Source of the DNA: a virus
Taxonomy: Duplodnaviria; Caudoviricetes
DNA: 64,000 bases
Virus record (IMG/VR): IMGVR_UViG_3300007151_000001
Coordinates: 32,352-96,351 of that record
Direction: 5' to 3' (one strand)
The translations under genes and the position numbers were made by a program. The notes under the pieces were generated by a model that saw nothing but the letters and a program-made list of their open reading frames with translations, did not search any database and had not been told where the DNA came from. Positions 1 to 64,000 of the stretch are shown here, piece by piece (the stretch's first letter is position 1; each line of letters starts with the position of its first letter).

Positions 1-174
1 GTAGACCCCAGCCTGTTGCAGAACGTGTACGTCGACAATTTTCAGACGGGGACGTTCCAATTGCCGGCCAACACGGGAACCTTGACGTCCGGCGGCGAGA
101 CTTACCACATCTATTCCGCGCCCAACCAGCGCGGCGGCATCAGATTGAATTTGCGCTTGGAGATTACGCAATAA
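1..174 (+). CDS. 3' end of a truncated virion/tail-associated ORF
   Basis: Frame 1 is open from base 1 (VDPSLLQNVY...LRLEITQ) to TAA at 172-174, which overlaps the next ATG (TAATG coupling). Confidence 0.6.
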   Translation, partial: VDPSLLQNVYVDNFQTGTFQLPANTGTLTSGGETYHIYSAPNQRGGIRLNLRLEITQ

Positions 175-2033
175 TGGCCCGCGTGCAAGGCGCCCAGACC
201 AACTTTCCCGGTTGGATCCAAAACAGTTTTCTGCGCGGCGCCGCCTATCGGGCGCAAGACCTCGATTGGCAAGGCTTTATCTCGAGTACCGACAGTCAGG
301 GCCAAGCCGACGCCTTGGCGTGGTTGACGGAACATCTAGGGGACAACGTAACCGCCGTATCCAGTCTCACCTTGCAGGGCGAAGATCTGGAAATCGCCTA
401 CACGAACCAGGCCGGATCCCAAACCGCGGCCGTCAATCTCTCGTTCCTGTTTCAAGGCGTCGCCAACGTCTCGGGACACAGCGAAGGGTGGGCCGAGACG
501 CGGATCAATACGGCCTCCTACGGCGTGTCCAATCCGGCGATCTGGGTCTGGCAAGACGCCGACGGCAATCTGGAAATCGGAGATACGCAAGGCTACGTCA
601 ACGGCGTGCTGGCCCTGTCTACCGGCGGCGGATCGGGATGGAACCGCGGCGCGGCCAACGCCCAAGCGACGTTTTGGGCTAAACGATCTACGAACTCTCA
701 CGTCAATCATACGACCCGCGCCGGCACGAGTACCGGCGCCCATACGCACGAAATCGACGGCCAAGAAATCGGCGGCATGGCTTGTTCTGACGATACGATG
801 TGGTTGGTCCGTTTAGGCGGCGTCAGCCAAGAAATTCGTCTGCTGGCTTACGGTATCGACGCCGACGGCAATCAAGACCCTGTGCCCAACAGCGCTCTGC
901 CGTCTACGGACATCACGTCCCATATGCCCACAGGATTTGTGGCCAATGCCGATCTGCGCGGCTTAGTCCACTACGACGGTCACGTCTACGTATTGGTGTA
1001 TACCCAAGACACCGACGGCGTGCCCATTACCCGGGCCTTGGCTTTCGCCGAAGACTCGCCCTTTACCCGCAATGCGGACCTGGATCGTGAGTTCGGCGTA
1101 CACACGAGCGTGACCGACGGCTGGTTCTTGGAAAACACCGACTTCATCTCCCATAGTCACTGGATTACCCGGTACACGGTGACTTCGGTCTTGGATCATA
1201 CCGATACGCCGCGGATATTCGGAGCCGCGGGTCTGCCGTTCGTCGTCAATACGGACCAAGACGGATTGCTGTTCAGCCGCCTGGCAGACAGTGCTTTGGG
1301 AGATCCGTTTACCCCGCTAGCGTCCAATCTGGCAGTGCCCCACGACGCGTTGACGGAAATCACCGGATTGGACTTTTCCACGTATGCCTACCTTGCCGTC
1401 CATGTCCACGATTCGTACAATCGCAACGCAAATACTTGGCTCGTGCCCTACGCGCAATTGAACGGCTTGTCCGTTTCTGCCGACACTACGTTGCAGGATG
1501 CTGCCAACAATGCGCGTCGCACCACGGCTTGGCTGGGCGCCCATGAAATCGAAATCGGATTGGTCCGACGTGCCGCCAACGGCCTTGCCATCGGCGCACT
1601 GGCCGAAGTACAGGAACCTATGCGGACGGATCTGATCGGCTCGTATACCAGCCCCCACGACGCCACGAATTTCGTCAGTACGGCCATTACGTTGCCGTCA
1701 GCCCCTGACGGCGGTTTGTACGGCATTTCGTTCGGAGACGAGATGGCGGCGATCCAATGGTTTCTGGCCGAGGATCTCCTGACGCGGACGCGCATTCCGA
1801 ACTCTACGACGTCGCCTACGGACGCCAACAGCATTTTGCTGTCTTCCGTCTTGGGGACGCGCGACGTGCGTTTGGCGCGGGAAAACTATACGCTGTCCCA
1901 TGATGCGCTGGCTTTCTGGGTCTCGCATACAGGACATTCGCCGTATCCCTTACGCTTGTATCGTACATGGACCAGCACTCTTACCAATTTGACTATCCAT
2001 GCCGACGTGTATGGCCTGGGTAGACGTACTTAG
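174..2033 (+). CDS. Putative tail fibre / virion structural protein, 619 aa
   Basis: Long Thr/Gly/Ala/Asn/Asp-rich, beta-rich ORF, translationally coupled to the upstream ORF; composition resembles the tail genes at 60-64 kb. Confidence 0.5.
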   Translation: MARVQGAQTNFPGWIQNSFLRGAAYRAQDLDWQGFISSTDSQGQADALAWLTEHLGDNVTAVSSLTLQGEDLEIAYTNQAGSQTAAVNLSFLFQGVANVSGHSEGWAETRINTASYGVSNPAIWVWQDADGNLEIGDTQGYVNGVLALSTGGGSGWNRGAANAQATFWAKRSTNSHVNHTTRAGTSTGAHTHEIDGQEIGGMACSDDTMWLVRLGGVSQEIRLLAYGIDADGNQDPVPNSALPSTDITSHMPTGFVANADLRGLVHYDGHVYVLVYTQDTDGVPITRALAFAEDSPFTRNADLDREFGVHTSVTDGWFLENTDFISHSHWITRYTVTSVLDHTDTPRIFGAAGLPFVVNTDQDGLLFSRLADSALGDPFTPLASNLAVPHDALTEITGLDFSTYAYLAVHVHDSYNRNANTWLVPYAQLNGLSVSADTTLQDAANNARRTTAWLGAHEIEIGLVRRAANGLAIGALAEVQEPMRTDLIGSYTSPHDATNFVSTAITLPSAPDGGLYGISFGDEMAAIQWFLAEDLLTRTRIPNSTTSPTDANSILLSSVLGTRDVRLARENYTLSHDALAFWVSHTGHSPYPLRLYRTWTSTLTNLTIHADVYGLGRRT

Positions 2034-2044
2034 GAGAAACATTC

Positions 2045-3241
2045 ATGGCACCTGAAACTACCGTACCGACTACCGAGAATTTGTACGAACCTATCGAAAC
2101 GCGCTTTCGCAGGCAGGCGAACGGCTGGCATCACGTCGTCGACAGCTTGCCGACCCGCTTTCAGCGGGACAGAGGACCCTTGGCCGTCATCAGCCCCGAC
2201 AATCGACTCAAGACCTGGGGCACCGCATTGGACGCTCAAGTCCAACCTTGGAACGGCGTAGACGTCCATCTCGTCGATCAAGGCAACGGATTGTATGTGT
2301 CTCAACTGACTAAGGCCGATGCCGACAAGCTCCGCTATTTTCGCCCGACGGCAGACGCGACCTCCGCTGCCGCCGAAACGCGGAACGAACCTATCGATGC
2401 CTGCATCGAAGGGATTTTCGACGAAAATCATATCGACGATTTCGGCTATTGGGTCGGTCGCTTCGACGATTTGCCGGAATGGATGGGCGACGACGTAGAG
2501 ATTTCAGTCAGTGGGCCGGACACCGGCGGATCGCCGCATCAGCTGTACTTGATTGCGCCGGACGTGGCGGCGAACCGAATGCCGCCCTGGTTGCGCGTCA
2601 ACGGCGTATGGTGCCTCGTAACGCCGGCGGATCACCAACACCATCCCGGTCACTGGATACTGGGCGCTGTCCGCGACGACGTTGCCGTGATCCGCACCTA
2701 TGAGGGCGAAGCGTTGCCCAACGACGACACGTTGCCGATCCGCACCCGCAGACAAATTCGACCGCTGTTCCGCCACATCTGCCCGATTGTCCGAGGCCAT
2801 ATGCAGCCGACGAAAGAGCAAGGCCGCGAATATCGGGCTTGGCGCGCTGCGGCGACGGTCATCGAATACGGCATCATGGGCGTCTCGGGCGCGCAGGGAC
2901 AGGCGAATTTTTATCGGCGCAAGGAACAGGAAAGCGCTGCGGCTTGCAACCGTAAACGACAATGGGCCCATGCGCGTTTCGCCAAGGCCAAGGCGAAGTT
3001 GGCCGCCTACGCGAATTACGACTTTCAGCAGTGGCTGGACGAAACGCAGGAAGAATTTGCCCTGAGATGGATGCATGAAGCCGATCTCGCCGCAAAGAGC
3101 GCCTCCGATGCGTGCCGACGGGCCGAGAGTATCGAAGAAACCGTTGCGACGAAATTGGCGGAAATCGAAGCGGCCGAAGCCGTCGTCGAACCCTTGGAAG
3201 CCAAGTACGCCGACATTATTCGTCAGATGTATCTGCACTGA
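2045..3241 (+). CDS. Hypothetical phage protein with C-terminal coiled coil
   Basis: AGGAG RBS before the ATG; 398 aa; Ala/Glu-rich helical C-terminus. Confidence 0.65.
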   Translation: MAPETTVPTTENLYEPIETRFRRQANGWHHVVDSLPTRFQRDRGPLAVISPDNRLKTWGTALDAQVQPWNGVDVHLVDQGNGLYVSQLTKADADKLRYFRPTADATSAAAETRNEPIDACIEGIFDENHIDDFGYWVGRFDDLPEWMGDDVEISVSGPDTGGSPHQLYLIAPDVAANRMPPWLRVNGVWCLVTPADHQHHPGHWILGAVRDDVAVIRTYEGEALPNDDTLPIRTRRQIRPLFRHICPIVRGHMQPTKEQGREYRAWRAAATVIEYGIMGVSGAQGQANFYRRKEQESAAACNRKRQWAHARFAKAKAKLAAYANYDFQQWLDETQEEFALRWMHEADLAAKSASDACRRAESIEETVATKLAEIEAAEAVVEPLEAKYADIIRQMYLH

Positions 3242-3266
3242 CCTCTATGCCCTAGGAGACCAAAGC

Positions 3267-4244
3267 ATGCCTACTGCAGAAACTTCGACTATCCCGTCTA
3301 GGCCGGTTACGGCACGTTCGCGCGGCAGCTCGCGTGCGGCGCGCAGACGCACACCGGAATTGACGGACGAGGCAGAGTTCAATATTGTCGCGCCTTTCTG
3401 GGAAGGCGACGAACCCGAATACCATTCCGTGCACTTTATCCATTCCATCGGCATCTATAATCAAGTCACGCAAAACACGTATCCAGACTTCGTCGGTTTG
3501 GTTACGCCGCCGGAAGCCGTCTTTGTTTGGTACGACGACATGCATCCCGATTGGCCTCGATCCGATACGCAGATGCGCCTTGTCTTAAACGCCGTAAAAT
3601 CCGGCAGCGCCGAACTTTGGTATGAAATCGATCATCAACTGACGCCGTTGGACCACGTTCCGCATCATTATCGGTTTTGGCTCAACAATCACTGTCCTAT
3701 TCGATACGGGCTGATGCTGGACGTGCTGCAGGGCACGGACGCCGTCGCCAACCAGAAACGCCGGCGGATGGTCACGAAGTGGGCCCTGCGCGAAACAGGA
3801 GACGGCTTCAAGGCCCGAGTGTTCGGCGGCAGACCCGTCGCCGTCAGACCCTCGGCGACGCTGATCGGGCCTGGCGAAGTGATGTTGGCTTTGGTCTTTT
3901 CTACGTTGTTGGCCGCCGGCGAAGGGGCCAATCTCGAAGACGACGACAAGTGGCAGCACATTAGGACCAATCTGGATACGACTGGGCCGCACATGGTCGA
4001 GTTTATCGATGTGGCTCAGTGGGCACCCCATTTGGCGGCTATGCGCGCCGGGACGCTGTTCAAGATCGCCAAGATGGGGACGCGGGAAAACGGGCAAATC
4101 TACTATTACCCGGAAGACCCGCCGGAAGCGGAAAAGCCGACGCTGAACGCCAACCATACGCGCTGGGCGAACCGCATTATCGACAGGGATATCGAAAGGG
4201 CGCCGTATCCTTTGCCCGTCTGGGAAACTGTGCGTAACGTATAA
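3267..4244 (+). CDS. Hypothetical phage protein
   Basis: AGGAG RBS upstream of ATG 3267 (MPTAETST...); followed by a terminator. Confidence 0.65.
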   Translation: MPTAETSTIPSRPVTARSRGSSRAARRRTPELTDEAEFNIVAPFWEGDEPEYHSVHFIHSIGIYNQVTQNTYPDFVGLVTPPEAVFVWYDDMHPDWPRSDTQMRLVLNAVKSGSAELWYEIDHQLTPLDHVPHHYRFWLNNHCPIRYGLMLDVLQGTDAVANQKRRRMVTKWALRETGDGFKARVFGGRPVAVRPSATLIGPGEVMLALVFSTLLAAGEGANLEDDDKWQHIRTNLDTTGPHMVEFIDVAQWAPHLAAMRAGTLFKIAKMGTRENGQIYYYPEDPPEAEKPTLNANHTRWANRIIDRDIERAPYPLPVWETVRNV

Positions 4245-4253
4245 TCAACGTAG

Positions 4254-4286
4254 GCGGGCCGGCTTTCACCTCTCCGGCCCGCTTTT
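4254..4286 (+). terminator. Rho-independent terminator
   Basis: GCGGGCCGG/CCGGCCCGC stem followed by TTTT, just after the stop at 4244. Confidence 0.6.
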
Positions 4287-4292
4287 CCGCTG

Positions 4293-6557
4293 ATGGCCGT
4301 ATCCGCATCGCAGACGCTACTCGGCCATTGGCTGCCCACAGAACGCATCAAACTCGCGGTCGCCTACGACATCGCCCTGGCGCATGAAATCCTGCGCCTG
4401 CACACGTTCCGACTGCTCTTTGGGGCAATGGACCCAGGGACCGGGTTCCTCGAACCTAGCCGCCTGAAAGACGCCCACGCCGAGACGAAGCCGCTGCTCA
4501 AGCGAACCCGCGAGACGATCCGAGATAGTCTGCGCTGGGGCATCGAACAATCCGTGATGGTCGGCCTGGCCCGCGGCATGGACGCCCATGACCGCTGGTT
4601 TCGGGCACCCATCGCAGAGAGCTACACGGCCTTGCGACGGCAGTTGGTCGTCCAAGGTTGGCAGATCTATGGCCCTACGAGCGTAGGGGAGCGTGCCGGT
4701 CGGTTGTCCCAGTGGCTGTGGCGGGAACATGCTGTCCGTCGCTGCATCATGAAAAAAATGCTGCTCGAGCAACACGAGGGCACCAGTGCTTGGCAAGCCG
4801 CCAAAGCCCTGGAATCGATGTTCGGGACGCCCATCGAAGGGCCACGCTGGTTGTCGACCCGCTTGCAACGCCTGACTCCCAAAGACCGCCTGCAATCGCA
4901 ACGCGGGTTAGTCACGTCGCAGTTGGCCGCCGCCGAAGCCGCACAGGGCAAGTTCCGCGGCCTCAGTTACCGCACCTTGCGCATTGCCCGCACCGAAATC
5001 AGCCGTACCCATCACGCAGTCAACAAAGAACTGTATGCAATCCAACCGTGGGTGACGGGAGTCCGCTGGAGGCTGTCGCCGGGCCATCCGCAAATCGACA
5101 TCTGCGACGAACTGGCGGCGAAAGGTGTGTATTCCAAGTACGACGTGCCCCACTTGCCACATCCGCATTGCATGTGTTTCTTGACTCCCGAGACGATGCC
5201 CCGAGACCAATGGGACCAGAAAGTGGCGGGTCATGCCACGGGTAAGAACCAGTTCCTCAGCAACTATCAAGACTTCGTGGGCTACAGCCCGATCCGCGCC
5301 CCCGCCATCCCGGAAAAGCAACGGGGACCATTTCGGGATGCATTGCAGCGATGGATGGGCGACAAACCACCGCAAAGTCCCCAGACCCGCCAGTTGGCCC
5401 AAGAGTACCGGGAACTGCGCTGGTGGGACCGCAAGATGGGCGGCTTACGCCGCGCCTTCGGGCGTGGTCGACAGCCAGAAATCGACCGGGCCGTGAAGGC
5501 CCAGAAAGGTGATGCCTGGTTGCGCCGACAACCCCTGTTGGCGCATGCGGCTATCGACCCGTCGGTCCTCAACATCCGCAACAACATGGATGAGTGCAAG
5601 AACCTTACTGCGGGAGCGCCGCCGCCGAAACCCTTGCCCCCTCTCTCTACCCGTGTTGCAGGCCCGCGGCGCAAGGGGGCGACGCCGAGTGCCGCGCGGG
5701 TCCGCAAACGCATTCGGCGGTTGCAGCAGGTATCGCAGCGGCAAAGAGAACAGATCCGGGCGCAAATTGGCCAAGACGAAGCCACATGGCGGGCCCTGTT
5801 TTCGGAAAACCAAGGCGAATACGACGACGACGTTTTTGCCGCGCGCAAACAGCGCATGAAGAAACTGCGACAACGCATCGAGGCATCGACCGCGCGCCTC
5901 GCCGCTGTGCGCCAAAAGGCCCACGACAAGATCAACGCGTCCATTCGCCATCACTCAGAACGCGGCGTACAGATTGAGATATACGATACGGAAATGCCGG
6001 ATCGCGAAAAGAAGATATTGCGACATTACATCACAGAATTACAGCAATTGGTACCGGACCGCGGGGAAACCTATCGGGTAGGATGGGGGTGGGAGTCCAA
6101 CATATCTCGGGAGTTCTTTGTCAATTTTTCTGACGAGCCGCGCCGTGGCGTGCTGTACGTCAGCGACAACAGCACACCTGCTACCTGGATACACGAGTTA
6201 GGGCACCTCATCGACGAAAATCCCCGCATAATGCAGAAAAGCGTTAATCACTTGTACTCCCGTACTCAATCCGAAAAGGCCCGCTCCTTAAAAGACATCA
6301 CGGGCCAAAATTACAAGTCCAAAGAAACAGCCCGGCCTGATGAATTTTTCCATGCCTACGTCGGCAAAGATTATTCAGGCCAGAAAGGGTGGGTTCCCAA
6401 TCCCTATGCGGAAACTGCGGCGCAGAACCCGCGCATTGATGGCACCGAAATCGTAAGTATGGGACTCGAAGAGATGTATAGCAATCCGGTTCGTTTGGCC
6501 GAAGAAGACCCCCGCCTCTTCGATTTTATTTGGAACGAGATCATGCACGGAGATTGA
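4293..6557 (+). CDS. Minor head protein (SPP1 gp7 / Mu gpF, MuF family) with long C-terminal extension carrying HExxH
   Basis: RIARTEISR, WRLS..HP..DICD and PHPHCMC motifs typical of MuF; C-terminal WIHELGH zincin-like motif. Confidence 0.75.
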   Translation: MAVSASQTLLGHWLPTERIKLAVAYDIALAHEILRLHTFRLLFGAMDPGTGFLEPSRLKDAHAETKPLLKRTRETIRDSLRWGIEQSVMVGLARGMDAHDRWFRAPIAESYTALRRQLVVQGWQIYGPTSVGERAGRLSQWLWREHAVRRCIMKKMLLEQHEGTSAWQAAKALESMFGTPIEGPRWLSTRLQRLTPKDRLQSQRGLVTSQLAAAEAAQGKFRGLSYRTLRIARTEISRTHHAVNKELYAIQPWVTGVRWRLSPGHPQIDICDELAAKGVYSKYDVPHLPHPHCMCFLTPETMPRDQWDQKVAGHATGKNQFLSNYQDFVGYSPIRAPAIPEKQRGPFRDALQRWMGDKPPQSPQTRQLAQEYRELRWWDRKMGGLRRAFGRGRQPEIDRAVKAQKGDAWLRRQPLLAHAAIDPSVLNIRNNMDECKNLTAGAPPPKPLPPLSTRVAGPRRKGATPSAARVRKRIRRLQQVSQRQREQIRAQIGQDEATWRALFSENQGEYDDDVFAARKQRMKKLRQRIEASTARLAAVRQKAHDKINASIRHHSERGVQIEIYDTEMPDREKKILRHYITELQQLVPDRGETYRVGWGWESNISREFFVNFSDEPRRGVLYVSDNSTPATWIHELGHLIDENPRIMQKSVNHLYSRTQSEKARSLKDITGQNYKSKETARPDEFFHAYVGKDYSGQKGWVPNPYAETAAQNPRIDGTEIVSMGLEEMYSNPVRLAEEDPRLFDFIWNEIMHGD

Positions 6558-6561
6558 CCTC

Positions 6562-6924
6562 ATGTCGTCACCCCGTCGCACCGCCGCCGTCTTCGATATT
6601 CCGTTGCCGTGGGGGACTTCCCACCGCGCCGAAGTCGCCATCGAACAATCGAGGGGTACAGTGAGGGAAGCACGACGGCAGAGAGGGCCGCGCTTGGCTG
6701 CGGTCAGTGATTGGCAAGTAGTGCATAACCCTACGCGGTTGTCGGATGAGGAACTCCTTGAGGCTCTCTACGCGCAAACCCGCCTGTACGCTCTGACCGC
6801 AGAGCCGATTGGCTACTTCCCCCTGCCCATCTACTACGACATCGCCTGCGTGCAAGCCGCCTTTCCGGGCACGCATGTGGTCCAGGCTCCGAAGTTCGAG
6901 TCGAAGCCGGGTCGCATCTACTAG
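6562..6924 (+). CDS. Small hypothetical protein, candidate immunity partner of the MuF extension
   Basis: Starts 4 nt after the MuF stop with a GGAG RBS; 120 aa. Confidence 0.5.
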   Translation: MSSPRRTAAVFDIPLPWGTSHRAEVAIEQSRGTVREARRQRGPRLAAVSDWQVVHNPTRLSDEELLEALYAQTRLYALTAEPIGYFPLPIYYDIACVQAAFPGTHVVQAPKFESKPGRIY

Positions 6925-6930
6925 GCGCAC

Positions 6931-6957
6931 AAAAAAGGCCCGCTCTGCAGCGGGCCT
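6931..6957 (-). terminator. Terminator between convergent genes
   Basis: AGGCCCGCT/AGCGGGCCT stem with an A6 tract (U6 on the minus strand). Confidence 0.7.
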
Positions 6958-6976
6958 GGGGGGACGGGGAAGGGGG

Positions 6977-7180
6977 TTAGATTTCGCTTTCCCGCAAGAT
7001 GTCTTCGACTTCGCCCTCGGCGAAGTCACAGTCCTCGAGCAGATCCAGCAGATAATCGTCTACCGGATCGTCTTCGGCCCAAGCCATGCCTTGGCCGGAC
7101 GCAATCTCGCCGAGCACGAAGCTCTGCTGATGGCGTGGTACGCCCAATGCTTCCATGGCAGTTGCGTATTCAATGTGCAT
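6977..7180 (-). CDS. Small acidic hypothetical protein
   Basis: AAAGGAG RBS; 67 aa with a Asp/Glu-rich tail. Confidence 0.55.
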   Translation of the reverse strand: MHIEYATAMEALGVPRHQQSFVLGEIASGQGMAWAEDDPVDDYLLDLLEDCDFAEGEVEDILRESEI

Positions 7181-7307
7181 GCGACGTCTCCTTTGTGAGA
7201 GCCAAGTCCAGATACCCCGAAAGCCCCGTTTCCTACGGGGCTGAGCAGGGATAGGGAGGGATTAGGCCAAGATTGGATGACGCGGATAATGCGCCTCTGG
7301 TAGGGGA

Positions 7308-7538
7308 TCAGTCGAGACCGATCTCGTCGAAGCGGTTGACGATATCTAACAACCGCACGACCCGTCGGCGTACAGCCGGGTCTTTGGCTAGGTGGTTGGC
7401 AAGGGTTTCGTATTCGGCAAGCAACTTTTCGAGTTCCGATTTGAGATGGACGTTGTCTTCGTCCCAGACAATCTCGGAAGTCCAATCAGTGCAGGATTTC
7501 GCTGTAGCATACTGATAGGTCTCAAAATCCTTGTGCAT
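7308..7538 (-). CDS. Small hypothetical protein (MHKDFETY...)
   Basis: GGAGG RBS; C-terminal part of track ORF 7308..8351. Confidence 0.55.
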   Translation of the reverse strand: MHKDFETYQYATAKSCTDWTSEIVWDEDNVHLKSELEKLLAEYETLANHLAKDPAVRRRVVRLLDIVNRFDEIGLD

Positions 7539-7573
7539 CGGGGATTTCCTCCGGTGTGGGGGTCTGGGCGAGC

Positions 7574-7867
7574 TTAGGCCAAGCAATGATCCCGGCGATA
7601 GATCCGGGTCGAAGTGCCGCAGCACGTCACGTGGAACAGGGCCGGCGGCCAAGACAGCGCCGCGGGGCTGGCGGGCTCCGGGTGAATGGCGACCGAGACC
7701 CCGACCAAGTCGGGGTCCATGCGGATTTCGCTGTGCGCGCTGGCCAGCACGCCGCGGGCGGCATGGGTAGCGCCGCCGAGGTACTGGCTGGTGAGCACGG
7801 TCTCGCGGCCGTGGGCGATGTCGGTCGCGGTTTCCCGCTTCCAGTGGGTGATCACGATGTGGTACAT
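7574..7867 (-). CDS. Small hypothetical early protein
   Basis: ACACAGGAG RBS shared by the early genes. Confidence 0.55.
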   Translation of the reverse strand: MYHIVITHWKRETATDIAHGRETVLTSQYLGGATHAARGVLASAHSEIRMDPDLVGVSVAIHPEPASPAALSWPPALFHVTCCGTSTRIYRRDHCLA

Positions 7868-7948
7868 GCTCTGTCTCCTGTGTGAGAGGTTGCGTATACC
7901 CCGAAAGCCCGGTCTCCTGCCGGGCTGTGCGGGGTCGGGGTTTGTTGC

Positions 7949-8179
7949 CTAGGAGGGCCGGTATCCGTGGGGATACCGCTTGACCTCTTCGGTCAAGTCG
8001 GCGGAAATCAAGGTCGCGTAGGCTTGGCCGCCGGAACGCAGTTCCTTGTGGGTCACGGCCATAGCCTCTTGCCAGCGACCCTCGAGCAGAACCGAGCCGG
8101 GGTCGGCGTCTACGAAATCTTCGTAGACTTCGATCCATTCCCCGGTCTGCGGGTTCTTGCGGTGGTGGGTGATGTACAT
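7949..8179 (-). CDS. Small hypothetical early protein
   Basis: First gene behind the repeated promoter; ACACAGGAG RBS. Confidence 0.6.
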   Translation of the reverse strand: MYITHHRKNPQTGEWIEVYEDFVDADPGSVLLEGRWQEAMAVTHKELRSGGQAYATLISADLTEEVKRYPHGYRPS

Positions 8180-8211
8180 GCGATACTCCTGTGTGTTTCT
8201 CTATGCTTCCC

Positions 8212-8240
8212 ATATTACCACAAGACGGAATCCACTGCAA
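8212..8240 (-). promoter_or_regulatory. Repeated sigma70-like phage promoter, copy 1
   Basis: TTGCAG-17 nt-TAATAT with an extended -10 (TGTGGTAATAT); recurs at about 18783, 21572, 26305, 35649 and 37143. Confidence 0.75.
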
Positions 8241-8425
8241 GGAGCAATCGCAGATGGGCCCGAGATTGCCTCCAATGGGTCTCGCCGTCAGCGGGGAGCA
8301 TAGGGTACAATCCCTGTATCGCCGCGCTCGACACCGGGTATCGGCTAACACTTGGCAGGGTGAAAGCGGTTCCTCCCTTCTCGGCCCGCCGAAGCCCTCG
8401 GTCCCGCGGCGAGTCTTCCTCCGTC

Positions 8426-9265
8426 ATGTCGAGCATCTACCGCGCCCTGTCACTCGGAGCCGGCGTGCAGTCCAGCGTCCTTGCCTTGCGTTTCGCCCAG
8501 CAGGACCCTGAGTTGCTGGACCTTGGCTATCCGCCGCCGGACGTCGCCCTGTTCGCCGATACGCAGTGGGAACCACAGGGAATATACCGTCATCTGGACT
8601 GGCTGGAAACGCAACTGACATTTCCCTTGGTCCGTGTCACGGCGGGAAATCTCAAGGCCAACGCGACGGCGGGCGTCAATCTCGCGGGCAAGCCTTGGCT
8701 GGACATCCCCATCCACTTTCGGGACGGTTCCCGGAAAATGATGCAGCGGCGGCAATGTACCGCCGACTACAAGATCCGGCCTCTGTACCGCGCATTGCGC
8801 AAATTGGCGGGGGGGGTACCGAAACGACCCTTTCCCAAGGACATCACGGTGGAGATGTATCTCGGTATCAGTTTCGATGAAATCCAGCGCATGAAGCCGA
8901 GCCGGGAACGCTGGCTTACCAACCGCTTTCCCCTGGTCGATTTGCGCATGACGCGTGCGCAATGCCGTGACTGGTTTGCGGAACGGTATCCCGGCAGGTC
9001 CTTGGCGCGCTCCGCGTGTATCGTCTGCCCGCTACACAGTGCTGCCGATTGGCAGCATCTACGCACACACGAACCCGCCGCTTGGCGGGAAGCCGTGGAG
9101 TTCGATGCCGTGCTGCGAGACGGCCATCCGAGCCGCGGACGTATCCGGGGAGACATGTATCTCCATCATCGCTGCGAACCCATCGAGGTGGCCGTCGCAC
9201 AGGATTCGGACGACAGTCCGCCCTCGCTCTTCGATCTGGAGTGCGAAGGCATGTGCGGCGTGTAG
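8426..9265 (+). CDS. PAPS-reductase-like / adenine nucleotide alpha hydrolase family protein
   Basis: PP-loop SLGAGVQSS, FADT.WEP, RQCT..YKI.P, GIS.DE..R, SAC..CP and a C-terminal ECEGMCGV Cys cluster. Confidence 0.75.
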   Translation: MSSIYRALSLGAGVQSSVLALRFAQQDPELLDLGYPPPDVALFADTQWEPQGIYRHLDWLETQLTFPLVRVTAGNLKANATAGVNLAGKPWLDIPIHFRDGSRKMMQRRQCTADYKIRPLYRALRKLAGGVPKRPFPKDITVEMYLGISFDEIQRMKPSRERWLTNRFPLVDLRMTRAQCRDWFAERYPGRSLARSACIVCPLHSAADWQHLRTHEPAAWREAVEFDAVLRDGHPSRGRIRGDMYLHHRCEPIEVAVAQDSDDSPPSLFDLECEGMCGV

Positions 9266-9272
9266 ACGCAAC

Positions 9273-9297
9273 AAAAAGCCCCGCCGGAGCGGGGCTT
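9273..9297. terminator. Bidirectional terminator
   Basis: AAGCCCCGC/GCGGGGCTT stem with an A-tract, between convergent genes. Confidence 0.65.
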
Positions 9298-9319
9298 GGT
9301 GCCCGACGGGGTGCGGTGC

Positions 9320-9586
9320 TTACTGGGTCAGCCATGCCGAGTTGTACGGCTGCTCGCTCCGATCTGCATGCAGTCGGACGGCCATGACGCAAAACTCGCC
9401 AAAGCCTACCCAGAGGTCGGACACGATTTCACTCTCGCTTGCCATCATCACCTGATGATGACGCGCAATCAGGGCCAGCGCCGCGGACCGGGCCGCCGCA
9501 ACTGTCTGGCACTCCACCACATTGCTGTGAATGGGTTTCAAGTCGTACCCGGGGCCGGGGAACCGACTGCTACGTATTTGGATCAT
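9320..9586 (-). CDS. Small hypothetical protein, paralogue of 25998..26276
   Basis: ACACAGGAG RBS; shares VECQT..AAR....L.A.HH.V..ASE and C-terminal AWLT with 25998..26276. Confidence 0.6.
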   Translation of the reverse strand: MIQIRSSRFPGPGYDLKPIHSNVVECQTVAAARSAALALIARHHQVMMASESEIVSDLWVGFGEFCVMAVRLHADRSEQPYNSAWLTQ

Positions 9587-9770
9587 GCGATATCTCCTGT
9601 GTGTTGGGTATACGCCAATAATACCACAAGTCGAGATCGGGTGCACGACGAAAGCGGATTGGATCCGTGAGTCGGAGCGGGTCGGGTATAATCCCTAGTG
9701 CCCCCGGTGGCCATTTGGACGACGGCCTCTAGTAGCCGGGGGCTTTGGCTTGCGGAATGAGAACGCGCTA

Positions 9771-9832
9771 GGGTCTCGGCGGGAGTCGAACCCGCCCAAT
9801 TGGATGAAGCCATGCCTATCTGTCGCCCAGAC
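9771..9832 (-). tRNA. Degenerate tRNA-like fragment
   Basis: Canonical T-arm GCGGG-TTCGACT-CCCGC, but the acceptor stem is imperfect and the body is too short. Confidence 0.3.
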
Positions 9833-9846
9833 ATGTCCATTCGTTA

Positions 9847-9918
9847 CAGCCCCGCCGGGAATTGAACCCGGTACCTCGCCGTGGACAGTAGCGGATGCAA
9901 CCGTTACACTTCGGGGCT
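9847..9918 (-). tRNA. tRNA-like gene, anticodon GTC (Asp-like), non-canonical
   Basis: AGCCCCG/CGGGGCT acceptor, D-loop with GG, loop CT-GTC-CA, T-arm CCGGG-TTCAATT-CCCGG; A at position 8 and C at position 37. Confidence 0.65.
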
Positions 9919-9939
9919 TTGGCTCCTATTCCGACAATC

Positions 9940-10227
9940 TCAGATATGGCGTTGATAGCCCCGGTTGCGGCCTCGGCTGTTGTTCTTGTTGCGTTTTGTG
10001 GCCCCGCGGCGTTGCCCTCGGGATCGTTGGCTTTTGGCGGCGGCTTCCCGCTCCAACTGTTCTTTTCGGCGCTGCGCCTTCGCTTCCCGCAGGGCGAGTT
10101 TCGCTGGGCTAATGTCGGGCGGCGTTGCAGACTTAGGTGGGGCGGGGGATTTCCGCTTGCTGACCGTGCGCCGAAAATGGCGGCGGTTGCCCTGTTGGCG
10201 GGCTTTACTGGCTTTGGGCGTTCGCAT
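9940..10227 (-). CDS. Short Arg/Lys-rich basic protein
   Basis: AGGAGG RBS directly before the ATG; 95 aa. Confidence 0.55.
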   Translation of the reverse strand: MRTPKASKARQQGNRRHFRRTVSKRKSPAPPKSATPPDISPAKLALREAKAQRRKEQLEREAAAKSQRSRGQRRGATKRNKNNSRGRNRGYQRHI

Positions 10228-10734
10228 TTCCTCCTTGGGAACGCAAGTCGGGAATAGGCAACTCTGCCTCGGCGAAGGTGGCGAAGGTCAGCGACCACAA
10301 TTCCAGGCCATCAGCCCGCCTATAGCCCCGTAGTTGCAAGAACCGCGGGTTGGGGATCAGATACTCTTGCAACAGTGCCCCTTGCGCAGCGAGGCCGGCT
10401 GCAAGGCTGTCGTAGTACCGCTGTTCCTTACGCGTACGCCCGAAGATGGGCACGGCAAAGATATCCACGGTACAGGTCTCATCCATCCTCTACTCCTTCG
10501 GCATAGCGCACGAACGTCGTCTGCCACAGTTTGCGCTCGTCGTTGAGCCAGGCCGTCAATTCGCAGTACAGCAGTTGTGGGTCGGACTGGTGCTTTTGGA
10601 CGAGCGTATTCCAGCAGTCCCACGTATGCCGGCGGACATCGACGCCCGGCAATGTGCGAAATGTGATCTGCTCTCGATAATGCGCCGTCGCTCCCTCCTG
10701 CAGAGCGAAGACATGCACGACGACGGCATCGGGC

Positions 10735-11010
10735 TTAGGCATGGGCTTGCTGCGGCTTACGGCGGCGGACATTCACCCGTTGTCTGGGGGGGGCAAGTAT
10801 CGACAAGCCCCGCAAATGCTTGGTGTGTGGATGCTTACCCCCGCTCTGTTTCGCCCGACGTTTCTTGCGATTATGCGCAGTCTGCTCTGCTTGCAGGGCG
10901 GTACGGGCGGCTTTGGCCTCTAGCCAACGGCTGGCTTGCGGCAAGGGAGTGCGGGTACGGGAACGTCTAGGCATTGCCACGGTCCGGGAACCCGTCTTCT
11001 TCCTGCCCAT
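10735..11010 (-). CDS. Short Arg/Lys-rich basic protein (MGRKKTG...)
   Basis: GGAGG RBS then CAGAGATG; follows the tRNA at 11040. Confidence 0.5.
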   Translation of the reverse strand: MGRKKTGSRTVAMPRRSRTRTPLPQASRWLEAKAARTALQAEQTAHNRKKRRAKQSGGKHPHTKHLRGLSILAPPRQRVNVRRRKPQQAHA

Positions 11011-11039
11011 CTCTGCCTCCGGTCTGTGGTTTCCAGTCA

Positions 11040-11111
11040 TAGCCCCGACGGGAATCGAACCCGCTAGAACCGCGTCTAAAGCACGGCGTGTATCCATTGC
11101 ACCTCGGGGCC
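11040..11111 (-). tRNA. tRNA with UUA anticodon (putative ochre suppressor)
   Basis: Full cloverleaf: GGCCCCG/CGGGGCT, D-loop AATGGAT, anticodon arm CCGTG-CT-TTA-GA-CGCGG, T-arm GCGGG-TTCGATT-CCCGT; 72 nt. Confidence 0.75.
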
Positions 11112-11125
11112 TATAGTTGTTCGGG

Positions 11126-11338
11126 TCAACCCCAAGGACCGCCCCATTTGCTACCGCTGCGCCGTTTTTTGCCCGCCCGTTTATTGCGACGCGCCGTTGT
11201 TTTGCGGCGGCTTCGATTCCAGGCTTCCGCCCTGAGCCATTCCTTGCGGCGCAACTCCTTGGCGGCCGCCCGCGCCTCCTGTTCCGTGCGATGTTCGGTT
11301 GCATCTTGGCGCGTGTGCGTTCTGCGCTTCCTGCCCAT
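11126..11338 (-). CDS. Short Arg/Lys-rich basic protein (MGRKRRT...)
   Basis: ACAGGAGG RBS then AAGAGATG; 70 aa. Confidence 0.55.
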   Translation of the reverse strand: MGRKRRTHTRQDATEHRTEQEARAAAKELRRKEWLRAEAWNRSRRKTTARRNKRAGKKRRSGSKWGGPWG

Positions 11339-11365
11339 CTCTTCCTCCTGTATATGATGTCTGGG

Positions 11366-11594
11366 CTATTTCACTTTGCCCCGCGTCCCGTGACGGCGTA
11401 TCCGCCGCCCGCCCCGATTGTTTTTGTTTCGCCGCGTCGCTCCCCTCCTGCGGGCGAGTTTGTGTTTGCGCTTGTTTCCCGCGGTGTCAGGCTGCTTGTT
11501 CCCGCCGTCGTTGTGCTTTGGCCGCGGCCGCGGCGTGCTTGGCCGGATGCGCGGTCGGGTCCACGGCATCCGGGTCGGGCACATCATGCGTCAT
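11366..11594 (-). pseudogene. Broken paralogue of the basic protein at 9940..10227
   Basis: AGGAGG-ATG frame reads ...PAKHAAAAAKAQRRREQAA* and another frame reads RRGATRRNKNNRG; these match PAKLALREAKAQRRKEQ and RRGATKRNKNNSRG of 9940..10227. Confidence 0.45.
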
Positions 11595-11623
11595 GCTTTC
11601 CTCCTATGCTGGATTTCGTCAGG

Positions 11624-11691
11624 GGCCTATTACGGGGATCGAACCCGCCGCCGTCCCAGGAACAGAGGGACTGCGCCGCCCAGGATAGGCC
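11624..11691 (-). tRNA. D-arm-reduced tRNA-like element (loop centred on GTT)
   Basis: Perfect GGCCTAT/ATAGGCC acceptor, GTCCC/GGGAC arm and T-arm GCGGG-TTCGATC-CCCGT; only about 13 nt in place of the D arm. Confidence 0.45.
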
Positions 11692-11765
11692 GCGTCGTCA
11701 GGGCACGATTTCAAGATGCTGGATTGAGGTCGTCATATGTGTGCTCCTGTAGTCCTGTGTTTCAA

Positions 11766-11832
11766 TCCCCCGCCGCCGGGAATCGCTCCGGTCGTCGCCC
11801 CATATGACAACTCACGGACCCACGGCGGGGGA
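11766..11832 (-). ncRNA. Structured tRNA-like RNA
   Basis: 10-bp closing stem TCCCCCGCCG/CGGCGGGGGA enclosing two hairpins, one T-arm-like (CCGG-AGCGATTC-CCGG). Confidence 0.35.
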
Positions 11833-11954
11833 ACCCTCTTCGTACCTTGCAGTACTGTCGCGAAACGGGGCGCTACCGTCTCCTATGCCCAGCGGAAATC
11901 AATAGGCACGGCCCTCCAGATGCCAGGATAAAACCAGGGCGACTTGGGCGCCCA

Positions 11955-12026
11955 CAGTCCCGGCGGGAGTCGAACCCGCTACCCTGCGCGATACAGACGC
12001 CCATGCAGCCGTTACACTTCGGGACT
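11955..12026 (-). tRNA. tRNA-like gene, anticodon GTA (Tyr-like) on a short-variable-loop body
   Basis: AGTCCCG/CGGGACT acceptor, loop CT-GTA-TC, T-arm GCGGG-TTCGACT-CCCGC; 5' half nearly identical to the 9847 tRNA. Confidence 0.6.
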
Positions 12027-12467
12027 TCATTCGGTCTCCTGCTGCGGAAACGACGGCGGTAGATTGCGCACAATGCGCACAGTCTCCACACTGAGAGCGA
12101 TCAGACGTCGCAGATGGTCAATCAACCTTGCCGGCTCGTCGGCGAACCAGGCGTTGGGGTCATTCACGATCCCGCTCTCCTTGTCTTGACGGATGTAGAG
12201 GCGATCCCGTGCCCAATCCAACGGCGAGCGACCATTGACGATATAGGCATGAGCGTCGTCGGGAATGTCTCGCAGCGTGACATGCGGCGTTACGTGCAGC
12301 ACACTGCGGTCAGCATTGCGTCGCCAATCGTGCCCGCAATCCCGTTGCTGCTGCTCAGCCGCACAAAGGGCACAGCCCCACCGCATCGGACGCATACCCA
12401 GACGATACGGCTCGACGGCATCGGGATCGACTTCCAGGCGCATAGGGCGCGGTGTCGATTGGGTCAC
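12027..12467 (-). CDS. Protein containing the extreme C-terminal segment of Type ISP restriction-modification enzymes
   Basis: IP..A..Y.VNGRSPLDW...Y....DKESGIVNDPN...LSVETVRIV..LP matches the Type ISP (LlaBIII-like) C-terminus as I recall it. Confidence 0.65.
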   Translation of the reverse strand: MTQSTPRPMRLEVDPDAVEPYRLGMRPMRWGCALCAAEQQQRDCGHDWRRNADRSVLHVTPHVTLRDIPDDAHAYIVNGRSPLDWARDRLYIRQDKESGIVNDPNAWFADEPARLIDHLRRLIALSVETVRIVRNLPPSFPQQETE

Positions 12468-12907
12468 AGCAACCTGGCTTGGGTTACTTCACCGATAGCG
12501 GCGTGATCTAGAGATCGATAGATGTCTTCGATATGCACGAGTGAGTCATACTGACACCAAGCAGTCTGAATCTGCTTCCAGTGTTTGCCGTCAGCGGGAA
12601 AATGCACCTTCACCCAATCTCGCTGCGCGTCGTAATCCCCCTCCAACTCTACGACAAGCCAATCCTGAAACGTCCGTGAAGGTTGCATCAGCGCCGTCTC
12701 GGGCGGCAGCACGAAATAAGGGCCCCGCCGAGGATCCAACCGGGAGTTAAACTCTATGATCGCGCGTTTGACTTGCGCAGTGAGCTGCGCCTTGTCGTAA
12801 TTCCACAGCCACGCGTCGCAGTTGGTCTTAACCCCGTTGGAAAAGCACCGAAATACGGCTCCGCCTGATGCTGTTTCCTGAACACTTTTTATGGTAGACA
12901 TCCGCAC
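12464..12907 (-). CDS. Small protein with a Type ISP specificity-domain-like fragment
   Basis: VF..FS.GVKTN.DAW.WNY motif; paralogue of 12913..13359. Confidence 0.55.
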   Translation of the reverse strand: MRMSTIKSVQETASGGAVFRCFSNGVKTNCDAWLWNYDKAQLTAQVKRAIIEFNSRLDPRRGPYFVLPPETALMQPSRTFQDWLVVELEGDYDAQRDWVKVHFPADGKHWKQIQTAWCQYDSLVHIEDIYRSLDHAAIGEVTQARLL

Positions 12908-12912
12908 ACTAT

Positions 12913-13359
12913 TTATAGCAACGGATCTTGGCGCAAGACCCCGGCCGCTGTTTGGTCTAAGGCGTTCAGCACCGCCTTCATGGGTACGAGATCCTCAAAG
13001 CGACACCACCCTGTAGATGTGTTTGTCCAATGCCGCCCGTCTGCCGCAAACCTCACTTCGACTGCATCGCGTGTGCGGTCGTAACCGCCTACGATTTCCA
13101 CGATCAGCCAATCTGCAAAATTCCGCGCCGGATGAGAGATGTAGGCATTGGGAGGCAGCATCCAATGGCTTCCCCAACACGCATCCAGAGCTGCGTTGTA
13201 GGCCACGATTTGCGCTTTGGTCTGAACCGTCTGGGCACCGAGATCATAGTTCCAAACCCACGCGTCGTTGTTTGTGCATACGCCTCGACTATAGACACGG
13301 AAAATCACGTTGGGGTTAAGGGCTTCTTCCCGGGCCTGAGATAGCGACTTCTTCGGCAT
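12913..13359 (-). CDS. Small protein with a Type ISP specificity-domain-like fragment
   Basis: IF..YS.GV.TN.DAWVWNY motif; starts 3 nt after the csf3 stop. Confidence 0.55.
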   Translation of the reverse strand: MPKKSLSQAREEALNPNVIFRVYSRGVCTNNDAWVWNYDLGAQTVQTKAQIVAYNAALDACWGSHWMLPPNAYISHPARNFADWLIVEIVGGYDRTRDAVEVRFAADGRHWTNTSTGWCRFEDLVPMKAVLNALDQTAAGVLRQDPLL

Positions 13360-13362
13360 CGT

Positions 13363-14181
13363 CTACAACTCCCGCATAGCCCCTAGCCAGTCCATATCGG
13401 CGGCTTCGTCCAAATGCATGACGGGCCGGGGGTTGTCCGTCCCGTCATGGGGCACGTCTTCCGCCCCGACCAACTGTCGGGCCGTGCGATACGGGCTGGG
13501 CCGGCAATAGGCGAACCAGGGCAGATGCCAGTAGGGGGGCGTCCACGGCAGATATTGATAGACGGGCGGGAAGACGTCGAAATCGTCGCCCCGGATGTCT
13601 CGGCCATGCAGATGCGCAAAGGGCACGGTACGTCCCGTCAGAACCAAATCTCCCGCATCCGTGGGTGCTTGGATAGGCGCCACCTGCCATTGGGCGACGC
13701 GGCCACGGCCCGCCTTGGCATCGGCGCCGACATAGGTGATGATTTGGAGTTCCGCCTGCAAGCGTTCCGGGTCGGCGAGAGCCAAGCACCCGATACGGGC
13801 AGTATGCGTCAAGCGGCGGCTCAACCGCTTCACCTTCCAGCGGCCCACCTTTTTCTGGACATTGCGCTGGCCGGGCCGTACCCGATGCATGCGATAGTCG
13901 GGGATACGGGTATGGGTGTAGACCGTGGAGTGCGTCACGGGCGTCTCGGGGACCAAAGGCGTACATGCCCAGAGAGGTTTGCCCTCAAGGGTATCCCGCA
14001 AGAACAAGGAGGGCAAATCGACAATCTGCAACCCGGCCTGCTGTGTGGAACGGTCGAAGTAGAGGAATGACAGCATGCTGTCCAACTGCAGACTGTCTGC
14101 CGGGGCGTGCGTAATGTACGGCGTGATGAGCCGGGCTTGCACGTGTACGAGGGTGAAGGTCTGGGCACCTTGGAGAGACAT
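13363..14181 (-). CDS. csf3: Type IV CRISPR Cas5-family subunit Csf3
   Basis: V.ARL.TP...LQLDSML N-terminus, LWACT, Gly-rich loop VGADAKAGRGRV.QW and PPYW motif; operon context. Confidence 0.75.
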   Translation of the reverse strand: MSLQGAQTFTLVHVQARLITPYITHAPADSLQLDSMLSFLYFDRSTQQAGLQIVDLPSLFLRDTLEGKPLWACTPLVPETPVTHSTVYTHTRIPDYRMHRVRPGQRNVQKKVGRWKVKRLSRRLTHTARIGCLALADPERLQAELQIITYVGADAKAGRGRVAQWQVAPIQAPTDAGDLVLTGRTVPFAHLHGRDIRGDDFDVFPPVYQYLPWTPPYWHLPWFAYCRPSPYRTARQLVGAEDVPHDGTDNPRPVMHLDEAADMDWLGAMREL

Positions 14182-14945
14182 CAGAATGGCGTATAGCCCG
14201 ACTCGAACTTTTTCATGTCAGGTACCCGCTGCAATACGGCGGTCCAGGTCTGAGGCCACAGTTGACGAATGGCATCCACGGCCCCTGCTTGGATGGCGGG
14301 CAAATAGGTGAAGGGGCCGACTCGCTGTCGCTCCGGGGGAATGCCGGCAGCGCGCATGCGGTCGTACACGGCATTGTAGGGCACGGCATAGGCCGCCAGA
14401 TAGGCCCAGATATCCGTGTCGGTCCAATCGTGCAACGGATTGCATACCAGCTGCGTAGATTTCCGCTGATACGCCGGTCCATGTCGCACGAAATGCCACG
14501 CCCGGTCTTGCGACTCGGTAGCCCGCAGTCCTAGCAACAAGCCTCGATACCCCAACCGCACCCCGAGGGGCACGCCGTTGGGTTCCATGACCTGCAACGG
14601 CGGGTCAGGGTCGGGCGGCGGCCAATGGTCGAATTCCACGCCCGGCGCAATCTCGTACCGCTGACGCACGGCCACATGGTGCAACAACGGCGTCTGGGCG
14701 ACGAAGCGCCGGGTCTCGGGCAACACCGTGAACTCTTCGTCCTGATAGAGACCCGGCAATTGAGGGTCGATTTGGCGGGCCATGTGCAGCAGCACCGTGC
14801 TGTCCTTGCCGCCGGAAAAGGCAACTACGGTATCCGGGGTCTCGGCCAAGTGCGTACGGAGCAGGTCTTGGGCTTGCTGTACGCGCCGCCGGAAGAGATC
14901 CGTGCGGCTATGGGCTTGATAGCCGAGTCGGGTCAAACGGTCCAT
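14181..14945 (-). CDS. cysH: CysH-like PAPS reductase family protein of type IV-B systems
   Basis: VAFSGGKDSTV PP-loop, GLRA.ES..R, NPL.DWT..DIWAY and Y..VYD motifs; ATG 2 nt after the csf2 stop. Confidence 0.85.
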   Translation of the reverse strand: MDRLTRLGYQAHSRTDLFRRRVQQAQDLLRTHLAETPDTVVAFSGGKDSTVLLHMARQIDPQLPGLYQDEEFTVLPETRRFVAQTPLLHHVAVRQRYEIAPGVEFDHWPPPDPDPPLQVMEPNGVPLGVRLGYRGLLLGLRATESQDRAWHFVRHGPAYQRKSTQLVCNPLHDWTDTDIWAYLAAYAVPYNAVYDRMRAAGIPPERQRVGPFTYLPAIQAGAVDAIRQLWPQTWTAVLQRVPDMKKFESGYTPF

Positions 14946-14947
14946 CG

Positions 14948-15793
14948 TCAGCTCAACTGCACGCGGTCCGTACCGAGGGTCCCGTCCAATAGGCCCTGCT
15001 GCATGGCGGCGTGATGCGTAGCGAGATGGTCCTGCCACGGGCCGATGTCCGTCGGCCCCTCCAACTGCTGCCAATGCACGCGGCCCCGACCCTGGCTGGC
15101 CCGCGCCCCGATGTATTGGTCCCAGGCTTGCAGTGCTGCCCTGCCCGCGGCGACGACTGCCGGCGTAGACCAGCGGTCGAAGAGCAGCTCGACCCAGATC
15201 TGGGTGCCGGCGGCCAACGTCTCGTACTGAAACAGCATTTGATTGCCGCTGGCGACGTCGCCCGTGCCCCGGGTGCGCACTTCGTCTTGGACCAGATCCC
15301 AAATGCTGATATCGGGCACCTCGAGTTCGGGGGCCAGCAGTCCCAATTTTTCTTGATTTTCCCGACAGACGACCAGAGCCAACACTTTGAGGTCGCTGCG
15401 GGGGAGCAGGAACGCGTCTACGCTGCCGCCGAGCAGCCGGAAGTTCGGATAGAGATCGAAGATCTGTTGGGCGTACTCGTTTTCCGCCGCCGGCGCCTTG
15501 CTGCCCTGCTTGAGCGAGCCGCCGGCATACAGCAGATTGACCGCACTCTGGCTCAAGCCGCCCACCGGAATTTCCAGCTGTTGCAGCAGCCTGTCGGCCA
15601 AAGGCGTGCGCAGCATGACGCTGCGCAAGGCGTTGGCCGACAGGCAGGGCATGCGCACGGGTACGCCGTCAATCACCTCCAGTTGCCGCATAAAGAGCGT
15701 GGTGTTGCCTTGGGTGGACAGCGTATCGCCGTGGGCCACCGGGGAAAGGGTTTCGAGCCGCAGCGTGATACGCGGCGGGGCTTCCAGGGTCAT
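14948..15793 (-). CDS. csf2: Type IV CRISPR Cas7-family backbone subunit Csf2
   Basis: LETLSPVAHG...GN..LF.R, P.LSANALR...R, LY.GG.L, QM.FQYETL..G and Gly-loop IGARASQGRG. Confidence 0.85.
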   Translation of the reverse strand: MTLEAPPRITLRLETLSPVAHGDTLSTQGNTTLFMRQLEVIDGVPVRMPCLSANALRSVMLRTPLADRLLQQLEIPVGGLSQSAVNLLYAGGSLKQGSKAPAAENEYAQQIFDLYPNFRLLGGSVDAFLLPRSDLKVLALVVCRENQEKLGLLAPELEVPDISIWDLVQDEVRTRGTGDVASGNQMLFQYETLAAGTQIWVELLFDRWSTPAVVAAGRAALQAWDQYIGARASQGRGRVHWQQLEGPTDIGPWQDHLATHHAAMQQGLLDGTLGTDRVQLS

Positions 15794-16182
15794 GAGGCGT
15801 CGTCTCCTTGGCGGCGTTGCCGCTTGTGGGTATCGTGGACATGCCGCGCCAACAGGATCAACGTCTGCGTCTGGGTCCGGTACAGTTGCAGCGCATCGGG
15901 CGACAGGTCACGTAACAGGGCGAGCAGCGTTTCGGGGCGACCCGCCGCCGGCCAACGCATATGCGCCGCCAGCTTGTCCCAGAAAAGACGGGGCCGGTCG
16001 CTCTGCAAAGCCGCAATGCGTACCCGGTCTTCGAGCCGCACGAAGCGGGTAGGACCCTCGAGCACGCCCACTCCGTCGTAGGTGTTGTACTGGTCGAGGG
16101 CATAGGCCAGCAGGGACACGGCTTGTTGTTCCGGCGGCGTCAAATCGGCAGTCAGGTCGGTGTCAAGGTCACTAATGTTCAC
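15790..16182 (-). CDS. csf4: Type IV-B small subunit Csf4 (Cas11-like)
   Basis: Small helical protein (FWDKL) coupled to csf2 by an ATGA overlap; start codon uncertain. Confidence 0.65.
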   Translation of the reverse strand: MNISDLDTDLTADLTPPEQQAVSLLAYALDQYNTYDGVGVLEGPTRFVRLEDRVRIAALQSDRPRLFWDKLAAHMRWPAAGRPETLLALLRDLSPDALQLYRTQTQTLILLARHVHDTHKRQRRQGDDAS

Positions 16183-16277
16183 TTTCGGATTCCTTGGTTC
16201 AGTGTTTCACCGGTGTCTGCCCGACCAGAGTCGGCTTGTACGACACCTCCCCACCTAACGACGCCGTGACACGCGCC
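16167..16277 (-). ncRNA. Stand-alone omegaRNA / single-guide-like RNA, second copy of the scaffold of the 54344..56044 nuclease
   Basis: 16277-16193 aligns to 55954-56039 at 78/86 nt with a compensatory change CCAAC/GTTGG to CCGAC/GTCGG; continues GAATCC-GAAA-GTGAACATTA-GTGACC, ending like the array-2 repeat. Confidence 0.8.
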
Positions 16278-16287
16278 GGAACTGAGC

Positions 16288-16995
16288 CTACTCCTCGGCA
16301 TAGGCCATGAGCAACGCGGGGATGAAATCGGCGTCGTCGCGGCGGGCTGCCACTTGCATGGCGTCGGCTTCGTGGCGCCAGCGCAGATAGCGGGCCGGCG
16401 TCTTCCATTGCCCGCGCAATTCGCTCTTCGTCACGCCCTGCGCCAGCAACCGGCTCATGCGCTGTACGAGGTCGTCTGTGCGCTGGGGATGCAGGGCGAT
16501 GCGCTGCGAGATGTCGTAATGCAGCGCATGCACGTATACAGCGGCCTGAGACGTGAATTCGACCAACGGCCACAACCGCGGTTTGGTGTCTGCCGTCATC
16601 AAGCCCGCCCCGTAGCAACGAGGCGTCATGGTCGGCAAGAGCGTTTTCCATGTCACCCTGTCGGGGTGCGGTGCGAACGTCGGCCAGACCACCGACCCGT
16701 CCTGTACCCAGAACGAGCGATTGCTGGTCATGCCTTTGGCTTTGGTATGCCCATAGAACCAGGCACACGCGGGGCAGATGTACCGGCTGAAGCGCAGATT
16801 TTCCGCATGCCGGGTGAAGGTGGACGTCTCGATTTGGGTCACGGGCACGGCTTGCGCCGTAGGCCGGCCACAGGTCGCACAAGGCGTATCCGGGGGCACG
16901 TCTTCCGGCTGATGTTTCGCCGCCAGGGGCGGGCAGCCCAAGGCTTCCCAGACGGCCTGGGATACGGAACGGGGCAACGCGGAAGACGACAGCAT
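16288..16995 (-). CDS. csf1: Type IV Cas8-like large subunit Csf1
   Basis: Zn-finger CATCG...TFT......ICPAC, NRS, and KPRLW motif; first gene of the operon. Confidence 0.7.
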   Translation of the reverse strand: MLSSSALPRSVSQAVWEALGCPPLAAKHQPEDVPPDTPCATCGRPTAQAVPVTQIETSTFTRHAENLRFSRYICPACAWFYGHTKAKGMTSNRSFWVQDGSVVWPTFAPHPDRVTWKTLLPTMTPRCYGAGLMTADTKPRLWPLVEFTSQAAVYVHALHYDISQRIALHPQRTDDLVQRMSRLLAQGVTKSELRGQWKTPARYLRWRHEADAMQVAARRDDADFIPALLMAYAEE

Positions 16996-17000
16996 AGCCC

Positions 17001-17009
17001 TTTATAGCA
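17001..17009 (-). promoter_or_regulatory. Extended -10 promoter giving a probably leaderless csf1 mRNA
   Basis: TGC-TATAAA lies 5 nt before the csf1 ATG; no RBS; strong hairpin (about 17048-17075) upstream. Confidence 0.5.
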
Positions 17010-17092
17010 TACAATCGCCGAGGATCAAAATCAGCCTAGGAACCCGACCAGGCCCCCGGCATTGCCGGGGCCTGGGTCCGTGGGGCAGCCGC

Positions 17093-17542
17093 TCAGGGCT
17101 CGGCATAGCGCGCCTTCAGGGAGGGACAAATCAGCTGAGACCAGATTTTCGTATGCAGCGCACTCGCTGCGGCGAGGCCCCGTTGCAAGTCTTTGCCGTC
17201 GATATGCGGCGCAACCCGCCACCCCACACAACGCAGCCGCGGCTTCTCGGGCTGGAGCGCGAGCAAAGGACAGGGGATACCCGGCGGCGACCAGGGATCG
17301 TGCCCTAGCCGCAGCCACCACCCCGTGTACGACAGCTGGCGGCTCGCATGCGGCGACAGCAGATAGGTCAGCACGGCGTCGAGACTGGTCTCCAAATACC
17401 TGATATGACTCTCGGGACACGTACCTGTCGAGTCACCGTCGACGAGGCGTATTTCGGGCGACATCGTGAGCGCGTTGAACAAGCCGGCGTCGTTCCGCCC
17501 ACCAGTGCCCCAGCGCCAAACAGCAGGAATGTGCGTCAGCAT
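17093..17542 (-). CDS. Hypothetical protein
   Basis: GGAG RBS; coupled to the upstream gene. Confidence 0.45.
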   Translation of the reverse strand: MLTHIPAVWRWGTGGRNDAGLFNALTMSPEIRLVDGDSTGTCPESHIRYLETSLDAVLTYLLSPHASRQLSYTGWWLRLGHDPWSPPGIPCPLLALQPEKPRLRCVGWRVAPHIDGKDLQRGLAAASALHTKIWSQLICPSLKARYAEP

Positions 17543-18036
17543 CGGGGACTCTCCGCGGTATACAGGCCGCCCGTCAGATCGTCCAAATGCACCTTGAGGG
17601 CCCAGGCCAGTTGCGTCCAATCCCACGGCGCTCGGTCTTCCAACAGGGCCAAGGGGACATGGCTCTGCAACCGCGGGTAGCGGCGTTGCGCTCCTGCCAT
17701 GCGGCGCGTACGCAAGCGCATGACGTCGCCGCGCATCTGGCCCCGGAGGGGACGCTCCCAATCCTGCGTGAGGCGCATCTCCAGCGAGTGGACGCAGATC
17801 GGCATCGTGAAAGGGTCCCAATGCCCGATCCGAAAATCCCGCAAGGCTTGGCGCGCCGGCGGACGGGGTCGATACTCTCCGGTACGCAGCTGCTGCCAAC
17901 GCACTCCGAGGAAGTCACAGGCCGCGCCCGTGACGTCGTAACTGTCGCTCTGGCGATAGGCCCCGTAGCCGCGCTGCCACCGCCCGGCTTGCAACTCGCC
18001 CAAAAAAGTGCGCCAAAGCGCATAGGCGTTGTCCAT
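17536..18036 (-). CDS. Hypothetical phage protein, paralogue family W..FL..L..GRW
   Basis: ACACAGGAGG RBS; similar to 19606..20124 and 36287..36787. Confidence 0.65.
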   Translation of the reverse strand: MDNAYALWRTFLGELQAGRWQRGYGAYRQSDSYDVTGAACDFLGVRWQQLRTGEYRPRPPARQALRDFRIGHWDPFTMPICVHSLEMRLTQDWERPLRGQMRGDVMRLRTRRMAGAQRRYPRLQSHVPLALLEDRAPWDWTQLAWALKVHLDDLTGGLYTAESPRC

Positions 18037-18111
18037 AGTGCCTCCTGTGTTATGGGGTTCTACGCGCTCAAGCCCGGCTTCCTGCCGGGCTGAGCGTGTA
18101 AATAAGGCGGC

Positions 18112-18750
18112 CTACCGTGAGCGCAACGAGCGCAGTATGCCCTTGGCGGCCATTGCGTTCTCGTAGGCATCGATAAGCTTTGCCTCAGGCCAGGTCTCTG
18201 CACCCTCCGCTTGCAATGTTTGCATCACCGCCGTATGGGCTGCTACATGATGGTCCAGTGTGGCGTCAAAGGGTTCAGGCTGAACCTGCGGGGACGTGAT
18301 ACCCGCGGGTTCGACCGCCACTTCTTGCACTTGGCGTCCCTGGAGATTGTATGCGCCACCCAGATACGTTACGACGTACGCTTCGCCCTCAATCGCAACC
18401 TCATCGCCTACAGTCAGAGACCCTGCGTCTACGACAGACCCTACAATTGATGGCAAGGTAGTGGGTTTAGCTGGGGCCGGGGCTTGTGCTTGCTCGAAAC
18501 GGGCCGCTGAGCCTTCATCCATCAGCGCGACCACCAATTTGGTGTTCCCGTTGCCGTATTCCATCCACTCGACGAGGCAAGCGATCCGGTGCGTGCGGGA
18601 CTCGCCGGATTTCGTAACCACTACAATTTCGCGGCCTGGTGTCCATTCGTCGGCTATGCCGAGATCGGGACCGTAAGCACTTGCGCCCCACTCTTCCCAA
18701 CTGCTCAAGTTGTCGGATTCGATGCGGCGGTAACTGAACTGGATGCTCAT
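18112..18750 (-). CDS. Hypothetical early protein
   Basis: First gene behind the promoter at 18783; ACACAGGAG RBS. Confidence 0.7.
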   Translation of the reverse strand: MSIQFSYRRIESDNLSSWEEWGASAYGPDLGIADEWTPGREIVVVTKSGESRTHRIACLVEWMEYGNGNTKLVVALMDEGSAARFEQAQAPAPAKPTTLPSIVGSVVDAGSLTVGDEVAIEGEAYVVTYLGGAYNLQGRQVQEVAVEPAGITSPQVQPEPFDATLDHHVAAHTAVMQTLQAEGAETWPEAKLIDAYENAMAAKGILRSLRSR

Positions 18751-18782
18751 GAGTAACTCCTGTGTGTGCGACTATACTCTTA

Positions 18783-18811
18783 ATATTACCACAAGACGAG
18801 TTGAATTGTAA
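18783..18811 (-). promoter_or_regulatory. Repeated phage promoter, copy 2
   Basis: TTACAA-17 nt-TAATAT with TGTGG extension. Confidence 0.65.
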
Positions 18812-18851
18812 GGGGAAATCCGCCCCAATCGTGAAATTGGTTCGACCAATT

Positions 18852-19367
18852 TCATTCCACGGCGATTTCCGTCAGGATCTCGAACCGCCACGGGCGACGG
18901 GCCTTGACAATCCGGATCAGGCCCCGGCTCTCCAGCCAATGCAAGTGTTCGCTGAGTTGTCGTTCCCCGGCGGGGATCTCGGTCATCAGGCGTTCGATAG
19001 GACCCATGACTCTCCCTGTACCTGCATCTGCCCGACAGAGATAGGCCCAGATGCGTCTGCGTATGCTAGGCCACAGCAACCGGATCTCTTCCGCCAGCGT
19101 CAAATCCCGCGGCGAGATGCGTATCCAATACCCTGTACTCTGGTTCCGCTTTCGGGGGAATTTCCGCACGCAGCCCAAGGCCACCAACCGTTGGACGTAT
19201 TTGTATGTGTTGCTCGGGGAATAGCCTACCGCGCCCGCTATCTGTCTTGCCGTCAGCCACACCACCTGATCGCCGGCGGCGGTACAGACCGTATCGAGGT
19301 GGCGCCATACGGCGATGCTGGCGGGACACAAGCGCGGCCCGATGGCGGGTACGAGTTTCTCGGGCAT
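18852..19367 (-). CDS. Tandem winged-HTH protein (paralogue family)
   Basis: TARQIAGAVGYSPSNTYKYVQRL...G.V HTH and a second LSEHLHWLESRGLI wHTH. Confidence 0.6.
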   Translation of the reverse strand: MPEKLVPAIGPRLCPASIAVWRHLDTVCTAAGDQVVWLTARQIAGAVGYSPSNTYKYVQRLVALGCVRKFPRKRNQSTGYWIRISPRDLTLAEEIRLLWPSIRRRIWAYLCRADAGTGRVMGPIERLMTEIPAGERQLSEHLHWLESRGLIRIVKARRPWRFEILTEIAVE

Positions 19368-19605
19368 CACAGAAACATCTCGGGATTGACCGCTTGGAGC
19401 AGACGGCGGTACATCGTGCCCACGGCCCCATGACTTTCGCACACGGCAGACACCCACGCTTCCGGCCAGTCCTGGGTCATATTGCGCACACCCCAGGCGC
19501 CGGAACGAAACTGGAACACGGTGCCCACTTCCGTGAAGGGACCGGCGGAGTCCAGCGTCAGTTGCACGCTGAACTCCACCCATTCCATCTGCGTCGCCTC
19601 CAGGG

Positions 19606-20124
19606 CTAGACAGAGCACGGTCTCTCCCAACTGCAGGCGTCTCCGTATGCGCCGCCGGTAGACCAGTCCAACTGGGACTCGATAGCCCAAGCCATGCCGT
19701 CCCAAGACCAGGACGACTCGTCATGCAGCCACTCCAGGGTCAACGCCCCCGTATCCGCATACAGTCGCTCCAGATCTGCAGACAGCATGCCGTCCTGCAG
19801 TTCCACAGGAGCCCTGTAGGCCCCCTCTTCGAGGGCCGCCTTTTCGATTTGATCCCAGACGTCGCGGTACACGTCGCCAAACGTGAGCCCCAACTTCGCC
19901 TGATCCTTCGGGCGATAGTGGAAGTAGGGTGCGCCGCCGCCCAACTCGCCTTGATACTGCCACTTCACGCCGGCGAAATCCGCCATCGCACCGACAGAGC
20001 AAAACTGCCCTGCACAACGCAAATAGTGGTCGCCCCATTCCCAGCGGCCCATGCGCAGCGCTGCCAGGAAGTCCTGCCACGTCCGCACCTCGGCGGGCGT
20101 GAGCTCCAGTTGCTTCGTCTCCAT
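19606..20124 (-). CDS. Hypothetical phage protein, paralogue family W..FL..L..GRW
   Basis: ACACAGGAG RBS; similar to 17536..18036. Confidence 0.65.
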   Translation of the reverse strand: METKQLELTPAEVRTWQDFLAALRMGRWEWGDHYLRCAGQFCSVGAMADFAGVKWQYQGELGGGAPYFHYRPKDQAKLGLTFGDVYRDVWDQIEKAALEEGAYRAPVELQDGMLSADLERLYADTGALTLEWLHDESSWSWDGMAWAIESQLDWSTGGAYGDACSWERPCSV

Positions 20125-20199
20125 ATGCCTCTCCTGTGTAGGGTCGTATACGCGCCGAAACCCGGCCTCCTGCCGGGCACGGCGGATCTTGCGTGCGTG

Positions 20200-20685
20200 T
20201 TACCAAGGAATTTCCGGATCGTAGCCTATCGCCAGCGCATCTTCCAGCAGTTGCGGGCTGCCCCGGAAATCCCGAATCCAGACGGCCAATCCCTCCGGCG
20301 GCAACGGATACGGCGTCTCGAGACGCTCGAAACGCCATTGCTGGGGCCAGTCCGTCGTCAGCATGCGCACGTGGCCTATCGTCACGGTATCGTCCGGCCA
20401 GATCAAATCCAGACGATACCGCTGGTCCCCTAGGTCTACCAGGGCTACCTCACGCCGGGGCGCCGGTTCTACGGCCCAGGTCTGCCGGGTCCCGCCGAGC
20501 GCCGGTTGCTCTACGCCGACCAACTTCATGATCGTCGCTATCGCCATCGCCTCCGTGGGAAAGGTGACGACAACCTCGCGGCCAGGTCCCCAGGCCCGCA
20601 ATTCGTCCGGGTGCGGAATAGACGCCGTGGCCGTGCGTCCTACACCGCTTTGCGTCCCGGGCCGGAAAATCAAATCTTGCTGCAT
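20200..20685 (-). CDS. Hypothetical early protein
   Basis: ACAGGAG RBS; shares W.PGRE.VV with 18112..18750. Confidence 0.6.
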   Translation of the reverse strand: MQQDLIFRPGTQSGVGRTATASIPHPDELRAWGPGREVVVTFPTEAMAIATIMKLVGVEQPALGGTRQTWAVEPAPRREVALVDLGDQRYRLDLIWPDDTVTIGHVRMLTTDWPQQWRFERLETPYPLPPEGLAVWIRDFRGSPQLLEDALAIGYDPEIPW

Positions 20686-20761
20686 ATCGTGTCTCCTGTG
20701 TCGAGTCTTCTACGCGCCTAAGCCCCGGTTCCTCCGGGGCTAGGCGCATGCAACGTGAAGG

Positions 20762-21148
20762 TTACGCCGCCTGGAGGCGGGCGAGGGTGGCCTTGCATGC
20801 ATTGATGGTGTCTTGGATGCCGCTCATGGCTCGCGTTTCCTTTTTGGTGTACGGGTACGTGTACCCGTCCAACCGCGCTTGCGCCGCGGCCATGTCTTGG
20901 CGGGCTTGCTGCATCTGCAGATCCCGGATTTGCAGCTTCCCGGCTTCGACGCCCAGCCGGCTCGCCAGCGCGCTGTTCGCTTCGATCTGGGCTTCGACCG
21001 TGGCGGCCAGCGCATCGTTGCCCAGGTTCCGTAGGGCGGCTCGCAGACTCTGGTTCGTCGCGTGCAGGGAAGCAGCGGCTTCGCGCAGGGCAGGGGCGGC
21101 GTGGTCGATGTGGGTGGCGGCGGCGGGAGAGAGTTGGACCTTTTCCAT
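20762..21148 (-). CDS. Coiled-coil hypothetical protein
   Basis: ACAGGAGG RBS; Ala/Gln/Leu-rich helices. Confidence 0.6.
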   Translation of the reverse strand: MEKVQLSPAAATHIDHAAPALREAAASLHATNQSLRAALRNLGNDALAATVEAQIEANSALASRLGVEAGKLQIRDLQMQQARQDMAAAQARLDGYTYPYTKKETRAMSGIQDTINACKATLARLQAA

Positions 21149-21220
21149 GATTTCCTCCTGTGGGGTTCGGATACCCGAAAAGCCCGCTCTCCTAGCGGGC
21201 CGTTTCGGGGTAGGCCGAGA

Positions 21221-21538
21221 CTATTTGAGGCGGCGTTGTTCGTCGATCCGCATCTGGATTTCGGAGATCAGGCCGTCCCGTTCGTCTGCCGGCGCCGCGT
21301 CGTGCTGCGCCCACAGGCCCTTGATCTCCGTGCCGAGTTCCGCATGGCGGGCGGTTTCCCAAGCCCGGATTTCCGCCTTCAGGTTGCGAACCGTCGCGGC
21401 CTGCCCAGACAGGGCCGACTCGAGCGCCGCCTTCTGGGTCAGACTGGCATGAGGCAGGCTTGCCTCCATCATCGCCGATACGTCGGCGACGGCTTCGATC
21501 ATCTTCGTCAGGGCTAGGGGCAACAAGGTCTGGCTCAT
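21221..21538 (-). CDS. Coiled-coil hypothetical early protein
   Basis: First gene behind the promoter at 21572. Confidence 0.65.
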   Translation of the reverse strand: MSQTLLPLALTKMIEAVADVSAMMEASLPHASLTQKAALESALSGQAATVRNLKAEIRAWETARHAELGTEIKGLWAQHDAAPADERDGLISEIQMRIDEQRRLK

Positions 21539-21571
21539 GTGATTACTCCTGTGTGTGTTTCTATGCTTCCC

Positions 21572-21600
21572 ATATTACCACAACGCGAAATGGACTGCAA
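21572..21600 (-). promoter_or_regulatory. Repeated phage promoter, copy 3
   Basis: TTGCAG-17 nt-TAATAT; about 60 nt near-identical to the 37143 copy. Confidence 0.75.
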
Positions 21601-21657
21601 GGGGAAATTGCAGATTGGTCTCCGATTGGTCCTAGGGCGATAGCCTATAATAAGAGC

Positions 21658-22971
21658 ATGTCGCCTCAATCTCCGTTCCGTCTCTTCAATCCCGTCGGCG
21701 CCGCCGGCGGCCAGAAACTCGTCTCCCAGGGCTGGGGGACGCATCCCGAGTGGTACAAGACTTGGGGCATCAAGGGGCACAACGGCATCGATTTGGCCGT
21801 GCCCGTCGGTACGCCCGTGCGCTGTGCCGGGGCCACCGAGGGCAAGGTGGTCGTCTCCAAGCAGCATACGGACCATCTCAAGGAAAACCGCGCCCCGTTG
21901 GGCACGCACATCATCATCGAGCATGAGCCGTGCGAGGATTTTCCCGGCGGCTATCAGACGCTCTACGCCCATCTCAATCTGCAGGACGTCTTCGCCGGCA
22001 ATCGGGTCAGTCCAGGACAGCACATCGGAACCAGCGGCAACACGGGAAACAGCACGGGGCCACATCTGCATTTCGGGCTACGTCCCTTGCCCTACGATCA
22101 CGACGACGGCTGGCTCGGCTTCGTAGACCCGCAGTCTTGGATTTCGTGGGACCATGACCCGTTCCCCGCCTACGTCTCGCGCTACAACCCCTATCGCAAA
22201 GTGCAAGGGCTGCCGGAACTCGAGCCGGAAGAACCCGTCACGAAATACGGGCCCGGCGAATACGGGAAACTCAGCGCCTCCCAAGCAGAACGCGATCGCA
22301 CCCAAGTCGCTCTCCCCGTGCAGACGGAAACGCCGAACCCCGAACCCGAACCGGCGCCCGCCTCGAAACTCAAGCAGATCACGGACCGTCTCGAAGCCCA
22401 AGACGACGACGGCGAGGGCACGGTCATCGTCAAGCGTGTGGTCGGGGGCATCGGCAAAGCCGGGGCCCGCGGGTCCGTGTGGCTGGCTGTGATGCACGCC
22501 GTAATCCAGATCTGGACCGGCGGGGAAACCGGTTTGTGGAAAGCCGTGCAGACGGTATTGGCCGTGACGGGGACCGCCGCGACCTTGGCGGCAACGCCCG
22601 TTGCCACAGTGCCGGCACCAGCGCCTATCCCTGTACCGCCCGCAATCCAAATCGTAGAGCCCACCGCTACCCCCATCCCGACGCCTATCGTGGTCCAGAC
22701 CCTACCGACGCCCATCGTCCCTACCCCTGTCACGCACAACGCCGAATGCCGGCATACAGCCCTCGGCAACTTTTGGATACGCCCCGAACCGCGTACCGAC
22801 AGCTTCTATCCGGATCGTCGCGCCACGCAGCCCGGCGAAACCTATTGCCTCGTCCGCCGCATTGACCGCGACGACGGCCCGTGGGTGCAGCTGGAAGGGT
22901 TGGGCTGGGTACGCCTCACCGATGGGGCGCAACGCAGTTTCGATTTGCCCGCCGCCTTGCCGGCGGGATAA
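21658..22971 (+). CDS. M23 family peptidase (endolysin-like) with hydrophobic segment, Pro/Thr linker and SH3-like C-terminus
   Basis: HNGIDLA, YAHL and STGPHLHF M23 motifs; TATAAT at 21646-21651 lies 6 nt before the ATG (leaderless). Confidence 0.85.
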   Translation: MSPQSPFRLFNPVGAAGGQKLVSQGWGTHPEWYKTWGIKGHNGIDLAVPVGTPVRCAGATEGKVVVSKQHTDHLKENRAPLGTHIIIEHEPCEDFPGGYQTLYAHLNLQDVFAGNRVSPGQHIGTSGNTGNSTGPHLHFGLRPLPYDHDDGWLGFVDPQSWISWDHDPFPAYVSRYNPYRKVQGLPELEPEEPVTKYGPGEYGKLSASQAERDRTQVALPVQTETPNPEPEPAPASKLKQITDRLEAQDDDGEGTVIVKRVVGGIGKAGARGSVWLAVMHAVIQIWTGGETGLWKAVQTVLAVTGTAATLAATPVATVPAPAPIPVPPAIQIVEPTATPIPTPIVVQTLPTPIVPTPVTHNAECRHTALGNFWIRPEPRTDSFYPDRRATQPGETYCLVRRIDRDDGPWVQLEGLGWVRLTDGAQRSFDLPAALPAG

Positions 22972-22986
22972 CCGCAGGCGTCAGTC

Positions 22987-24093
22987 TCACCAACCCGTAG
23001 ACACGAAGTTGTCCGGTTTCGTCGCGGGATCGTCTACGCGGGACATTTCGTCGAGCAAAATCTCGCCGTCGTATAAGCGGATCCGCACGGCCACGTATCC
23101 CGCCTGCATTTCGACCATCTGCGCACAGCGGCGAAACTCGTTCCAGGCACGCGTTTCGTCGTCGGTGCGCAACCACGGAGAGACCCGGCCCGGCGGCGTC
23201 GCTTGAAAGTCTGCCTCAACTACGATCCGAAAGCGGTCCTTGCGCGGCCCTAGGCGCTCATCCGGCCTCCCCAGCAACGCGGCGACAGCATGCTTCACCG
23301 TCTCCCGCGTCAGGCGCCGCGGCGTGAAATACGCTTCGTGCTCCCGACGTCCCCAGTTCGAATTGCGGAACAGAAACGTACCCGCCGGGATCGGGCGGGG
23401 ATACGCGACGTTGTCCACGATCTCGGCCTCCCTGAACTCGGCCACCGCCGAGACGGGGCAAATACCCACGATGCGGTCCAAGATCCCCGGCGGCTTATCC
23501 TGCGCGCGCTTGACGGCTACGCTGTCGACTGCCGCATAGAATCCCTGGTAGTCCAGCAGGCTTGCGCCGACAAAGCCCGGAATCGTGACGTCCATATCCG
23601 CGTAGAAGTCCTGGCCGCCGGGCAACGGCGGCAAATCCAAGATCGTAGTCGCAATGCGCCGCCAGATGTCGTGGGGCACATCGGGCACGTCGAGGCGAGA
23701 CTGCGCCATCCCGTCGGCGCGGCAGAGAGCCGCATGCAGGCTCGGCGTAGCGCGAAAGCGCCCGGCGACCAAATTCGTGCGCGTCGCCATGCGCGGATAC
23801 CCCGCATGGACCAGCGGCGACATGCCCCACGGTGCACGCGCCTCGAAGCACCACGCAAAGATCCACCGCATCAGCAGCTGTACAATCTCTTTGGCCAGGG
23901 CCGGGGCATCGAGATCGCCGGGGTCTGACGCTTGGTCGAATACGGCTTGCCCGTACACCTCCACGGCGTGCCGTACCGCGGCCAACAAGCGTTGTTCATG
24001 CGCGTGGTCTTGTGCAGACTCTGCGTCCGTCGCCGCCCGGAGCGCGTCCCAATCGGCGGGCGTCCATTGGCTCAGATCGTGGCTAGACGTCAT
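22987..24093 (-). CDS. Truncated fragment resembling the N-terminal part of a type IIG / Eco57I-like DNA methyltransferase
   Basis: SLLDYQGF...GTFLFR....R....AYFTP..LTR..VK.A resembles the segment preceding motif I; no DPA.GSG or NPP motif follows. Confidence 0.5.
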   Translation of the reverse strand: MTSSHDLSQWTPADWDALRAATDAESAQDHAHEQRLLAAVRHAVEVYGQAVFDQASDPGDLDAPALAKEIVQLLMRWIFAWCFEARAPWGMSPLVHAGYPRMATRTNLVAGRFRATPSLHAALCRADGMAQSRLDVPDVPHDIWRRIATTILDLPPLPGGQDFYADMDVTIPGFVGASLLDYQGFYAAVDSVAVKRAQDKPPGILDRIVGICPVSAVAEFREAEIVDNVAYPRPIPAGTFLFRNSNWGRREHEAYFTPRRLTRETVKHAVAALLGRPDERLGPRKDRFRIVVEADFQATPPGRVSPWLRTDDETRAWNEFRRCAQMVEMQAGYVAVRIRLYDGEILLDEMSRVDDPATKPDNFVSTGW

Positions 24094-25009
24094 CGGGGGA
24101 CCGTGCCCCATCGCCCGGCCTCCATTTCTTGCAAGAGCGGGTCTTTCGACCAGGCGGCTTGGACCACGCGCTGCAGGCGTTCCCGTCGCCGCGGGCACCA
24201 CGGCATATAGTATCGCTCCGTAGTCTTGATGCTGTGATGGCCGAGCAGCATGGAGACGTCTTCCATCGACGTACCTGCTTGCAACAACTCCACGGCGAAA
24301 GTATCCCGAAATCGATGACTATGCCCGTCGGAAATGCCGGCCTTGCGAAATATCGTCTTCAGCCGATCTTGCCATAAGCCCGAAATGCTGCGGCGCATGC
24401 CCTTGCCCGACCAAAAATAATAGCGGGCCGAGGTCGGCGGAAACGCCGCCAAGGCCGTCATTACTTGCGGGGCCACGGGCATCATGACTCCAACCCCCGT
24501 CTTGGTGCGCCGGACCGTCAACGTCCCGTCCACGATGGCGCCGTGCACGGGAAGCGTACACGCATCCCCTACGGCCAAGCCCGTGGTGCGCATCAGCAGG
24601 CACAAGGCATAGTCACGGGGCGAAGTCTGCCGGGCCACGTCCAAGATGCGCTCGATCTGGGGGGGGGAAACGCCCGCGTGGGGCGTTGTTGGAATTTGGG
24701 CGAGCGCAATCCCGCCGCCGGGTCGCGAGGCAGTTTGCCCATCTCGACGCAGAAGCGAAAGAACCGCTTGACCTGCCCTAGCATGATGCCTTGGGTACTC
24801 GCTGCTTGATGCAATTGATTGCGCCAGGCGCGTACCATCTCGACCTCGCAATCGGCCAAGCGGGTAATCCCTTGGGCGGCGGCATACTGGCGGAACGGCT
24901 CCAGCGTACAGCGATACCGCGTCACCGTGTCCGCGCACAGATTACGGCCCCGCAGATCCTCGTAGAAAATCTCTATCGCAGCCTCGAGCGTAACGTCAGT
25001 CGAACTCAT
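24090..25009 (-). pseudogene. Tyrosine recombinase / integrase split by a frameshift at a C9 tract
   Basis: The core-binding N-domain (24593..25009) and the catalytic domain (HSHRFRDTFA, LGH.S..TTERYY) are in different frames that meet at G9 24659-24667. Confidence 0.8.
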
Positions 25010-25350
25010 AGCGACGGAACCCCCGCAATTGCCTTACCTGCACCCAGCCCGCCGCCAGCGCATAGGGACTGAAGGGGAGGCCCCAGACCCAGCACCAAGC
25101 CGTTTCCCGTTCACCCGTGGTCACCTCGCTGACGTGCAACTGCGTCGCCGCGGGTATCGAAGCACACTCGTCCGCTGCAGCGTGCGCTTCCCGGCGCAAC
25201 GTTACCGCCGTCGCCGTGTCCGCGTACCAAATCTGATTGGACCCTTTCAAGCCCGCGCGAATTTCCGTCCAATCGGCGGTTTCGTAATCCATGTCCTGTG
25301 CCTCTACCGCGGGGCCGACGCAGGTTGGATGGATGCGGCGAATTCCTGCA

Positions 25351-25593
25351 TCACCGTATACGGGGCGAGCATCCCCTCCACATACACTTCCGTTGATCAT
25401 CGATATCTCGGAGTTCTTGCTCAATCAACGCCGGCTGCGTCAGCCGCTCCAAGGCCATATCCACCCGCAGCCGCATGAGATCGTATCGGGCATTGACCAA
25501 ACGGCGCGTACCGAAAGGGCATTCGGCATAGAATTCCCGGAGCCAGTCGTCGGCGCTGAAATCCGCACCTACCTCACCTACCTCTTCGCGCAT
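25351..25593 (-). CDS. Small hypothetical protein
   Basis: ACAGGAGG RBS. Confidence 0.45.
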   Translation of the reverse strand: MREEVGEVGADFSADDWLREFYAECPFGTRRLVNARYDLMRLRVDMALERLTQPALIEQELRDIDDQRKCMWRGCSPRIR

Positions 25594-25658
25594 AGGGTTC
25601 CTCCTGTAGGACCCCAGGCCGCCCGTAGGCGGCCTGGGGCATAGATTGGGGCGGGCCG

Positions 25659-25922
25659 CTAGTACAGTCCCACGTCCGCCAGGGTGAAGGGCGAAGCCGT
25701 CCTTTCGGCCTCCGTCTCGTCGCGACCGCAGCCGTACATGCTGGCTCCGCTCGGATCATACAGCGTGGCGCTGTCGAGACAGCCGTCGGCCACGGCATCC
25801 TCGACTTCCCGTTCCACGTCTGGCCAAACCGCTAGGGCTTCGGCCGCCGTGGCGTACTCGCGCGACGTGGTCTCGTACCAGTCGCCATATTGTTGTCGCC
25901 AGACAACGATGCGATAATTCAT
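25659..25922 (-). CDS. Small acidic hypothetical protein
   Basis: AGGAG RBS; preceded by the repeated hairpin. Confidence 0.55.
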   Translation of the reverse strand: MNYRIVVWRQQYGDWYETTSREYATAAEALAVWPDVEREVEDAVADGCLDSATLYDPSGASMYGCGRDETEAERTASPFTLADVGLY

Positions 25923-25997
25923 GGTTGCTCCTATGTGTGTGTCAGACAGCCCAAAAGCCCCGGCTCCTCCGGGGCTTCGGGCACATGTGCGGAACCC

Positions 25998-26276
25998 TTA
26001 GGCGGTCAACCACGCCATGTTCTTCCAGCATCGGGTTTCCGCGTATCGCACCTCGACCGAGGCGACGTGTTCGACGTGTTCACGGCCCCGCAATACATCG
26101 ATCTGGCAATACATGGGCCGCTCGCTGGCGCACACCACCTTGTGGTGCTGCGCTACGAGCGCCTTGACGACGGCTCGCGCCGCTTCTTCCGTTTGGCATT
26201 CCACGGTGTTGTGGAATGTCTGGGTTGCGCTCCAGGCCCTCTGGCTTACAACCCGGCTGCTACTGACTTCGTACAT
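25998..26276 (-). CDS. Small early protein, paralogue of 9320..9586
   Basis: ACACAGGAG RBS; first gene behind the promoter at 26305. Confidence 0.6.
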   Translation of the reverse strand: MYEVSSSRVVSQRAWSATQTFHNTVECQTEEAARAVVKALVAQHHKVVCASERPMYCQIDVLRGREHVEHVASVEVRYAETRCWKNMAWLTA

Positions 26277-26304
26277 GCGAAACTCCTGTGTTGAGTATGC
26301 CTCC

Positions 26305-26333
26305 ATATTACCACAGGTCACGAGGGAACACAA
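26305..26333 (-). promoter_or_regulatory. Repeated phage promoter, copy 4
   Basis: TTGTGT-17 nt-TAATAT with TGTGG extension. Confidence 0.6.
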
Positions 26334-26643
26334 GGGGCAATGACGTAGCCATCTGCGTCTGTGAAGCCGCGGTCCTGCAGATGCGCCAAGAAGTCGTTAG
26401 CGCCGCGGATGTCCGCTGCGGACGCTTCCAGCGCCCAGAGATGCAACACCGGCCGGGTCAACTGCTTGGTGCTCGTATATCCGAAACGATCCCGCATGAA
26501 ATAATGGATCGCCTGCGCCCCCGCCGCAAGATGCGCGAACTCCGTCCCCGTGAGTTTCCGGTCGCGAGCGAGTTGGATCAGGTGAAAACCCCGCGCCACG
26601 TCCAAATCCGTAACTTTCGGCATGTCGTCCCCCATGCGGATTT

Positions 26644-27159
26644 TCATCGCTTACCCCTGCGCTTACACCGCTCCGCTTTGGCCTTCGCGTAGCCCGCCGC
26701 GGCACCATATTTCGCTTTGTATCGACCGTAGAGATTTTTGCATTCTTTGCACTTGCTGGCCAAGCCGCTACTGCGAGATGCATCCCGATGAAAGCAGTCT
26801 GCCGGGTATCTCCGCCGACACCAAGCACAGGGATACAGCCGCCCCGCCCGGATCCGCTCCGTCGGGCTCTGACCCGCAAACGGGGGGTTCTGCCGATTGA
26901 GCCGCATTCGCACGGGCACGGCTTGGAGATGCTCCCATTCCAGGCGGTTCGCTTCGTCCGGGCACTCCGTCTCCGCCAATGTCTCGCACAGCGGCTCTCG
27001 CTCCACTTGCAGGCACGCCTTGAGCAACGGATTTCCAGTGCGAAAATGTTTCCCGCGATGATTGATTAATCGCTCCCTTACCGTCTGGGTCGTCTGCCCG
27101 ATATACGTTTGGCCCGTGGCGAAGCGGATTGCGTAAATGCGATGGCGTGGCCCCGTCAC
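26644..27159 (-). CDS. GIY-YIG nuclease with C-terminal Zn-finger
   Basis: IYAIRF....YIGQT......R...H motif, plus CAWC...F......GL...CKEC. Confidence 0.7.
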   Translation of the reverse strand: MTGPRHRIYAIRFATGQTYIGQTTQTVRERLINHRGKHFRTGNPLLKACLQVEREPLCETLAETECPDEANRLEWEHLQAVPVRMRLNRQNPPFAGQSPTERIRAGRLYPCAWCRRRYPADCFHRDASRSSGLASKCKECKNLYGRYKAKYGAAAGYAKAKAERCKRRGKR

Positions 27160-27671
27160 GTCGCCAACTCCGCGGCCGGATGCGTCAGCCTCACGCCGGC
27201 TCCCTTCGTGTGGGGGATTTTGTGCGGATGGATCTCTGCCAAGCCCCGCGTCCGCAAGCTGTCTACCGCCAACCACACGGTAGACGGCGACAGTCCCAAG
27301 AGACGGCCTAGCGTCGCATAGGACTCCCAGCACACCGACGTTTGGGCCACCAGATACGCATACACTTGTTGCTCACCCGGCGACCAGAAGGCGGCTCGTA
27401 TCCGAGACGCGCGTTGCGTTGCCGTCCAAACGGGTATCGCATAGGTATGTCCGCACGGGTGCCCGTGATGCGGGACGACCACCAACAGGCCGGCTTGCCG
27501 TAAGCGAACGAGTTTGCGGCGTACCACACACGGCGCCGCATGCACGACCCCAGCCAGCTGCTGCGAAGTACGCTGCACCTGCCCGCCGGGTGCAGCCTTG
27601 CACTCGGCCTCGAGATGCTCGAACAGGGCTTGGGCGACGCCCCCTAGCCCTTTGCGGCCCTGCCCGATCAT
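27156..27671 (-). CDS. Tandem winged-HTH protein (paralogue family)
   Basis: Two HTH units joined by WT...RAS..RAAFW. Confidence 0.6.
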   Translation of the reverse strand: MIGQGRKGLGGVAQALFEHLEAECKAAPGGQVQRTSQQLAGVVHAAPCVVRRKLVRLRQAGLLVVVPHHGHPCGHTYAIPVWTATQRASRIRAAFWSPGEQQVYAYLVAQTSVCWESYATLGRLLGLSPSTVWLAVDSLRTRGLAEIHPHKIPHTKGAGVRLTHPAAELAT

Positions 27672-28207
27672 ATCGCCAACTCCGCCTGGGTATGGGTCAA
27701 GACGAACCCCGCCCGATGTTCCCCCTTGGTTCGCCGCGGGTGCTCTTGCAGCACGCCCCGCCGCTGGAGGGCACGTCCCGCTTGCCGGACGGTCATGCGG
27801 GACGTACCGAGCTGCATGCCTATCTCCGTATACGACTGCCACACTACGCGGTTCTGCGTGAGCAGCCAGTCGTACAGCAGATTTTCGCTGCGGGTCCAGA
27901 AGGCCGCACGGAGGGCAGACGCACGGCCCCGCGCCGTCCAATAGGGCAAGCCGTACAGATGGCCCCGGGCATGCTTGGGTCTACGCGTTACCCGCAGGCA
28001 GCGCGCAGCGCTCAAATAGGCGACTTGCGGCGCCATCATTTTGGGATGCGACGAGACGGCAGCGGCGATCTGTCGATACGTCTGGGGCACCTCTACGCCC
28101 GGCTCGCCCTCGCACAACATCTCAATGTGCCGGAAGACCAACCAGGCGACTTGACCGAGACTGACGCGACTGCCGTGCGGGGAGGGCGGCAACGAGTCCG
28201 CCATCAT
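27668..28207 (-). CDS. Tandem winged-HTH protein (paralogue family)
   Basis: Same WTA..RAS.LRAAFW linker; coupled to dnaN. Confidence 0.6.
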   Translation of the reverse strand: MMADSLPPSPHGSRVSLGQVAWLVFRHIEMLCEGEPGVEVPQTYRQIAAAVSSHPKMMAPQVAYLSAARCLRVTRRPKHARGHLYGLPYWTARGRASALRAAFWTRSENLLYDWLLTQNRVVWQSYTEIGMQLGTSRMTVRQAGRALQRRGVLQEHPRRTKGEHRAGFVLTHTQAELAI

Positions 28208-29406
28208 CCTTTCCCGGCACGCGGTGGGGACATGGGCATGATTACATGCAGAAAGTCGAACTCTGCCTGCGGCACGGGACGCAAGACGCCCGGCCTGCCG
28301 GCTGCCGCCAATCCGATTTCCAATTCCGCCGCCCCCACATGTTGGAGGAAATCGATGACGTACTGGCCGTTGAACGCAATCTCCAGTGCAGGGCCGTCGA
28401 CCCGTGCCGGGATCTGGTTCGTATTTGCGCCCCGTTGCGCACTTTCCGCCGAGACTGCAATTTCGCCGTCCGGATGGAGGGTCTGTCGGGGGGCACACGT
28501 CAACGAGACCGTACCGTGGGACTCCCGCGAAAACAAGAACGCGGCCCGCACGCTTTGGTGCAAATCGTCCGTCTGCGCGTGGACCCGCGTCTGCGTCTCC
28601 GCATCCTCCGGGATAATCCGCCGATAGTCGGGGAACGTGCCGTCGATCAACTGGCAGATCAGCAACACCCGGTCGAACGTCCCGCCGTCATGCCCCCGAC
28701 CCCCCAAGGCAAAGTGGATCTGGTTGCCGTTGGTCGTGGTCGCGAGGCGGATCGGCCGACTGCGATCGGCGTCGCCCCAGAGCCGAGCCAATTCCGTCAA
28801 GGCGGTCGCTGGCACCAAGGCCCGCACTTCCGGTGTGCTCGCCGTCGTCGGCGCCGTGCAGACGCTGAGCCGGAAGCCGTCCGTGGCCGCCATCGTCAAG
28901 GTGTCGTTCGCAAAACGGAAATCCACCCCCGCCAGATTGGGACGCTCTGGCGTCTTGGCCGCGGCGAAGACGGTACGCTCGATCATGCCGCGCAAGCCCT
29001 GCAGATCCAATTGCACGGTCTCCCCGTCGCCAGCGATCTCCGTCGGGATTTCCGGGAATTCCGCGGCGGCCACCGTATGAAATGCCGCCTGATAACTACC
29101 GCACTGTACTTCCAGTTGCCGGGTTTCGTCCTGGTATTGCAGTACGATTTTGCGGTCCGCAGGCAGCAGGGCGACAAAATCCGTCATCAGACGCGCCGGG
29201 ACGGTCACGGCGCCCGGGGCCAGCACATCGCAGTCCACCCAGACGTTGAGGCTAATGTCCAGATTGGTGCTGACCAGCCGGATACCGTCCTCCGACGCCT
29301 CGAGCAGGATATTCTCCAAGACGGGCAATGTGGGCCGGCTGGCCACGATCCTACCTACATGCCCTAAGACCTTCTGTAGGTACTGTGCCAAAATCCGAAT
29401 GTGCAT
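28204..29406 (-). CDS. dnaN: DNA polymerase III beta sliding clamp
   Basis: PTLPVLENILLEA, TNLDI, ATDGFRL, LIDGTFPDYRRIIP, IAFNGQY and VIMPM motifs; AGGAG RBS. Confidence 0.95.
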   Translation of the reverse strand: MHIRILAQYLQKVLGHVGRIVASRPTLPVLENILLEASEDGIRLVSTNLDISLNVWVDCDVLAPGAVTVPARLMTDFVALLPADRKIVLQYQDETRQLEVQCGSYQAAFHTVAAAEFPEIPTEIAGDGETVQLDLQGLRGMIERTVFAAAKTPERPNLAGVDFRFANDTLTMAATDGFRLSVCTAPTTASTPEVRALVPATALTELARLWGDADRSRPIRLATTTNGNQIHFALGGRGHDGGTFDRVLLICQLIDGTFPDYRRIIPEDAETQTRVHAQTDDLHQSVRAAFLFSRESHGTVSLTCAPRQTLHPDGEIAVSAESAQRGANTNQIPARVDGPALEIAFNGQYVIDFLQHVGAAELEIGLAAAGRPGVLRPVPQAEFDFLHVIMPMSPPRAGKG

Positions 29407-29416
29407 AGATCCACTC

Positions 29417-29953
29417 CTATGTGGCCAACTCGGCGTCATCGCCGAGAGTCAAAACAATGTGGTTGCGGGAAATCACGCCGCGACGTTCCAGCGCCGCCAA
29501 AGCGTCGTTAATCGTGGCCTGCGAGTACTCCAGGGCCGCCGCCAACTCTTGTTGAGTTTGCGCCCGCTCCTGGGGTCCCCGCAGAAAATGGGTATATAGG
29601 CGGTCTTGCGCCGGCGTCCAAAAATGCCGACGCAGATAGGCGGCGCGGGCCCAGGGCGTCCAAGCCGGCGTCGCATAGCGGTGGGGCCGACAGTCGCGTC
29701 GCACTCGCAACCCGCCCGACGCTTCGAGGCGCCCGATTTGCCAGCTGACGAAACTCTCGTTGCTGTACAGCGGTTGCGCCAATTCTTTCAGCGAAAATTG
29801 CACCCACCCGTCGGAACTCTCGGCGCACGCTGCTTCGATGCGGTCAAAAATGCCCCGCGCCAACTGCCCGAAGGTCAAGACGGACCAAACAGGCGCAAGA
29901 ACATCCCTGTCACGAAGGCGCAGAACACCAAGGTGCCTATGCCATATCGCCAA
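29417..29953 (-). CDS. Tandem winged-HTH protein (paralogue family)
   Basis: WT.WARA..LR..FW linker; TQQELAAALEYSQATINDAL..LE.RG. Confidence 0.6.
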   Translation of the reverse strand: MAIWHRHLGVLRLRDRDVLAPVWSVLTFGQLARGIFDRIEAACAESSDGWVQFSLKELAQPLYSNESFVSWQIGRLEASGGLRVRRDCRPHRYATPAWTPWARAAYLRRHFWTPAQDRLYTHFLRGPQERAQTQQELAAALEYSQATINDALAALERRGVISRNHIVLTLGDDAELAT

Positions 29954-30282
29954 TCATGTTTCATCTGCATCGTGCTCGCTCCTGTGTCTGCGCAATTCGT
30001 CTAATACACTGCAATACCCGTTGTACAGCACCCGGATTTGACGATACAGCAGCCCTATCGCCTGACTGCCCGCGGGCCGGGTCTCGGCGGCCAAGTCGAA
30101 CTGGAAACTCAGCATGTCGGTCAATCCCTCTTCGAGGTGCCGGATTTCCCGTTCCAGTTGCGCTATGGGCACCCACGTATCCAGCGACGCCAGATAGACG
30201 CCGGGATTGCGATCCGTCACCTCGTCTTCGCGCGGATCTTGGCCGAGGGTCAGGGGGGCTGCCGGCTTGTCTGTCGCCTTCG

Positions 30283-30876
30283 TCATTTCGTCCATTCCCG
30301 CAAACATCGGTCGAATTCAGCCTGTACGTCTACGGCATCCGGTTTCGGCCTCTTCCGCATCGTGATTTCTCCCGTGGCGCCCAGATAAAAGAGCGCCAGC
30401 GGCAACGCGTCCCGCCATAACGCGTCCTCCAAATAATGATTGGGGATGCTGTGCTTGACCGGCCAATACCAGCCTGGCGTTTCGTCCCCCTCTTGCCCGC
30501 GTTCCACGAATTGCAGTATGCCACGCTGCTTGTCATGCGGCGGGCAGCCCAACTCGGGATGCCAGGATATCCCTACGGCATGCAGTTTCGGATCATGCAA
30601 CAGCGGCTTGCTCATCGCTTCGCGTTCGATTTCGCGCACCAACGCCGCGCCCCATTCCAACATGGCCCAGGGCGACAGGCAAAAGGCTGGATACTGCCGA
30701 AACCCCCCCGTCACGTAGGCGGGTCCCGCCGCAATGTCTTGGAGCGGGGAATAGCCTTGCAGGAACTGCGACAATTCAGGGGTCTCGCGTACCTCTTCAT
30801 CCAGGCCCCACTCCCACAAAAGCCGACTGGCTTCCCAGCGCGGCATCGTGACGGGTTTGGCTTTCGTCATCCCCAT
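30283..30876 (-). CDS. Hypothetical protein
   Basis: Coupled ORF in the replication operon. Confidence 0.5.
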   Translation of the reverse strand: MGMTKAKPVTMPRWEASRLLWEWGLDEEVRETPELSQFLQGYSPLQDIAAGPAYVTGGFRQYPAFCLSPWAMLEWGAALVREIEREAMSKPLLHDPKLHAVGISWHPELGCPPHDKQRGILQFVERGQEGDETPGWYWPVKHSIPNHYLEDALWRDALPLALFYLGATGEITMRKRPKPDAVDVQAEFDRCLREWTK

Positions 30877-31377
30877 CTCCGTTGCCGGCGCATATGCCGC
30901 CGCTTGCGTTTCCGGTCCTGCTGGGCGCGCTTCGCCTTGGTGCGATTCCGCACGCCCGGCACACTGCCCTTGCGTTCTTGTTGGTCGGCTTCGTAGTGGC
31001 TACGGCCGTCAATCAGGCCGAAGCCGAGCCAGTCGTGCGGTTTCTTGCGTACTGGCTTCATGATTGCTCCAAGTAGAGATTCTGTTCCCGCCGGGTCATT
31101 TGGCGGACTTGGTGGCGTCGATTGACATGCTGGCGCCAGAAACCAGGGCCGTAAATTCGCACGTAACAGGCAACGTCGTAGCGGTTCCACGTTGTGCAGC
31201 CGTCGCGTTTCGCGAGACCCTCCTGCGTGAACAATTCTGCAATGCGCGCGTACGTCCACGACCGGTCCAGATACCATTTCCGAGGCAGCAATCGTTCAAA
31301 CGCCGCATCAATTTTCTGCCGACGTGCTACCCGATGTGGGGCATAGCGATTTTTGGGCATCGTATTCTCCCTCCCTA

Positions 31378-31692
31378 TCAAAACGGAATGGGGTCGTCGT
31401 CGTCTTCGGCCCACGGCGGCGGATCCATCGCCGGCGGCGCAGCTTCCTGCTGCGGCTTGGATCCGGCGAGAGCGCAAAACGCGACGCGCAACCCTTGGAG
31501 GGGACCGAATTTCGCCTCGAACCCCCCGTAGTCCTTGCCGGGCGGTTCGATTTCCACGATCTCAGCCGTGCCGTCCTTGCGGGTCACGGGCACGGTTCCC
31601 GTACGCGCCGCCAGCAACTCGGCCATGACGATCCAAGCCCCGCTCTCCTTGTCCTTGGCCCATACAGCCACTACTTCGTCTTGCTCTTGCAT
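31378..31692 (-). CDS. Small protein with an SSB-like acidic tail (DDDDPIPF)
   Basis: ACAGGAGG RBS; C-terminus resembles the bacterial SSB tip DDDIPF. Confidence 0.6.
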   Translation of the reverse strand: MQEQDEVVAVWAKDKESGAWIVMAELLAARTGTVPVTRKDGTAEIVEIEPPGKDYGGFEAKFGPLQGLRVAFCALAGSKPQQEAAPPAMDPPPWAEDDDDPIPF

Positions 31693-32099
31693 AGTAGATT
31701 CCTCCTGTGATGTAGAAGTGTGTTTAGACAATGGCGCTGCCCCCGCCGAACCCGCTGACCTTGCGCACATGGCGGGGAATAGGGACAGTCATGATGTAGG
31801 ACCAATGCTTCCAGCTGCGCAAACAATGCGGACACGTCACGATACCCACCAACGGCTGCCCCCAATGCCACCCTTCCGCCCCCGGCTGCTTCATGCGGAC
31901 CAAAGGCACTTCGGCGAAGCACAGGGCTCTCCCGGCCTGATAGGCGCTCATGCGCCCATCGATGTGCATCCAGCCCCCCCCGCTTTTTGATCTTCGGCCG
32001 TCCGCCTCTCGCCCACATCGCGCGGAAGTGTCCGCTGGGACGCTGCGGCTTGGTGCGCTACGGATTCGCGCCAGGTCAACAGAGACGGCTGCAATGCGC

Positions 32100-33998
32100 T
32101 CATCGGCTTCCCCCCCGCCGGCTCTCGACGATACTGCTCACAATGTCCTGCTTGGTGCGCATGCACCGCCACACGTGATCGTCCACGGTCCCCGGACACT
32201 GCAGCAGATGATGCGTACATTTGCGGGTCTGTCCTTGACGATAGATGCGGCCCCGGGCTTGCCAATAGTGACTGTACTGATAGCCTACGTCTAGGTACAC
32301 GGCATGATGTGCGCGAGTCAGATCGATACTGGCCGAACCCGAGGCGATGTTCACCCCGCAGATGTCCAGCCCGTGCGTCATGTTGCCGTATGCGTCGATC
32401 CCGTCCTTGCGTTGCCCTGAGATTTCGCCATAGACATAGCCCTGTCGTCGTGACCAATCCGCCAGCCAAGCCGCTTGGCTTTTCCAGCGGGTGATGACCA
32501 CGGCGGGTTTCGGCAAATCCCGTACCAGTTCTTGCATTGCCCGCAACTTCGGAGCCCGGGGCGCCATGAGGTATTCATGCGCTCCCTCGTCCGGCAACTC
32601 TTCCTCGGGCGTCGTCTCGTATTCCGGCTTGAGCACGGGCACCACGCCGCCTACCAGTTGCGCACAGCGCAACATCCAGTTGAAGACATGGACCGCGCCG
32701 AGATAGACCCGTCGCCCCTGCCACTGCAAGGCGGGACCTTGATAGGCGCCCAGCCCTTGCCGCAAGATGTCGGCTTGCGCTTCGGCGCTCAGGCCGTCGG
32801 CCATGCGGCTCCAGACGTCCAACGCCGCGTCCACTTGCCGATACAGCGTCGCTAGCGGCGCATAGTCCTGCATCTCGATGTGCACTTCGCTGTCTATTTC
32901 GCCGGGCAAGTCCAGCATGTCGGATTTGCGGATGCGGATCGCGAAGCGGGCGAAATCTCGTTGCAACATGGCCTGCGGCGTCGTCGCCTGCTGATGGTCC
33001 AGCATGTCGAGGGCGGCTTCCACGCCTTGGTACCGCCGCGCCATGTCGGAACGCGCTCCCATGCCGCCGGCCTCCAGCAACTCGAACTGAGGCCACAGAT
33101 CCAACGGTTTGCGGGTCAAGGGCGTTGCCGTCAGGCATAGATTCCAGCGCGCCCGGCGGCTCAAGCGCAATGCCGTGCGGGTCCGATTGGCTTGGGGGTT
33201 CTTCACGTAGTGCGACTCGTCCCAGATACAGAGATCGTAGCGGGCTTGCGCAGTCAGCCACTTCTGCACTCGACTGGGGCGCCGGCGCGCCGCCAAGTGG
33301 TCGTAAGAGACGATCACCAACAACGGCCGCAGGCACGCGTCCCAGGCTTGGGCGACAGCCCCTACTCGCTCGCGGGTCAACCGCATCGCCTCCAAATCCA
33401 GATCGAATTTGGCGATGTCGCGGGACCATACCCCGGCGCCGGCTACGGGGCCGACGACCAAAGCCCGCAACGGGGGTTCGCTGTGAATGGCTTCCGCCAA
33501 TTTCAGCAGCACGGCCAACGCCGTGACCGTCTTCCCGGTACCCGTCTCCAGGGCGAAGAGCGTCCCTCTGTCTTGCTGCAGATTGCGCATCGCGTGCGCC
33601 ACTGCGCGTTGCTGACCCTCGAAGAGCCGCTCCCACAGGGGGAACGGGCGCGGGCTCTCTTGGATACGCCGCAACGTGTCCAGCGTCGCGCCCTCGAGAC
33701 GTTGCGCTTCCCGCCGGAAATGTCGCTGGTCTTGGAAGTGCAGTAGCAACCAGCCGTCTTCGCCCGCCGCTGCTCGTTCGGCGCGGGTCCACCGGCTTAG
33801 ATACCGCTCCATGCCGTATTCGTACACGCGGCGAAAGCGGTACGGGCGCAAGGCCCGCGGCGAAACCCGCCGGGTCCATTGCGCAACCTCATGCGCGGCG
33901 GGGACCAAGGCCCCCGCCGTCATGCAATCTCGCCATTCGTCGTAGCCCAGAAACCGCCAATCCAGATCGGCGACCAGGCCCTCTCGGAAACGCGCCAT
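32100..33998 (-). CDS. SNF2-family (SF2) helicase
   Basis: GTGKT Walker A, DESH Walker B, TATP motif III and QARGRIYRQGQ motif VI. Confidence 0.9.
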   Translation of the reverse strand: MARFREGLVADLDWRFLGYDEWRDCMTAGALVPAAHEVAQWTRRVSPRALRPYRFRRVYEYGMERYLSRWTRAERAAAGEDGWLLLHFQDQRHFRREAQRLEGATLDTLRRIQESPRPFPLWERLFEGQQRAVAHAMRNLQQDRGTLFALETGTGKTVTALAVLLKLAEAIHSEPPLRALVVGPVAGAGVWSRDIAKFDLDLEAMRLTRERVGAVAQAWDACLRPLLVIVSYDHLAARRRPSRVQKWLTAQARYDLCIWDESHYVKNPQANRTRTALRLSRRARWNLCLTATPLTRKPLDLWPQFELLEAGGMGARSDMARRYQGVEAALDMLDHQQATTPQAMLQRDFARFAIRIRKSDMLDLPGEIDSEVHIEMQDYAPLATLYRQVDAALDVWSRMADGLSAEAQADILRQGLGAYQGPALQWQGRRVYLGAVHVFNWMLRCAQLVGGVVPVLKPEYETTPEEELPDEGAHEYLMAPRAPKLRAMQELVRDLPKPAVVITRWKSQAAWLADWSRRQGYVYGEISGQRKDGIDAYGNMTHGLDICGVNIASGSASIDLTRAHHAVYLDVGYQYSHYWQARGRIYRQGQTRKCTHHLLQCPGTVDDHVWRCMRTKQDIVSSIVESRRGGSR

Positions 33999-34969
33999 CA
34001 GTAACTCACGGCCCCGTATCGTTCGTCAGCTAAGTCCGCGTCCTCGGCCTCCAGCACCCCGAGCAGAGGGCGCACCTCGTCTTCCGTCAGTACCGCCTCC
34101 AGGGCGTTCTTTTGATCCGTGCTGTGCGCCGGCCAGGTCAACTCATGGTCCGTGGCGAGCCGCGTCAAGAGCCGTTCGTAGTGCTCCTCGTCCACGCCCA
34201 AGCCCTTGAGCTTGGGATAGAGCGTGACTTGCCGATAGGGGTCTACAGACAACCAAGCCCGGCGGATGTCGGCGGGCTGCATGCGGCGTATCAGCGACGC
34301 ATATTCCTCCGCGGTCGCCATCGGCCACGGCATACGATATCGCCGGGCCAACTCGCCCGCCACGAGCCCCGAGTTGGCCTTGGCAATGCCCGCTTCTCGG
34401 CATTTTGCCACGACCTGCAGTTTGTACTCGTTCAGGGTAAGCGTCGGCTCCGCAGGCGTTCGTGGCGGTTCCGAATGTCGCCTTGCCGCCGCTTGACGTT
34501 GCGGCAGGGGCTTGTGGATCGCCCGGGGCCTACCCGCTTCCGCGTCGTCTTCGGCCGCGATGCCCAACAGCGTGGCCAAGGCGTACCGCAACAGATACGT
34601 GCGGGCCTTGCCCCACTCGAAGCAGGTCGCTTGCACGGTCCCGTTGGGCGGCATCGTCAGAGCCGGTCCCTCGCAGTCCTGCGTCAGGTAGGGCCCCACG
34701 CTGCTATGCACGACGACCCGCACGACCGGCCGGCCGTCGCTGTAGCGAAATTCGCTGCTGACGGCGAAGCCGTGTTGCGCCAGAATAGGCGCTGCTTCGC
34801 TGTACAGCACGTCCAACGGCATGTAACTGCCGTGGTGCCCGCGAGCAGTCCGGCGCCACGTGTGCGCCTGGATTTCCGCCAAGCATTGGACCCATGCCGC
34901 ATGGCGCGGGTCCGCCGGTTCATGCGCCGCCGGTCTTTCGGGGGGTGGGATCATTCTCTCTTGCTGCAT
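33998..34969 (-). CDS. ERF-family single-strand annealing protein
   Basis: Y.PLD.L.....P.L..HG and G.A.TY..RYAL..LLGIA.EDD ERF motif; ACACAGGAG RBS. Confidence 0.8.
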   Translation of the reverse strand: MQQERMIPPPERPAAHEPADPRHAAWVQCLAEIQAHTWRRTARGHHGSYMPLDVLYSEAAPILAQHGFAVSSEFRYSDGRPVVRVVVHSSVGPYLTQDCEGPALTMPPNGTVQATCFEWGKARTYLLRYALATLLGIAAEDDAEAGRPRAIHKPLPQRQAAARRHSEPPRTPAEPTLTLNEYKLQVVAKCREAGIAKANSGLVAGELARRYRMPWPMATAEEYASLIRRMQPADIRRAWLSVDPYRQVTLYPKLKGLGVDEEHYERLLTRLATDHELTWPAHSTDQKNALEAVLTEDEVRPLLGVLEAEDADLADERYGAVSY

Positions 34970-35028
34970 AGTATCTCCTGTGTGAAGTGAGCGTAGGCCC
35001 GAGGCAAGGCGCCCCGGGCCGAAACAAC

Positions 35029-35616
35029 TTAGTAGGCGTACTTTTTGCGATACGGGTCGTAGGGCAGTACGCATTCCCATTGGCGCCGACTGAACGGCGT
35101 ATCGTACTCGCTCTGACCCTGTAGCCAAGCAATCAGTTGGTCCGCCATCTTGCGCCGGAATTCCGAGCGAAAGCGGTTTTTGGCACGCGTCTTCAGCAGG
35201 GCTTTGCAGGCGACCAACTGCGCTTTGGGTCGCCAGTCCCGAGTGGAACGCAACCCGCAGCTTTCGATCTCTACCGAAAGCCGTAGGCTTTCGTACCCGT
35301 ACAACTCTTCCAGGCGCCGGGCCTGGGCAACCGGGATCTGGCATTCGTCCGCCAGATCCCGGACATAGGCGTTGAACCGCCGGCGGTGTTGCGTCTGCAG
35401 CCACTCGTCGGCGAGCCGCTGCACTTCGGGCGTGGCATCGATTTCCACGCGCTGCCGCCCGCCGAAGTAGCGGGTGCTGCCGTTGGCGACAGCTTGCACC
35501 CCGCCCTCATGGGTCCAGACGAGCACGTAGAAATCCGAGTCGTCGTACCCGTTCAGCTCCATCTTTTCCAGTGTGGCCCCTTGGTATCGGGGGCCGTCTT
35601 CAAAATAAATCGTCAT
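35029..35616 (-). CDS. Hypothetical phage protein (NGYDDSDFY motif)
   Basis: First gene behind the promoter at 35649; ACACAGGAG RBS. Confidence 0.7.
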   Translation of the reverse strand: MTIYFEDGPRYQGATLEKMELNGYDDSDFYVLVWTHEGGVQAVANGSTRYFGGRQRVEIDATPEVQRLADEWLQTQHRRRFNAYVRDLADECQIPVAQARRLEELYGYESLRLSVEIESCGLRSTRDWRPKAQLVACKALLKTRAKNRFRSEFRRKMADQLIAWLQGQSEYDTPFSRRQWECVLPYDPYRKKYAY

Positions 35617-35648
35617 GCGGGTGCTCCTGTGTGTGTGCTATAGCCCCA

Positions 35649-35659
35649 ATATTACCACA
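35649..35659 (-). promoter_or_regulatory. Repeated phage promoter, copy 5 (extended -10 only)
   Basis: TGTGGTAATAT followed by ACACACAGGAG. Confidence 0.55.
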
Positions 35660-35966
35660 GGGCGCCTACATCCCCTAATCCAGTTCCGACCATTCGCCGG
35701 TGATTTCTTCGGGCACGTCTAGCGACGTATCGTAGGCTTGGGCCAAGCCGAGTTCCGTCTCGGCCTCCGCCATCTGTTCCCGCAGATACGTGAAGGTCGC
35801 CAACATCTCTTCGGTCGGCGGCACATGGGGAGCGGCACCCCTCTCCCTCAGGGCAGTCTCTATCTCCGTCAAGTCCCTCAGTCCCGTCTGGAGAACGTCT
35901 TGCAATTCTCGCAATTGAGCCACACACCAACGCACGGCGGCCAGGTCGTCGCTTTCCAGGGAGGTG

Positions 35967-36305
35967 TCACTGGACGTCATGGGGGACATCCTCTTGCAAA
36001 GGGAGGCGGTATGTCCTGCCATCTTTCTGGACGAGCCGATACCCCGTCTCGGCCCAGCGCTTTTCCCGCTCTTCGGATTCGCTCTCCCATCGCTTGACCG
36101 TATCCTCGCCATACAAGACCGCATACGGGTCGTCGGGAAACTGACCCTGCTGCCGAGACAACCGCCACAGACGGAGCGTCAACCAGAGCCGGCCCCAGAT
36201 CCCAGCCATAGCACGTCGGGACTTCAGCGCCTCGTATTCGATCGCGCGCTCGGCCAGGTCCAAAAGATCCTGATCGTTTTGTGGTGTCATTGCCGTGCCT
36301 TCCAT
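35967..36305 (-). CDS. Hypothetical protein
   Basis: Coupled ORF in the early operon. Confidence 0.45.
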   Translation of the reverse strand: MEGTAMTPQNDQDLLDLAERAIEYEALKSRRAMAGIWGRLWLTLRLWRLSRQQGQFPDDPYAVLYGEDTVKRWESESEEREKRWAETGYRLVQKDGRTYRLPLQEDVPHDVQ

Positions 36306-36787
36306 TCCGTATAAGATTCATCCGTCATGTGTCCGAGATGGACCTCCATCGCCCAAACAATTACGGCCCAGTCGAACGACGTCCAATTTTCAAATTTCAC
36401 CCAGGGCATTTTCTTGCCGACCCGTTCTTGCAGCCGCTCCACGTGACGCAAGACCCGCGCCTCCAACGCCGCCGGCAACCCCGCCGTGTGCATCGCCAAC
36501 TCGTACAGATCCACTTCCCGCGCTACCGGCAGACCCCCGTCCAACACGTAGGTATCCAGCGCCGCCCTCGGATCCGGCTTGGCGTAATAGTTGTGGGTCG
36601 AAGTCCGCTGCCACTGGCCCCCGGCATACTCATGCAAGGCCCCCCAGAGCGTATACCGGTCGCCCTGCCGTAGAGCGCCGTCGCTCTGTAACCGCTTCCA
36701 GCGCCCCGTCGCCAACTCGGCAAGAAATTTGTGCCAGCGGGCGTATTGGGGGTATAGATAACTGCGGTCCGTATGGACTACGTCCAT
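36287..36787 (-). CDS. Hypothetical phage protein, paralogue family W..FL..L..GRW
   Basis: Similar to 17536..18036. Confidence 0.65.
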   Translation of the reverse strand: MDVVHTDRSYLYPQYARWHKFLAELATGRWKRLQSDGALRQGDRYTLWGALHEYAGGQWQRTSTHNYYAKPDPRAALDTYVLDGGLPVAREVDLYELAMHTAGLPAALEARVLRHVERLQERVGKKMPWVKFENWTSFDWAVIVWAMEVHLGHMTDESYTEWKARQ

Positions 36788-36874
36788 CAGGACACCGTCT
36801 CCTGTGCTCCTGTGAATGTCCTTCTAACGCCCAAAGCCCCGGCTCCTCCGGGGCTGGGCGATGGTACTTGGCGT

Positions 36875-37111
36875 CTACCGGCTGAAGGTCGGTACGAGGT
36901 CGTCGCCGTCCCGTACCCACTCTTCGACAAACTGCCCGTCGGTCTCCAGGCGAATGCGCCCGTCGCGCTTGCCCAAGCCGATCTCGAGCATGGCGGCGGT
37001 CCAAAGCTCCTGGGCTTCGTCCCCGTCGGTGGTCGTCGCCTGGAAGACGTTGACCGTCGGCAGAGGCTTCAGTTCCGCCCAGTCGGTGGTAATCGTGTAG
37101 TTGTGACTCAT
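36875..37111 (-). CDS. Small acidic early protein (MSHNYTIT...)
   Basis: First gene behind the promoter at 37143; ACACAGGAG RBS. Confidence 0.55.
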   Translation of the reverse strand: MSHNYTITTDWAELKPLPTVNVFQATTTDGDEAQELWTAAMLEIGLGKRDGRIRLETDGQFVEEWVRDGDDLVPTFSR

Positions 37112-37142
37112 GACTAACTCCTGTGTGTGTATCATGGTTCCC

Positions 37143-37171
37143 ATATTACCACAACACGAAATGGACTGCAA
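37143..37171 (-). promoter_or_regulatory. Repeated phage promoter, copy 6
   Basis: TTGCAG-17 nt-TAATAT. Confidence 0.75.
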
Positions 37172-37211
37172 GGGGAAATTGCAGATTGGTCCGAGATTGG
37201 TCGAAATTGGG

Positions 37212-37875
37212 TCAATCCGCCGCCGATGTGTCCTGGATAGGCCGGTTCCCCAACTCCGCGATGCCGGGGGCAAATCCTGTATCGTCCCCGGCCAAGATCG
37301 CTTGCAGCAGCGGGTCCGAGGCATTGTACGCCGCTGCTAGGCCTTTGATATCCATGACCCTACTCCTTTCTCGGTCGCCCTCGTATTCGAGCGTCGCCGC
37401 AACCCGGTACTGATTGCCTCCGTGCTTGCTCCTGGGCGGCTTGCCGGGCCCCCGATCCACGAGCTCGTAATGCCGATAGACCTCGGCGTACAGCAAATGT
37501 CCCATACAGCCGGCTTGGGCTTGCGCGGCGGGGTACCCCTTGGGCGCGGTCGCCCCGCATTGCGCATAGGGGCACGTGACGATACCCTGTCCTATCGTGC
37601 GCGGGGACGCCTGACGCCGTGCCACCAACTCGAAACGGGGGGGTGGAAAAGGGACCGAGGGACAAGCGTAACCCCAGCGTGTCCGACAGAAACCAATTCG
37701 GAGACAGCGGGATCAGGGCGTGACACGTAGGACAGAGCACGGTCCGCGCCCAGAGATAGGCCTGGATCTGGCGGCCTAACCGCAACGGCATGCCGGCTGT
37801 GGCTTGCGGCTCCGTCTTGACGTACACAGGATTGTCCGGATCGAATGTCCAGCCCAGTTGGCGGTATTCCGTCAT
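37212..37875 (-). pseudogene. Zn-finger fragment of a DUF1156-type adenine DNA methylase, frameshifted at a C7 tract
   Basis: AYLWARTV.CP.C...IPLSPNW.L then, in another frame, FELV....S..T...G..TCPY..CG.....AQAQAG.MG..LYA.VY; frames meet at G7 37637-37643. Confidence 0.6.
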
Positions 37876-38357
37876 TCCACGACCGCCATCTGCCATCGCC
37901 GCCGATGCGCCGTCTCTTGCGCCAGCGTCAGGTATCCGCCCCGCGCCAGCCGCTCCAACGACTGCTTGACCTGATGGTAATCCCGGCCATGCGTCGTCAT
38001 CAATGCTTTGATCCCTTTGCGATACCAGCCCGTTGCGTCCGCCTCGTCCCGCAGGGTCGTATAGCACAGCCGGTCCAGTTCCGGCCCGCCGTAGGCGAAT
38101 TCCAGATCCCGCCGCTGTTGCCGGGTCCAGCCCTTGCCGGCCCACACCGTGCCCCGGTACTGCTTACCGAGGATGCGCACCAGCCCCAAGGCGTGACATT
38201 CCCCCCCCGCCCGCGTCGCCGCCGACCGTGCCGCATGTACGCGACGCCCAATCTCGGAGCCGCTGCGCACGACGACCGGCGGATCGGCGTAGGCGAACTC
38301 GCCTTCGAGATATCGCCATACGGCCAGGCCTAGCGGCGATAGACGACGCACCGTCAT
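37872..38357 (-). CDS. Tandem winged-HTH protein (paralogue family)
   Basis: LAVW.YLE, HTH, W.G..W....R..LE linker. Confidence 0.55.
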   Translation of the reverse strand: MTVRRLSPLGLAVWRYLEGEFAYADPPVVVRSGSEIGRRVHAARSAATRAGGECHALGLVRILGKQYRGTVWAGKGWTRQQRRDLEFAYGGPELDRLCYTTLRDEADATGWYRKGIKALMTTHGRDYHQVKQSLERLARGGYLTLAQETAHRRRWQMAVVE

Positions 38358-38848
38358 CCGATGACTCGGATCAGCCACTGGCGTTTCCCCTGCCACTCTT
38401 GGCTTACTTCCAAGCAACCGCGCGCCGCCAGCGCATACAACGCCTTGCGCACGTCGCGATGCCGGGCACAGTGCCTATGCCATAGATAGGCGAAGCCCCG
38501 GCGATACAGACCGTCGTCGTTGCAATGACTGGACACGTGCGCATAGATCTTCCATTCGAGATTAGACCACACATGACGGCGTTCCAATTCTTGCCGTTCC
38601 GCCGCGCTCCACGCGCGGCCCTGCCAATAGACCGCGCGGGGCCGATGGGGGTGCCCCACGACGCGTTTCCGCACAATCCCGGCGCGCTCCAGTTGGGCAC
38701 AGGCCCGAAACGCCGTCGAACGTCGGCAATCTACGGCCTGGGCGATTTGCTGGTAACTGCGTTGCACAAAGGGTCCCGCCGCCGCGGCGAGGGCTGCCTC
38801 CAAGTACTGCCAGACGGCGAGGGTGCTGGGCGAAAAGGGGACGCGCAT
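38354..38848 (-). CDS. Tandem winged-HTH protein (paralogue family)
   Basis: SYQQIAQAVDCRRSTAFRACAQLERAGIV HTH; paralogue of 37872..38357. Confidence 0.6.
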   Translation of the reverse strand: MRVPFSPSTLAVWQYLEAALAAAAGPFVQRSYQQIAQAVDCRRSTAFRACAQLERAGIVRKRVVGHPHRPRAVYWQGRAWSAAERQELERRHVWSNLEWKIYAHVSSHCNDDGLYRRGFAYLWHRHCARHRDVRKALYALAARGCLEVSQEWQGKRQWLIRVIG

Positions 38849-39405
38849 TAATCCAGCGCTACGGTATCCCCGACCGGATACCCCAAGCGGGCCGAGAGCC
38901 TCTGCATCAGTTCCCCTTGCGTGTGCCAGCCGTACTCGATGCCCGCACAGCAGATAATCACGATCTCCGTCGCCCACGGCGGCTGACAAATCCGCAACAA
39001 GGCATAACAGCCGGGTACGGGACACTGGGCTTCGTACACCGGCGGCACCCCTTGCGTCGGTTCGGCTGATGCAGGGGCGACGGTCGCCCAATAGGTGAAT
39101 TCGCCTACCGCCGTCAATGCTTTTTCCTGCGCCTGGGGATCGATACAACGGGCAATCTTGCGGTCGTCGCCCGGCTGCGTATGCCCTACGTAACAGGCGG
39201 CTCGGGTGCGCGCGGCGGCCTTCATAGGGCTTCGACCCAGCCGGATTCGGGAACCTCCAACATGCCGTCGTCGAGTTCGTCCCGCGGCGCGTCTGTATGT
39301 TCCCGCACTGGGATGGGGTTCGGTTCCGAGACCTCTACGGTTTCGTGGGTTTCGTGGGTTTCGTCAGTCATGTCCTGCTCCTGGCGGGGCTGAGTATCGA
39401 GATGG

Positions 39406-40815
39406 TCACGGCTCCAGGACGCGGATCTTGTCTCGCAGTATATCGATCAGGGCCAAGTTCGACCGCGTGGCCTGGGCCAGCAATTCAATCAACTCGAGAT
39501 GGTCGGCCACGGCTGACGCTTTCTCCGGCTGGGCGTCCTGAGGCCTCCATCTCGTTTCCTGATACCGCGTACTACTCAGATTGTACCCGTCGGATTGGGC
39601 GATCTGCCCCCGTGACACTTCCTGCCCATGCTGTAGGGACACCCGCGGGCCGCCGTGGATAGATTGGGTCCACGCGGCGATTTCGTCCCGCACCGCCGGC
39701 AAGTCGTTGGCCGTGACGGGATGGCGGCGGGCGCCCAAATCGAACCCGTCTTGCTCTACCTGGAAGAAACCGATTTGGTCCGTGTGATGCGACAGCCCCA
39801 TATTCAAGAGCAGCACCGACGTCTTGACGCCCGAATAGGGCTGAAATACGCCGCCGGGCAAGGAAATCACCGCCAGCAAGGGACCGTTGACCAACGACTT
39901 GCGCAAAGCGATGTGTCCCTTCTGTCGTGTGAACAGCACGCCCTCGGGCACGATCACGGCGGCGCGTCCGGTCTCCGTCAGATGGCGCGCGATGTATTCC
40001 ACGAACAGCACTTCGCTGCGTTTGGACGTCGCCCGAAAATGGTCATGGGGCCGAATGCCGCCCTTCGGCGACATGAACGGCGGGTTGGCCAGGATCACGT
40101 CCGCCCGTTCGTCCCAGCGGTCCGTGCGGGTCAAAGTATCGTATTCCGCAATCCGCGGTTCCGCCTCGCCGTGCAAGTAGAGGTTCACCCGCGCCAATCG
40201 CACCATGTCCGGCGCAATGTCGTAGCCGCGGACGTCCCCAACGGGATCGCCCCGCACCGTCCCCCCGTCCTTCATGTGCGCCAAGGCGGCCGTCAAAAAG
40301 CCGCCGGTGCCGCAGGCCGGGTCCAAGACTGACTCGCCCATCTGAGGGTCTACGATCTCCACCAACCAATCGATGATGTGCGGCGGCGTGCGAAATTGGC
40401 CCGCTTTGCCTTGGCCCCCGACCCAGGCCAGCAGATGCTCGAACGCGTCGCCCAACTGCTCCGTGTGGGTGCACGGAAATTGATCGATAGCCCCCAAGAA
40501 CAAGTCCGTGGTCTCGGCATCGGCGGTCGGCGGCGAGGCCCCGTGAAACCAGTCTTGGATCACTTCGGGGATCCGCTCGTCCGTGGCCAATTCCTGTAAC
40601 GCATGCGCATAGCGGGCATGGATTTCCGCCGCCGTGCTCGCGGAATGGACGGTATGCCAATAGTAGGCGCTATGCGCGTGATGGCGACCGTCCGCCAACC
40701 ACTTCATCAACAGCGCCGCCGTGATGTGCGTCATCTGCCGCCACGGGTCGGGCACCTTGCCCACCAGCGTATCCCGCGCCCGGTCCAGGCACAGTTTCAT
40801 CGCGTAGTCCAACAT
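39406..40815 (-). CDS. Orphan N6-adenine DNA methyltransferase (HsdM-like)
   Basis: GQFRTP, LDPACGTGGFL (motif I), ANPPF (motif IV), VIVPEGVLF; no hsdS or hsdR in the window. Confidence 0.9.
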   Translation of the reverse strand: MLDYAMKLCLDRARDTLVGKVPDPWRQMTHITAALLMKWLADGRHHAHSAYYWHTVHSASTAAEIHARYAHALQELATDERIPEVIQDWFHGASPPTADAETTDLFLGAIDQFPCTHTEQLGDAFEHLLAWVGGQGKAGQFRTPPHIIDWLVEIVDPQMGESVLDPACGTGGFLTAALAHMKDGGTVRGDPVGDVRGYDIAPDMVRLARVNLYLHGEAEPRIAEYDTLTRTDRWDERADVILANPPFMSPKGGIRPHDHFRATSKRSEVLFVEYIARHLTETGRAAVIVPEGVLFTRQKGHIALRKSLVNGPLLAVISLPGGVFQPYSGVKTSVLLLNMGLSHHTDQIGFFQVEQDGFDLGARRHPVTANDLPAVRDEIAAWTQSIHGGPRVSLQHGQEVSRGQIAQSDGYNLSSTRYQETRWRPQDAQPEKASAVADHLELIELLAQATRSNLALIDILRDKIRVLEP

Positions 40816-41284
40816 ATGAGGTCCTCCTGTGTGAATGCGAACCGCTACTGTGCCATAGGCGCCCTCTGCGCCCACCGTTGCGCAATCTCTGTCGCCGCTT
40901 GCTCACGGCGTTCCCGATTTTCCCAATTCAGGTCCAGCGCCCATCGGCTCGCTTCGCCAGGCGTCATGGCGTCCGCGTGCAGCAGGATCGCCCACCGAAA
41001 GCACGCCGCCACCGTCTCCGGTTCGTCCAAGCGCTCGGCATGCAGGTGATCCAGCCACTGCGCCGTACCTACGGCGGCCAAGTACCCTTCTTTGCCCCAT
41101 AGCATCTGGTACATCGCGGCGTATTCCGGCGGGGCCGCCGGCCCCGGCGCCGCCGCGACCAAATCCTGATAATACCCCTCGGCCCGCTGCAACAAGCGTG
41201 CCCGCTCGCCTTGTCGCATGTCGATTTCGCCTCTGTCTCTCGGGTCCCGCGGCGGTTGCCCCCGTCCTTCCCGCCGGAACTGTC

Positions 41285-41941
41285 CTATTCGAGGCTGCGC
41301 GGCGGTTCGTCCCGCCGGGCCGGCAGTTCCGCCCGTTTCTCCGCATAGAACGCCAGGGCTTGGGCTTCCAGCAACTCCGCCAACCCCGAGATGTCCATTT
41401 CCGCTTGCGGCAACCCCTGGGTCAACGTGAACACTGCCAGCACGCCGTTCGTGCGTGTCAGCCCACGACTCCACTCCTGGACGTCCTCCCAGGTGAAGCC
41501 CCCTGGAATATGCGCCGGCTCTTCCGGCTGCTCAATCCACCGCTCCAAATCTTCCGCCAAGCCGACGTCAGTCATCCCCAGCGCCACGACCTGCTTCTTC
41601 GGCACGCGCTGCAACGCATTCCGCAACGCCCGCTGTTCCACATGCCGCCGCAACGTCACTTCCTCCGGGTGGTCGGGATGCGGAACGGCAATCAACCCTT
41701 GACCCTCATACCCCTTGGGGTGGGCCTTCCGCCCACAGGCTACCGAAATCGTGAAACACCCCCACTCGTCCTCGGCGTCCGGAATCGCTACGGCCGTCGT
41801 CGCCAACAGCCAAAGCACGTCCACCCGGACCCTCTTTTTGCGCAGGCTCGGACTCGACGTCATGCCGTAGAGGAGCGGACGCCTCTGCTTCGTCTGCTTC
41901 GTCTTGCGCTTCTGCTTCGCTTTCTTGCCCTTCTTGCCCAT
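41285..41941 (-). CDS. Hypothetical protein with a Lys-rich N-terminus
   Basis: AAGGAG RBS; 218 aa. Confidence 0.6.
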   Translation of the reverse strand: MGKKGKKAKQKRKTKQTKQRRPLLYGMTSSPSLRKKRVRVDVLWLLATTAVAIPDAEDEWGCFTISVACGRKAHPKGYEGQGLIAVPHPDHPEEVTLRRHVEQRALRNALQRVPKKQVVALGMTDVGLAEDLERWIEQPEEPAHIPGGFTWEDVQEWSRGLTRTNGVLAVFTLTQGLPQAEMDISGLAELLEAQALAFYAEKRAELPARRDEPPRSLE

Positions 41942-41951
41942 ATGCCGCTCC

Positions 41952-42557
41952 TTACTCCTGTTCCGACAATCGATTATGCCACATCGCTATCTCCTGCATC
42001 GTCCGCCGCCGCATCGCCGCGTCCGGGCTGTCCAACCCGAATTGTAACCGCTGCACCCGCCCTACCGGCGTGCCCGCCTTGCGCAACGCCTGCAGTTGGT
42101 CCGCGGGACGGGGACCCTCCAACAGCGCCAAGTACCCCTGCAGTTCCGCTTTTGCGGCCCGTTGCCGCCCCGGATACCGCCGGTCTGCCGCTTGGAATTC
42201 CGCCGCCAACAGCCGCGGGATCAAATCCGCCCGGCCCGCTTGATGCGCCCGCGCTTCGAGGTCGCGGCCCCGCGGCGGGGCCGGCGGCGGGACGGGTTCG
42301 GGAACCGGGGCCGCGGCCGGCGGCGCCTGTTCCAGGGCTTCTACTTCCGCTTGCTGCGCCGTCAGTTCCTTGCGACCACGTTCCCTGTCATGGGCCGTCT
42401 TGCCGTTTCCCAGCAACCACCCGCTTTGCGCTATGCGCGCCCGTAACCCTCTGGCACCCAACGCATCCGCCCTGGCATGTAAGGTCGATACTGCCGGCTC
42501 GCATGCGGTTCGTATTGGTTCATCTGTCACCTCTGCATCAGTCTCCTCGGATTGCAC
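41952..42557 (-). CDS. Hypothetical protein
   Basis: Coupled ORF downstream of the VapE-like gene. Confidence 0.45.
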   Translation of the reverse strand: MQSEETDAEVTDEPIRTACEPAVSTLHARADALGARGLRARIAQSGWLLGNGKTAHDRERGRKELTAQQAEVEALEQAPPAAAPVPEPVPPPAPPRGRDLEARAHQAGRADLIPRLLAAEFQAADRRYPGRQRAAKAELQGYLALLEGPRPADQLQALRKAGTPVGRVQRLQFGLDSPDAAMRRRTMQEIAMWHNRLSEQE

Positions 42558-43630
42558 TACAAACTCAACACTGAATCCCTGCGCGCCTGAACAACGCCTT
42601 GCTCTAATCGGCTACGCCACCATGCTGCACTATCTATGCCGTTCTGAAACAGATACCACGCGGCAGACCATAAGCGATCTCGGTGTAGGCTTAACCAATC
42701 TCCCATGTGTGCTGAACAGTCCCCCAGCCACACGACAAACCAGCGATCCCCCCAATGCGAAAAATGCAAATCATCTAGAGGGGGGCGTGCGTGGCATGTA
42801 GCCAAAATAATGTATGTCTTTTCGTACTGCACCATGCGATTGCCGGCGAAATGCCCTCCCAGCCCCCACTCGTTTTCCAGCCAAGTATAATTGTCCCAGA
42901 TTTTCTTGGACCCAAAAATCGGGGACTTGAGATGGGCAAACATACAGCCGCGGGTCACACGATAATTAGTAGCGAGCGCATTGGTCACTTTGCATTGATC
43001 CGTATACAGATACGCAAGGTGCGGCGGCAGCAACTCTCTTGCCAAAGCGCTCAGACTCGCAGCCGTACCAAGATCCCCGCCCGCTAACACAGGCGTTCCC
43101 CGCCAAATGAGATGTTCCTTTTGGTTGGGACGCTTGAACATACTTGAAATGGCCCCCAACAAGATATGCTGACTTGCCCCTTGAGCCATCAGCACATTGT
43201 TTTGCCCTTGCACGTGAAACGGAACCAACAACAATTCATATATCGTATTCTCTGCTTCTTCTCTGTTACGCCATGTGTACTGTGATGCAACATCTTCCAG
43301 ATATTCCTTTAGAGGATCGACCTTTGACATTCCGTTAGAAACAAGATGTTCCCAAGCACTTTGGCTAAGTTGATATCGCCTACCGCCGAACTCGTTTCGC
43401 CACTTTTTCAAACAGGGCAACCAGAAATTCCGCCATACGTCACGGGGCACCCGCGGCCACGGATCTACGCTTTCTGCGGGCGCATACCTTTCCCAACAAC
43501 ATGACCCACTCTTTCCCAGTAGGGCCTCGGCCCTGACGTTATACCTGACAAGAACATCGTTTTGCTGACACAAACGCGCAAATAGCGCATTGCATAACGT
43601 AACGTCCGACACGTCGTCCGGCAAGGTCAT
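42557..43630 (-). CDS. Divergent VapE/VirE-like protein lacking a clear Walker A motif
   Basis: VRYN, DPLKEYLE....W, GDRWF and RDRLWS.A segments resemble VapE; visibly lower GC than the flanks. Confidence 0.4.
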   Translation of the reverse strand: MTLPDDVSDVTLCNALFARLCQQNDVLVRYNVRAEALLGKSGSCCWERYAPAESVDPWPRVPRDVWRNFWLPCLKKWRNEFGGRRYQLSQSAWEHLVSNGMSKVDPLKEYLEDVASQYTWRNREEAENTIYELLLVPFHVQGQNNVLMAQGASQHILLGAISSMFKRPNQKEHLIWRGTPVLAGGDLGTAASLSALARELLPPHLAYLYTDQCKVTNALATNYRVTRGCMFAHLKSPIFGSKKIWDNYTWLENEWGLGGHFAGNRMVQYEKTYIILATCHARPPLDDLHFSHWGDRWFVVWLGDCSAHMGDWLSLHRDRLWSAAWYLFQNGIDSAAWWRSRLEQGVVQARRDSVLSL

Positions 43631-43968
43631 GCAGCACTCACTCCCAATTCCTCCCAGTCGTCTTCGTCCTCACTCTCTCGATACGCATCGGGAATCATGG
43701 CTACCCATGCCCCCACGCCGTCCAACGTCCGCGCCAAACTCCGCATCAAGGTTCCCGCCGTAACTACCCCCTTGCTGCGCATCGTCGCCGCCTCATATCC
43801 CTCGTCGGCTTCTTCCATGATGCTGTCACGCAGAAACTTCTGAAAGCCGGGGAACGTATAAGCATCGTCGCGGATGTGCTCGCTGAACTCGGCAAATAGC
43901 CGACATTCAGCCTCAGTCACGATGGCGGGACGTCCCGCTTTTTCCCATTTCTGCTTGGCCGTACTCAT
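43627..43968 (-). CDS. Hypothetical acidic protein
   Basis: GGAGG RBS before MSTAKQKW. Confidence 0.55.
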   Translation of the reverse strand: MSTAKQKWEKAGRPAIVTEAECRLFAEFSEHIRDDAYTFPGFQKFLRDSIMEEADEGYEAATMRSKGVVTAGTLMRSLARTLDGVGAWVAMIPDAYRESEDEDDWEELGVSAA

Positions 43969-44008
43969 CGGTGTTTCCTCCCTGATATGGATCAACGGTC
44001 GCTGACTA

Positions 44009-46693
44009 TCAGAACGGCGCCTCCCACGCCTCGTCTTCTGCGTCATCCGTCAGTGATGCTTGCAAGATGTCCGTTTCTTTCTTGCACCAGCACCATTGCG
44101 ACTTCTTCTGGTAGTACTTCTTGACGTTCTCGAACCCGGCGTCCTGCATGTAATTGGTGAAGGCGCCGGGCGTGGGTTGGACGGACTCGTAGTCTTCCAT
44201 TTCTTGGGACAGCAACGCTTCGATTTCCGTCTTCGGCTTGCCGTCGATCAGGTCTTCCAACGTCTTCAAGGCGGCCCGGATCGGGTCTTGCACTTCTAGG
44301 GCTTTGTCCGCCGCCTCGAGAAATTCTTGCGGAATCGGCGGCGGTTCGTGGTTATACGCCCGCCATGCGCACCATACCAGCCAATGCACGATCTGCTTGA
44401 GCAGTTCCGGTTCCCCGCCTTCTTGGATTTTCCGTATCCGGTCGATCAGCGTCTTGTTGCCCCGCTTTCGCTTGGCAATCTGGGATGGCGCCATCTTCCG
44501 GTTCCAGTCGATAGTCAGTTGTCGTACTTCCACCCCTTCGTCCATGTCCTTGATCTCGAACCGGGCATTGCCCGTAATGAAGAGCAACCCCAAGAACGGC
44601 GCTTCGAACGTGTCCTTGTATTTGGTGGCCACCGACAGACTGGTGCGGCTGGTAATCTGCTTGAGCTGGTCCACGTCCACGCGGACCTTCTTCACGTCGT
44701 CGATGAGCATCAATGCCGCGTCCCGCTGCAACGCCTTGTACAGATCCGGGTAATTTTCGCTGTCGTTGTACTCGAGGGTCTTGCGGCTGGCCATAATCCC
44801 CAAATGCCCGAGGGCCGCCAGCACCGCATGCGGCAACGTGGTTTTGCCGCTGTCGGCCAACCCGACTACTTGCACATAGACCTTCATAATCTGTTTGCAC
44901 AGCCCGGCCCCGAAAAGGTACTCGAAGGTCCGCCGCACTGCCGGGATATGCATCAATTCGTCCAACACCTCTTGCCACTCGCGCAAACGCCCGTCCGGTC
45001 CCGGCAACCCCTCTTCGGGGGGAATGGCCAACTCTTCGTTCGTCAAGGGCAACGCCAAGCACCCCGTCGGAAAATGGCGGGTCGGGTCGAATTCCTCTAC
45101 GCGTAACGTCTTGTTGCGCAAGTCCACGATGCCGTTGGGCAAAGGCACGCACCAATCCGCCCGCCGCGGCGGATATTCGTTTTGGAAATGCGCTTCCAAA
45201 TGCCCGCGCAACACCACCTGTTCCGACCCTTTCGCCGTAGTTCCCAACCCATACACGGACCGTTCTTTGGGGATTTCATCGCCGTCCTTGCCTTCCCGCT
45301 TGGACTCGACATAGGACAGCGTGCCGGCATTTTGGGCATCTAACGCTTGCTTCAACGCCGGCATATATTCCATTTTGATGGCTGTCCATACCTGTTCCCA
45401 GGTCCCCTCTTCCCAATAGGATCGCCGCCGCCATGCGTCGTCTTCGTCCTTATATAATGCCCCGGCAATCCACCACTGGGCATCTTGTGCGCCCCGCCCC
45501 TGACATCGCCATCGCCCCCGAAAGAAGGTGGCGATGTCGACTGCCAGCACTGCCATCGGATTGTGCCCCCATTGATCCCAAGCCGGCGGATGCGTCGAGA
45601 CCAAGCACTCCGGGAATTTGCGGGTCTGCGCCTCGCCCGACGCGGCTTTCCGTGGCTTCGGCGCCGCCCGCTCCGTCTGCCGCAATTGGGGATCGTAGGG
45701 GATCGCGGCCTCGGCCCAAGCCTCGAGGGTCTGCCGCCGCACTGCGGGGTCCAAGACGTCGGCGATGTCGTTGGGATCGGCCCCAGCAGGACGCAAACTG
45801 ACTCGCACTAAAGCCGGGGCGCATTCGGCCAACAGCCGCTCTGCCAAATCCTCGGCGCAAGTCCGCCCAGCACCATCGGCATCCGCAAACACCGTGTGCT
45901 GCAAGCCCGCCGGCACAGGAGCCAGGTCTTGCTGACCTACGAATTTCGCGCCGCCTTGGATCGTAGTAACGAAATCGATACCCGCCAGCCGTAATACGCG
46001 GACGGCATCCACGCAGGTTTCCCCCTCGAACCAACAGACATGAGCGCCCGGCGGCAACTTCTGCAGTCTATGGATGTCGTAAGGGTAGTACGGCTGCCGA
46101 CCGCCGCGCCCGATAAACCATTGGTCACGGCCCGGCTCGTGCGCGTGGAACTGACGGCTTTCGGTCTTGGGTTCGCCGTTCTTTTTCAAGACCGGTTGCT
46201 TTTCGGCGTCTCGCCGGGCATAGCGAATGAATGCCACATAGGGGTGCCCGGCAGGATTGTGATAGAAGTGCGCGCCCAAGGGATAGCGCTGCTCTAGGTC
46301 CTGCCGCCGGCGCGGCCGTTCGTCGGGCGCTTTCTTCCGGCCACGCCCCCGGCTGTGCGCTGGGGGCGGCGGAGTCAAGCCCGTGATGTCCCAGGCGCCG
46401 CGCCAACGCTCTTGCCAAGTACAGCCGCCGCTGCTTTCGGTGAAACAGTTGAGCCAGTAGCGACCCTCGTATTCCGTCAGACTGCACGAAGCATGATCGT
46501 CCGGATGGCTGGGGTCCGTACACGACCCCGCATATCCTCGGCCGGACTGCTGGTAGCCCAAGGCTTCCGCCAAGCGTGCGAGGCTCCAGCCGTGGAATTC
46601 CCGAATGGCACGCTCGTAATTGAGACTGCCGTCGGGCAAATAGCAGTTCGGGTTAGTGGCCGATGATGGTGGGGGTTGCGGGGTAGGGGGCAC
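44009..46693 (-). CDS. Primase-helicase: Zn-binding domain + TOPRIM + D5/P4-like SF3 helicase
   Basis: C....H.D..AS...NCF....C, FEGE..V, DAD.AG, NGIVDL and GLADSGKTT Walker A. Confidence 0.85.
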   Translation of the reverse strand: MPPTPQPPPSSATNPNCYLPDGSLNYERAIREFHGWSLARLAEALGYQQSGRGYAGSCTDPSHPDDHASCSLTEYEGRYWLNCFTESSGGCTWQERWRGAWDITGLTPPPPAHSRGRGRKKAPDERPRRRQDLEQRYPLGAHFYHNPAGHPYVAFIRYARRDAEKQPVLKKNGEPKTESRQFHAHEPGRDQWFIGRGGRQPYYPYDIHRLQKLPPGAHVCWFEGETCVDAVRVLRLAGIDFVTTIQGGAKFVGQQDLAPVPAGLQHTVFADADGAGRTCAEDLAERLLAECAPALVRVSLRPAGADPNDIADVLDPAVRRQTLEAWAEAAIPYDPQLRQTERAAPKPRKAASGEAQTRKFPECLVSTHPPAWDQWGHNPMAVLAVDIATFFRGRWRCQGRGAQDAQWWIAGALYKDEDDAWRRRSYWEEGTWEQVWTAIKMEYMPALKQALDAQNAGTLSYVESKREGKDGDEIPKERSVYGLGTTAKGSEQVVLRGHLEAHFQNEYPPRRADWCVPLPNGIVDLRNKTLRVEEFDPTRHFPTGCLALPLTNEELAIPPEEGLPGPDGRLREWQEVLDELMHIPAVRRTFEYLFGAGLCKQIMKVYVQVVGLADSGKTTLPHAVLAALGHLGIMASRKTLEYNDSENYPDLYKALQRDAALMLIDDVKKVRVDVDQLKQITSRTSLSVATKYKDTFEAPFLGLLFITGNARFEIKDMDEGVEVRQLTIDWNRKMAPSQIAKRKRGNKTLIDRIRKIQEGGEPELLKQIVHWLVWCAWRAYNHEPPPIPQEFLEAADKALEVQDPIRAALKTLEDLIDGKPKTEIEALLSQEMEDYESVQPTPGAFTNYMQDAGFENVKKYYQKKSQWCWCKKETDILQASLTDDAEDEAWEAPF

Positions 46694-46825
46694 GTAAGTG
46701 TCTCATCGTATTAGACCTGAACGACACAGTCCTTTCGCAGATTCACATGAGGCGGCGGAAGGACATGACCCCTTCCGCCGAGTGCCTCACGCGGTCCAAT
46801 ACGAAGGGTTTGTGCCTTCGTTTCC

Positions 46826-46836
46826 ATTATACCACA
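46826..46836 (-). promoter_or_regulatory. Extended -10 promoter upstream of the primase
   Basis: TGTGGTATAAT. Confidence 0.55.
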
Positions 46837-46876
46837 GAACCCAAACGACCGCCGGGTTGGACCGTCGCGGCATGCC

Positions 46877-47279
46877 TTGACATTCCTTGACATCTCGCCC
46901 GATTTCCTTGACATCTTGGCCGAAATCCTTGACATTCCCTTGACATCTCGGCCTGTTATGTCAACCAAGATGTCAAGGATTTTTCCGAGTCGTCCCGGAC
47001 GGGCCTTGACATCTCTTGACATGACAGTTGACATAACAGGCAAGATGTCAAGAGATGTCAAGAACATGTCAAGAACTTTTCCACAATAAAAAAATCGATT
47101 TCCCTCTTATTTGCGGAAAGTTTCTTGGTTTCCTTGACATCTTGACATCTTTTTTCACTCCCTCAACCCTGAGAAAAAAAAAGAGTGCAACGTGGAGGAA
47201 AAGTAACTTTTTGGACACGTTGCAGGTGTTTTTTGGCTACTAGGTAGGGGGGAAGCCCGAATCATGTCAAGGATGTCAA
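46877..47279. repeat. Iteron cluster, putative replication origin
   Basis: 17 copies of TTGACAT/ATGTCAA in both orientations around A/T tracts; 14-bp inverted repeat CCTGTTATGTCAAC; located at the strand switch next to the primase-helicase. Confidence 0.8.
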
Positions 47280-47413
47280 GGACCGCGCCGCATGCGGAGG
47301 GCGGCGGCGGTTCGGGTATAATGTCGATAATCCCACAGTGGCCGGGCATTCGTTTTCTTCTCTGCCAGGGTGTCCGGCCGCTGTGGGGGACTATCCACGC
47401 AGGAGGCGACCTG

Positions 47414-47758
47414 ATGCAACTGCCGCTGTTTCCGCCTAAGCCCCCGCCGCCGACCGAGGGGTACGAGCCGCCGGACGAAGAGCCGGCGGGCGAGTACGAA
47501 GCTTGGTGCGACGAGATGGACGCTGACGGCTTGGTGATTGCCGGGGTCTTAGCTCGATTGGCGTTGGACGCGGCGGTCCAAGCCGACGGTCTGACGATGA
47601 CGCAACTGGAAACCGCGGTCGCGGAACAATTCGGGGCGCCGGAACCGGAAGCAGACGAACCCGGCCATTACTGTATGATGAGGCGCACTCATATCGGGCG
47701 TGTGATGCACGGCATGGGCTGGCAAGTGGCGGGAGAGCGGTATCGGCCGCGCTGGTGA
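47414..47758 (+). CDS. Small acidic protein starting with a clamp-binding-like motif QLPLF
   Basis: AGGAGG RBS; MQLPLF N-terminus. Confidence 0.6.
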   Translation: MQLPLFPPKPPPPTEGYEPPDEEPAGEYEAWCDEMDADGLVIAGVLARLALDAAVQADGLTMTQLETAVAEQFGAPEPEADEPGHYCMMRRTHIGRVMHGMGWQVAGERYRPRW

Positions 47759-47775
47759 GCGCAAGGAGCATGACC

Positions 47776-48141
47776 ATGATCGAACTGACGGCGCAGGCGG
47801 CGGACCGCTTGCAACGGGTACTCGCAGAGCAAGGGAAAGCGCCGGCGACGGGATTGCGGGTGTTCGTGAAGGGCGGCGGCTGCGGCGGCTTGCAGTACGG
47901 CATGACGTTGGAAGACACGGAACGCCCCGGCGATACGCAGGCGGAACAACACGGCCTGGCCGTGTACGTGGACATGATGAGCCTGCCGCATCTGCAGGGG
48001 GCCCGGATCGATTATGCGGACTCGCTGATGGGCGGCGGGTTCCACATCGAAAACCCCAACGCGGTCAGCACGTGCGGATGCGGATCGAGTTTTCGTACGG
48101 CGGGCAGCGAGACGGGGGACGAAGGGTCGTGCGGCGGCTAG
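47776..48141 (+). CDS. HesB/IscA/ErpA A-type Fe-S cluster carrier
   Basis: LRVFVKGGGCGGLQYGM and NPNAVSTCGCGSSF motifs. Confidence 0.95.
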   Translation: MIELTAQAADRLQRVLAEQGKAPATGLRVFVKGGGCGGLQYGMTLEDTERPGDTQAEQHGLAVYVDMMSLPHLQGARIDYADSLMGGGFHIENPNAVSTCGCGSSFRTAGSETGDEGSCGG

Positions 48142-48332
48142 GATTGCCTAGACGCACGAAATCCGGCCCGTAGCGAGCGTTGGCGGGAAAAGACGACCTT
48201 GTGGTAAGGTAAGCGCATTGTTCGCTCCCACACAGGAGATATGCGTATGCCACGTTTTACCGACTGGACTTGCGGGTGCTTCTGGCTCTGCCTGGGCATC
48301 TGCGTCGTCGTCGCCGCCGTGATGTATCTGTA

Positions 48333-48539
48333 ATGCGGGGTCTGTTGCTGGCGGCGGCGGTGCCCCTGGGGTCTCTCGTCTGGCTTTGGCAGAGGGTCCT
48401 GATGCACACGCTGTACGTGCAGTTGGGCGATGTGTTTCTGCGCACCCGGTATCACATGGCAGTAGGGGATGCCGAGTACGTATCGCCGCTCTGGCCGTTG
48501 CTGTACGTAGTGTTCTTGGACGTGCTGTGGCCTTGGTGA
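48333..48539 (+). CDS. Small membrane protein
   Basis: Two hydrophobic segments; coupled by TAATG/TGATG overlaps to tiny hydrophobic ORFs on both sides. Confidence 0.4.
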   Translation: MRGLLLAAAVPLGSLVWLWQRVLMHTLYVQLGDVFLRTRYHMAVGDAEYVSPLWPLLYVVFLDVLWPW

Positions 48540-48843
48540 TGTATTGGATATGGCCGCTTTGGACCTGGCTGGACAACCTCGGCGCCGGGTTCGGTTTCGA
48601 TCCGCTGTTCTTCCAGCTGATGCCGGTCTTGGTGTATATTCTCTGGGAGCGGGTCTGGTTTCACTGGCCGGAGCACCGCCTATAAATCGACCTTACCTTT
48701 TGATCAGGGCGTCCTAGGCGTCCTGGCGGCGGCCTCGGATCACCGGGGCCGCTGTCGCGTCTGTGTTATACTGTGGCATCCACAAAAAAGGCGACGAGTC
48801 CGTGAGATGACCCGCCGCCGCACAGACACGAAAGAAGGGTTCC

Positions 48844-50199
48844 GTGCCTGCCGCCTCCAGTATAGTTGAAGACACCAAGCCTCGCACTTTACGCTTGCGC
48901 TTGTTGCCGGGCACCCGTGCCAACGGCGAATACTTGGCGGGCTTGGCTGGGGCCAATCGCGCCGTCTGGAACCACTTCGTAGCCCTGAACCAAGAACGGT
49001 CTCGTCATCACCGCAACTGGCGGGATTACCGTATCGGCCCAGAACCAGCCCCGCCGCAATACCGTCGCTATTCCATGCAAAAAGAATTCACGCAGTTGCG
49101 GCGGGAATGGCCTTGGTTGCAGAAATACAGCAGCGACGAAGTCCGATATTGCCTGAAGTATCTGGAAGACACATACAAAGCCCATTTCAAGGACCCGGAA
49201 GAAAAGGGGTGGCCGAAATTTAAAGCCAAACATTTTGCGACGCCTGCCTTCACGGTTTCTCAAGGCAAGATCCAATCTGGGTGTCTGTGGATCCCCAAAT
49301 GCGGTTGGATGCGCCTGCAAGGGGAGCGGCTGTATGCCGGCTGTCAGGTCAAGACCGTGCGGGTACGGCAAGAAGGCTCGCCCCAGAGGCCCAAGTGGTA
49401 CGCCTATGTCTGCTATGACGTTCCTGTGTCCCAACTTCGTCAGGGAGCGCAGACAGGCATCGTGGGGGTCGACCGCGGCGTTACCGATGCCCTGATGGAC
49501 AGCTGCGGCGAGGCGTATCGGATGCCGGACGTATCCCGCCTGGAAGCCAAGAAGAGACGCTACGAACGCATCAAGTCACGGCGGCGCAAAGGGTCGGCGC
49601 GCCGAAGACGTATCGTAGGTCGTCTGGCCAAGATCCATCGCAAGATACGGCGGATCCGGGATACGGCCACGCACCTACACAGTCGCCAGTTGGCGGACAA
49701 GGCGCATACCATCGTCTTCGAATATCTGAAAATCAAGCAGATGACGAAATCTGCGAAAGGCACGCAAGCCGATCCCGGCCAGAACGTCAAAGCCAAGGCC
49801 GGCCTCAATCGTGAAATTCTGGCCGCCGGATGGGGCGGGACGGTTGCCAAGACGTCGTACAAGGCGGGGCGGGTCTTGCAAGTCCCGGCTGCCTATACCA
49901 GTCAAACCTGCAGCCGTTGCGGCTGCGTAGCGAAGGAGAGTCGCCAGGGGAAACGATTTCGGTGTATCGATTGTGACTTCATGGCAGACGCCGATCAGAA
50001 TGCGTCTGTCAACATCGAGCGATTGGGAAGAGAACAATTGATCGCTCAGGGCATTCCTAGGGATGCTGTTTGGCCCATGTCGCGGGGGCCGCTGCCCAGG
50101 GAGAGGCGTTCTCGTCAGAGACCTCGACGATCTGCGGAACCAGTTGTTCAACCAGACCAACCGACCAACCTTGTCCAGCGGTCGTTATGGTTTGGCTGA
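48844..50199 (+). CDS. tnpB: CRISPR-associated TnpB-like RuvC nuclease 1 (451 aa; nascent type V)
   Basis: RuvC-I VGVDRG, RuvC-II VFEYL..KQMTKSAKG, Zn-finger SQTCSRCG...CIDC, RuvC-III ADQNASVNI; the array starts after a single base following the stop. Confidence 0.9.
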   Translation: MPAASSIVEDTKPRTLRLRLLPGTRANGEYLAGLAGANRAVWNHFVALNQERSRHHRNWRDYRIGPEPAPPQYRRYSMQKEFTQLRREWPWLQKYSSDEVRYCLKYLEDTYKAHFKDPEEKGWPKFKAKHFATPAFTVSQGKIQSGCLWIPKCGWMRLQGERLYAGCQVKTVRVRQEGSPQRPKWYAYVCYDVPVSQLRQGAQTGIVGVDRGVTDALMDSCGEAYRMPDVSRLEAKKRRYERIKSRRRKGSARRRRIVGRLAKIHRKIRRIRDTATHLHSRQLADKAHTIVFEYLKIKQMTKSAKGTQADPGQNVKAKAGLNREILAAGWGGTVAKTSYKAGRVLQVPAAYTSQTCSRCGCVAKESRQGKRFRCIDCDFMADADQNASVNIERLGREQLIAQGIPRDAVWPMSRGPLPRERRSRQRPRRSAEPVVQPDQPTNLVQRSLWFG

Positions 50200-50200
50200 A
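50078..50200 (+). ncRNA. omegaRNA/tracr-like scaffold overlapping the 3' end of nuclease 1
   Basis: GGGGCCGCTGCC...GAGG-CGT-TCTC-GTCA-GAGA-CCTC...GGAAC nested hairpin resembling TnpB 3'-end RNAs; GTCGC at 50079-50083 is complementary to the repeat end GCGAC. Confidence 0.6.
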
Positions 50201-50433
50201 CCCTCAACTCGCGCACGCGCACGAGGGCGACCGTTGCGAATACGTAATCGTCGGGCGCCGTGTAATCGCCCCTCAACTCGCGCACGCGCACGAGGGCGAC
50301 CATTTCCCCCATGATGATGTCGAGCTCGTGCGGCCCCTCAACTCGCGCACGCGCACGAGGGCGACCTGCAGATCCAGCCACTTAGACATCATGCCCGCAT
50401 CCCCTCAACTCGCGCACGCGCACGAGGGCGACC
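50201..50433 (+). CRISPR. CRISPR array 1: 4 repeats, 3 spacers
   Basis: Identical 32-nt CCCTCAACTCGCGCACGCGCACGAGGGCGACC at 50201, 50270, 50335 and 50402; unique spacers of 37, 33 and 35 nt (one less each if the preceding C belongs to the repeat). Confidence 0.95.
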
Positions 50434-50453
50434 AACTCACACAGGAGGACACC

Positions 50454-50663
50454 ATGTGTAACAACCTTTCCCAGCGCTGCGCCTCGTTGCAGGCGCTCAA
50501 CCGGCAGATCAAGGCGTCATTTCGCCTGATCTATTGGCTGACCGACAGGGTCGAATGGGCCAGTGACGACGACCATCGGAAGCTGCTCGAGAAAACGATT
50601 GCGGAGCAGCACAAACAGATCGAGAGTCTGCTGGCGGTGCAACGTCTGTTGTGGGAAGAATAG
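50454..50663 (+). CDS. Small helical protein directly after array 1
   Basis: ACACAGGAGG RBS begins a few nt after the last repeat. Confidence 0.65.
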   Translation: MCNNLSQRCASLQALNRQIKASFRLIYWLTDRVEWASDDDHRKLLEKTIAEQHKQIESLLAVQRLLWEE

Positions 50664-50823
50664 ATTCCGTTCCCTACGCGCCGTGCCCGCTCTCCTAGCG
50701 GGCACGGCGCGTAGAAGACATCACACACAGGAGTAGGATGATGACGTTGGATGTTGGACCCCCGCAGAGAGTCTTGCCGGGAGGGGGCGGCCTTGCGGGT
50801 ATCGAAAAGAGGCGGAAGCAGCG

Positions 50824-51465
50824 ATGAAGGACATCAGCATGCAGAGCGACAACCTCCGAGATTATCTGTTTACCCGTGTTCCCGACAGGGAGGGAGAGTA
50901 TGCGGTGCTGGAGTTGCGCCGCCCGCCGCCCGGCGTGGTCGGCGATCCTGGCCTATATCCTTTTCATGGCCGCGAGGTCGTAGTCGTCGGGGCGGGGCAT
51001 CCCTCGTTACACAGGATTGGCGAAGTGCATCACGGGCCGATGTGGGACGAGCACGGCGCGGAGGTGGAAATGGTCCATCTGTCGGTCTCGACCACGATCA
51101 CCATAGGTCTGGAACCTGCCCCGACGCGCCGCTTGTCGTTCTATAAGCGCCGGCGCCTGCATCACCATAAGCAGCAGTATCACCTCGAGATGGCGTGGGA
51201 CCCTTTCCCGCCCGACGTGCGGCGGAAATACGTATCGCAGAAATGGGGGACGTACTGTACGGGATTTTGCGGGGACTGGGATGTGCAACAGGGTCGGATT
51301 GCCTTGTGCACATTGCAAGCAGAACCAGCCCGACGGTGGCGGGTCTACGACATCACGAAGGCCATGCCGTTGGGCTGGCCGACGGTGATCGAAGAATTCG
51401 TGGGCGGAATGAAAGACTTGCGAGTACACATGGAGCGCACGTGCGGCGCGACCGAAATCGCATAG
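50824..51465 (+). CDS. Hypothetical protein
   Basis: 213-aa ORF in the plus-strand operon; start uncertain. Confidence 0.5.
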   Translation: MKDISMQSDNLRDYLFTRVPDREGEYAVLELRRPPPGVVGDPGLYPFHGREVVVVGAGHPSLHRIGEVHHGPMWDEHGAEVEMVHLSVSTTITIGLEPAPTRRLSFYKRRRLHHHKQQYHLEMAWDPFPPDVRRKYVSQKWGTYCTGFCGDWDVQQGRIALCTLQAEPARRWRVYDITKAMPLGWPTVIEEFVGGMKDLRVHMERTCGATEIA

Positions 51466-51474
51466 GAGCGACCG

Positions 51475-52065
51475 ATGGCCCAACTTCTCGTCACCACGCC
51501 GACGCACGGCCTCGCCCCGCGGCCGCAAGGACCGTGCGACCATCTCTGGAAGTTTCGCACGCTGGTGTACGGGATGCGTCAGACTTCCCGTCAGCTGCCG
51601 TTGCGCTGGGAACGCCAACTGCGCAGACAATACGTCTGTAGTCTCTGCGGCGGCGAAACCCTGGTCTGGGACGGCGCGGACGCGGTCGCCTTCGAGCGCA
51701 CGGTGCGGATGGCGTTGGGCGGCAAGGCGACGGCGGCGCAGGTCACGTTGCACGCGTCTCATCCGACGGTGCTGATCCACGCGCTCTTTTCGATGGGGCG
51801 GCGCCCGGCTTTTCGGGCCGGGTTGTCGTTTGCAGATCTGACGAAGGCGTTGGCGTACTACATCGGCGCCTGTGAAGCCGACGAATGGGGCGCCGACGAA
51901 CACGATCCGCGATTCGCGATCGTCAAGGAATGCTTGCCGTATGCTTACTGGCGCATGGAGACGGACACGGCAGAGACGCCGGCCCGCTTTGTGCCGGAGC
52001 GGATCGAGACGGCGGACGGCAGGATGATCCGCCCGGCGAAAATTCCCAAGGGGTATCTGCTATGA
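51475..52065 (+). CDS. Hypothetical protein with C.H...CxxC Zn motif
   Basis: AGGAG RBS. Confidence 0.55.
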   Translation: MAQLLVTTPTHGLAPRPQGPCDHLWKFRTLVYGMRQTSRQLPLRWERQLRRQYVCSLCGGETLVWDGADAVAFERTVRMALGGKATAAQVTLHASHPTVLIHALFSMGRRPAFRAGLSFADLTKALAYYIGACEADEWGADEHDPRFAIVKECLPYAYWRMETDTAETPARFVPERIETADGRMIRPAKIPKGYLL

Positions 52066-52521
52066 AAGATGGTGTTGACCTGATGGCGGGGATTGATGTC
52101 GCCGCGCTGACGGAGCGGGAAAGGGACATGTTGCAGTACCGCCTCGACAAGTATCGCCGGGAAGCCGTTGGGCATCGGGAGCGAATGCAGGGCGACATGA
52201 GTCCGTGGGCTGACGACGAAGCGACGTTCTGTGATGCGGTCGAGGCTGCGTGTGAGCAGGGCTTGGACGAAATAATGTCTGCCCGCCCTGACAATAATGA
52301 CCTAGCCCCATAGTGTATACTTTGACTACCGAGCGCGAGCTCGTAGCGGGACTCCGTCCCGCGCTCCTGTGTGGCCGCCGTCCGGGGCGCTTCGTTGCGA
52401 ACCGGGCGGCGGTTATTTTTGTGACCTCTCACCAGAAAGCGGGTCAATGCCGGATTGACGTGGAACGGATTGGCGCGGATACGCTGATGGACGACGTGCC
52501 CGGGAAGGAGGAAGCGGCAGC

Positions 52522-52995
52522 ATGAATTGGGACGAAATCGAGGAAGCCCCCACAACCGATTTGCTAACCCGCGGCGGCCCGTTAAGTGCACGGTCCGTCC
52601 AGCTGGGCAAGGCCGTGAACGAAGCCCGGTATTACGCAGAGACCGAAGCGCCGGACACGGCGGATGACGTGCAGGACATCGCAATCTTGGCAGAGCCGAT
52701 TGTGATCATGGCGAAAGAGGTGGGAATTGTCACCCTTCAGATCCCTGCTGAGCATCGAAACCGTTTCAACCGCCCGGAAACCGAATATCGCAAATGGACG
52801 CTCATCGTCCTCGGCGACATGGAGCGCGCAGCGTATGACTTGGAGGCGGCGATCTACACGAAGACGCTGCACGACATGACAGACGCTCTCGAAACGCTGC
52901 GCGACAATCTGGCTTTGGTTCTGGTGGAAGTGAAACGGGAGACCTTGAAGCACGAATTGATCGATGCCGGCGTGGATGTGTCGGATAGGACCTAG
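52522..52995 (+). CDS. Hypothetical helical protein
   Basis: AGGAGG RBS. Confidence 0.6.
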   Translation: MNWDEIEEAPTTDLLTRGGPLSARSVQLGKAVNEARYYAETEAPDTADDVQDIAILAEPIVIMAKEVGIVTLQIPAEHRNRFNRPETEYRKWTLIVLGDMERAAYDLEAAIYTKTLHDMTDALETLRDNLALVLVEVKRETLKHELIDAGVDVSDRT

Positions 52996-53017
52996 GGGTT
53001 GGTGTACAATCACAGCC

Positions 53018-53299
53018 ATGCCCCCTCTCGAACTCGTCGCCGAACACGAATACGCCTTGTTGTGGTTCGCCCTGTTCGGGTTGGCGACGGCGATGGGGCT
53101 GTTCGCCCGCTGGTCCAAGCAGCAAGTCGACAAGCACTTGCTGGACATTCAGGCGCAGCACGACGCCACGAAGACCGAACTGAAGCGGACCATTCAAACG
53201 GTCAAGCAATACCATGACGAATGCCAGCGGGAACGACGGTCCCTGAACCGCAAATACGAGTCCGTGCTGGCGCGCTTGGCGGCGATGCCGCCGGAGTGA
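53018..53299 (+). CDS. Single-TM + coiled-coil protein (holin/spanin-like)
   Basis: One hydrophobic helix then a coiled coil; TACAAT 7 nt before the ATG (leaderless). Confidence 0.5.
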   Translation: MPPLELVAEHEYALLWFALFGLATAMGLFARWSKQQVDKHLLDIQAQHDATKTELKRTIQTVKQYHDECQRERRSLNRKYESVLARLAAMPPE

Positions 53300-53506
53300 A
53301 CGATGTCGGAGCGGGTCTTCTATGTGGCTTGGACGATAGGCGTCTGCTTGCTGCTGGGCTTTGCCGTGCTGTCGTTGCTGCTGCCGGGATGACGATGTAG
53401 TATAATCTACGGCGTCGCCGTTGGTTTTCGCATTGCCGACTGCGATGTATCCTCCGCCGGCGGTTCGCCGCGAGCCGCCGGCACTCTCTTCACACAGGAG
53501 ACTCGA

Positions 53507-54088
53507 ATGGCGACTTATCCCCCCGATCATGAAGGGAACGCCTACCTCGCCGCGCACGGCGAACCCGGCGGGCCGGATTGGGACGTCTCTTGGGCGTCGG
53601 CGCCCTTACGGAAACCGGCCCCTCGGAACGACATCTTCCTCTGGCTGCATCGACAGTCTTTCTTGCTGGGATTGACCCTCGACGCCGCGGACATGCGCTA
53701 TCCCTTGGACATCGTCTGGGCTTTCGTACCGACCGCCGGCAAGGGGTTTGCGCCTGTGGTGTATCTGCGGAATGCGCCGCTGTATCCGGCGATAGAGGCG
53801 TCCCTGCCCCGCCCGAACTTCATACCGGCGCAGTTGAGTTGGCGATTGCACGACCATATCGACCTCGAGAAGTTTCGGGCCGACCTGGTACATCCCTACG
53901 AACTCGAGATCCTCGAAGACACGATGTGCGCCACACTGTACGGGGAACCGGCGGCGTACCCCAACCCCTGGCATGAATGGCCGTTTGCCGAGCGCAAGGC
54001 CAAGGCCGTGGAACGGGTCACGGCGCGCTTCGAGGCGGCGCGGGCCACGGCACAGGCCCAACCCAAGGCACAAGCCCAACTCGTCTGA
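53507..54088 (+). CDS. Hypothetical protein
   Basis: ACACAGGAG RBS; TATAAT at 53401. Confidence 0.65.
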   Translation: MATYPPDHEGNAYLAAHGEPGGPDWDVSWASAPLRKPAPRNDIFLWLHRQSFLLGLTLDAADMRYPLDIVWAFVPTAGKGFAPVVYLRNAPLYPAIEASLPRPNFIPAQLSWRLHDHIDLEKFRADLVHPYELEILEDTMCATLYGEPAAYPNPWHEWPFAERKAKAVERVTARFEAARATAQAQPKAQAQLV

Positions 54089-54343
54089 AAAACTGCATTT
54101 CCTAGGCGCGGCATTGAAGCCCTGTGTTACGATTTCCCCGCATTATCCAAAACAGGGGAGACGGCAGAAAGTAAGGTGGGGCCGCCGGCGCTCTCGGACC
54201 GAATTTCCGCCGGCGGCTCTTTTGTGTTAAAGACAGGCCAGGGCCCGCGGCATTGCGTTGCGTCGAATGCCGGGCCCTTCCCTTGTCTTCAGCACTGTGA
54301 TACAATCCATACAGGAGAGTAGCAGAACACACAGGAGACGGCA

Positions 54344-56044
54344 ATGGCGGTGGGAGCACTAGCGACAGACCTAGGACATCTTCCCCTTTTCGACTATGCC
54401 CGTAGGCAAGCGGCGGGGCAGTCCAGTATGCCGCGGGTATCGCCTGTCTACAGGCCGGTGCGCTACAGGATTTACCCGATGACTTCCGATAATGCCCGGT
54501 ACTGGGAAGAAATCGACGCGGCCCGCTGCGCCGTGCGCAACCGGTGTCGGGCTTTGCGCAAGGCTAGAGCGCGCCTGTATGCGGCTTGTAGCCAACCCGC
54601 GGACGAACAGACCGAATTGCTGCAAGACGCGGAGTTTACCCGCAAGCTGGCCTTCCTGCGTCAGCACTTGGAATTGCTTTGCGCTAGCGCGTCGGGCCGA
54701 AAATACGCAGAACAGCTGCTCGCAGTCCTGAACTGGTTTGAGGGGCACCGTACCGCTCCGGTCCCGCGCATGCCAAGCAACAAGAGACTGGACTCGTGGG
54801 TAGCGTTGTGTGCAGACTTCACAGTGTTTTACGACTGCATAATGCCGTGGCTGAAGCAGTACCCTTATGGTGCGGTGCGGTCGGTGCTGAAAGACATGGC
54901 TACCACCTACAAGAACGCATACGACGACTCCCAGCCCAATGCGCGGTTGCCGAAGTATCACGATCCCGCTGAAGATGGGAAACGGCACAAGGGCTTTACT
55001 TTGCTTGACGGTGCGAAGGTCGAAGACGGGTGGGTGTATGTCCCGGGAACCCGAGACCAGAAAGGGACCTGGCATCTATTTCGCCGGCGCGGGGACAACA
55101 AATTCGAATCGTATCCTATCGGTCCTGTGCGGGTCTGGCAGGAACGGCAACGTGGGCGCAGGCGTGCGCGGTGGTTCATTACGCTGTGGTATAAAGTGCC
55201 GTGCAACGTGCTGTACGCGGATGTCGCAGATACCGGGCTAAGGGGGTTGGATCGAAATTCCGCGGAGGGAGAGACTGCGGCTCCTTATGTAGACAGTACG
55301 GGACATGTCTGGAGTGTGCCGAATACCGAGCGCTTGGAGGAACGAAAGAAGCGCCTGCAACGCAAAGCGGCTAAACAAGAGGGCAAGAACCGCAAGACCA
55401 AGGCCGCGGGGTCACGGAATTGGCATAAGACGCAGGCAAAGATACGTTGCATCGACGCCAAGATTGCCGCGGTTTGGCATCACGCCCTGCAAGAAATGAC
55501 TACGGAGATGAAACGCAACGCTCGGTATTGGGGGATCGAAAATCTGAACTTGCTCGGGATGACTACTTCCGGGAAGGGCAGCGTGGAAGAGCCAGGGAAG
55601 AACGTCAAAGCGATTGCCGCCAAGAACCGGGGGATGAGAGCCGCCCGGTTGGGGAAAGCGCAAGACATGCTGGAATACAAGTTGCCTGCGGGGCACTTGA
55701 TCGGCGTGCATGCCGCCTATACCAGTCAGCAATGTAGCGATTGCGGGTATACGGACAAAAAGAACCGGCTGTCGCGGGCCGTCTTCCGCTGTGGAAGTTG
55801 CGGATTGGAACTGCATGCGGATTGGAATGCTGCGCGGAATATTGCGCAGCGCGCCCTGGAGCAGTTGAAGGCGGGGGACGTATCTGCCGATGATCCGCGA
55901 CATAAGGAAATAGCCAAATTGGCGGTGGCTTTACTGGAGCCGTCGATGTTGGAGGCGCGTGTCACGGCGTCTTTAGGTGGGGATGGTGTCGTGCAATCCA
56001 ACTCCGGTTGGGCAGACACCGGTGAAGCACTGAACCAAGTTTGA
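54344..56044 (+). CDS. CRISPR-associated TnpB/Cas12f-like RuvC nuclease 2 (566 aa) with expanded N-terminal REC region
   Basis: RuvC-I RGLDRN, RuvC-II WGIENL...GMT.SGKGS, Zn-finger SQQCSDCG...CGSCG, RuvC-III ADWNAARNI; phage-type ACACAGGAG RBS and TGTGATACAAT promoter. Confidence 0.9.
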   Translation: MAVGALATDLGHLPLFDYARRQAAGQSSMPRVSPVYRPVRYRIYPMTSDNARYWEEIDAARCAVRNRCRALRKARARLYAACSQPADEQTELLQDAEFTRKLAFLRQHLELLCASASGRKYAEQLLAVLNWFEGHRTAPVPRMPSNKRLDSWVALCADFTVFYDCIMPWLKQYPYGAVRSVLKDMATTYKNAYDDSQPNARLPKYHDPAEDGKRHKGFTLLDGAKVEDGWVYVPGTRDQKGTWHLFRRRGDNKFESYPIGPVRVWQERQRGRRRARWFITLWYKVPCNVLYADVADTGLRGLDRNSAEGETAAPYVDSTGHVWSVPNTERLEERKKRLQRKAAKQEGKNRKTKAAGSRNWHKTQAKIRCIDAKIAAVWHHALQEMTTEMKRNARYWGIENLNLLGMTTSGKGSVEEPGKNVKAIAAKNRGMRAARLGKAQDMLEYKLPAGHLIGVHAAYTSQQCSDCGYTDKKNRLSRAVFRCGSCGLELHADWNAARNIAQRALEQLKAGDVSADDPRHKEIAKLAVALLEPSMLEARVTASLGGDGVVQSNSGWADTGEALNQV

Positions 56045-56066
56045 ATCTCATTCCCAGAAATTGTGA
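55954..56066 (+). ncRNA. tracrRNA-like scaffold with terminal anti-repeat
   Basis: Hairpin GGTGTC...CCAAC-TCCG-GTTGG...GACACC (55985-56020); GTCAC at 55961-55965 complements the repeat end; 56044-56066 AATCTCATTCCCAGAAATTGTGA pairs with the repeat core; duplicated at 16193-16277. Confidence 0.75.
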
Positions 56067-56089
56067 AAAGTGGTTTTTGTGAGTCAAGG

Positions 56090-56630
56090 GTCACAATCAT
56101 AATTTCGATTGGGAAGTGATTGTGACCCCCAGCGCCTTCGCATTGTCTACGATGGTATCGTCACAATCATAATTTCGATTGGGAAGTGATTGTGACCAAT
56201 GCGGAAGTTGAAGACATGCCCCGTCTCGAAGTCACAATCATAATTTCGATTGGGAAGTGATTGTGACCCCCCACAGGTTGAGGAATGCGCGGGCGAGCCG
56301 TTGTCACAATCATAATTTCGATTGGGAAGTGATTGTGACCCCAGGGGTTGCACCAGATGCCCGGCCCCCGCGAGTCACAATCATAATTTCGATTGGGAAG
56401 TGATTGTGACCTGTAGTGATCGTCGTAGGTACTAGGACACACGGGGTGTCACAATCATAATTTCGATTGGGAAGTGATTGTGACCCTTCGTCTTCCACAG
56501 CGCCGTCGCGGCAGGCGTCATGTCACAATCATAATTTCGATTGGGAAGTGATTGTGACCATGCCGTGAGTAGCAGACGCTCATGTGGGTATCGTCACAAT
56601 CATAATTTCGATTGGGAAGTGATTGTGACC
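56090..56630 (+). CRISPR. CRISPR array 2: 8 repeats, 7 spacers
   Basis: Identical 38-nt GTCACAATCATAATTTCGATTGGGAAGTGATTGTGACC at 56090, 56160, 56231, 56303, 56374, 56448, 56522 and 56593; spacers of 32, 33, 34, 33, 36, 36 and 33 nt. Confidence 0.98.
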
Positions 56631-56737
56631 CCCGGTGGTGGTATCTTTGTGTCCTGGGGTATACTTTCCCTGCTGGGGCATTGGTCTAGGCAGCAGTCGG
56701 TGCCTCAGCATTTCATCCCTCCCAGAGACCCAACCCC

Positions 56738-57355
56738 ATGAGCATCTTCAGCGGCATAGAAAAGGACATCAAGAAGGGCATTAGCAAGCTCGGCGACAGC
56801 GTCAAGCACGAAGTCCAGATCCTGGGCAAGGAAGCCAAGCATGAAGTCGAGAAACTGGCGGTCGAAGCCCAGCATGAGTTGAGCAAGGCCGCGGACAATG
56901 CGGAAATGGAAGTGACGCACCTGGCGAAGCAGGCGGCGCAGGACGTAGAGCATGCGGCGAAAGAGGCCAAAGCAGGTCTCGAGGAAGGGTTCCATGCGGC
57001 GATGGCGGAAGCGTTGAAAGCCGTGTCCCGCGGGGCGTTGCATAAGGCCCTGACCGTCGCCAAGACGTTGACCCCAGACCAAATGGGGTTGTCGTTGGGG
57101 CCGGTGAGTATGGCGGTCGAAGACGTGGACCAGCGGATCGACGTCCTGGAGAAATGGACGCACAACCCGCCGACGGATACGCATCACATCAAGGAATTGA
57201 TCCGCGAGATTGCGCCTACGAGCGTCTCGGTGCAGATTGATGTCCAAGTGGCCGCGCTGATCGTGACCACGGACGATCTGAGCATCGGGTTCAGCGCCAC
57301 ATGGACGACGGAGGGGTTCCTGCAGTCGTTCGACGACATCATGGCGGCATTCTGA
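56738..57355 (+). CDS. Hypothetical protein with 11-mer amphipathic repeats
   Basis: KHEV..L..EA periodicity in the N-terminal half. Confidence 0.7.
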   Translation: MSIFSGIEKDIKKGISKLGDSVKHEVQILGKEAKHEVEKLAVEAQHELSKAADNAEMEVTHLAKQAAQDVEHAAKEAKAGLEEGFHAAMAEALKAVSRGALHKALTVAKTLTPDQMGLSLGPVSMAVEDVDQRIDVLEKWTHNPPTDTHHIKELIREIAPTSVSVQIDVQVAALIVTTDDLSIGFSATWTTEGFLQSFDDIMAAF

Positions 57356-57360
57356 GGTAG

Positions 57361-58827
57361 ATGCGGGGGGAACACCGCGTTCGGCTGATCCGTCTGTCGT
57401 TTGCCGACGGTGCACGCTGGTACGGGCGGGTCTATCGCGCCTATCGACTGCGCAGTTGCCTGAACCGGATCCAAGAGCAAGCCCCGGCGATAGCCGAGCG
57501 CATGGCGGCAGGCGCGATCGTCTGTCTGGAGCAGCTGGCCTGTACGACGGCGGCCCCGGCGACGGCTCTGTACTACCGCTATCTGTACTACGACCGGCGG
57601 CCCGGGCTACTCAACATCCAGCGCAATTTCGCGGAGCGGGCTGACGCCCCAGAGGTCTACTGTTCGCAGTGTGCCGCGTGGAAGCCGCGCTCTGCGTTTC
57701 GGAAGACGAAACGCAAGCGAAACGGGTTGAGCAGTCTATGTAGGGACTGTCATCAGCGCAAGTACTATCATGCGCAACCGTTGCGGCGCCGTCCCTGCTG
57801 GCGGTGCGGCAAAGAGTTCCCGGCCAAGGCAAAGAGTCCCCGGAAGTACTGCAGTGCCGAATGCCGTCGTCTGGGAGGCGCTCTGACCCGCACTGTGCAG
57901 TGTGGGGAATGCGGGGCGTCTTTCGAGACGGCGCTGCCTCGGAAATACTGTAGTCATGCCTGTGCGACGGTCGTCCAACGTCGCGCCGAACGCACATCCA
58001 AGGCGAAGAAGCGCGGGCCTCGCCCGCCGGTACGACAGTGTTTGCAGTGTGGTTCCGAGTTTGCGCCCAAGTCCAGGCGTAACGTGTACTGTTCGCAGGA
58101 CTGCTATCAGATTGTCAATCGGCAACGCTCGGCAGAGCGCAACCGGCGCAGATATGCCGCCCGGCCAGAGCGGGCTTGCCCGACATGCGGAACCGAGTTT
58201 GCGCCCTTCGGGAGGCGAGCGTACTGTTCGGAGGAATGTCGGCGGTTGGCGTTGCCGAAGGCCCCCTGCGCATTGGGTCGGGAAAAGCCGTGCTTACGAT
58301 GCGGAACGAGTTTTCTTGCCAGGACCAACCAGCGTTGGTGTTCGTCAGGTTGTCGGGAACAAGCGTTGGCGGAACGGAAGCCGCCGGCGCCTACCTACAC
58401 GTGTGCGGAATGCCAGGCGGAGTTCAAGGCCCGGCGCAAGCGGGAATGCTGTTCGCCCGCGTGCACCAAGCGTCACGTGGCCCGGCGGCGGGCCTTGGAG
58501 TACCAACGGCGGCGGGAACAATTCGCGGGGCGTCTGTGGTTGCGCCAACTAGGGCGCTGCGGTCTCGTAGGCTCCGTGAAGGGTTGTGGTTGCCAGTTGG
58601 ACAAGTACGATTTCCACATCGATCACGTCGTGCCGCGGAGTCGGGGAGGGCTGGACACGCCCGACAATCTGCAACTGCTGTGCCCCGACTGCAACCGGAA
58701 TGCGTCTTGGCTGATGGAGTCGGAACTGGCGGAGCGAGGATGGCAATACGGCTTAGCCAATCCCCCCGCACGGGGCAAGGCGGGGTTGTATACTCAGAGG
58801 GCCACGGAACGGACACAACGGGCGTGA
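57361..58827 (+). CDS. HNH endonuclease with multiple Zn-finger repeats
   Basis: Six CxxC.xxF...CSxxC units and C-terminal HIDHVVPRSRGG....NLQLLCPDCN. Confidence 0.8.
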   Translation: MRGEHRVRLIRLSFADGARWYGRVYRAYRLRSCLNRIQEQAPAIAERMAAGAIVCLEQLACTTAAPATALYYRYLYYDRRPGLLNIQRNFAERADAPEVYCSQCAAWKPRSAFRKTKRKRNGLSSLCRDCHQRKYYHAQPLRRRPCWRCGKEFPAKAKSPRKYCSAECRRLGGALTRTVQCGECGASFETALPRKYCSHACATVVQRRAERTSKAKKRGPRPPVRQCLQCGSEFAPKSRRNVYCSQDCYQIVNRQRSAERNRRRYAARPERACPTCGTEFAPFGRRAYCSEECRRLALPKAPCALGREKPCLRCGTSFLARTNQRWCSSGCREQALAERKPPAPTYTCAECQAEFKARRKRECCSPACTKRHVARRRALEYQRRREQFAGRLWLRQLGRCGLVGSVKGCGCQLDKYDFHIDHVVPRSRGGLDTPDNLQLLCPDCNRNASWLMESELAERGWQYGLANPPARGKAGLYTQRATERTQRA

Positions 58828-58987
58828 AGGCATGAAGACAGCACAATGGCAATGGTTTGGTCTGGGACTGGCGTTGGGGTGTGTACTCGGCTATGGTGCG
58901 GGCCTGCTCGGGCGTCTACTCGCCTGGCCGCTATGGTTTCAGCAATGGGGCAACCGGCGCATCGATCTGTGCGAAGCGGACTGACGC

Positions 58988-59896
58988 ATGGAAACCATCG
59001 TGCTCGAACGACCGGAGCCGTCGGCGGTGCCCGCCTTGACCCTGCATCCTCTCGGCGATGTGTCCCCCTGGTTGCTGTCGCATCAGGGCTTGGGCATGCC
59101 CCGCATCCAACGCCGCAGCCAACAAGCCGTCGAACAAGCCGGCTACACGGATATCGGTTTCCGTATCCAACCCCGCGACATTACGCTCAAAATCGGCCTG
59201 GCCGCTACGAATCGCGCCATGCTCGACAGCGAACGCCGCCGCCTTTGGGACATGCTGCAACCCACGCCCGATCCGCTGCAAATGCGTATCCAAACCGAAG
59301 ACGCCCAAGTCCGCCGGGTCGACGTCCATTATGTACGGGGTCTGGAATACGCAAGCAAGGATCGCAAAGCCAACGTCGAATCGTATACCTTGCAGTTTCG
59401 CGCGCCGGAAGTGTTTCTGCGCAGCACAGCCGAAACGACGATTACCGTGGAAGGTTCCGGCGCCGCCGGCGGCATGGACTTCCCCTTGGATTTCCCTATG
59501 CACTTAGGCGGATTCACCTGGGGTACCCTGCACGATTTCGACTACACGGGCAGCGCCCCGGTCTATCCGACGATTTCCCTGTTCGGCAGATTGCGCGGCG
59601 TCCGCTTGCGTTTGACCAATCACACGGGAACGCACGCCGTCTCCCTGGAAAACACGTACGAAATCGCAGCCGGCCAACGACTCGACCTCCGTTTGCAAGT
59701 CGGCCGCAAGGAAATCGTGTCGGTCGCCGCCGACGGCACGGAAACCAACGCCTATGCCGCCCTTTCCGTATCCGAAACCTTCCTGCCCGGTTGGCGCATC
59801 GAACCCGGACTCAATCAAGTCGCCGTCGAAGCCCAAGCCTCCGGCGCCGGCGCTTACGCCGAAATCCGTTTCGTAACGCAATACCTAGGACTTTGA
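58988..59896 (+). CDS. Siphovirus distal tail (Dit-like) protein
   Basis: GLGMP, PRDITL, LQFRAPE.F, FP..FP, YP.I.L.G and PG.N motifs of tail components. Confidence 0.75.
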   Translation: METIVLERPEPSAVPALTLHPLGDVSPWLLSHQGLGMPRIQRRSQQAVEQAGYTDIGFRIQPRDITLKIGLAATNRAMLDSERRRLWDMLQPTPDPLQMRIQTEDAQVRRVDVHYVRGLEYASKDRKANVESYTLQFRAPEVFLRSTAETTITVEGSGAAGGMDFPLDFPMHLGGFTWGTLHDFDYTGSAPVYPTISLFGRLRGVRLRLTNHTGTHAVSLENTYEIAAGQRLDLRLQVGRKEIVSVAADGTETNAYAALSVSETFLPGWRIEPGLNQVAVEAQASGAGAYAEIRFVTQYLGL

Positions 59897-59897
59897 C

Positions 59898-60536
59898 ATG
59901 GCCGAAACCAGTCTCTTTTGGGATACCTCCAGCGGTACCGGCGACGGCTCCGCCGCCTATACCTTCCAGCAGTTTCAACAATTCCTGAAATCCATGTTCG
60001 CCCCGGATACCGAATCCCGAGCAGTCATTCCCGGTCTGGACAACGAACTCGCCATCTCCGCCACCGGCACCAATCGGGCCACCATCGCCACCGGCCGCGC
60101 CCTCGTCAACGGCACGCCCTACATCAACGACTCCAACCGCGAACTCACCATCCCGAGCCGTACCCTCACCACGGTGCACAGCTTCATCTTGCGTTGGTCC
60201 CGCACGGCCCAGACCGTCCGCGCCGCTATTCTGGCCGGCAGCAACGGTGCGACTACCGATCCGACCCTGACCCGCAACAACAATACCTGGGAAGTCCGTC
60301 TCGCCCGCCTTTCCGTCACCGGCGGCGGTACCGTAACCGTCACCGACCAGCGCGATTTTCTGCAATGGGGCGCCGACCATATTCGCGACAACGTACTCGG
60401 CCCCGACCAAATGACCGACGACATCGTGCGCCGCCACGACACCGGTACGCCCTATATCATCCGGGAAATGACGCAAGCCGACTACGACGCCCTGACGAAC
60501 AAATCCGATACGACCGCCTATTTCATCACAGGATAG
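59898..60536 (+). CDS. Minor tail protein
   Basis: TGRALVNG..Y and P.LT.....WE..LA...V.......DQR motifs. Confidence 0.7.
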   Translation: MAETSLFWDTSSGTGDGSAAYTFQQFQQFLKSMFAPDTESRAVIPGLDNELAISATGTNRATIATGRALVNGTPYINDSNRELTIPSRTLTTVHSFILRWSRTAQTVRAAILAGSNGATTDPTLTRNNNTWEVRLARLSVTGGGTVTVTDQRDFLQWGADHIRDNVLGPDQMTDDIVRRHDTGTPYIIREMTQADYDALTNKSDTTAYFITG

Positions 60537-60540
60537 CGCC

Positions 60541-61500
60541 ATGCCGGTTTTCATCAACGACCGCGCCGTGATCGGATCCTATATCGCAGATCAAGTCGTC
60601 GAACAGATCTATATCGGAGATACGGAAGTCTTTTCCGCGTTCGAGGAAACCCTCTACTACTACACGGCGTCCGACACGTTGACCGTGCCCCCGGGCGCGC
60701 ATTATGCGCAAGTCTTGGCCGTCGGACCCCGGGGCGACGGCGGGGACGGCGGCGACGGCGGAGACGGCGGGGACGGCGGCAACGGCGACTATCTGGATTA
60801 CAGCGACACCAACGGCTTCGCCGGACCCGGCGGAGCCGGGGGTTTGGCCGGCGACGGCGTAAATCCCGGCATGCCGGGTACGGCCGGCGCCGACGGGCGG
60901 TTTTTGGTGACGCAACGCCGCGGCTTCGCCGGCGGCGAAGGCGGACGCGGCGGCGACGGCGGCTGGGGCTTTACCCACGCCGTAACCGGCAACGTCGCCG
61001 CCGGCCAAACCATTACCATTACCATCGACGCCGCCGACCGTACGGCCGTTTGCGCCTTGCCCGACGGCACTACGGCCACCGCACCCGGCGGCGGACACGG
61101 CGGCGACGGCGGCCACGGCGGACACGGCCTAGACTACATGCAACCCCTGCCCCTGAACACCCCGGGCACCGGCGGCACCGCCGGCGAATCCGTCACCGTA
61201 GACGGTACGACCTACGCCGCCGCACCGGGCACGCCCAATCAACCCAACAGCAGCGACCGTACCGTCGGCGGCAACGGCGCCACCCAACAACACGGCGCCA
61301 CCGGCATCGAAGGCTCCCAAACTTTCGCCGACTATCAGCCCGACCATCAGCACGACCACGACGTCGCTTTGCCGGCGCCGTGGCAAATCGTACACACAGA
61401 CCGCAGCGTCGGCTATACCCGAACCGACGACGATACCTGGCGCGCCGGCCATGCCGCCACCGGCAGCGTCTTGATTCGGCTGTTGCCCGACGTGCCATGA
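60541..61500 (+). CDS. Glycine-rich tail protein
   Basis: (GDG)n and GG repeats within the tail operon. Confidence 0.7.
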   Translation: MPVFINDRAVIGSYIADQVVEQIYIGDTEVFSAFEETLYYYTASDTLTVPPGAHYAQVLAVGPRGDGGDGGDGGDGGDGGNGDYLDYSDTNGFAGPGGAGGLAGDGVNPGMPGTAGADGRFLVTQRRGFAGGEGGRGGDGGWGFTHAVTGNVAAGQTITITIDAADRTAVCALPDGTTATAPGGGHGGDGGHGGHGLDYMQPLPLNTPGTGGTAGESVTVDGTTYAAAPGTPNQPNSSDRTVGGNGATQQHGATGIEGSQTFADYQPDHQHDHDVALPAPWQIVHTDRSVGYTRTDDDTWRAGHAATGSVLIRLLPDVP

Positions 61501-62618
61501 CCGCCCTCGACGCCGATCACTATCTCGAAGTACAATCGGTCACAGGGGTATTGCAATTCCTGCTCGACGGCGAAGACTTCATCAATCTCAGTTGGTCCCG
61601 CAGCCTCAACGCCGTCGACACCTGCAACTGGACCTTGCCGCATACGACGCCGCACGGCGATTTATTGGAACCGTATCAACGCATCTTGTTGTGGCGCCGC
61701 TCCCATAGCGCCGGTCTTTGGTACCTGGAATGGTCCGGCATCTTGTTGACCATCATCCGCAAGCAACAGACGGACATAATCTGTACCGCCTTGTCTTTGG
61801 ACTGGTTCCTGCAACAGCGCGTCGTAGCCTGGCATCAGGGAACGGATCGCCGGACTTCCTGGAACGACGAACCCACGCAAACCGTAGTGTCCGATTTGAT
61901 CGCCACCAATTTGGGCAGCGCCGCGACCGCCGCTGCGGGCCGCTGGGCCGACGGCACGCTGACGACGCCGCCCTGGAGCGCCGTAGACGCCGACGACCCT
62001 GCGGAAATTACGCATATCATCGCGGGCCAACCCGACGTCTTCACGGAATTGACCACAATCGCCACCCAGCGCAATGCCGCTTGGCAAGTCCTATTCGTCA
62101 ACGACGAAGCCCAATTGAAATGGCGCGTACGTCCATGGGGAAACGATCTGACGACCGGATCCGATACGTTACGCCTGTCCCTCGCCCTCGACAATTTGGA
62201 TACCAGCAGCATCACGCACGACCGGACGCAAGTATCAACCCGCTCCTTCGTCGTAGAAGCCCAAATCGACGCCATGCAGCCGACGGTGAACACGGTGGAT
62301 TTGCCGGATGCACAACCCATTACTACGGAAACCATGACGCAACTGTACAGCGACGACGTAGATCCGCAACTGCAGGCCCAAGTGCAACTGAGTCAAGGAC
62401 TGTCTTCGGCTCTGACATTCCAGATCTTGCCCGCCAAACTCGCTAGTCTACGCTATCCCGACGCCTACGGCGTAGGCGACCGCATCGCCGTAGACTTGGG
62501 CACCGCAGAAGTATTCGCCTTGGACGTCGAAGGCGTACGTTGCAGCGTACAGCCCAACAAAGGCGAAACCGTCCAATTCGATTACCAATCCCCGGTAGGA
62601 GGCCGCTTCGCCGTATGA
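61497..62618 (+). CDS. Siphovirus Gp37-like (ReqiPepy6-type) tail protein
   Basis: L.W.R.LN, L..RVV, G.D.T..., LRY...YGVGD.I; ATGA coupling. Confidence 0.7.
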   Translation: MTALDADHYLEVQSVTGVLQFLLDGEDFINLSWSRSLNAVDTCNWTLPHTTPHGDLLEPYQRILLWRRSHSAGLWYLEWSGILLTIIRKQQTDIICTALSLDWFLQQRVVAWHQGTDRRTSWNDEPTQTVVSDLIATNLGSAATAAAGRWADGTLTTPPWSAVDADDPAEITHIIAGQPDVFTELTTIATQRNAAWQVLFVNDEAQLKWRVRPWGNDLTTGSDTLRLSLALDNLDTSSITHDRTQVSTRSFVVEAQIDAMQPTVNTVDLPDAQPITTETMTQLYSDDVDPQLQAQVQLSQGLSSALTFQILPAKLASLRYPDAYGVGDRIAVDLGTAEVFALDVEGVRCSVQPNKGETVQFDYQSPVGGRFAV

Positions 62619-64000
62619 TGATGACCGAAGATATGCTGGCCCTGCTGCATAAAACCAAGCAGCAAATCTACGAACTGCAACGCACGGTCGCTTTCCTCGA
62701 ATCCCGATTGGCCACAAATACCAGCGGCCTCACCGAAGCCCAAGTCGACGCCCGCGTGCAAGCCGGCGTTTCCGACTGGGCGGAACAAAACAACAACGAC
62801 TTCATCCCTACCGCCAAATACGGCGCCGACACCTTGCCCCGCGCGACGTTGCAAACCGTCACGGGGGATGCCGGCAAATACGTGGCCTACGACGCCAGCG
62901 GCGTCCCGACCGCCATAGACCTGCCGCCCAACACGGGCCTCAACCAACAGCAAGTCGATACCCGGATCGCCATCGGCGTGGCGGACTGGGCCGAAGCCGG
63001 CAATACGTCCGCCATTCCCGAAACCAAGATCCCCGCATCCATCGCCCGCGACAGCGAATTGCCCGACACTTCGGCGTTCCTGAACCAAGCCGCCGTCGAC
63101 GCGCGGGTCGCCGCCGGCGTCGCAAACTGGGCCGAAGACGGCAACACGTCCGCCATTCCCCTGAACAAAATCCCCGACGCCGTGGCCCGCGACAGCGAAT
63201 TGCCCGACGTCGCGCCTTGGGCGGAAACCGCGCGTACGCGCTTGTACGGCGCGTCCAACGACCAAGACGCATTGTACGAAATCGCGGCGGACGGCAGCAC
63301 GGCCACCGTGATCAGCACGGCCACGACCTACTGGAACAACAACGTCGGCGGCGTCGCTTTCGCCCCCGGCGAAACCAACACTTTCTTCTTTACCCTGACC
63401 GCGCCCGGTACCGACGACGCCCGCTATCTGCTCAAAGGCACAGTCAGCCCCTACGACGTAGAACGGGTCGGGGAAATCGTCACGGGCGAAGAAAAAGAAT
63501 TTCGCGGCCTCGCATTCGACGACACAGGGACCCTGTACGGCTTCAGCAACGCCGACGACCACCTCTACACCATCGACACCACCACCGGCGCCGGTACCCA
63601 AGTAGGCGACGCCCTATCCTGGACCAACATCACAGGCATGACCTGGCTCGACGGCGCCATGTACGTCGTGGACGCTACCCGCGACGAAATCGGCAGGTTG
63701 GACTTGGACGACCAGTCCATCACTGCCGTCTTCAATCTGGCCGATCATCTAACCGGCTCCATCTCGCCGCAGGGCTTAGCCGGCAATCCGCCGTATCTGT
63801 ATTGGACGCACGAAACCGACGACCATCTGTATCGCATCCACCTCGCCGCCGACACGATGGAAGACCTCGGCGAAATGCCTATCGGCGGCGTGCGCGGGCT
63901 TTCGTTCGCATCCGATACCGTACAGACTATCCCCTATCGCCGTTTCGCGCCGAACACCATCCCCCGCGCCAGTCTCGAAACCGTTACTGCCGACGCCGGC
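62615..64000 (+). CDS. Tail fibre / receptor-binding protein, truncated by the window end
   Basis: Open frame from ATG 62615; three VD.R...GV..WAE..N...IP..K repeats then beta-propeller-like repeats (LY.ID..TG). Confidence 0.75.
   Translation, partial: MMMTEDMLALLHKTKQQIYELQRTVAFLESRLATNTSGLTEAQVDARVQAGVSDWAEQNNNDFIPTAKYGADTLPRATLQTVTGDAGKYVAYDASGVPTAIDLPPNTGLNQQQVDTRIAIGVADWAEAGNTSAIPETKIPASIARDSELPDTSAFLNQAAVDARVAAGVANWAEDGNTSAIPLNKIPDAVARDSELPDVAPWAETARTRLYGASNDQDALYEIAADGSTATVISTATTYWNNNVGGVAFAPGETNTFFFTLTAPGTDDARYLLKGTVSPYDVERVGEIVTGEEKEFRGLAFDDTGTLYGFSNADDHLYTIDTTTGAGTQVGDALSWTNITGMTWLDGAMYVVDATRDEIGRLDLDDQSITAVFNLADHLTGSISPQGLAGNPPYLYWTHETDDHLYRIHLAADTMEDLGEMPIGGVRGLSFASDTVQTIPYRRFAPNTIPRASLETVTADAG

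What the first reader, a model, noticed from the sequence alone, without database searches (positions are those of the whole stretch)
50078..56127. Scaffold-repeat covariation between the two nuclease systems
Seen: system 1's scaffold begins TGTCGCGG (50078-50085) and its repeat ends GCGACC. System 2's scaffold has TGTCACGG (55960-55967) and its repeat ends GTGACC. GTCGC/GCGAC versus GTCAC/GTGAC is a compensatory G-C to A-U swap. Known: TnpB omegaRNA and Cas12f guide RNAs form a short pseudoknot between a 5' segment and the bases just before the guide. Inference: both arrays act in the plus orientation, each with its own nuclease, and the two may be orthogonal.
Basis: partly seen in the sequence, partly recalled or inferred. 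Interest (0 to 1): 0.75.

Follow-up and report, generated by a model that had tools for sequence, protein, structure and literature searches.

The report
Pseudoknot pairing in phage TnpB arrays
A phage carries two small transposon-derived RNA-guided nucleases, each followed by a mini CRISPR array, and the five-base pairing that locks the guide RNA into shape has changed on both strands together, firmly shown for one system and plausible for the other.

Summary
TGTCGCGG (50078-50085) and TGTCACGG (55960-55967) exist, and the repeats end GCGACC and GTGACC.

The window lies in a complete 96-kb phage record. It encodes two TnpB-family nucleases, 451 aa and 566 aa. Each is followed on the + strand by an array: 4 x 33 nt and 8 x 38 nt.

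System 1 is strongly supported.
- A covariance model built only from omegaRNAs of about 50%-identical Caldilineaceae transposon TnpBs hits 50066-50143 (52.9 bits, E 7.6e-10).
- It places GUCGC exactly where those RNAs carry GGGAC, in the loop of the first hairpin. There GGGAC pairs with the last bases before the guide (GUCCC).
- The phage has recoded three of the five pairs on both strands.

System 2 is plausible but unproven.
- GUCAC sits at the same offset in an 8-nt hairpin loop. This occurs in about 1% of shuffles.
- The local fold has the same topology as the omegaRNA.
- An anti-repeat (56043-56066) ends next to GUGAC.
- Against it: the model does not detect this scaffold, the nuclease has no close relatives, and the repeat's own 5' GUCAC can pair with GUGAC instead.

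Orthogonality is untested. The pseudoknot alone would discriminate in one direction only.

This is a new variant of the known TnpB-to-CRISPR ("TranC", type V-U) kind.

The parts
48844..50199 (+). System 1 nuclease P0001, 451 aa, TnpB family. Its last ~130 nt also encode the guide-RNA scaffold.
   Evidence: NCBIfam guided_TnpB 194.8 bits (cut-off 100), Pfam OrfB_IS605 and Cas12f1-like_TNB. Aligns over its full length to ISDra2 TnpB 8h1j, 81.4 bits. About 50% identical to multi-copy Caldilineaceae TnpBs.
50066..50143 (+). System 1 omegaRNA-type scaffold core: hairpin 1, stem 2 and stem 3.
   Evidence: Model R1, built from 60 transposon omegaRNA cores with no window sequence, scores 52.9 bits, E 7.6e-10. 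The next best hit in the window scores 13.8 bits.
50072..50090 (+). System 1 hairpin 1: stem GGCCC/GGGCC with the 9-nt loop AUGUCGCGG.
   Evidence: cmsearch alignment and local fold. The homologous hairpin in the relatives is predicted independently by RNAalifold and has a CG-to-GC compensatory pair in 5 of 60 rows.
50079..50083 (+). System 1 pseudoknot 5' strand GUCGC.
   Evidence: Aligns column for column with GGGAC of the relatives (A3 columns 8-12).
50145..50200 (+). Long hairpin between the scaffold core and repeat 1, at the position of the transposon right-end hairpin.
   Evidence: MFE and centroid folds. The positional equivalence is inferred from A3.
50200..50433 (+). Array 1: 4 repeats of 33 nt with spacers of 36, 32 and 34 nt. 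Repeat 1 abuts the stop codon. Each repeat is a small hairpin, then GCGAC, then C.
   Evidence: repeat fold -10.8 kcal/mol, z -1.33.
50227..50231 (+). System 1 pseudoknot 3' strand GCGAC in repeat 1, at positions -6 to -2 before the guide. The same bases occur at 50296-50300, 50361-50365 and 50428-50432.
   Evidence: Read from the sequence. Perfect complement of 50079-50083.
54344..56044 (+). System 2 nuclease P0002, 566 aa, TnpB family, with an N-terminal region of ~150 aa that has no relatives.
   Evidence: guided_TnpB 109.9 bits. 31% identical to P0001. The best of 1.84 billion cluster representatives is 39% identical and none covers residues 1-117.
55953..55972 (+). System 2 candidate hairpin 1: stem AGGCGC/GCGUCU (it extends to 9-10 bp) with the 8-nt loop GUGUCACG.
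   Evidence: Local MFE folds. It is also present in the cofold runs.
55961..55965 (+). System 2 candidate pseudoknot 5' strand GUCAC. It starts at the third loop base, as in system 1 and in the transposon relatives.
   Evidence: Sequence. Geometry test: 224 of 20000 shuffles.
55976..56031 (+). System 2 stem 2 (GGUG 55976-79 with CACU 56028-31) enclosing a long stem 3, followed by GAACCAAG.
   Evidence: MFE of 55948-56045. The topology matches the consensus of the relatives. Sequence-level homology was not detected.
56043..56066 (+). System 2 anti-repeat: a degenerate inverted copy of repeat bases 8-33, starting at the stop codon.
   Evidence: Local alignment score 19-20. Reached by 16 of 2000 (45-nt leader) and 14 of 2000 (190 nt upstream) shuffles. 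The direct orientation is not significant.
56090..56630 (+). Array 2: 8 identical 38-nt repeats with spacers of 32-36 nt. The repeat is itself an 11-bp hairpin.
   Evidence: -16.3 kcal/mol, z -4.47, 0 of 200 shuffles.
56122..56126 (+). System 2 candidate pseudoknot 3' strand GUGAC in repeat 1, at positions -6 to -2, followed by C.
   Evidence: Sequence.

Best explanation
The phage carries two paralogous nucleases derived from IS605-type TnpB. Each is guided by an RNA made from the 3' end of its own gene plus a downstream array of repeat-spacer units, read on the + strand.

System 1:
- The scaffold is a direct descendant of the transposon omegaRNA.
- A short hairpin presents GUCGC in its loop. 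This pairs with GCGAC at positions -6 to -2 of every repeat.
- The pairing forms the pseudoknot that, in solved TnpB and Cas12 complexes, sits next to the guide.
- Repeat 1 is physically continuous with the scaffold, so scaffold plus repeat 1 plus spacer 1 is a natural single guide.
- Repeats 2-4 carry their own small hairpin and have no anti-repeat. They would have to dock mainly through this 5-bp pairing and the protein. This step is inferred.

System 2:
- The same layout is kept with GUCAC/GUGAC.
- An anti-repeat between the gene and the array can pair with bases 8-33 of the repeat. That leaves GUGAC free for the loop, an arrangement like a tracrRNA:crRNA pair. This is inferred.

Compared with the transposon relatives (GGGAC/GUCCC), both phage systems have changed pairs 2 and 3 on both strands. 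System 1 has also changed pair 4.
For: Family and context:
- Both proteins pass the TnpB family model.
- The record is a complete phage genome with terminal repeats.

Pseudoknot in the relatives:
- Of 79 fetched relatives with a C-terminal match, 69 could be parsed. All 69 have hairpin 1 with GGGNN in the loop and NNCCC at the transposon end.
- In a fixed register 44 of 69 are fully paired. By my reading, 50 of 69 are fully paired if a 1-nt slip is allowed.
- The variants co-vary: GGGAA:UUCCC in 7, GGGGA:UCCCC in 3, GGGGC:GCCCC in 2.
- On alignment A3 (70 rows) the helix is 91.7% paired against 85.8 +/- 0.9 in shuffles (0 of 500). It has 15 double-change cells against 5.5 +/- 1.8 (0 of 500).
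- The nested helices also co-vary.

System 1:
- Model R1 hits 50066-50143 at 52.9 bits and puts GUCGC on GGGAC.
- The element is conserved as RNA, not as protein. Its first base is at codon phase 2 in 63 of 74 relatives, at other phases in 11, and at phase 1 in system 1.

Geometry: in ISDra2 the pseudoknot uses -6 to -2 with -102 to -106 (PMC10097598, passages read). This is the same geometry as GCGAC-C and GUGAC-C.

System 2:
- Geometry test, 224 of 20000 shuffles.
- The MFE fold has the same topology as the relatives.
- Anti-repeat, 14-16 of 2000 shuffles.
- With the first 7 repeat bases removed, the cofold forms the anti-repeat duplex.

Relationship of the two nucleases: a sister relationship is not rejected. 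The constrained tree has log-likelihood +5.58 and p-AU 0.667.
Against: Against or weakening the system 2 reading:
- R1 finds nothing at system 2. There is no hit at E<=10 in the whole-window search. The best + strand scores are -1.4 and -2.3 bits when only 55880-56100 is searched.
- Repeat 2 folds on itself so that its own 5' GUCAC occupies GUGAC.
- With the full-length repeat, the cofold keeps that hairpin and forms no anti-repeat duplex.
- The free quick trees do not place the two nucleases together. P0002 sits on a very long branch.

Chance: TGTCRCGG is as common as expected by chance in the window, and bare 5-mer matches occur in 19% of shuffles.

Limits of the covariation in the relatives:
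- Only 2 of 5 pairs vary, and 13-14 of 70 rows are unpaired at them.
- Sliding the 3' strand by -1 gives nearly the same covariation score (0.120 against 0.123).
- The register in the relatives (-5 to -1 by my boundary call) differs by one base from the window.

System 1 has no anti-repeat, so how spacers 2-4 are used is unexplained.

There are no expression data and no spacer targets.
Confidence: 0.7

Rival explanations
1. System 2 needs no upstream partner. The 38-nt repeat is a self-contained hairpin. Its own 5' GUCAC pairs with GUGAC at -6 to -2, and this plays the structural role of the pseudoknot, as I recall for the Cas12a crRNA handle. On this view TGTCACGG in the gene is a relic of the ancestral omegaRNA loop or a chance match. 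System 1 still works as described.
For: - The repeat folds at -16.3 kcal/mol, z -4.47, with 0 of 200 shuffles folding as well.
- The cis fold and the cofold with the full repeat keep this hairpin.
- R1 does not detect a scaffold at system 2.
- PMC10097598 (legend read) states that Cas12a uses crRNA only yet has the conserved pseudoknot-like element.
Against: - An inverted partial repeat lies right upstream of the array. A self-sufficient crRNA would not need it.
- The 3' end of the gene folds into the omegaRNA topology with GUCAC at the expected loop offset.
- TnpB-sized proteins solved so far use a long scaffold (for the nearest structures).
Confidence: 0.3
2. Both complementarities are chance 5-mer matches in GC-rich DNA, and the arrays' guide RNAs do not use them.
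For: - A 5-mer complement occurs in about 19% of shuffled 190-nt upstream regions.
- TGTCRCGG occurs 11 times against 8.44 expected.
- Other 5-mer complements to the repeat end exist, for example GGUCG at 50178-50182 against CGACC (by inspection).
Against: - For system 1 the position is fixed in advance by a 52.9-bit homology. A perfect 5-bp match in one of two registers then has a probability of about 0.002-0.003 (my arithmetic).
- The homologous pairing co-varies in the relatives.
- For system 2 the geometry test gives about 1%.
Confidence: 0.05
3. In system 1 the 5' part of the scaffold acts as an anti-repeat rather than as a hairpin. GCCCAUGUCGCG (50073-50084) would pair with CGCGCACGAGGGC of the repeat, so GUCGC pairs with the repeat's middle rather than with GCGAC.
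For: MFE and cofold predictions draw this pairing: about 11 bp in three blocks, with a gain of about -3.8 kcal/mol over the separate folds.
Against: - These programs cannot draw pseudoknots.
- Hairpin 1 is conserved with a compensatory change in the relatives and is matched by R1 in the window.
- The alignment test finds no significant inverted repeat upstream of array 1. The best score is 10, reached by 1997 of 2000 shuffles.
Confidence: 0.07

Closest known systems
ISDra2 TnpB with its omegaRNA (PDB 8H1J / 8BF8; Nakagawa et al. 2023, PMC10097598, passages read)
   Same: - P0001 aligns to it over its full length (81 bits).
- The scaffold overlaps the 3' end of the gene.
- A pseudoknot joins a 5' segment to positions -6 to -2 before the guide, and -1 is left unpaired.
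- The nested stems have the same order.
   Different: - There is no transposon end and no single flanking guide. Instead there are 4 or 8 repeat-spacer units.
- It is single-copy in a phage.
- The pseudoknot letters are entirely different.
- System 1 has two extra hairpins between the core and the guide.
- System 2 has an anti-repeat.
TranC, transposon-CRISPR intermediates (Jin et al. 2025, Cell; not held, known to me only through passages in bioRxiv 10.64898/2026.03.27.714800, PMC13639567 and PMC13565253), including the phage-borne CauTranC9
   Same: - TnpB-sized nucleases with short downstream arrays and no adaptation genes.
- Guide RNA derived from the transposon right-end RNA.
- The preprint reports repeats of 32-38 bp and medians of 4.5-5 repeats for the clades it lists. 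The arrays here are 33 nt x 4 and 38 nt x 8.
- One phage example is known.
   Different: - LaTranC (9JFQ) matches P0001 only weakly (30.6 bits) and does not appear among the P0002 hits. So these are not that clade. Membership in the other numbered clades could not be tested.
- System 1 shows no anti-repeat, that is no visible split into tracrRNA and crRNA. Its first repeat is fused to the scaffold.
Cas12f (for example PDB 7C7L, 9NZQ) tracrRNA:crRNA
   Same: For system 2: a repeat:anti-repeat duplex followed by a short second pairing between the repeat's last bases and a 5' part of the tracrRNA. The PMC10097598 legend says the pseudoknot is conserved. The details of the Cas12f pairing are recalled, not checked here.
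   Different: - The NCBIfam Cas12f2 model scores 57.8 and 65 bits against a cut-off of 450.
- The proteins are closer to transposon TnpB.
Type V-U* candidate subtypes and the proposal that arrays arose by serial duplication of omegaRNA segments (Altae-Tran et al. 2023, PMC10691335, passages read)
   Same: - The array lies downstream of the nuclease, in the place of the omegaRNA.
- There is no cas1, cas2 or cas4.
- The arrays are short.
   Different: Here the continuity between an identifiable omegaRNA scaffold and the first repeat can be shown base by base against close transposon relatives. Which V-U branch, if any, contains these proteins was not testable.

Membership tests
TnpB / OMEGA RNA-guided nucleases | Protein matches the family model above its curated cut-off. 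| tested here: met
   NF040570 scores 194.8 bits (P0001) and 109.9 bits (P0002) against a cut-off of 100. Pfam TNB domain scores 53.6 and 62 bits.
TnpB / OMEGA RNA-guided nucleases | RuvC D-E-D residues and a zinc-finger CxxC pair are present. | tested here: met
   P0001 D210, E293, D384, C356, C359, C374 and C377 fall in invariant or nearly invariant columns of A1. P0002 has D, E, D and CxxC...CxxC at the aligned places in the pairwise alignment. Activity was not tested.
TnpB / OMEGA RNA-guided nucleases | An omegaRNA scaffold overlaps the 3' end of the gene and ends at the guide. | tested here: met
   System 1: R1 hit of 52.9 bits at 50066-50143. System 2: not met by the same test. Only the topology matches.
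TnpB / OMEGA RNA-guided nucleases | Lies inside an IS200/IS605-type element (a right end such as UAUAAGUCCC, multi-copy, one flanking guide). | tested here: not met
   - The conserved end motif found in 69 of 69 parsed relatives is absent.
- An array follows instead.
- The phage genome has only these two copies.
TranC / type V CRISPR-like (TnpB-derived nuclease with array) | A regular repeat-spacer array lies directly downstream on the same strand. | tested here: met
   4 x 33 nt and 8 x 38 nt repeats with unique 32-36-nt spacers.
TranC / type V CRISPR-like (TnpB-derived nuclease with array) | The guide is split into a tracrRNA with an anti-repeat and a crRNA. | tested here: inconclusive
   System 2 has a candidate anti-repeat at 56043-56066 (14-16 of 2000 shuffles), but the duplex forms in the cofold only if the repeat is trimmed. 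System 1 has none. No RNA data.
TranC / type V CRISPR-like (TnpB-derived nuclease with array) | Belongs to a described TranC clade. | not testable with these tools
   Only LaTranC is available through the PDB, and it matches weakly (30.6 bits to P0001). The defining paper and its supplements could not be read.
Cas12f | Matches the curated Cas12f model. | tested here: not met
   NF049972 Cas12f2 scores 57.8 and 65 bits against a cut-off of 450.
Guide-RNA pseudoknot of TnpB/Cas12 | A 5' scaffold segment pairs with the bases just before the guide, with covariation. | tested here: met
   - Relatives.
- System 1: three double changes at the homologous columns.
- System 2: the complementarity and geometry are met, but covariation cannot be tested for lack of relatives.

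The most novel reading that the evidence does not exclude
System 1 may be a stage earlier than the described TranC split. It would be an array of minimal modules (small hairpin + 5-nt pseudoknot strand + guide) served by one cis-encoded, still intact omegaRNA scaffold.

On this reading the 5-bp loop pairing is the only RNA-RNA link, and it decides which spacer is loaded. A second 5-bp contact, AGUUG 50141-45 with CAACU of the repeat, may help.

The phage would then hold two successive stages of the transposon-to-CRISPR transition side by side: an unsplit system 1 and a system 2 with an anti-repeat. Both would descend from one duplication and share a recoded pseudoknot.
Probability: 0.3. Interest if true: 0.75.

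Novelty: new variant of a known kind. Interest (0 to 1): 0.55.

Why it matters
[quoted passage not shown] Here the scaffold of an array-bearing nuclease can be aligned base by base to the omegaRNAs of close transposon relatives from the likely host lineage (Caldilineaceae). The junction between scaffold and first repeat is visible.
- The wholesale, pair-preserving recoding of the pseudoknot is natural evidence that this 5-bp helix is required.
- Two compact nucleases (451 and 566 aa) with different repeats in one phage offer a ready pair for testing guide-RNA specificity.
- They also allow a test of how a crRNA can be used without an anti-repeat.

Tried and rejected
- **Relatives of system 2.**
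  - Single-protein scan of viral contigs found none.
  - The repeat-2 pattern in viral contigs gave 0 matches.
  - The metagenome scan gave 4 loci at 25-51% identity over parts.
  - The word-indexed protein search gave a best non-self hit of 35% identity over 63% of the query.
  - The full HMMER scan of 1.84 billion representatives gave a best hit of 39%.
  - So covariation for system 2 could not be tested.
- **Relatives of system 1 in phages.**
  - The single-protein scan found none, and the repeat-1 pattern gave 0 matches.
  - The alignment scan gave 80 viral loci at 36% identity or less (one partial at 52%).
  - Only L132 and L161 of these had array-like repeats. L161 shows no clear 5-bp complement.
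- **Rfam.** Only a tRNA was found in the window.
- **Expression.** No sequencing run was listed, so there is no RNA holder.
- **Spacer targets.**
  - None in the phage's own genome, beyond each spacer's match to its own array position.
  - None in the 80 fetched loci.
  - None in 3 Caldilineaceae genomes, where the best hits lie outside the arrays at E >= 0.007.
  - None in 50,697 GenBank phages, best E 0.2 and 0.9.
  - Spacers were not searched in the IMG/VR viral contigs.
- **Promoter and terminator scan.** Nothing above chance near the arrays.
- **Duplex energies.** Scaffold against repeat did not discriminate. Cross-system controls were as low or lower: -20.4 and -34.0 against -28.0 and -26.2 kcal/mol.
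- **My alternative alignment.** I considered that CACGG of TGTCACGG matches the stem-2 CACGG of the relatives. I set it aside because the local MFE fold forms hairpin 1 and a different stem 2. The model cannot settle the point.
- **Failed parsing.** The first regular expression for the transposon end failed and was corrected.
- **L083.** The R1 hit on L083 is weak (10.9 bits, E 0.2), with non-standard pairs in hairpin 1.
- **Jin et al. 2025.** The paper is not held, and supplements are closed. Either may already describe systems like these.

Full report
**What is there**

The window is bases 32352-96351 of a 96,351-bp virus record with direct terminal repeats, rated complete.

Two reading frames on the + strand encode TnpB-family proteins:
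- P0001: 48844-50199, 451 aa.
- P0002: 54344-56044, 566 aa.

Family evidence:
- NCBIfam guided_TnpB scores 194.8 and 109.9 bits against a cut-off of 100.
- The Cas12f2 model scores 57.8 and 65 bits against a cut-off of 450.
- The two proteins are 31% identical over 392 aligned positions.

Each gene is followed on the same strand by a regular array:
- Array 1: four 33-nt repeats at 50200-50433, with the first repeat abutting the stop codon.
- Array 2: eight identical 38-nt repeats at 56090-56630.

The neighbouring genes I scanned include no cas1, cas2 or cas4. Of the 10 frames scanned, 3 had a Pfam match: Fe-S_biosyn, HNH and DUF5906.

**The observation**

Both 8-mers lie inside the 3' ends of the nuclease genes.

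The 8-mer pattern is not rare in this GC-rich window. It occurs 11 times against 8.44 expected. A bare 5-mer complement appears in about 19% of shuffled upstream regions. So the claim stands or falls on position.

**Relatives of system 1**

P0001 has hundreds of relatives. 410 of the 8000 scored candidates had E <= 0.001, and the best non-self hit is 53% identical.

A scan of one genome per species found 549 relatives among 600 candidate stretches. The best 80 were kept. Most are multi-copy genes in Caldilineaceae MAGs.

Downstream of the last conserved protein motif these loci share a clear omegaRNA. In order, it consists of:
- a short hairpin, GGCCC[GCGGGACAG]GGGC(U);
- a stem CACGG:CCGUG enclosing a further stem;
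- a variable hairpin;
- UAUAAGUCCC, after which the copies diverge. This marks the transposon end, and the guide follows.

**Parsing and pseudoknot in the relatives**

79 loci had a C-terminal match, and I could parse both ends in 69 of them. Ten were dropped because an anchor pattern failed: L022, L024, L029, L032, L035, L036, L042, L053, L066 and L071.

Loop pentamer and last five bases, in a fixed register:

| Loop / end | Loci |
|---|---|
| GGGAC/GUCCC | 37 |
| GGGAA/UUCCC | 7 |
| GGGCA/GCCCC | 8 |
| GGGAC/GCCCC | 6 |
| GGGAU/UUCCC | 6 |
| GGGAA/UCCCC | 3 |
| GGGAA/GUCCC | 1 |
| GGGCA/GUCCC | 1 |

- 44 of 69 are fully paired in this register.
- Reading the loops with a 1-nt slip gives GGGGA:UCCCC (3), GGGGC:GCCCC (2) and GGGGC:GUCCC (1). 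That makes 50 of 69.
- The other 19 keep four pairs.

**Formal counts**

RNAalifold on 60 distinct cores (A2) independently predicts hairpin 1, stem 2 and stem 3. It finds compensatory changes in 6 of 11 pairs.

On the full-length alignment A3 (69 relatives plus the window):
- The four helices together are 97.0% paired against 90.2% in shuffles.
- The pseudoknot alone is 91.7% paired against 85.8 +/- 0.9 (0 of 500 shuffles).
- It has 15 double-change cells against 5.5 +/- 1.8 (0 of 500).

Limits of this evidence:
- Only two of the five pairs vary.
- 13-14 of 70 rows are unpaired at those pairs.
- Sliding the partner by -1 gives almost the same covariation score (0.120 against 0.123).
- The tool warns that related sequences can beat the shuffles without any structure.

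**System 1 is a descendant of this RNA**

Model R1 was built from A2 alone, with no window sequence.
- It hits the window once with significance: 50066-50143, + strand, 52.9 bits, E 7.6e-10. The next hit scores 13.8 bits.
- The alignment keeps hairpin 1 (GGCCC/GGGCC) and stem 3.
- It keeps stem 2 through two double changes and a bulge.
- It places the loop AUGUCGCGG on GCGGGACUG, so GUCGC (50079-50083) occupies the columns of GGGAC. A3 shows the same (columns 8-12).
- Every repeat ends GCGAC-C, so the complement sits at -6 to -2.
- Against the consensus pairs G-C, G-C, G-C, A-U, C-G, the window has G-C, U-A, C-G, G-C, C-G. That is three double changes with no loss of pairing.
- With the position fixed and two registers allowed, chance is about 0.002-0.003 (my arithmetic).

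The element is kept as RNA rather than as protein. Its first base is at codon phase 2 in 63 of 74 relatives and at other phases in 11. It is at phase 1 in P0001, so the encoded peptide is unrelated.

The geometry (five bases at -6 to -2, with -1 free) is that of the ISDra2 structure: -6 to -2 with -102 to -106 (PMC10097598, section read in passages).

In the relatives my boundary puts the strand at -5 to -1. However, the next base is never G (A 44, T 18, C 7 of 69). The true boundary may therefore lie one base further on. This is an inference.

**What is odd in system 1**

- Between the core and the pseudoknot strand lie a long hairpin (50145-50200) and the repeat's own small hairpin.
- There is no anti-repeat. 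The best inverted match upstream is the 5-mer itself, and nothing nearby matches on either strand.
- Scaffold plus repeat 1 plus spacer 1 is therefore a natural single guide.
- How spacers 2-4 are used is open. I infer docking through the pseudoknot and the protein, possibly helped by AGUUG (50141-45) pairing with CAACU of the repeat, as drawn in the cofold. Either 5-mer alone could be chance.

**System 2**

P0002 has no close relative:
- The best word-indexed hit is 35% identical over 63% of the query.
- The best of 1.84 billion representatives is 39% identical. None reaches its first ~117 residues.
- Viral and metagenome scans gave nothing closer.

R1 does not detect its scaffold. The case therefore rests on anatomy:
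1. The local MFE fold of 55948-56045 gives a 9-10-bp hairpin with the 8-nt loop GUGUCACG. Next comes a stem, GGUG:CACU, enclosing a long hairpin, and then GAACCAAG. This is the order hairpin 1, stem 2 around stem 3, GAAC-CA-G seen in the relatives.
2. GUCAC starts at the third loop base, as in the relatives and in system 1. Requiring that geometry, 224 of 20000 shuffles qualify with a stem of at least 4 bp, and 39 of 20000 with at least 6 bp.
3. The hairpin is read in the same codon phase as in most relatives, and the peptide there (EARVTAS) faintly recalls their ARGTGA.
4. A degenerate inverted copy of repeat bases 8-33 lies at 56043-56066, from the stop codon onward. It reaches a score matched by only 14-16 of 2000 shuffles, and the direct orientation is not significant. 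If it pairs with the repeat, the duplex ends just before GUGAC. That leaves GUGAC for the loop, as in a tracrRNA:crRNA pair.

Evidence against:
- The repeat is an 11-bp hairpin in which its own 5' GUCAC holds GUGAC (z -4.47).
- With the whole repeat the cofold keeps that hairpin. The anti-repeat duplex appears only when the first seven bases are removed.

I put the pseudoknot reading for system 2 at about 55-60% and the self-contained hairpin at about 30%.

**Are the two systems one lineage?**

- Both share U-A and C-G at pairs 2 and 3, where all 69 relatives have G-C and G-C.
- System 2 keeps the ancestral A-U at pair 4, while system 1 has G-C.
- Quick trees do not join the two proteins. However, P0002 has a branch of about 2 changes per site.
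- The tree constrained to join them has a higher likelihood (+5.58) and is not rejected (p-AU 0.667). This does not show a clade. Long-branch attraction could also favour it.

**Orthogonality**

By the pairing rules, GUCGC can pair with GUGAC through one G.U, while GUCAC against GCGAC has an A.C mismatch. The pseudoknot alone could therefore keep the systems apart in one direction at most. The unrelated repeat bodies and the anti-repeat are more likely determinants. Nothing here tests this.

**Comparison with what is known**

- The pseudoknot of omegaRNA and Cas12 guides is established (PMC10097598, abstract and passages).
- Many independent TnpB-to-Cas12 transitions have been described, with arrays downstream and a proposed origin by serial duplication of omegaRNA segments (PMC10691335, passages).
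- TranC intermediates with a split right-end RNA were reported by Jin et al. 2025. I could not read that paper. I know it through passages in a 2026 preprint and two reviews.
- The preprint also reports a phage-borne member with 38-bp repeats.
- LaTranC matches P0001 only weakly (30.6 bits).
- I therefore file this as a new variant of a known kind. The new points are the base-by-base continuity with host-lineage transposon omegaRNAs, the recoded pseudoknot, an array with no anti-repeat fused to an intact scaffold, and two differently organised paralogues in one phage.
- The unread paper and closed supplements may already cover some of this.

**An extra example**

Metagenome contig L083 encodes a 395-aa relative of P0002 (26% identity). 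It is followed by four 29-nt hairpin repeats ending GUUUGG. CCAAAC lies in the 3' end of its gene, about 50 nt before a CUGUGAACCAGG motif. This is a 6-bp complement at the expected place. However, the predicted hairpin there has only a 5-nt loop, and the R1 hit is weak (10.9 bits, E 0.2). I count it as suggestive only.

Noticed in passing
window 7875-54337 (15 sites), e.g. 48229, 50438, 50724, 53491, 54328 on +: CACACAGGAG occurs 15 times against 0.03 expected. The + strand sites I read sit just upstream of start codons. It looks like a shared leader or extended ribosome-binding site. The strand of the sites switches between about 41 kb and 48 kb, with one exception at 52364 (-). One copy lies directly after the last repeat of array 1, and one lies 7 nt before the P0002 start.
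   Followed up: partly
window 47755-48141 (+): A phage-encoded Fe-S cluster biosynthesis (IscA/HesB-type) protein, Pfam PF01521, 70.8 bits. It is a possible auxiliary metabolic gene just upstream of system 1.
   Followed up: partly
window 57361-58827 (+) and 44009-46693 (-): A 488-aa protein with an HNH endonuclease domain lies downstream of array 2. An 894-aa protein has a borderline DUF5906 match (26.9 bits, cut-off 27.6).
   Followed up: no
L083 111-1298 and 1381-1590: A metagenome contig with a 395-aa TnpB-like gene followed by four 29-nt hairpin repeats (the last one degenerate). CCAAAC in the gene's 3' end complements the repeat end GUUUGG. It is another small TnpB-plus-array system.
   Followed up: partly
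L161 2501-3538 and 3713-3900: A 297-kb viral contig with a TnpB relative (31% identity to P0001) followed by three 36-nt repeats ending GGAGAC. The same repeat word also occurs twice upstream of the gene. I did not see a clear 5-bp complement in the scaffold.
   Followed up: partly
L003-L082, transposon right ends: Two observations on the right ends:
- In the one relative I translated through (L009), the tnpB frame runs through the whole omegaRNA, and its stop codon lies in the conserved UAUAA five bases before the transposon end.
- Across the 69 parsed relatives, the base after the end is never G (A 44, T 18, C 7).
   Followed up: partly
L020 4618-4780: An array-like repeat (spacing 72 nt, at least 3 copies) lies about 800 nt downstream of a TnpB copy in a Caldilineaceae MAG. 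It may be a host CRISPR array. Its spacers were not compared with the phage.
   Followed up: no
window 11040-11111 (-): A tRNA gene, the only Rfam match in the window.
   Followed up: no

Follow-up and report, generated by a model that had tools for sequence, protein, structure and literature searches.

The window analyzed here, i.e. the whole 64-kb stretch of DNA, is part of a complete tailed-phage genome of 96,351 nt, which has a terminal repeat of 99 nt (its record bears the labels direct terminal repeats and 100% complete) and gives matches for head, tail, primase, helicase, Erf and endolysin functions. Another 96-kb viral contig was considered as a related phage and rejected, as it proved not to be related. 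A gene for a 566-aa TnpB-fold nuclease (named P0001; system A) lies on the + strand at positions 54344..56044, starts with ATG, and is supported by its ORF, domain matches, alignments and an AF2 model. A ribosome-binding site, AGGAG, can be read from the sequence at 54333..54337 (+ strand), 6 nt before the ATG, and the same CACAGGAG-type context also precedes other genes of the phage. Upstream of it, a motif scan detected a putative extended -10-like promoter motif, TGTGATACAAT (54296..54306, + strand). The pattern TGNTAYAMT occurs three times in the 64 kb, always upstream of genes; a longer promoter pattern was built from the two sites that it matches, so its statistic is circular. No sigma-70 site was found near 54296 by a two-hexamer scan. 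An earlier reading of this DNA, made from the letters alone (the sequence-only reading), had proposed a phage-type RBS and promoter; the RBS stands, and the promoter is reduced to an extended -10-like motif.

The nuclease gene is followed on the same strand by CRISPR array A (56090..56630), in which repeat analysis revealed eight repeats, GTCACAATCATAATTTCGATTGGGAAGTGATTGTGAC(C), and seven unique spacers. All eight repeats are identical over 37 nt and a C always comes next (37/38-nt repeats). They start at 56090, 56160, 56231, 56303, 56374, 56448, 56522 and 56593, and the spacers, measured after the 37-nt repeat, are 33-37 nt each. The distance from the stop codon to the first repeat is 45 nt, so both the eight-repeat array and its 45-nt spacing from the gene agree with the sequence-only reading. 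There is no + strand terminator-like site in 53900-56900 and hence none between the nuclease gene and the array. Searches of the whole 96,351-nt genome produced no match for Cas1, Cas2, Y1 TnpA or serine recombinase, which extends to the complete phage an earlier statement that no transposase or cas1/cas2 lies nearby. The locus thus has the composition by which type V systems are recognized, namely a single RuvC effector of TnpB descent adjoining a co-oriented CRISPR array.

No relative of the whole locus was found in the collections searched, and exact 24-mers of repeat A had no match in other arrays of viral and metagenome contigs. Spacer targets were found neither in the window and the whole phage genome nor in the phage collection, plasmids and five Caldilineaceae genomes; in addition, exact 22-mers of three of the seven A spacers had no match in viral contigs. 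A 22-nt spacer match present in all five Caldilineaceae genomes was rejected as a target and is attributed to chance because it lies within a conserved single-copy gene. Rfam yielded nothing for the locus beyond one match to a miRNA family, which overlaps a repeat and scores below the threshold.

Domains, fold and relatives of the nuclease

P0001 contains a WED strand (residues 35-45), REC helices (48-193) with an insertion at 81-116/124-139, the remaining WED part (216-285), and a RuvC domain from residue 299. The RuvC triad is intact (D303, E399 and D493), and the zinc ribbon is of the CCCC type (C464/C467/C483/C486). Alignments of 7, 27 and 150 relatives, in which these residues were index-checked, place all of them in invariant or nearly invariant columns, confirming the D-E-D RuvC and zinc finger noticed before. 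P0001 matches the Pfam family Cas12f1-like_TNB (E 6e-17) and scores 109.9 bits against NCBIfam NF040570 (guided_TnpB; residues 168-503), above the cut-off of 100 for this TnpB family. Compared with six aligned relatives, it has extra residues at 3-25, in REC (81-116 and 124-139) and in a C-terminal tail. The sequence-only reading had explained the size of the protein by an N-terminal helical insertion; the insertion is real, but because the extra length is spread over residues 3-25, REC and the tail, it accounts for a part only.

The AF2 model of P0001 (pLDDT 82.7, pTM 0.77) shows disorder in the C-terminal tail 533-566 (pLDDT <50); a single-sequence AF2 model was discarded (pLDDT 38.8). The nearest solved structure is ISDra2 TnpB (PDB 8H1J, 8EXA), with Z 23.2, an rmsd of 2.6 Å and 347 of 362 residues aligned; Cas12p 9jfs matches at Z 16.2 and LaTranC at Z 15.1. 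No solved Cas12 structure is as close to the modelled fold as TnpB. Domain order is also the same as in ISDra2 TnpB, from which P0001 differs in having about 160 extra residues and neither a transposase partner nor a second copy. Moreover, in contrast to the ISDra2 element, system A has an eight-repeat CRISPR array in place of the single guide and no detectable omegaRNA of the type found in its relatives. The marks of a transposon (OMEGA) TnpB, namely an IS200/IS605 or IS607 element, a TnpA partner or multiple copies, and one omegaRNA guide at its right end, are absent from P0001. Nor does it reach the thresholds of curated Cas12f models: NCBIfam Cas12f2 gave 65 bits (cut-off 450) and c2c8 37.8 bits (cut-off 350), and the PADLOC Cas12f models match its C-terminal half only.

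With respect to relatives, P0001 is an orphan, its best match among 1.84 billion representatives being 39% identical. The closest kin of P0001 are TnpBs present in several copies in MAGs of Chloroflexota and Rhodothermales, not of Actinomycetota, and none of the 80 nearest genomic relatives has a CRISPR array beside it. Two array-like regions, of 72-nt and 63-nt tandem repeats, were rejected as CRISPR and are probably coding. In a phylogenetic tree built without reference sequences of the Cas12n, Cas12f and TranC clades, P0001 sits within a clade of TnpBs on a very long branch, of 2.12 changes per column, and is sister neither to the companion protein described below nor to three array-linked viral proteins. 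An independent origin of system A from TnpB is plausible, and system A probably represents a new lineage within an already described class.

Anti-repeat and candidate guide RNAs of system A

The leader between the gene and array A contains an anti-repeat (56044..56073, + strand) complementary to repeat positions 2-32, as indicated by cofolding, cis folding and local alignment. Its first position coincides with the third base of the stop codon of the P0001 gene. RNAcofold of 56040-56075 with repeat A gave helices of 4, 6 and 10 bp plus 5 further pairs, with an energy of -23.4 kcal/mol; the gain over the separately folded RNAs (6.4) is reached by 0.17% of 3000 random 36-nt segments of the genome. 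When 56036-56127 was folded in cis, the leader folded onto repeat 1 with -27.9 kcal/mol (z -3.42), and none of 200 shuffles was as good. The local alignment of the anti-repeat to the reverse-complemented repeat has a score of 24, and scores of at least 24 were obtained at only three distinct places when both strands of the 96-kb genome were examined with the array excluded (12,760 segments). In terms of raw duplex energy, the anti-repeat falls outside the top 12 of 38,293 segments and GC-rich segments elsewhere are stronger; such a scan is uninformative for an AT-rich anti-repeat because GC-rich segments dominate it. Pairing of 56044-56066 with the repeat had been described before, and all three of its helices were recovered, beyond chance. 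The complementarity is therefore statistically real. The same kind of scan on a relative (L037), chosen as a positive control, showed no + strand anti-repeat.

A tracrRNA body for system A could lie within 55856..56043 (+ strand), the coding region of residues 505-566 of P0001; this candidate position is suggested by the low pLDDT of the tail and by analogy with Cas12n. The in-gene scaffold claimed by the sequence-only reading did not gain support: the 3' 220 nt of the P0001 gene have no excess RNA structure relative to shuffles (z -1.0), and a covariance model of the omegaRNAs of relatives gave no match to system A (0.5 bits, E 0.48, filters off). A possible pseudoknot between GUCAC (55961-55965) and GUGAC at the 3' end of repeat A was dropped, as a 5-mer within 250 nt is near chance.

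On its own, repeat A folds into a hairpin whose outer stem has 11 pairs (-16.3 kcal/mol, z -4.47; none of 200 shuffles was as good). This stable hairpin is a competitor of the anti-repeat duplex and would fit a crRNA of the tracr-free kind. The nuclease might accordingly bind the hairpin of each repeat, as in tracr-free type V systems, with the inverted partial repeat in the leader being a relic or serving repeat 1 only. Besides the hairpin itself, this possibility draws on the lack of a detected structured or conserved scaffold upstream of the anti-repeat and on a phage Cas12m locus that is reported to have no recognisable tracrRNA (bioRxiv 2026.09.14.751636). It conflicts with the fold of P0001, which is TnpB-sized except for the REC insertion of about 50 residues; a long scaffold RNA is used by each of the solved enzymes nearest to it in the structure search (TnpB, Cas12f, Cas12p and Cas12n), and the anti-repeat lies where expected, with complementarity beyond chance. 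We consider crRNAs that work without a tracrRNA unlikely in system A.

A companion system in the same phage

The sequence-only reading missed another TnpB-like gene, which likewise has an array of its own (48844-50433) and lies 4.1 kb upstream of the P0001 gene. This gene (48844..50199, + strand, GTG start; system B) encodes a 451-aa TnpB-like nuclease that shares 31% identity with P0001 and 48-49% with TnpBs present in multiple copies in Caldilineaceae MAGs. Inside and just past its 3' end, an omegaRNA-like scaffold (50064..50215, + strand) was detected by the covariance model, which had been built from the tails of 43 relatives and included no sequence of the window; this hit (41.5 bits, E 9e-8) is the only significant one in the window. 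Array B (50201..50433, + strand) begins 2 nt after the stop codon and consists of four repeats, CCCTCAACTCGCGCACGCGCACGAGGGCGAC(C), and three spacers. According to our reading of the alignments, GCGAC at the 3' end of repeat B is complementary to GUCGC, which aligns with GGGAC of the relatives, and this GGGAC is in turn the complement of GUCCC at the 3' end of their omegaRNAs. Exact 24-mers of repeat B had no match in viral contigs and one in metagenomes, a chance match to a coding sequence with no TnpB nearby. Two short stretches of repeat A, of 11 and 9 nt, recur in the 3' end of gene B at chance level (E 0.33 and 5.2).

These two genes, which are diverged from each other, are the only TnpB-like genes of the phage genome, and both of its arrays, each with a different repeat, start on the same strand right after them (2 and 45 nt from the stop codons). 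This arrangement bears on the question of whether array A is used by P0001 at all. Viruses are known to carry mini-arrays that depend on host systems, and array A could be one of these, served by the Cas machinery of the host, or could represent decaying or non-defence repeats beside a TnpB-like gene, given that no spacer target and no adaptation genes were found. We regard such an unused array as very improbable: it would leave unexplained the position of both arrays directly 3' of both genes, the anti-repeat in leader A, the omegaRNA-like scaffold running into array B, the absence of exact repeat 24-mers from other arrays of the viral and metagenome collections (none for A, one chance coding match for B), and the retention of all catalytic residues by P0001.

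Comparison with known systems

Among the described systems, Cas12n (V-N, formerly V-U4) is presented as an early TnpB-to-Cas12 intermediate whose tracrRNA overlaps the ORF and whose C-terminal tail is unstructured, with 5'-AAN as the PAM and a monomeric mode of action; PDB 9J09 is RdCas12n (PMC12216341). P0001 shares with Cas12n the miniature size, REC expansion, CCCC zinc ribbon and disordered C-terminal tail, and locus A likewise has a downstream array and no adaptation genes. Furthermore, RdCas12n 9j09 is the best PDB sequence match of P0001 (E 1.2e-16, 63.5 bits), and Cas12u4 is its best PADLOC model (126.7 bits, residues 319-520 only). P0001 could then be a divergent V-N member with the same RNA layout, which would alter its classification and leave the mechanism proposed below as it is. 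However, this likeness is common to the whole TnpB branch and weakest in P0001: RdCas12n gave 87.8 bits for protein B and 85.2, 113 and 138 bits for three other proteins (P0022, P0103 and that of L037), so that 63.5 is the lowest of the five, and 126.7 bits is the lowest of seven proteins tested with the Cas12u4 model. The REC lobe reaches only Z 11.7 against 9j09, versus a whole-protein Z of 23.2 for ISDra2 TnpB, and the nearest relatives are not from Actinomycetota. P0001 also differs from Cas12n in its REC insertion without homologue, its phage-borne state and an anti-repeat just outside the ORF. Membership in V-N appears quite unlikely to us, and P0001 shows no particular closeness to Cas12n, Cas12f or Cas12p.

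The name TranC (transposon-CRISPR intermediates) reportedly goes back to Jin et al. in Cell in 2025, and its numbered clades are marked by a dual use of CRISPR RNA and reRNA. TranC systems are described as TnpB-like proteins with short CRISPR arrays that arose many times by a split of the omegaRNA into tracrRNA and crRNA, with no adaptation genes and with 3-20 repeats of 32-38 bp; one of them, CauTranC9, is on a Caudoviricetes genome and has ~414 aa and no REC or WED expansion (bioRxiv 2026.03.27.714800, PMC13565253). P0001 differs from CauTranC9 in its 566 aa, REC insertion and disordered tail, and the TranC idea is better matched by system B, with its 451 aa and intact omegaRNA-like scaffold, than by system A. 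Cas12p ('Cas12 hacker') is introduced as a phage-encoded early intermediate of 500-700 aa with tracrRNA and crRNA, a pseudoknot to the 3' end of the repeat, a thioredoxin-binding insert in REC, a PAM-interacting (PI) domain located between WED and RuvC, a disordered C-terminal domain and the triad D378/E478/D582 (bioRxiv 2025.01.20.633832). P0001 is similar in being phage-encoded, in its size range and in its disordered C-terminus; unlike in Cas12p, the last WED strand (276-285) of the P0001 model appears to lead to the first RuvC strand (299-304) with no two-helix PI domain between them. Finally, the 40 V-U* branches (V-U6 to V-U45; Altae-Tran et al. 2023) are characterized as CRISPR-linked TnpB offshoots with a downstream array, mostly without other cas genes, and many come from metagenomes only (PMC10691335). 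Locus A resembles them in its downstream array and in its lack of adaptation genes.

The sequence-only reading thus overstated the novelty of the locus: a tracrRNA overlapping the ORF together with an unstructured tail is the layout described for Cas12n (PMC12216341), and repeated TnpB-to-Cas12 transitions, some of them phage-borne, are in print (PMC10691335; bioRxiv 2025.01.20.633832; bioRxiv 2026.03.27.714800). The route from a transposon nuclease to a CRISPR enzyme is already well described, and locus A is one more example of it. Since repeated transitions, in-ORF tracrRNA and phage carriage have all been published, its value is that of a good new example, not of a new concept.

Proposed mechanism and origin

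Locus A is real and probably functional. Its core description as a phage-borne compact type V system derived from TnpB holds, in the form of an adaptation-less TnpB-derived nuclease with its own array. The explanation that we favor, and consider fairly probable, is that of a miniature type V-like CRISPR locus encoded by the phage, without adaptation genes and with a divergent nuclease of TnpB fold as its effector. According to this explanation, the P0001 gene, leader and array A would be co-transcribed from a putative promoter near 54296, and an RNA ending at the leader anti-repeat 56044-56073 would act as tracrRNA. It would pair with repeat positions 2-32, leaving the last 6 nt (GUGACC) free beside the spacer, as is the case for other TnpB-like guide RNAs. 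The duplex of anti-repeat and repeat might be cleaved either by RNase III of the host or by the nuclease, and the resulting complex would cleave DNA matching the 33-37-nt spacers beside a PAM. Likely targets would be either competitors within the same host, namely rival phages or other mobile elements (superinfection exclusion), or genes of the host itself. In cis, the leader, repeat 1 and spacer 1 would form a natural single-guide-like hairpin.

The two systems may further represent two stages of the passage from TnpB to CRISPR in one phage, a tentative reading that we rather doubt than accept. System B would be the earliest stage, with 48-49% identity to active multicopy copies, an omegaRNA scaffold within the gene, a four-unit array for the single guide, and a pseudoknot arm co-varied with the repeat. 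System A would be a later one, being fast-evolving, with a REC insertion, a scaffold no longer recognizable and a leader anti-repeat forming a hairpin with repeat 1. If this two-stage reading is true, system A would count as a new lineage of type V, born on phages, and phages would be a birthplace of CRISPR arrays from omegaRNAs. The paired loci offer a concrete, testable case of the conversion of an omegaRNA into a tracrRNA and a crRNA array: system B ties a CRISPR array to a scaffold still recognizable as the omegaRNA of living transposons, and system A presents the hairpin of anti-repeat and repeat in cis, presumably its ancestral form. If active, P0001 would also be a further compact (566-aa) RNA-guided nuclease without close relatives, with possible use in genome editing.

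As for its origin, the effector of system A may have come from the branch of TnpBs found in multiple copies in Caldilineaceae, Rhodothermales and similar MAGs, and would then have gained the REC insertion and diverged fast. The nearest kin of P0001 are TnpBs from sponge- or coral-type MAG lineages.

Two nuclease-array loci in one phage genome

The window makes up the final 64 kb of one 96,351-nt contig, which carries a terminal direct repeat of 99 nt; the source record lists it as a virus with direct terminal repeats, at 100% completeness. PHROGs matches include head morphogenesis, minor tail, primase, helicase, Erf, endolysin or peptidase, methyltransferase and HNH proteins. Cas1, Cas2, Y1 TnpA and serine recombinase are absent from the whole genome; the sequence-only reading had noted no transposase or cas1/cas2 near the nuclease P0001 of system A.

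The P0001 gene (54344-56044, +; 566 aa) carries AGGAG 6 nt upstream of its ATG, in agreement with the ribosome-binding site named in the sequence-only reading. The position given there for array A is exact: repeat 1 begins 45 nt past the P0001 stop, and the array consists of 8 repeats (identical over 37 nt, with a constant C after each) and 7 spacers, all unique, of 33-37 nt. No terminator-like site was found on the + strand between gene A and array A. That reading overlooked a second TnpB-like nuclease, encoded by companion system B (gene and array, 48762-50433, +). Protein B (48844-50199, +; 451 aa) matches the guided_TnpB model with 194.8 bits and shares 31% identity with P0001 over about 390 residues, and its array (4 repeats of 31/32 nt, 3 spacers) starts 2 nt past the stop. 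In total, the genome contains two TnpB-like genes and two arrays. Each array follows its own TnpB-like gene on the same strand, and nothing argues more strongly for assigning the arrays to the nucleases. An extended -10-like motif is located upstream of both genes; a longer -10-like pattern was derived from the same two sites, which makes its statistic circular. No targets of A or B spacers were found in the window, the whole genome, a phage collection, plasmids or five Caldilineaceae genomes, and exact 22-mers of three of the seven A spacers had no match in viral contigs. Elsewhere, ARAGORN reported a tRNA with anticodon TTA (11040-11111, -), a putative ochre suppressor, and two genes past array A lies a 488-aa protein (57361-58827, +) that has numerous zinc-ribbon-like CxxC repeats and, at its C-terminus, an HNH endonuclease domain (phrog_1271, E 2e-37).

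An anti-repeat in the leader of array A

When 56040-56075 was folded in trans with one copy of repeat A, energy minimisation recovered the three leader-repeat helices proposed from the sequence, together with five extra pairs (-23.4 kcal/mol). The gain over both RNAs folded separately was 6.4 kcal/mol, a size found in 0.17% of 3000 random 36-nt genome windows. Some evidence counts against use of the anti-repeat in system A, as repeat A folds by itself into a stable hairpin (-16.3 kcal/mol, z -4.5), and in raw duplex energy GC-rich windows elsewhere beat the AT-rich anti-repeat. In the cis fold of 56036-56127, this hairpin is displaced and the leader pairs with repeat 1 (-27.9 kcal/mol, z -3.42, equalled by 0 of 200 shuffles). 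By local alignment, the leader anti-repeat scores 24 against reverse-complemented repeat A; with the array left out, scores of at least 24 occur at only three places in the genome (both strands, 96 kb, 12,760 windows), and the chance expectation for such a site in a 45-nt leader on the correct strand is about 0.001. The sole site with a better score (26 versus 24) lies outside the window, at about 6.24-6.30 kb of the genome (+). Locus A is real and probably functional, as a type V-like system that is borne by a phage, derives from TnpB and includes an anti-repeat of the tracrRNA type.

OmegaRNA scaffolds

In the relatives of B, conservation of the tail ends abruptly with ...ATATAA(G/T)TCCCA, which we take as the omegaRNA end because the copies diverge past that point. 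A covariance model based on the tails of 43 relatives, with both window sequences excluded, gave a single significant match in the 64 kb, namely an omegaRNA-like scaffold of B at 50064-50215 (+; 41.5 bits, E 9e-8), homologous to the one in multicopy transposon TnpBs. Around array A (55700-56250, filters off), the best match reached 0.5 bits (E 0.48), and the 220 nt upstream of the array show no more structure than their shuffled versions (z -1.0). An in-gene scaffold is thus demonstrated for B; for A, to which the sequence-only reading had assigned one, it is possible but gains no support. Leader positions 56046-56057 of array A read TCTCATTCCCA, resembling the omegaRNA 3' end of the relatives, TATAATTCCCA; the cmsearch alignment of the two is not significant (0.5 bits, E 0.48). 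The multicopy TnpB elements L081-L160 (e.g. L092:3426-3586) have a strongly conserved omegaRNA common to the Caldilineaceae, Rhodothermales, Thermodesulfobacteriota and Dadabacteria MAGs, with the core CUGCACGG..GAGG...GA.CCGUGAA and the sharp 3' end AUAUAA(G/U)UCCCA.

The B scaffold segment GUCGC aligns with GGGAC of the relatives; repeat B ends 3' in GCGAC and the relatives' scaffold in GUCCC. GGGAC/GUCCC and GUCGC/GCGAC are both perfectly complementary, and by our reading of the alignments three of the five pairing positions are changed on both sides. This suggests a candidate, possibly co-varying pseudoknot between the B scaffold and the repeat 3' end, resembling the scaffold-repeat pseudoknots described for Cas12n and Cas12p; the chance level of the complementarity, possible offsets allowed, is roughly 0.01-0.03.

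The nuclease of system A

By NCBIfam, P0001 is a generic guided_TnpB (109.9 bits; cut-off 100) and falls far below the cut-off of every subtype-specific Cas12 model (e.g. Cas12f2, 65 vs 450). Pfam detected a Cas12f1-like TNB zinc ribbon (E 6e-17) and, slightly below the cut-off, OrfB_IS605. The proposed RuvC D-E-D triad and Zn-finger were borne out by index-checked alignments of 7, 27 and 150 relatives, in which D303, E399 and D493 as well as C464, C467, C483 and C486 show little or no variation. P0001 is a singleton whose closest neighbor among 5.8 billion clustered proteins has 35% identity over 63% of its length. Against 1.84 billion representatives, 7443 matches were obtained at E <= 0.001 (39% identity for the best match), and among the best 150 of them the best-scoring stretch never begins before residue 118.

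The AlphaFold model (150-row alignment; pLDDT 82.7, pTM 0.77) comprises a WED strand (35-45), a helical REC region (48-193), WED (216-285), RuvC (from 299) and a disordered tail (533-566). An N-terminal helical insertion had been proposed to account for the size of P0001; compared with six relatives, extra REC residues are indeed present (81-116 and 124-139), but the additional length also lies in residues 3-25 and parts of the tail. VIA-align placed ISDra2 TnpB closest among solved structures (Z 23.2, rmsd 2.6 A, 347/362 residues aligned), followed by ISFba1 TnpB (20.0), Fanzor2 (17.7), Cas12f enzymes (about 16-17), Cas12p (16.2), LaTranC (15.1) and the RdCas12n REC lobe (11.7). Foldseek E-values for the same model were bunched, with none of these structures preferred.

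Relatives and origin

In an unrooted ML tree (63 rows, quick search, without named Cas12 references), P0001 stands at the end of a very long branch, of 2.12 changes per column, within a 38-row clade (SH-aLRT 95), without a starred sister. Protein B belongs to an 8-row clade with the related proteins P0002 and P0103 (support 99); neither B nor any of the array-linked viral proteins at loci L037, L070 and L014 is the sister of P0001. Relatives from genomic sequences are TnpBs with multiple copies, carried by MAGs named Caldilineaceae, Rhodothermales, Thermodesulfobacteriota and Dadabacteria, and none of their 80 loci has a CRISPR array; therefore, the closest kin of P0001 and B are ordinary transposon nucleases. 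Two repeat regions at genomic loci were rejected as CRISPR, being 72-nt and 63-nt tandem repeats that are probably coding.

Locus A represents a divergent lineage within a kind of system that is already well described. Altae-Tran et al. 2023 (PMC10691335) report that a further 40 TnpB branches linked to CRISPR have arrays downstream and that most of them lack adaptation genes, and they propose that arrays arise by duplication of omegaRNA segments or by insertion next to an array already present. Other reports describe Cas12n as having an unstructured tail and an ORF that the tracrRNA overlaps (PMC12216341; bioRxiv 2026.03.27.714800), TranC as transposon-CRISPR intermediates with many origins via omegaRNA splitting (PMC13565253), phage-encoded, tracrRNA-using Cas12p of 500-700 aa (bioRxiv 2025.01.20.633832) and CauTranC9 in a Caudoviricetes genome (bioRxiv 2026.03.27.714800). 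Also on record is a Cas12m from a phage, with an array of 8 spacers; it is a protein different from P0001 (610 aa; D305, E463, D555; bioRxiv 2026.09.14.751636). The independent origin of system A from TnpB, proposed in the sequence-only reading, is no more than plausible.

The top PDB sequence match of P0001 is 9j09, which is RdCas12n (PMC12216341), and its top PADLOC model is Cas12u4. Scores against RdCas12n and Cas12u4 are 63.5 and 126.7 bits for P0001 (the latter over residues 319-520 only), 87.8 and 179.4 for protein B, and, for related proteins, 85.2 and 177.6 (P0022) and 113 and 191.7 (P0103); P0104 and P0111 score 196.9 and 144.5 against Cas12u4. By these scores, likeness to Cas12n is a property of the whole TnpB branch, and it is weakest in P0001 among the proteins scored.

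An array directly downstream of the gene occurs in three of 80 viral loci with relatives. At L014:2149-4058 and L070:2230-4017, TnpB-like genes (447 and 436 aa) precede arrays whose period is 61 nt (7 and 4-5 repeats, later ones degenerate) and which may be the nucleases' own or neighboring arrays of another type. The third lies on a viral contig (L037:2320-4276). Its protein of 536 aa has a long C-terminal tail and matches both Cas12u4 (294.3 bits) and RdCas12n (138 bits) over the full length; 3 repeats follow, the first 178 nt past the stop, and the locus is probably phage-borne and Cas12n-like.
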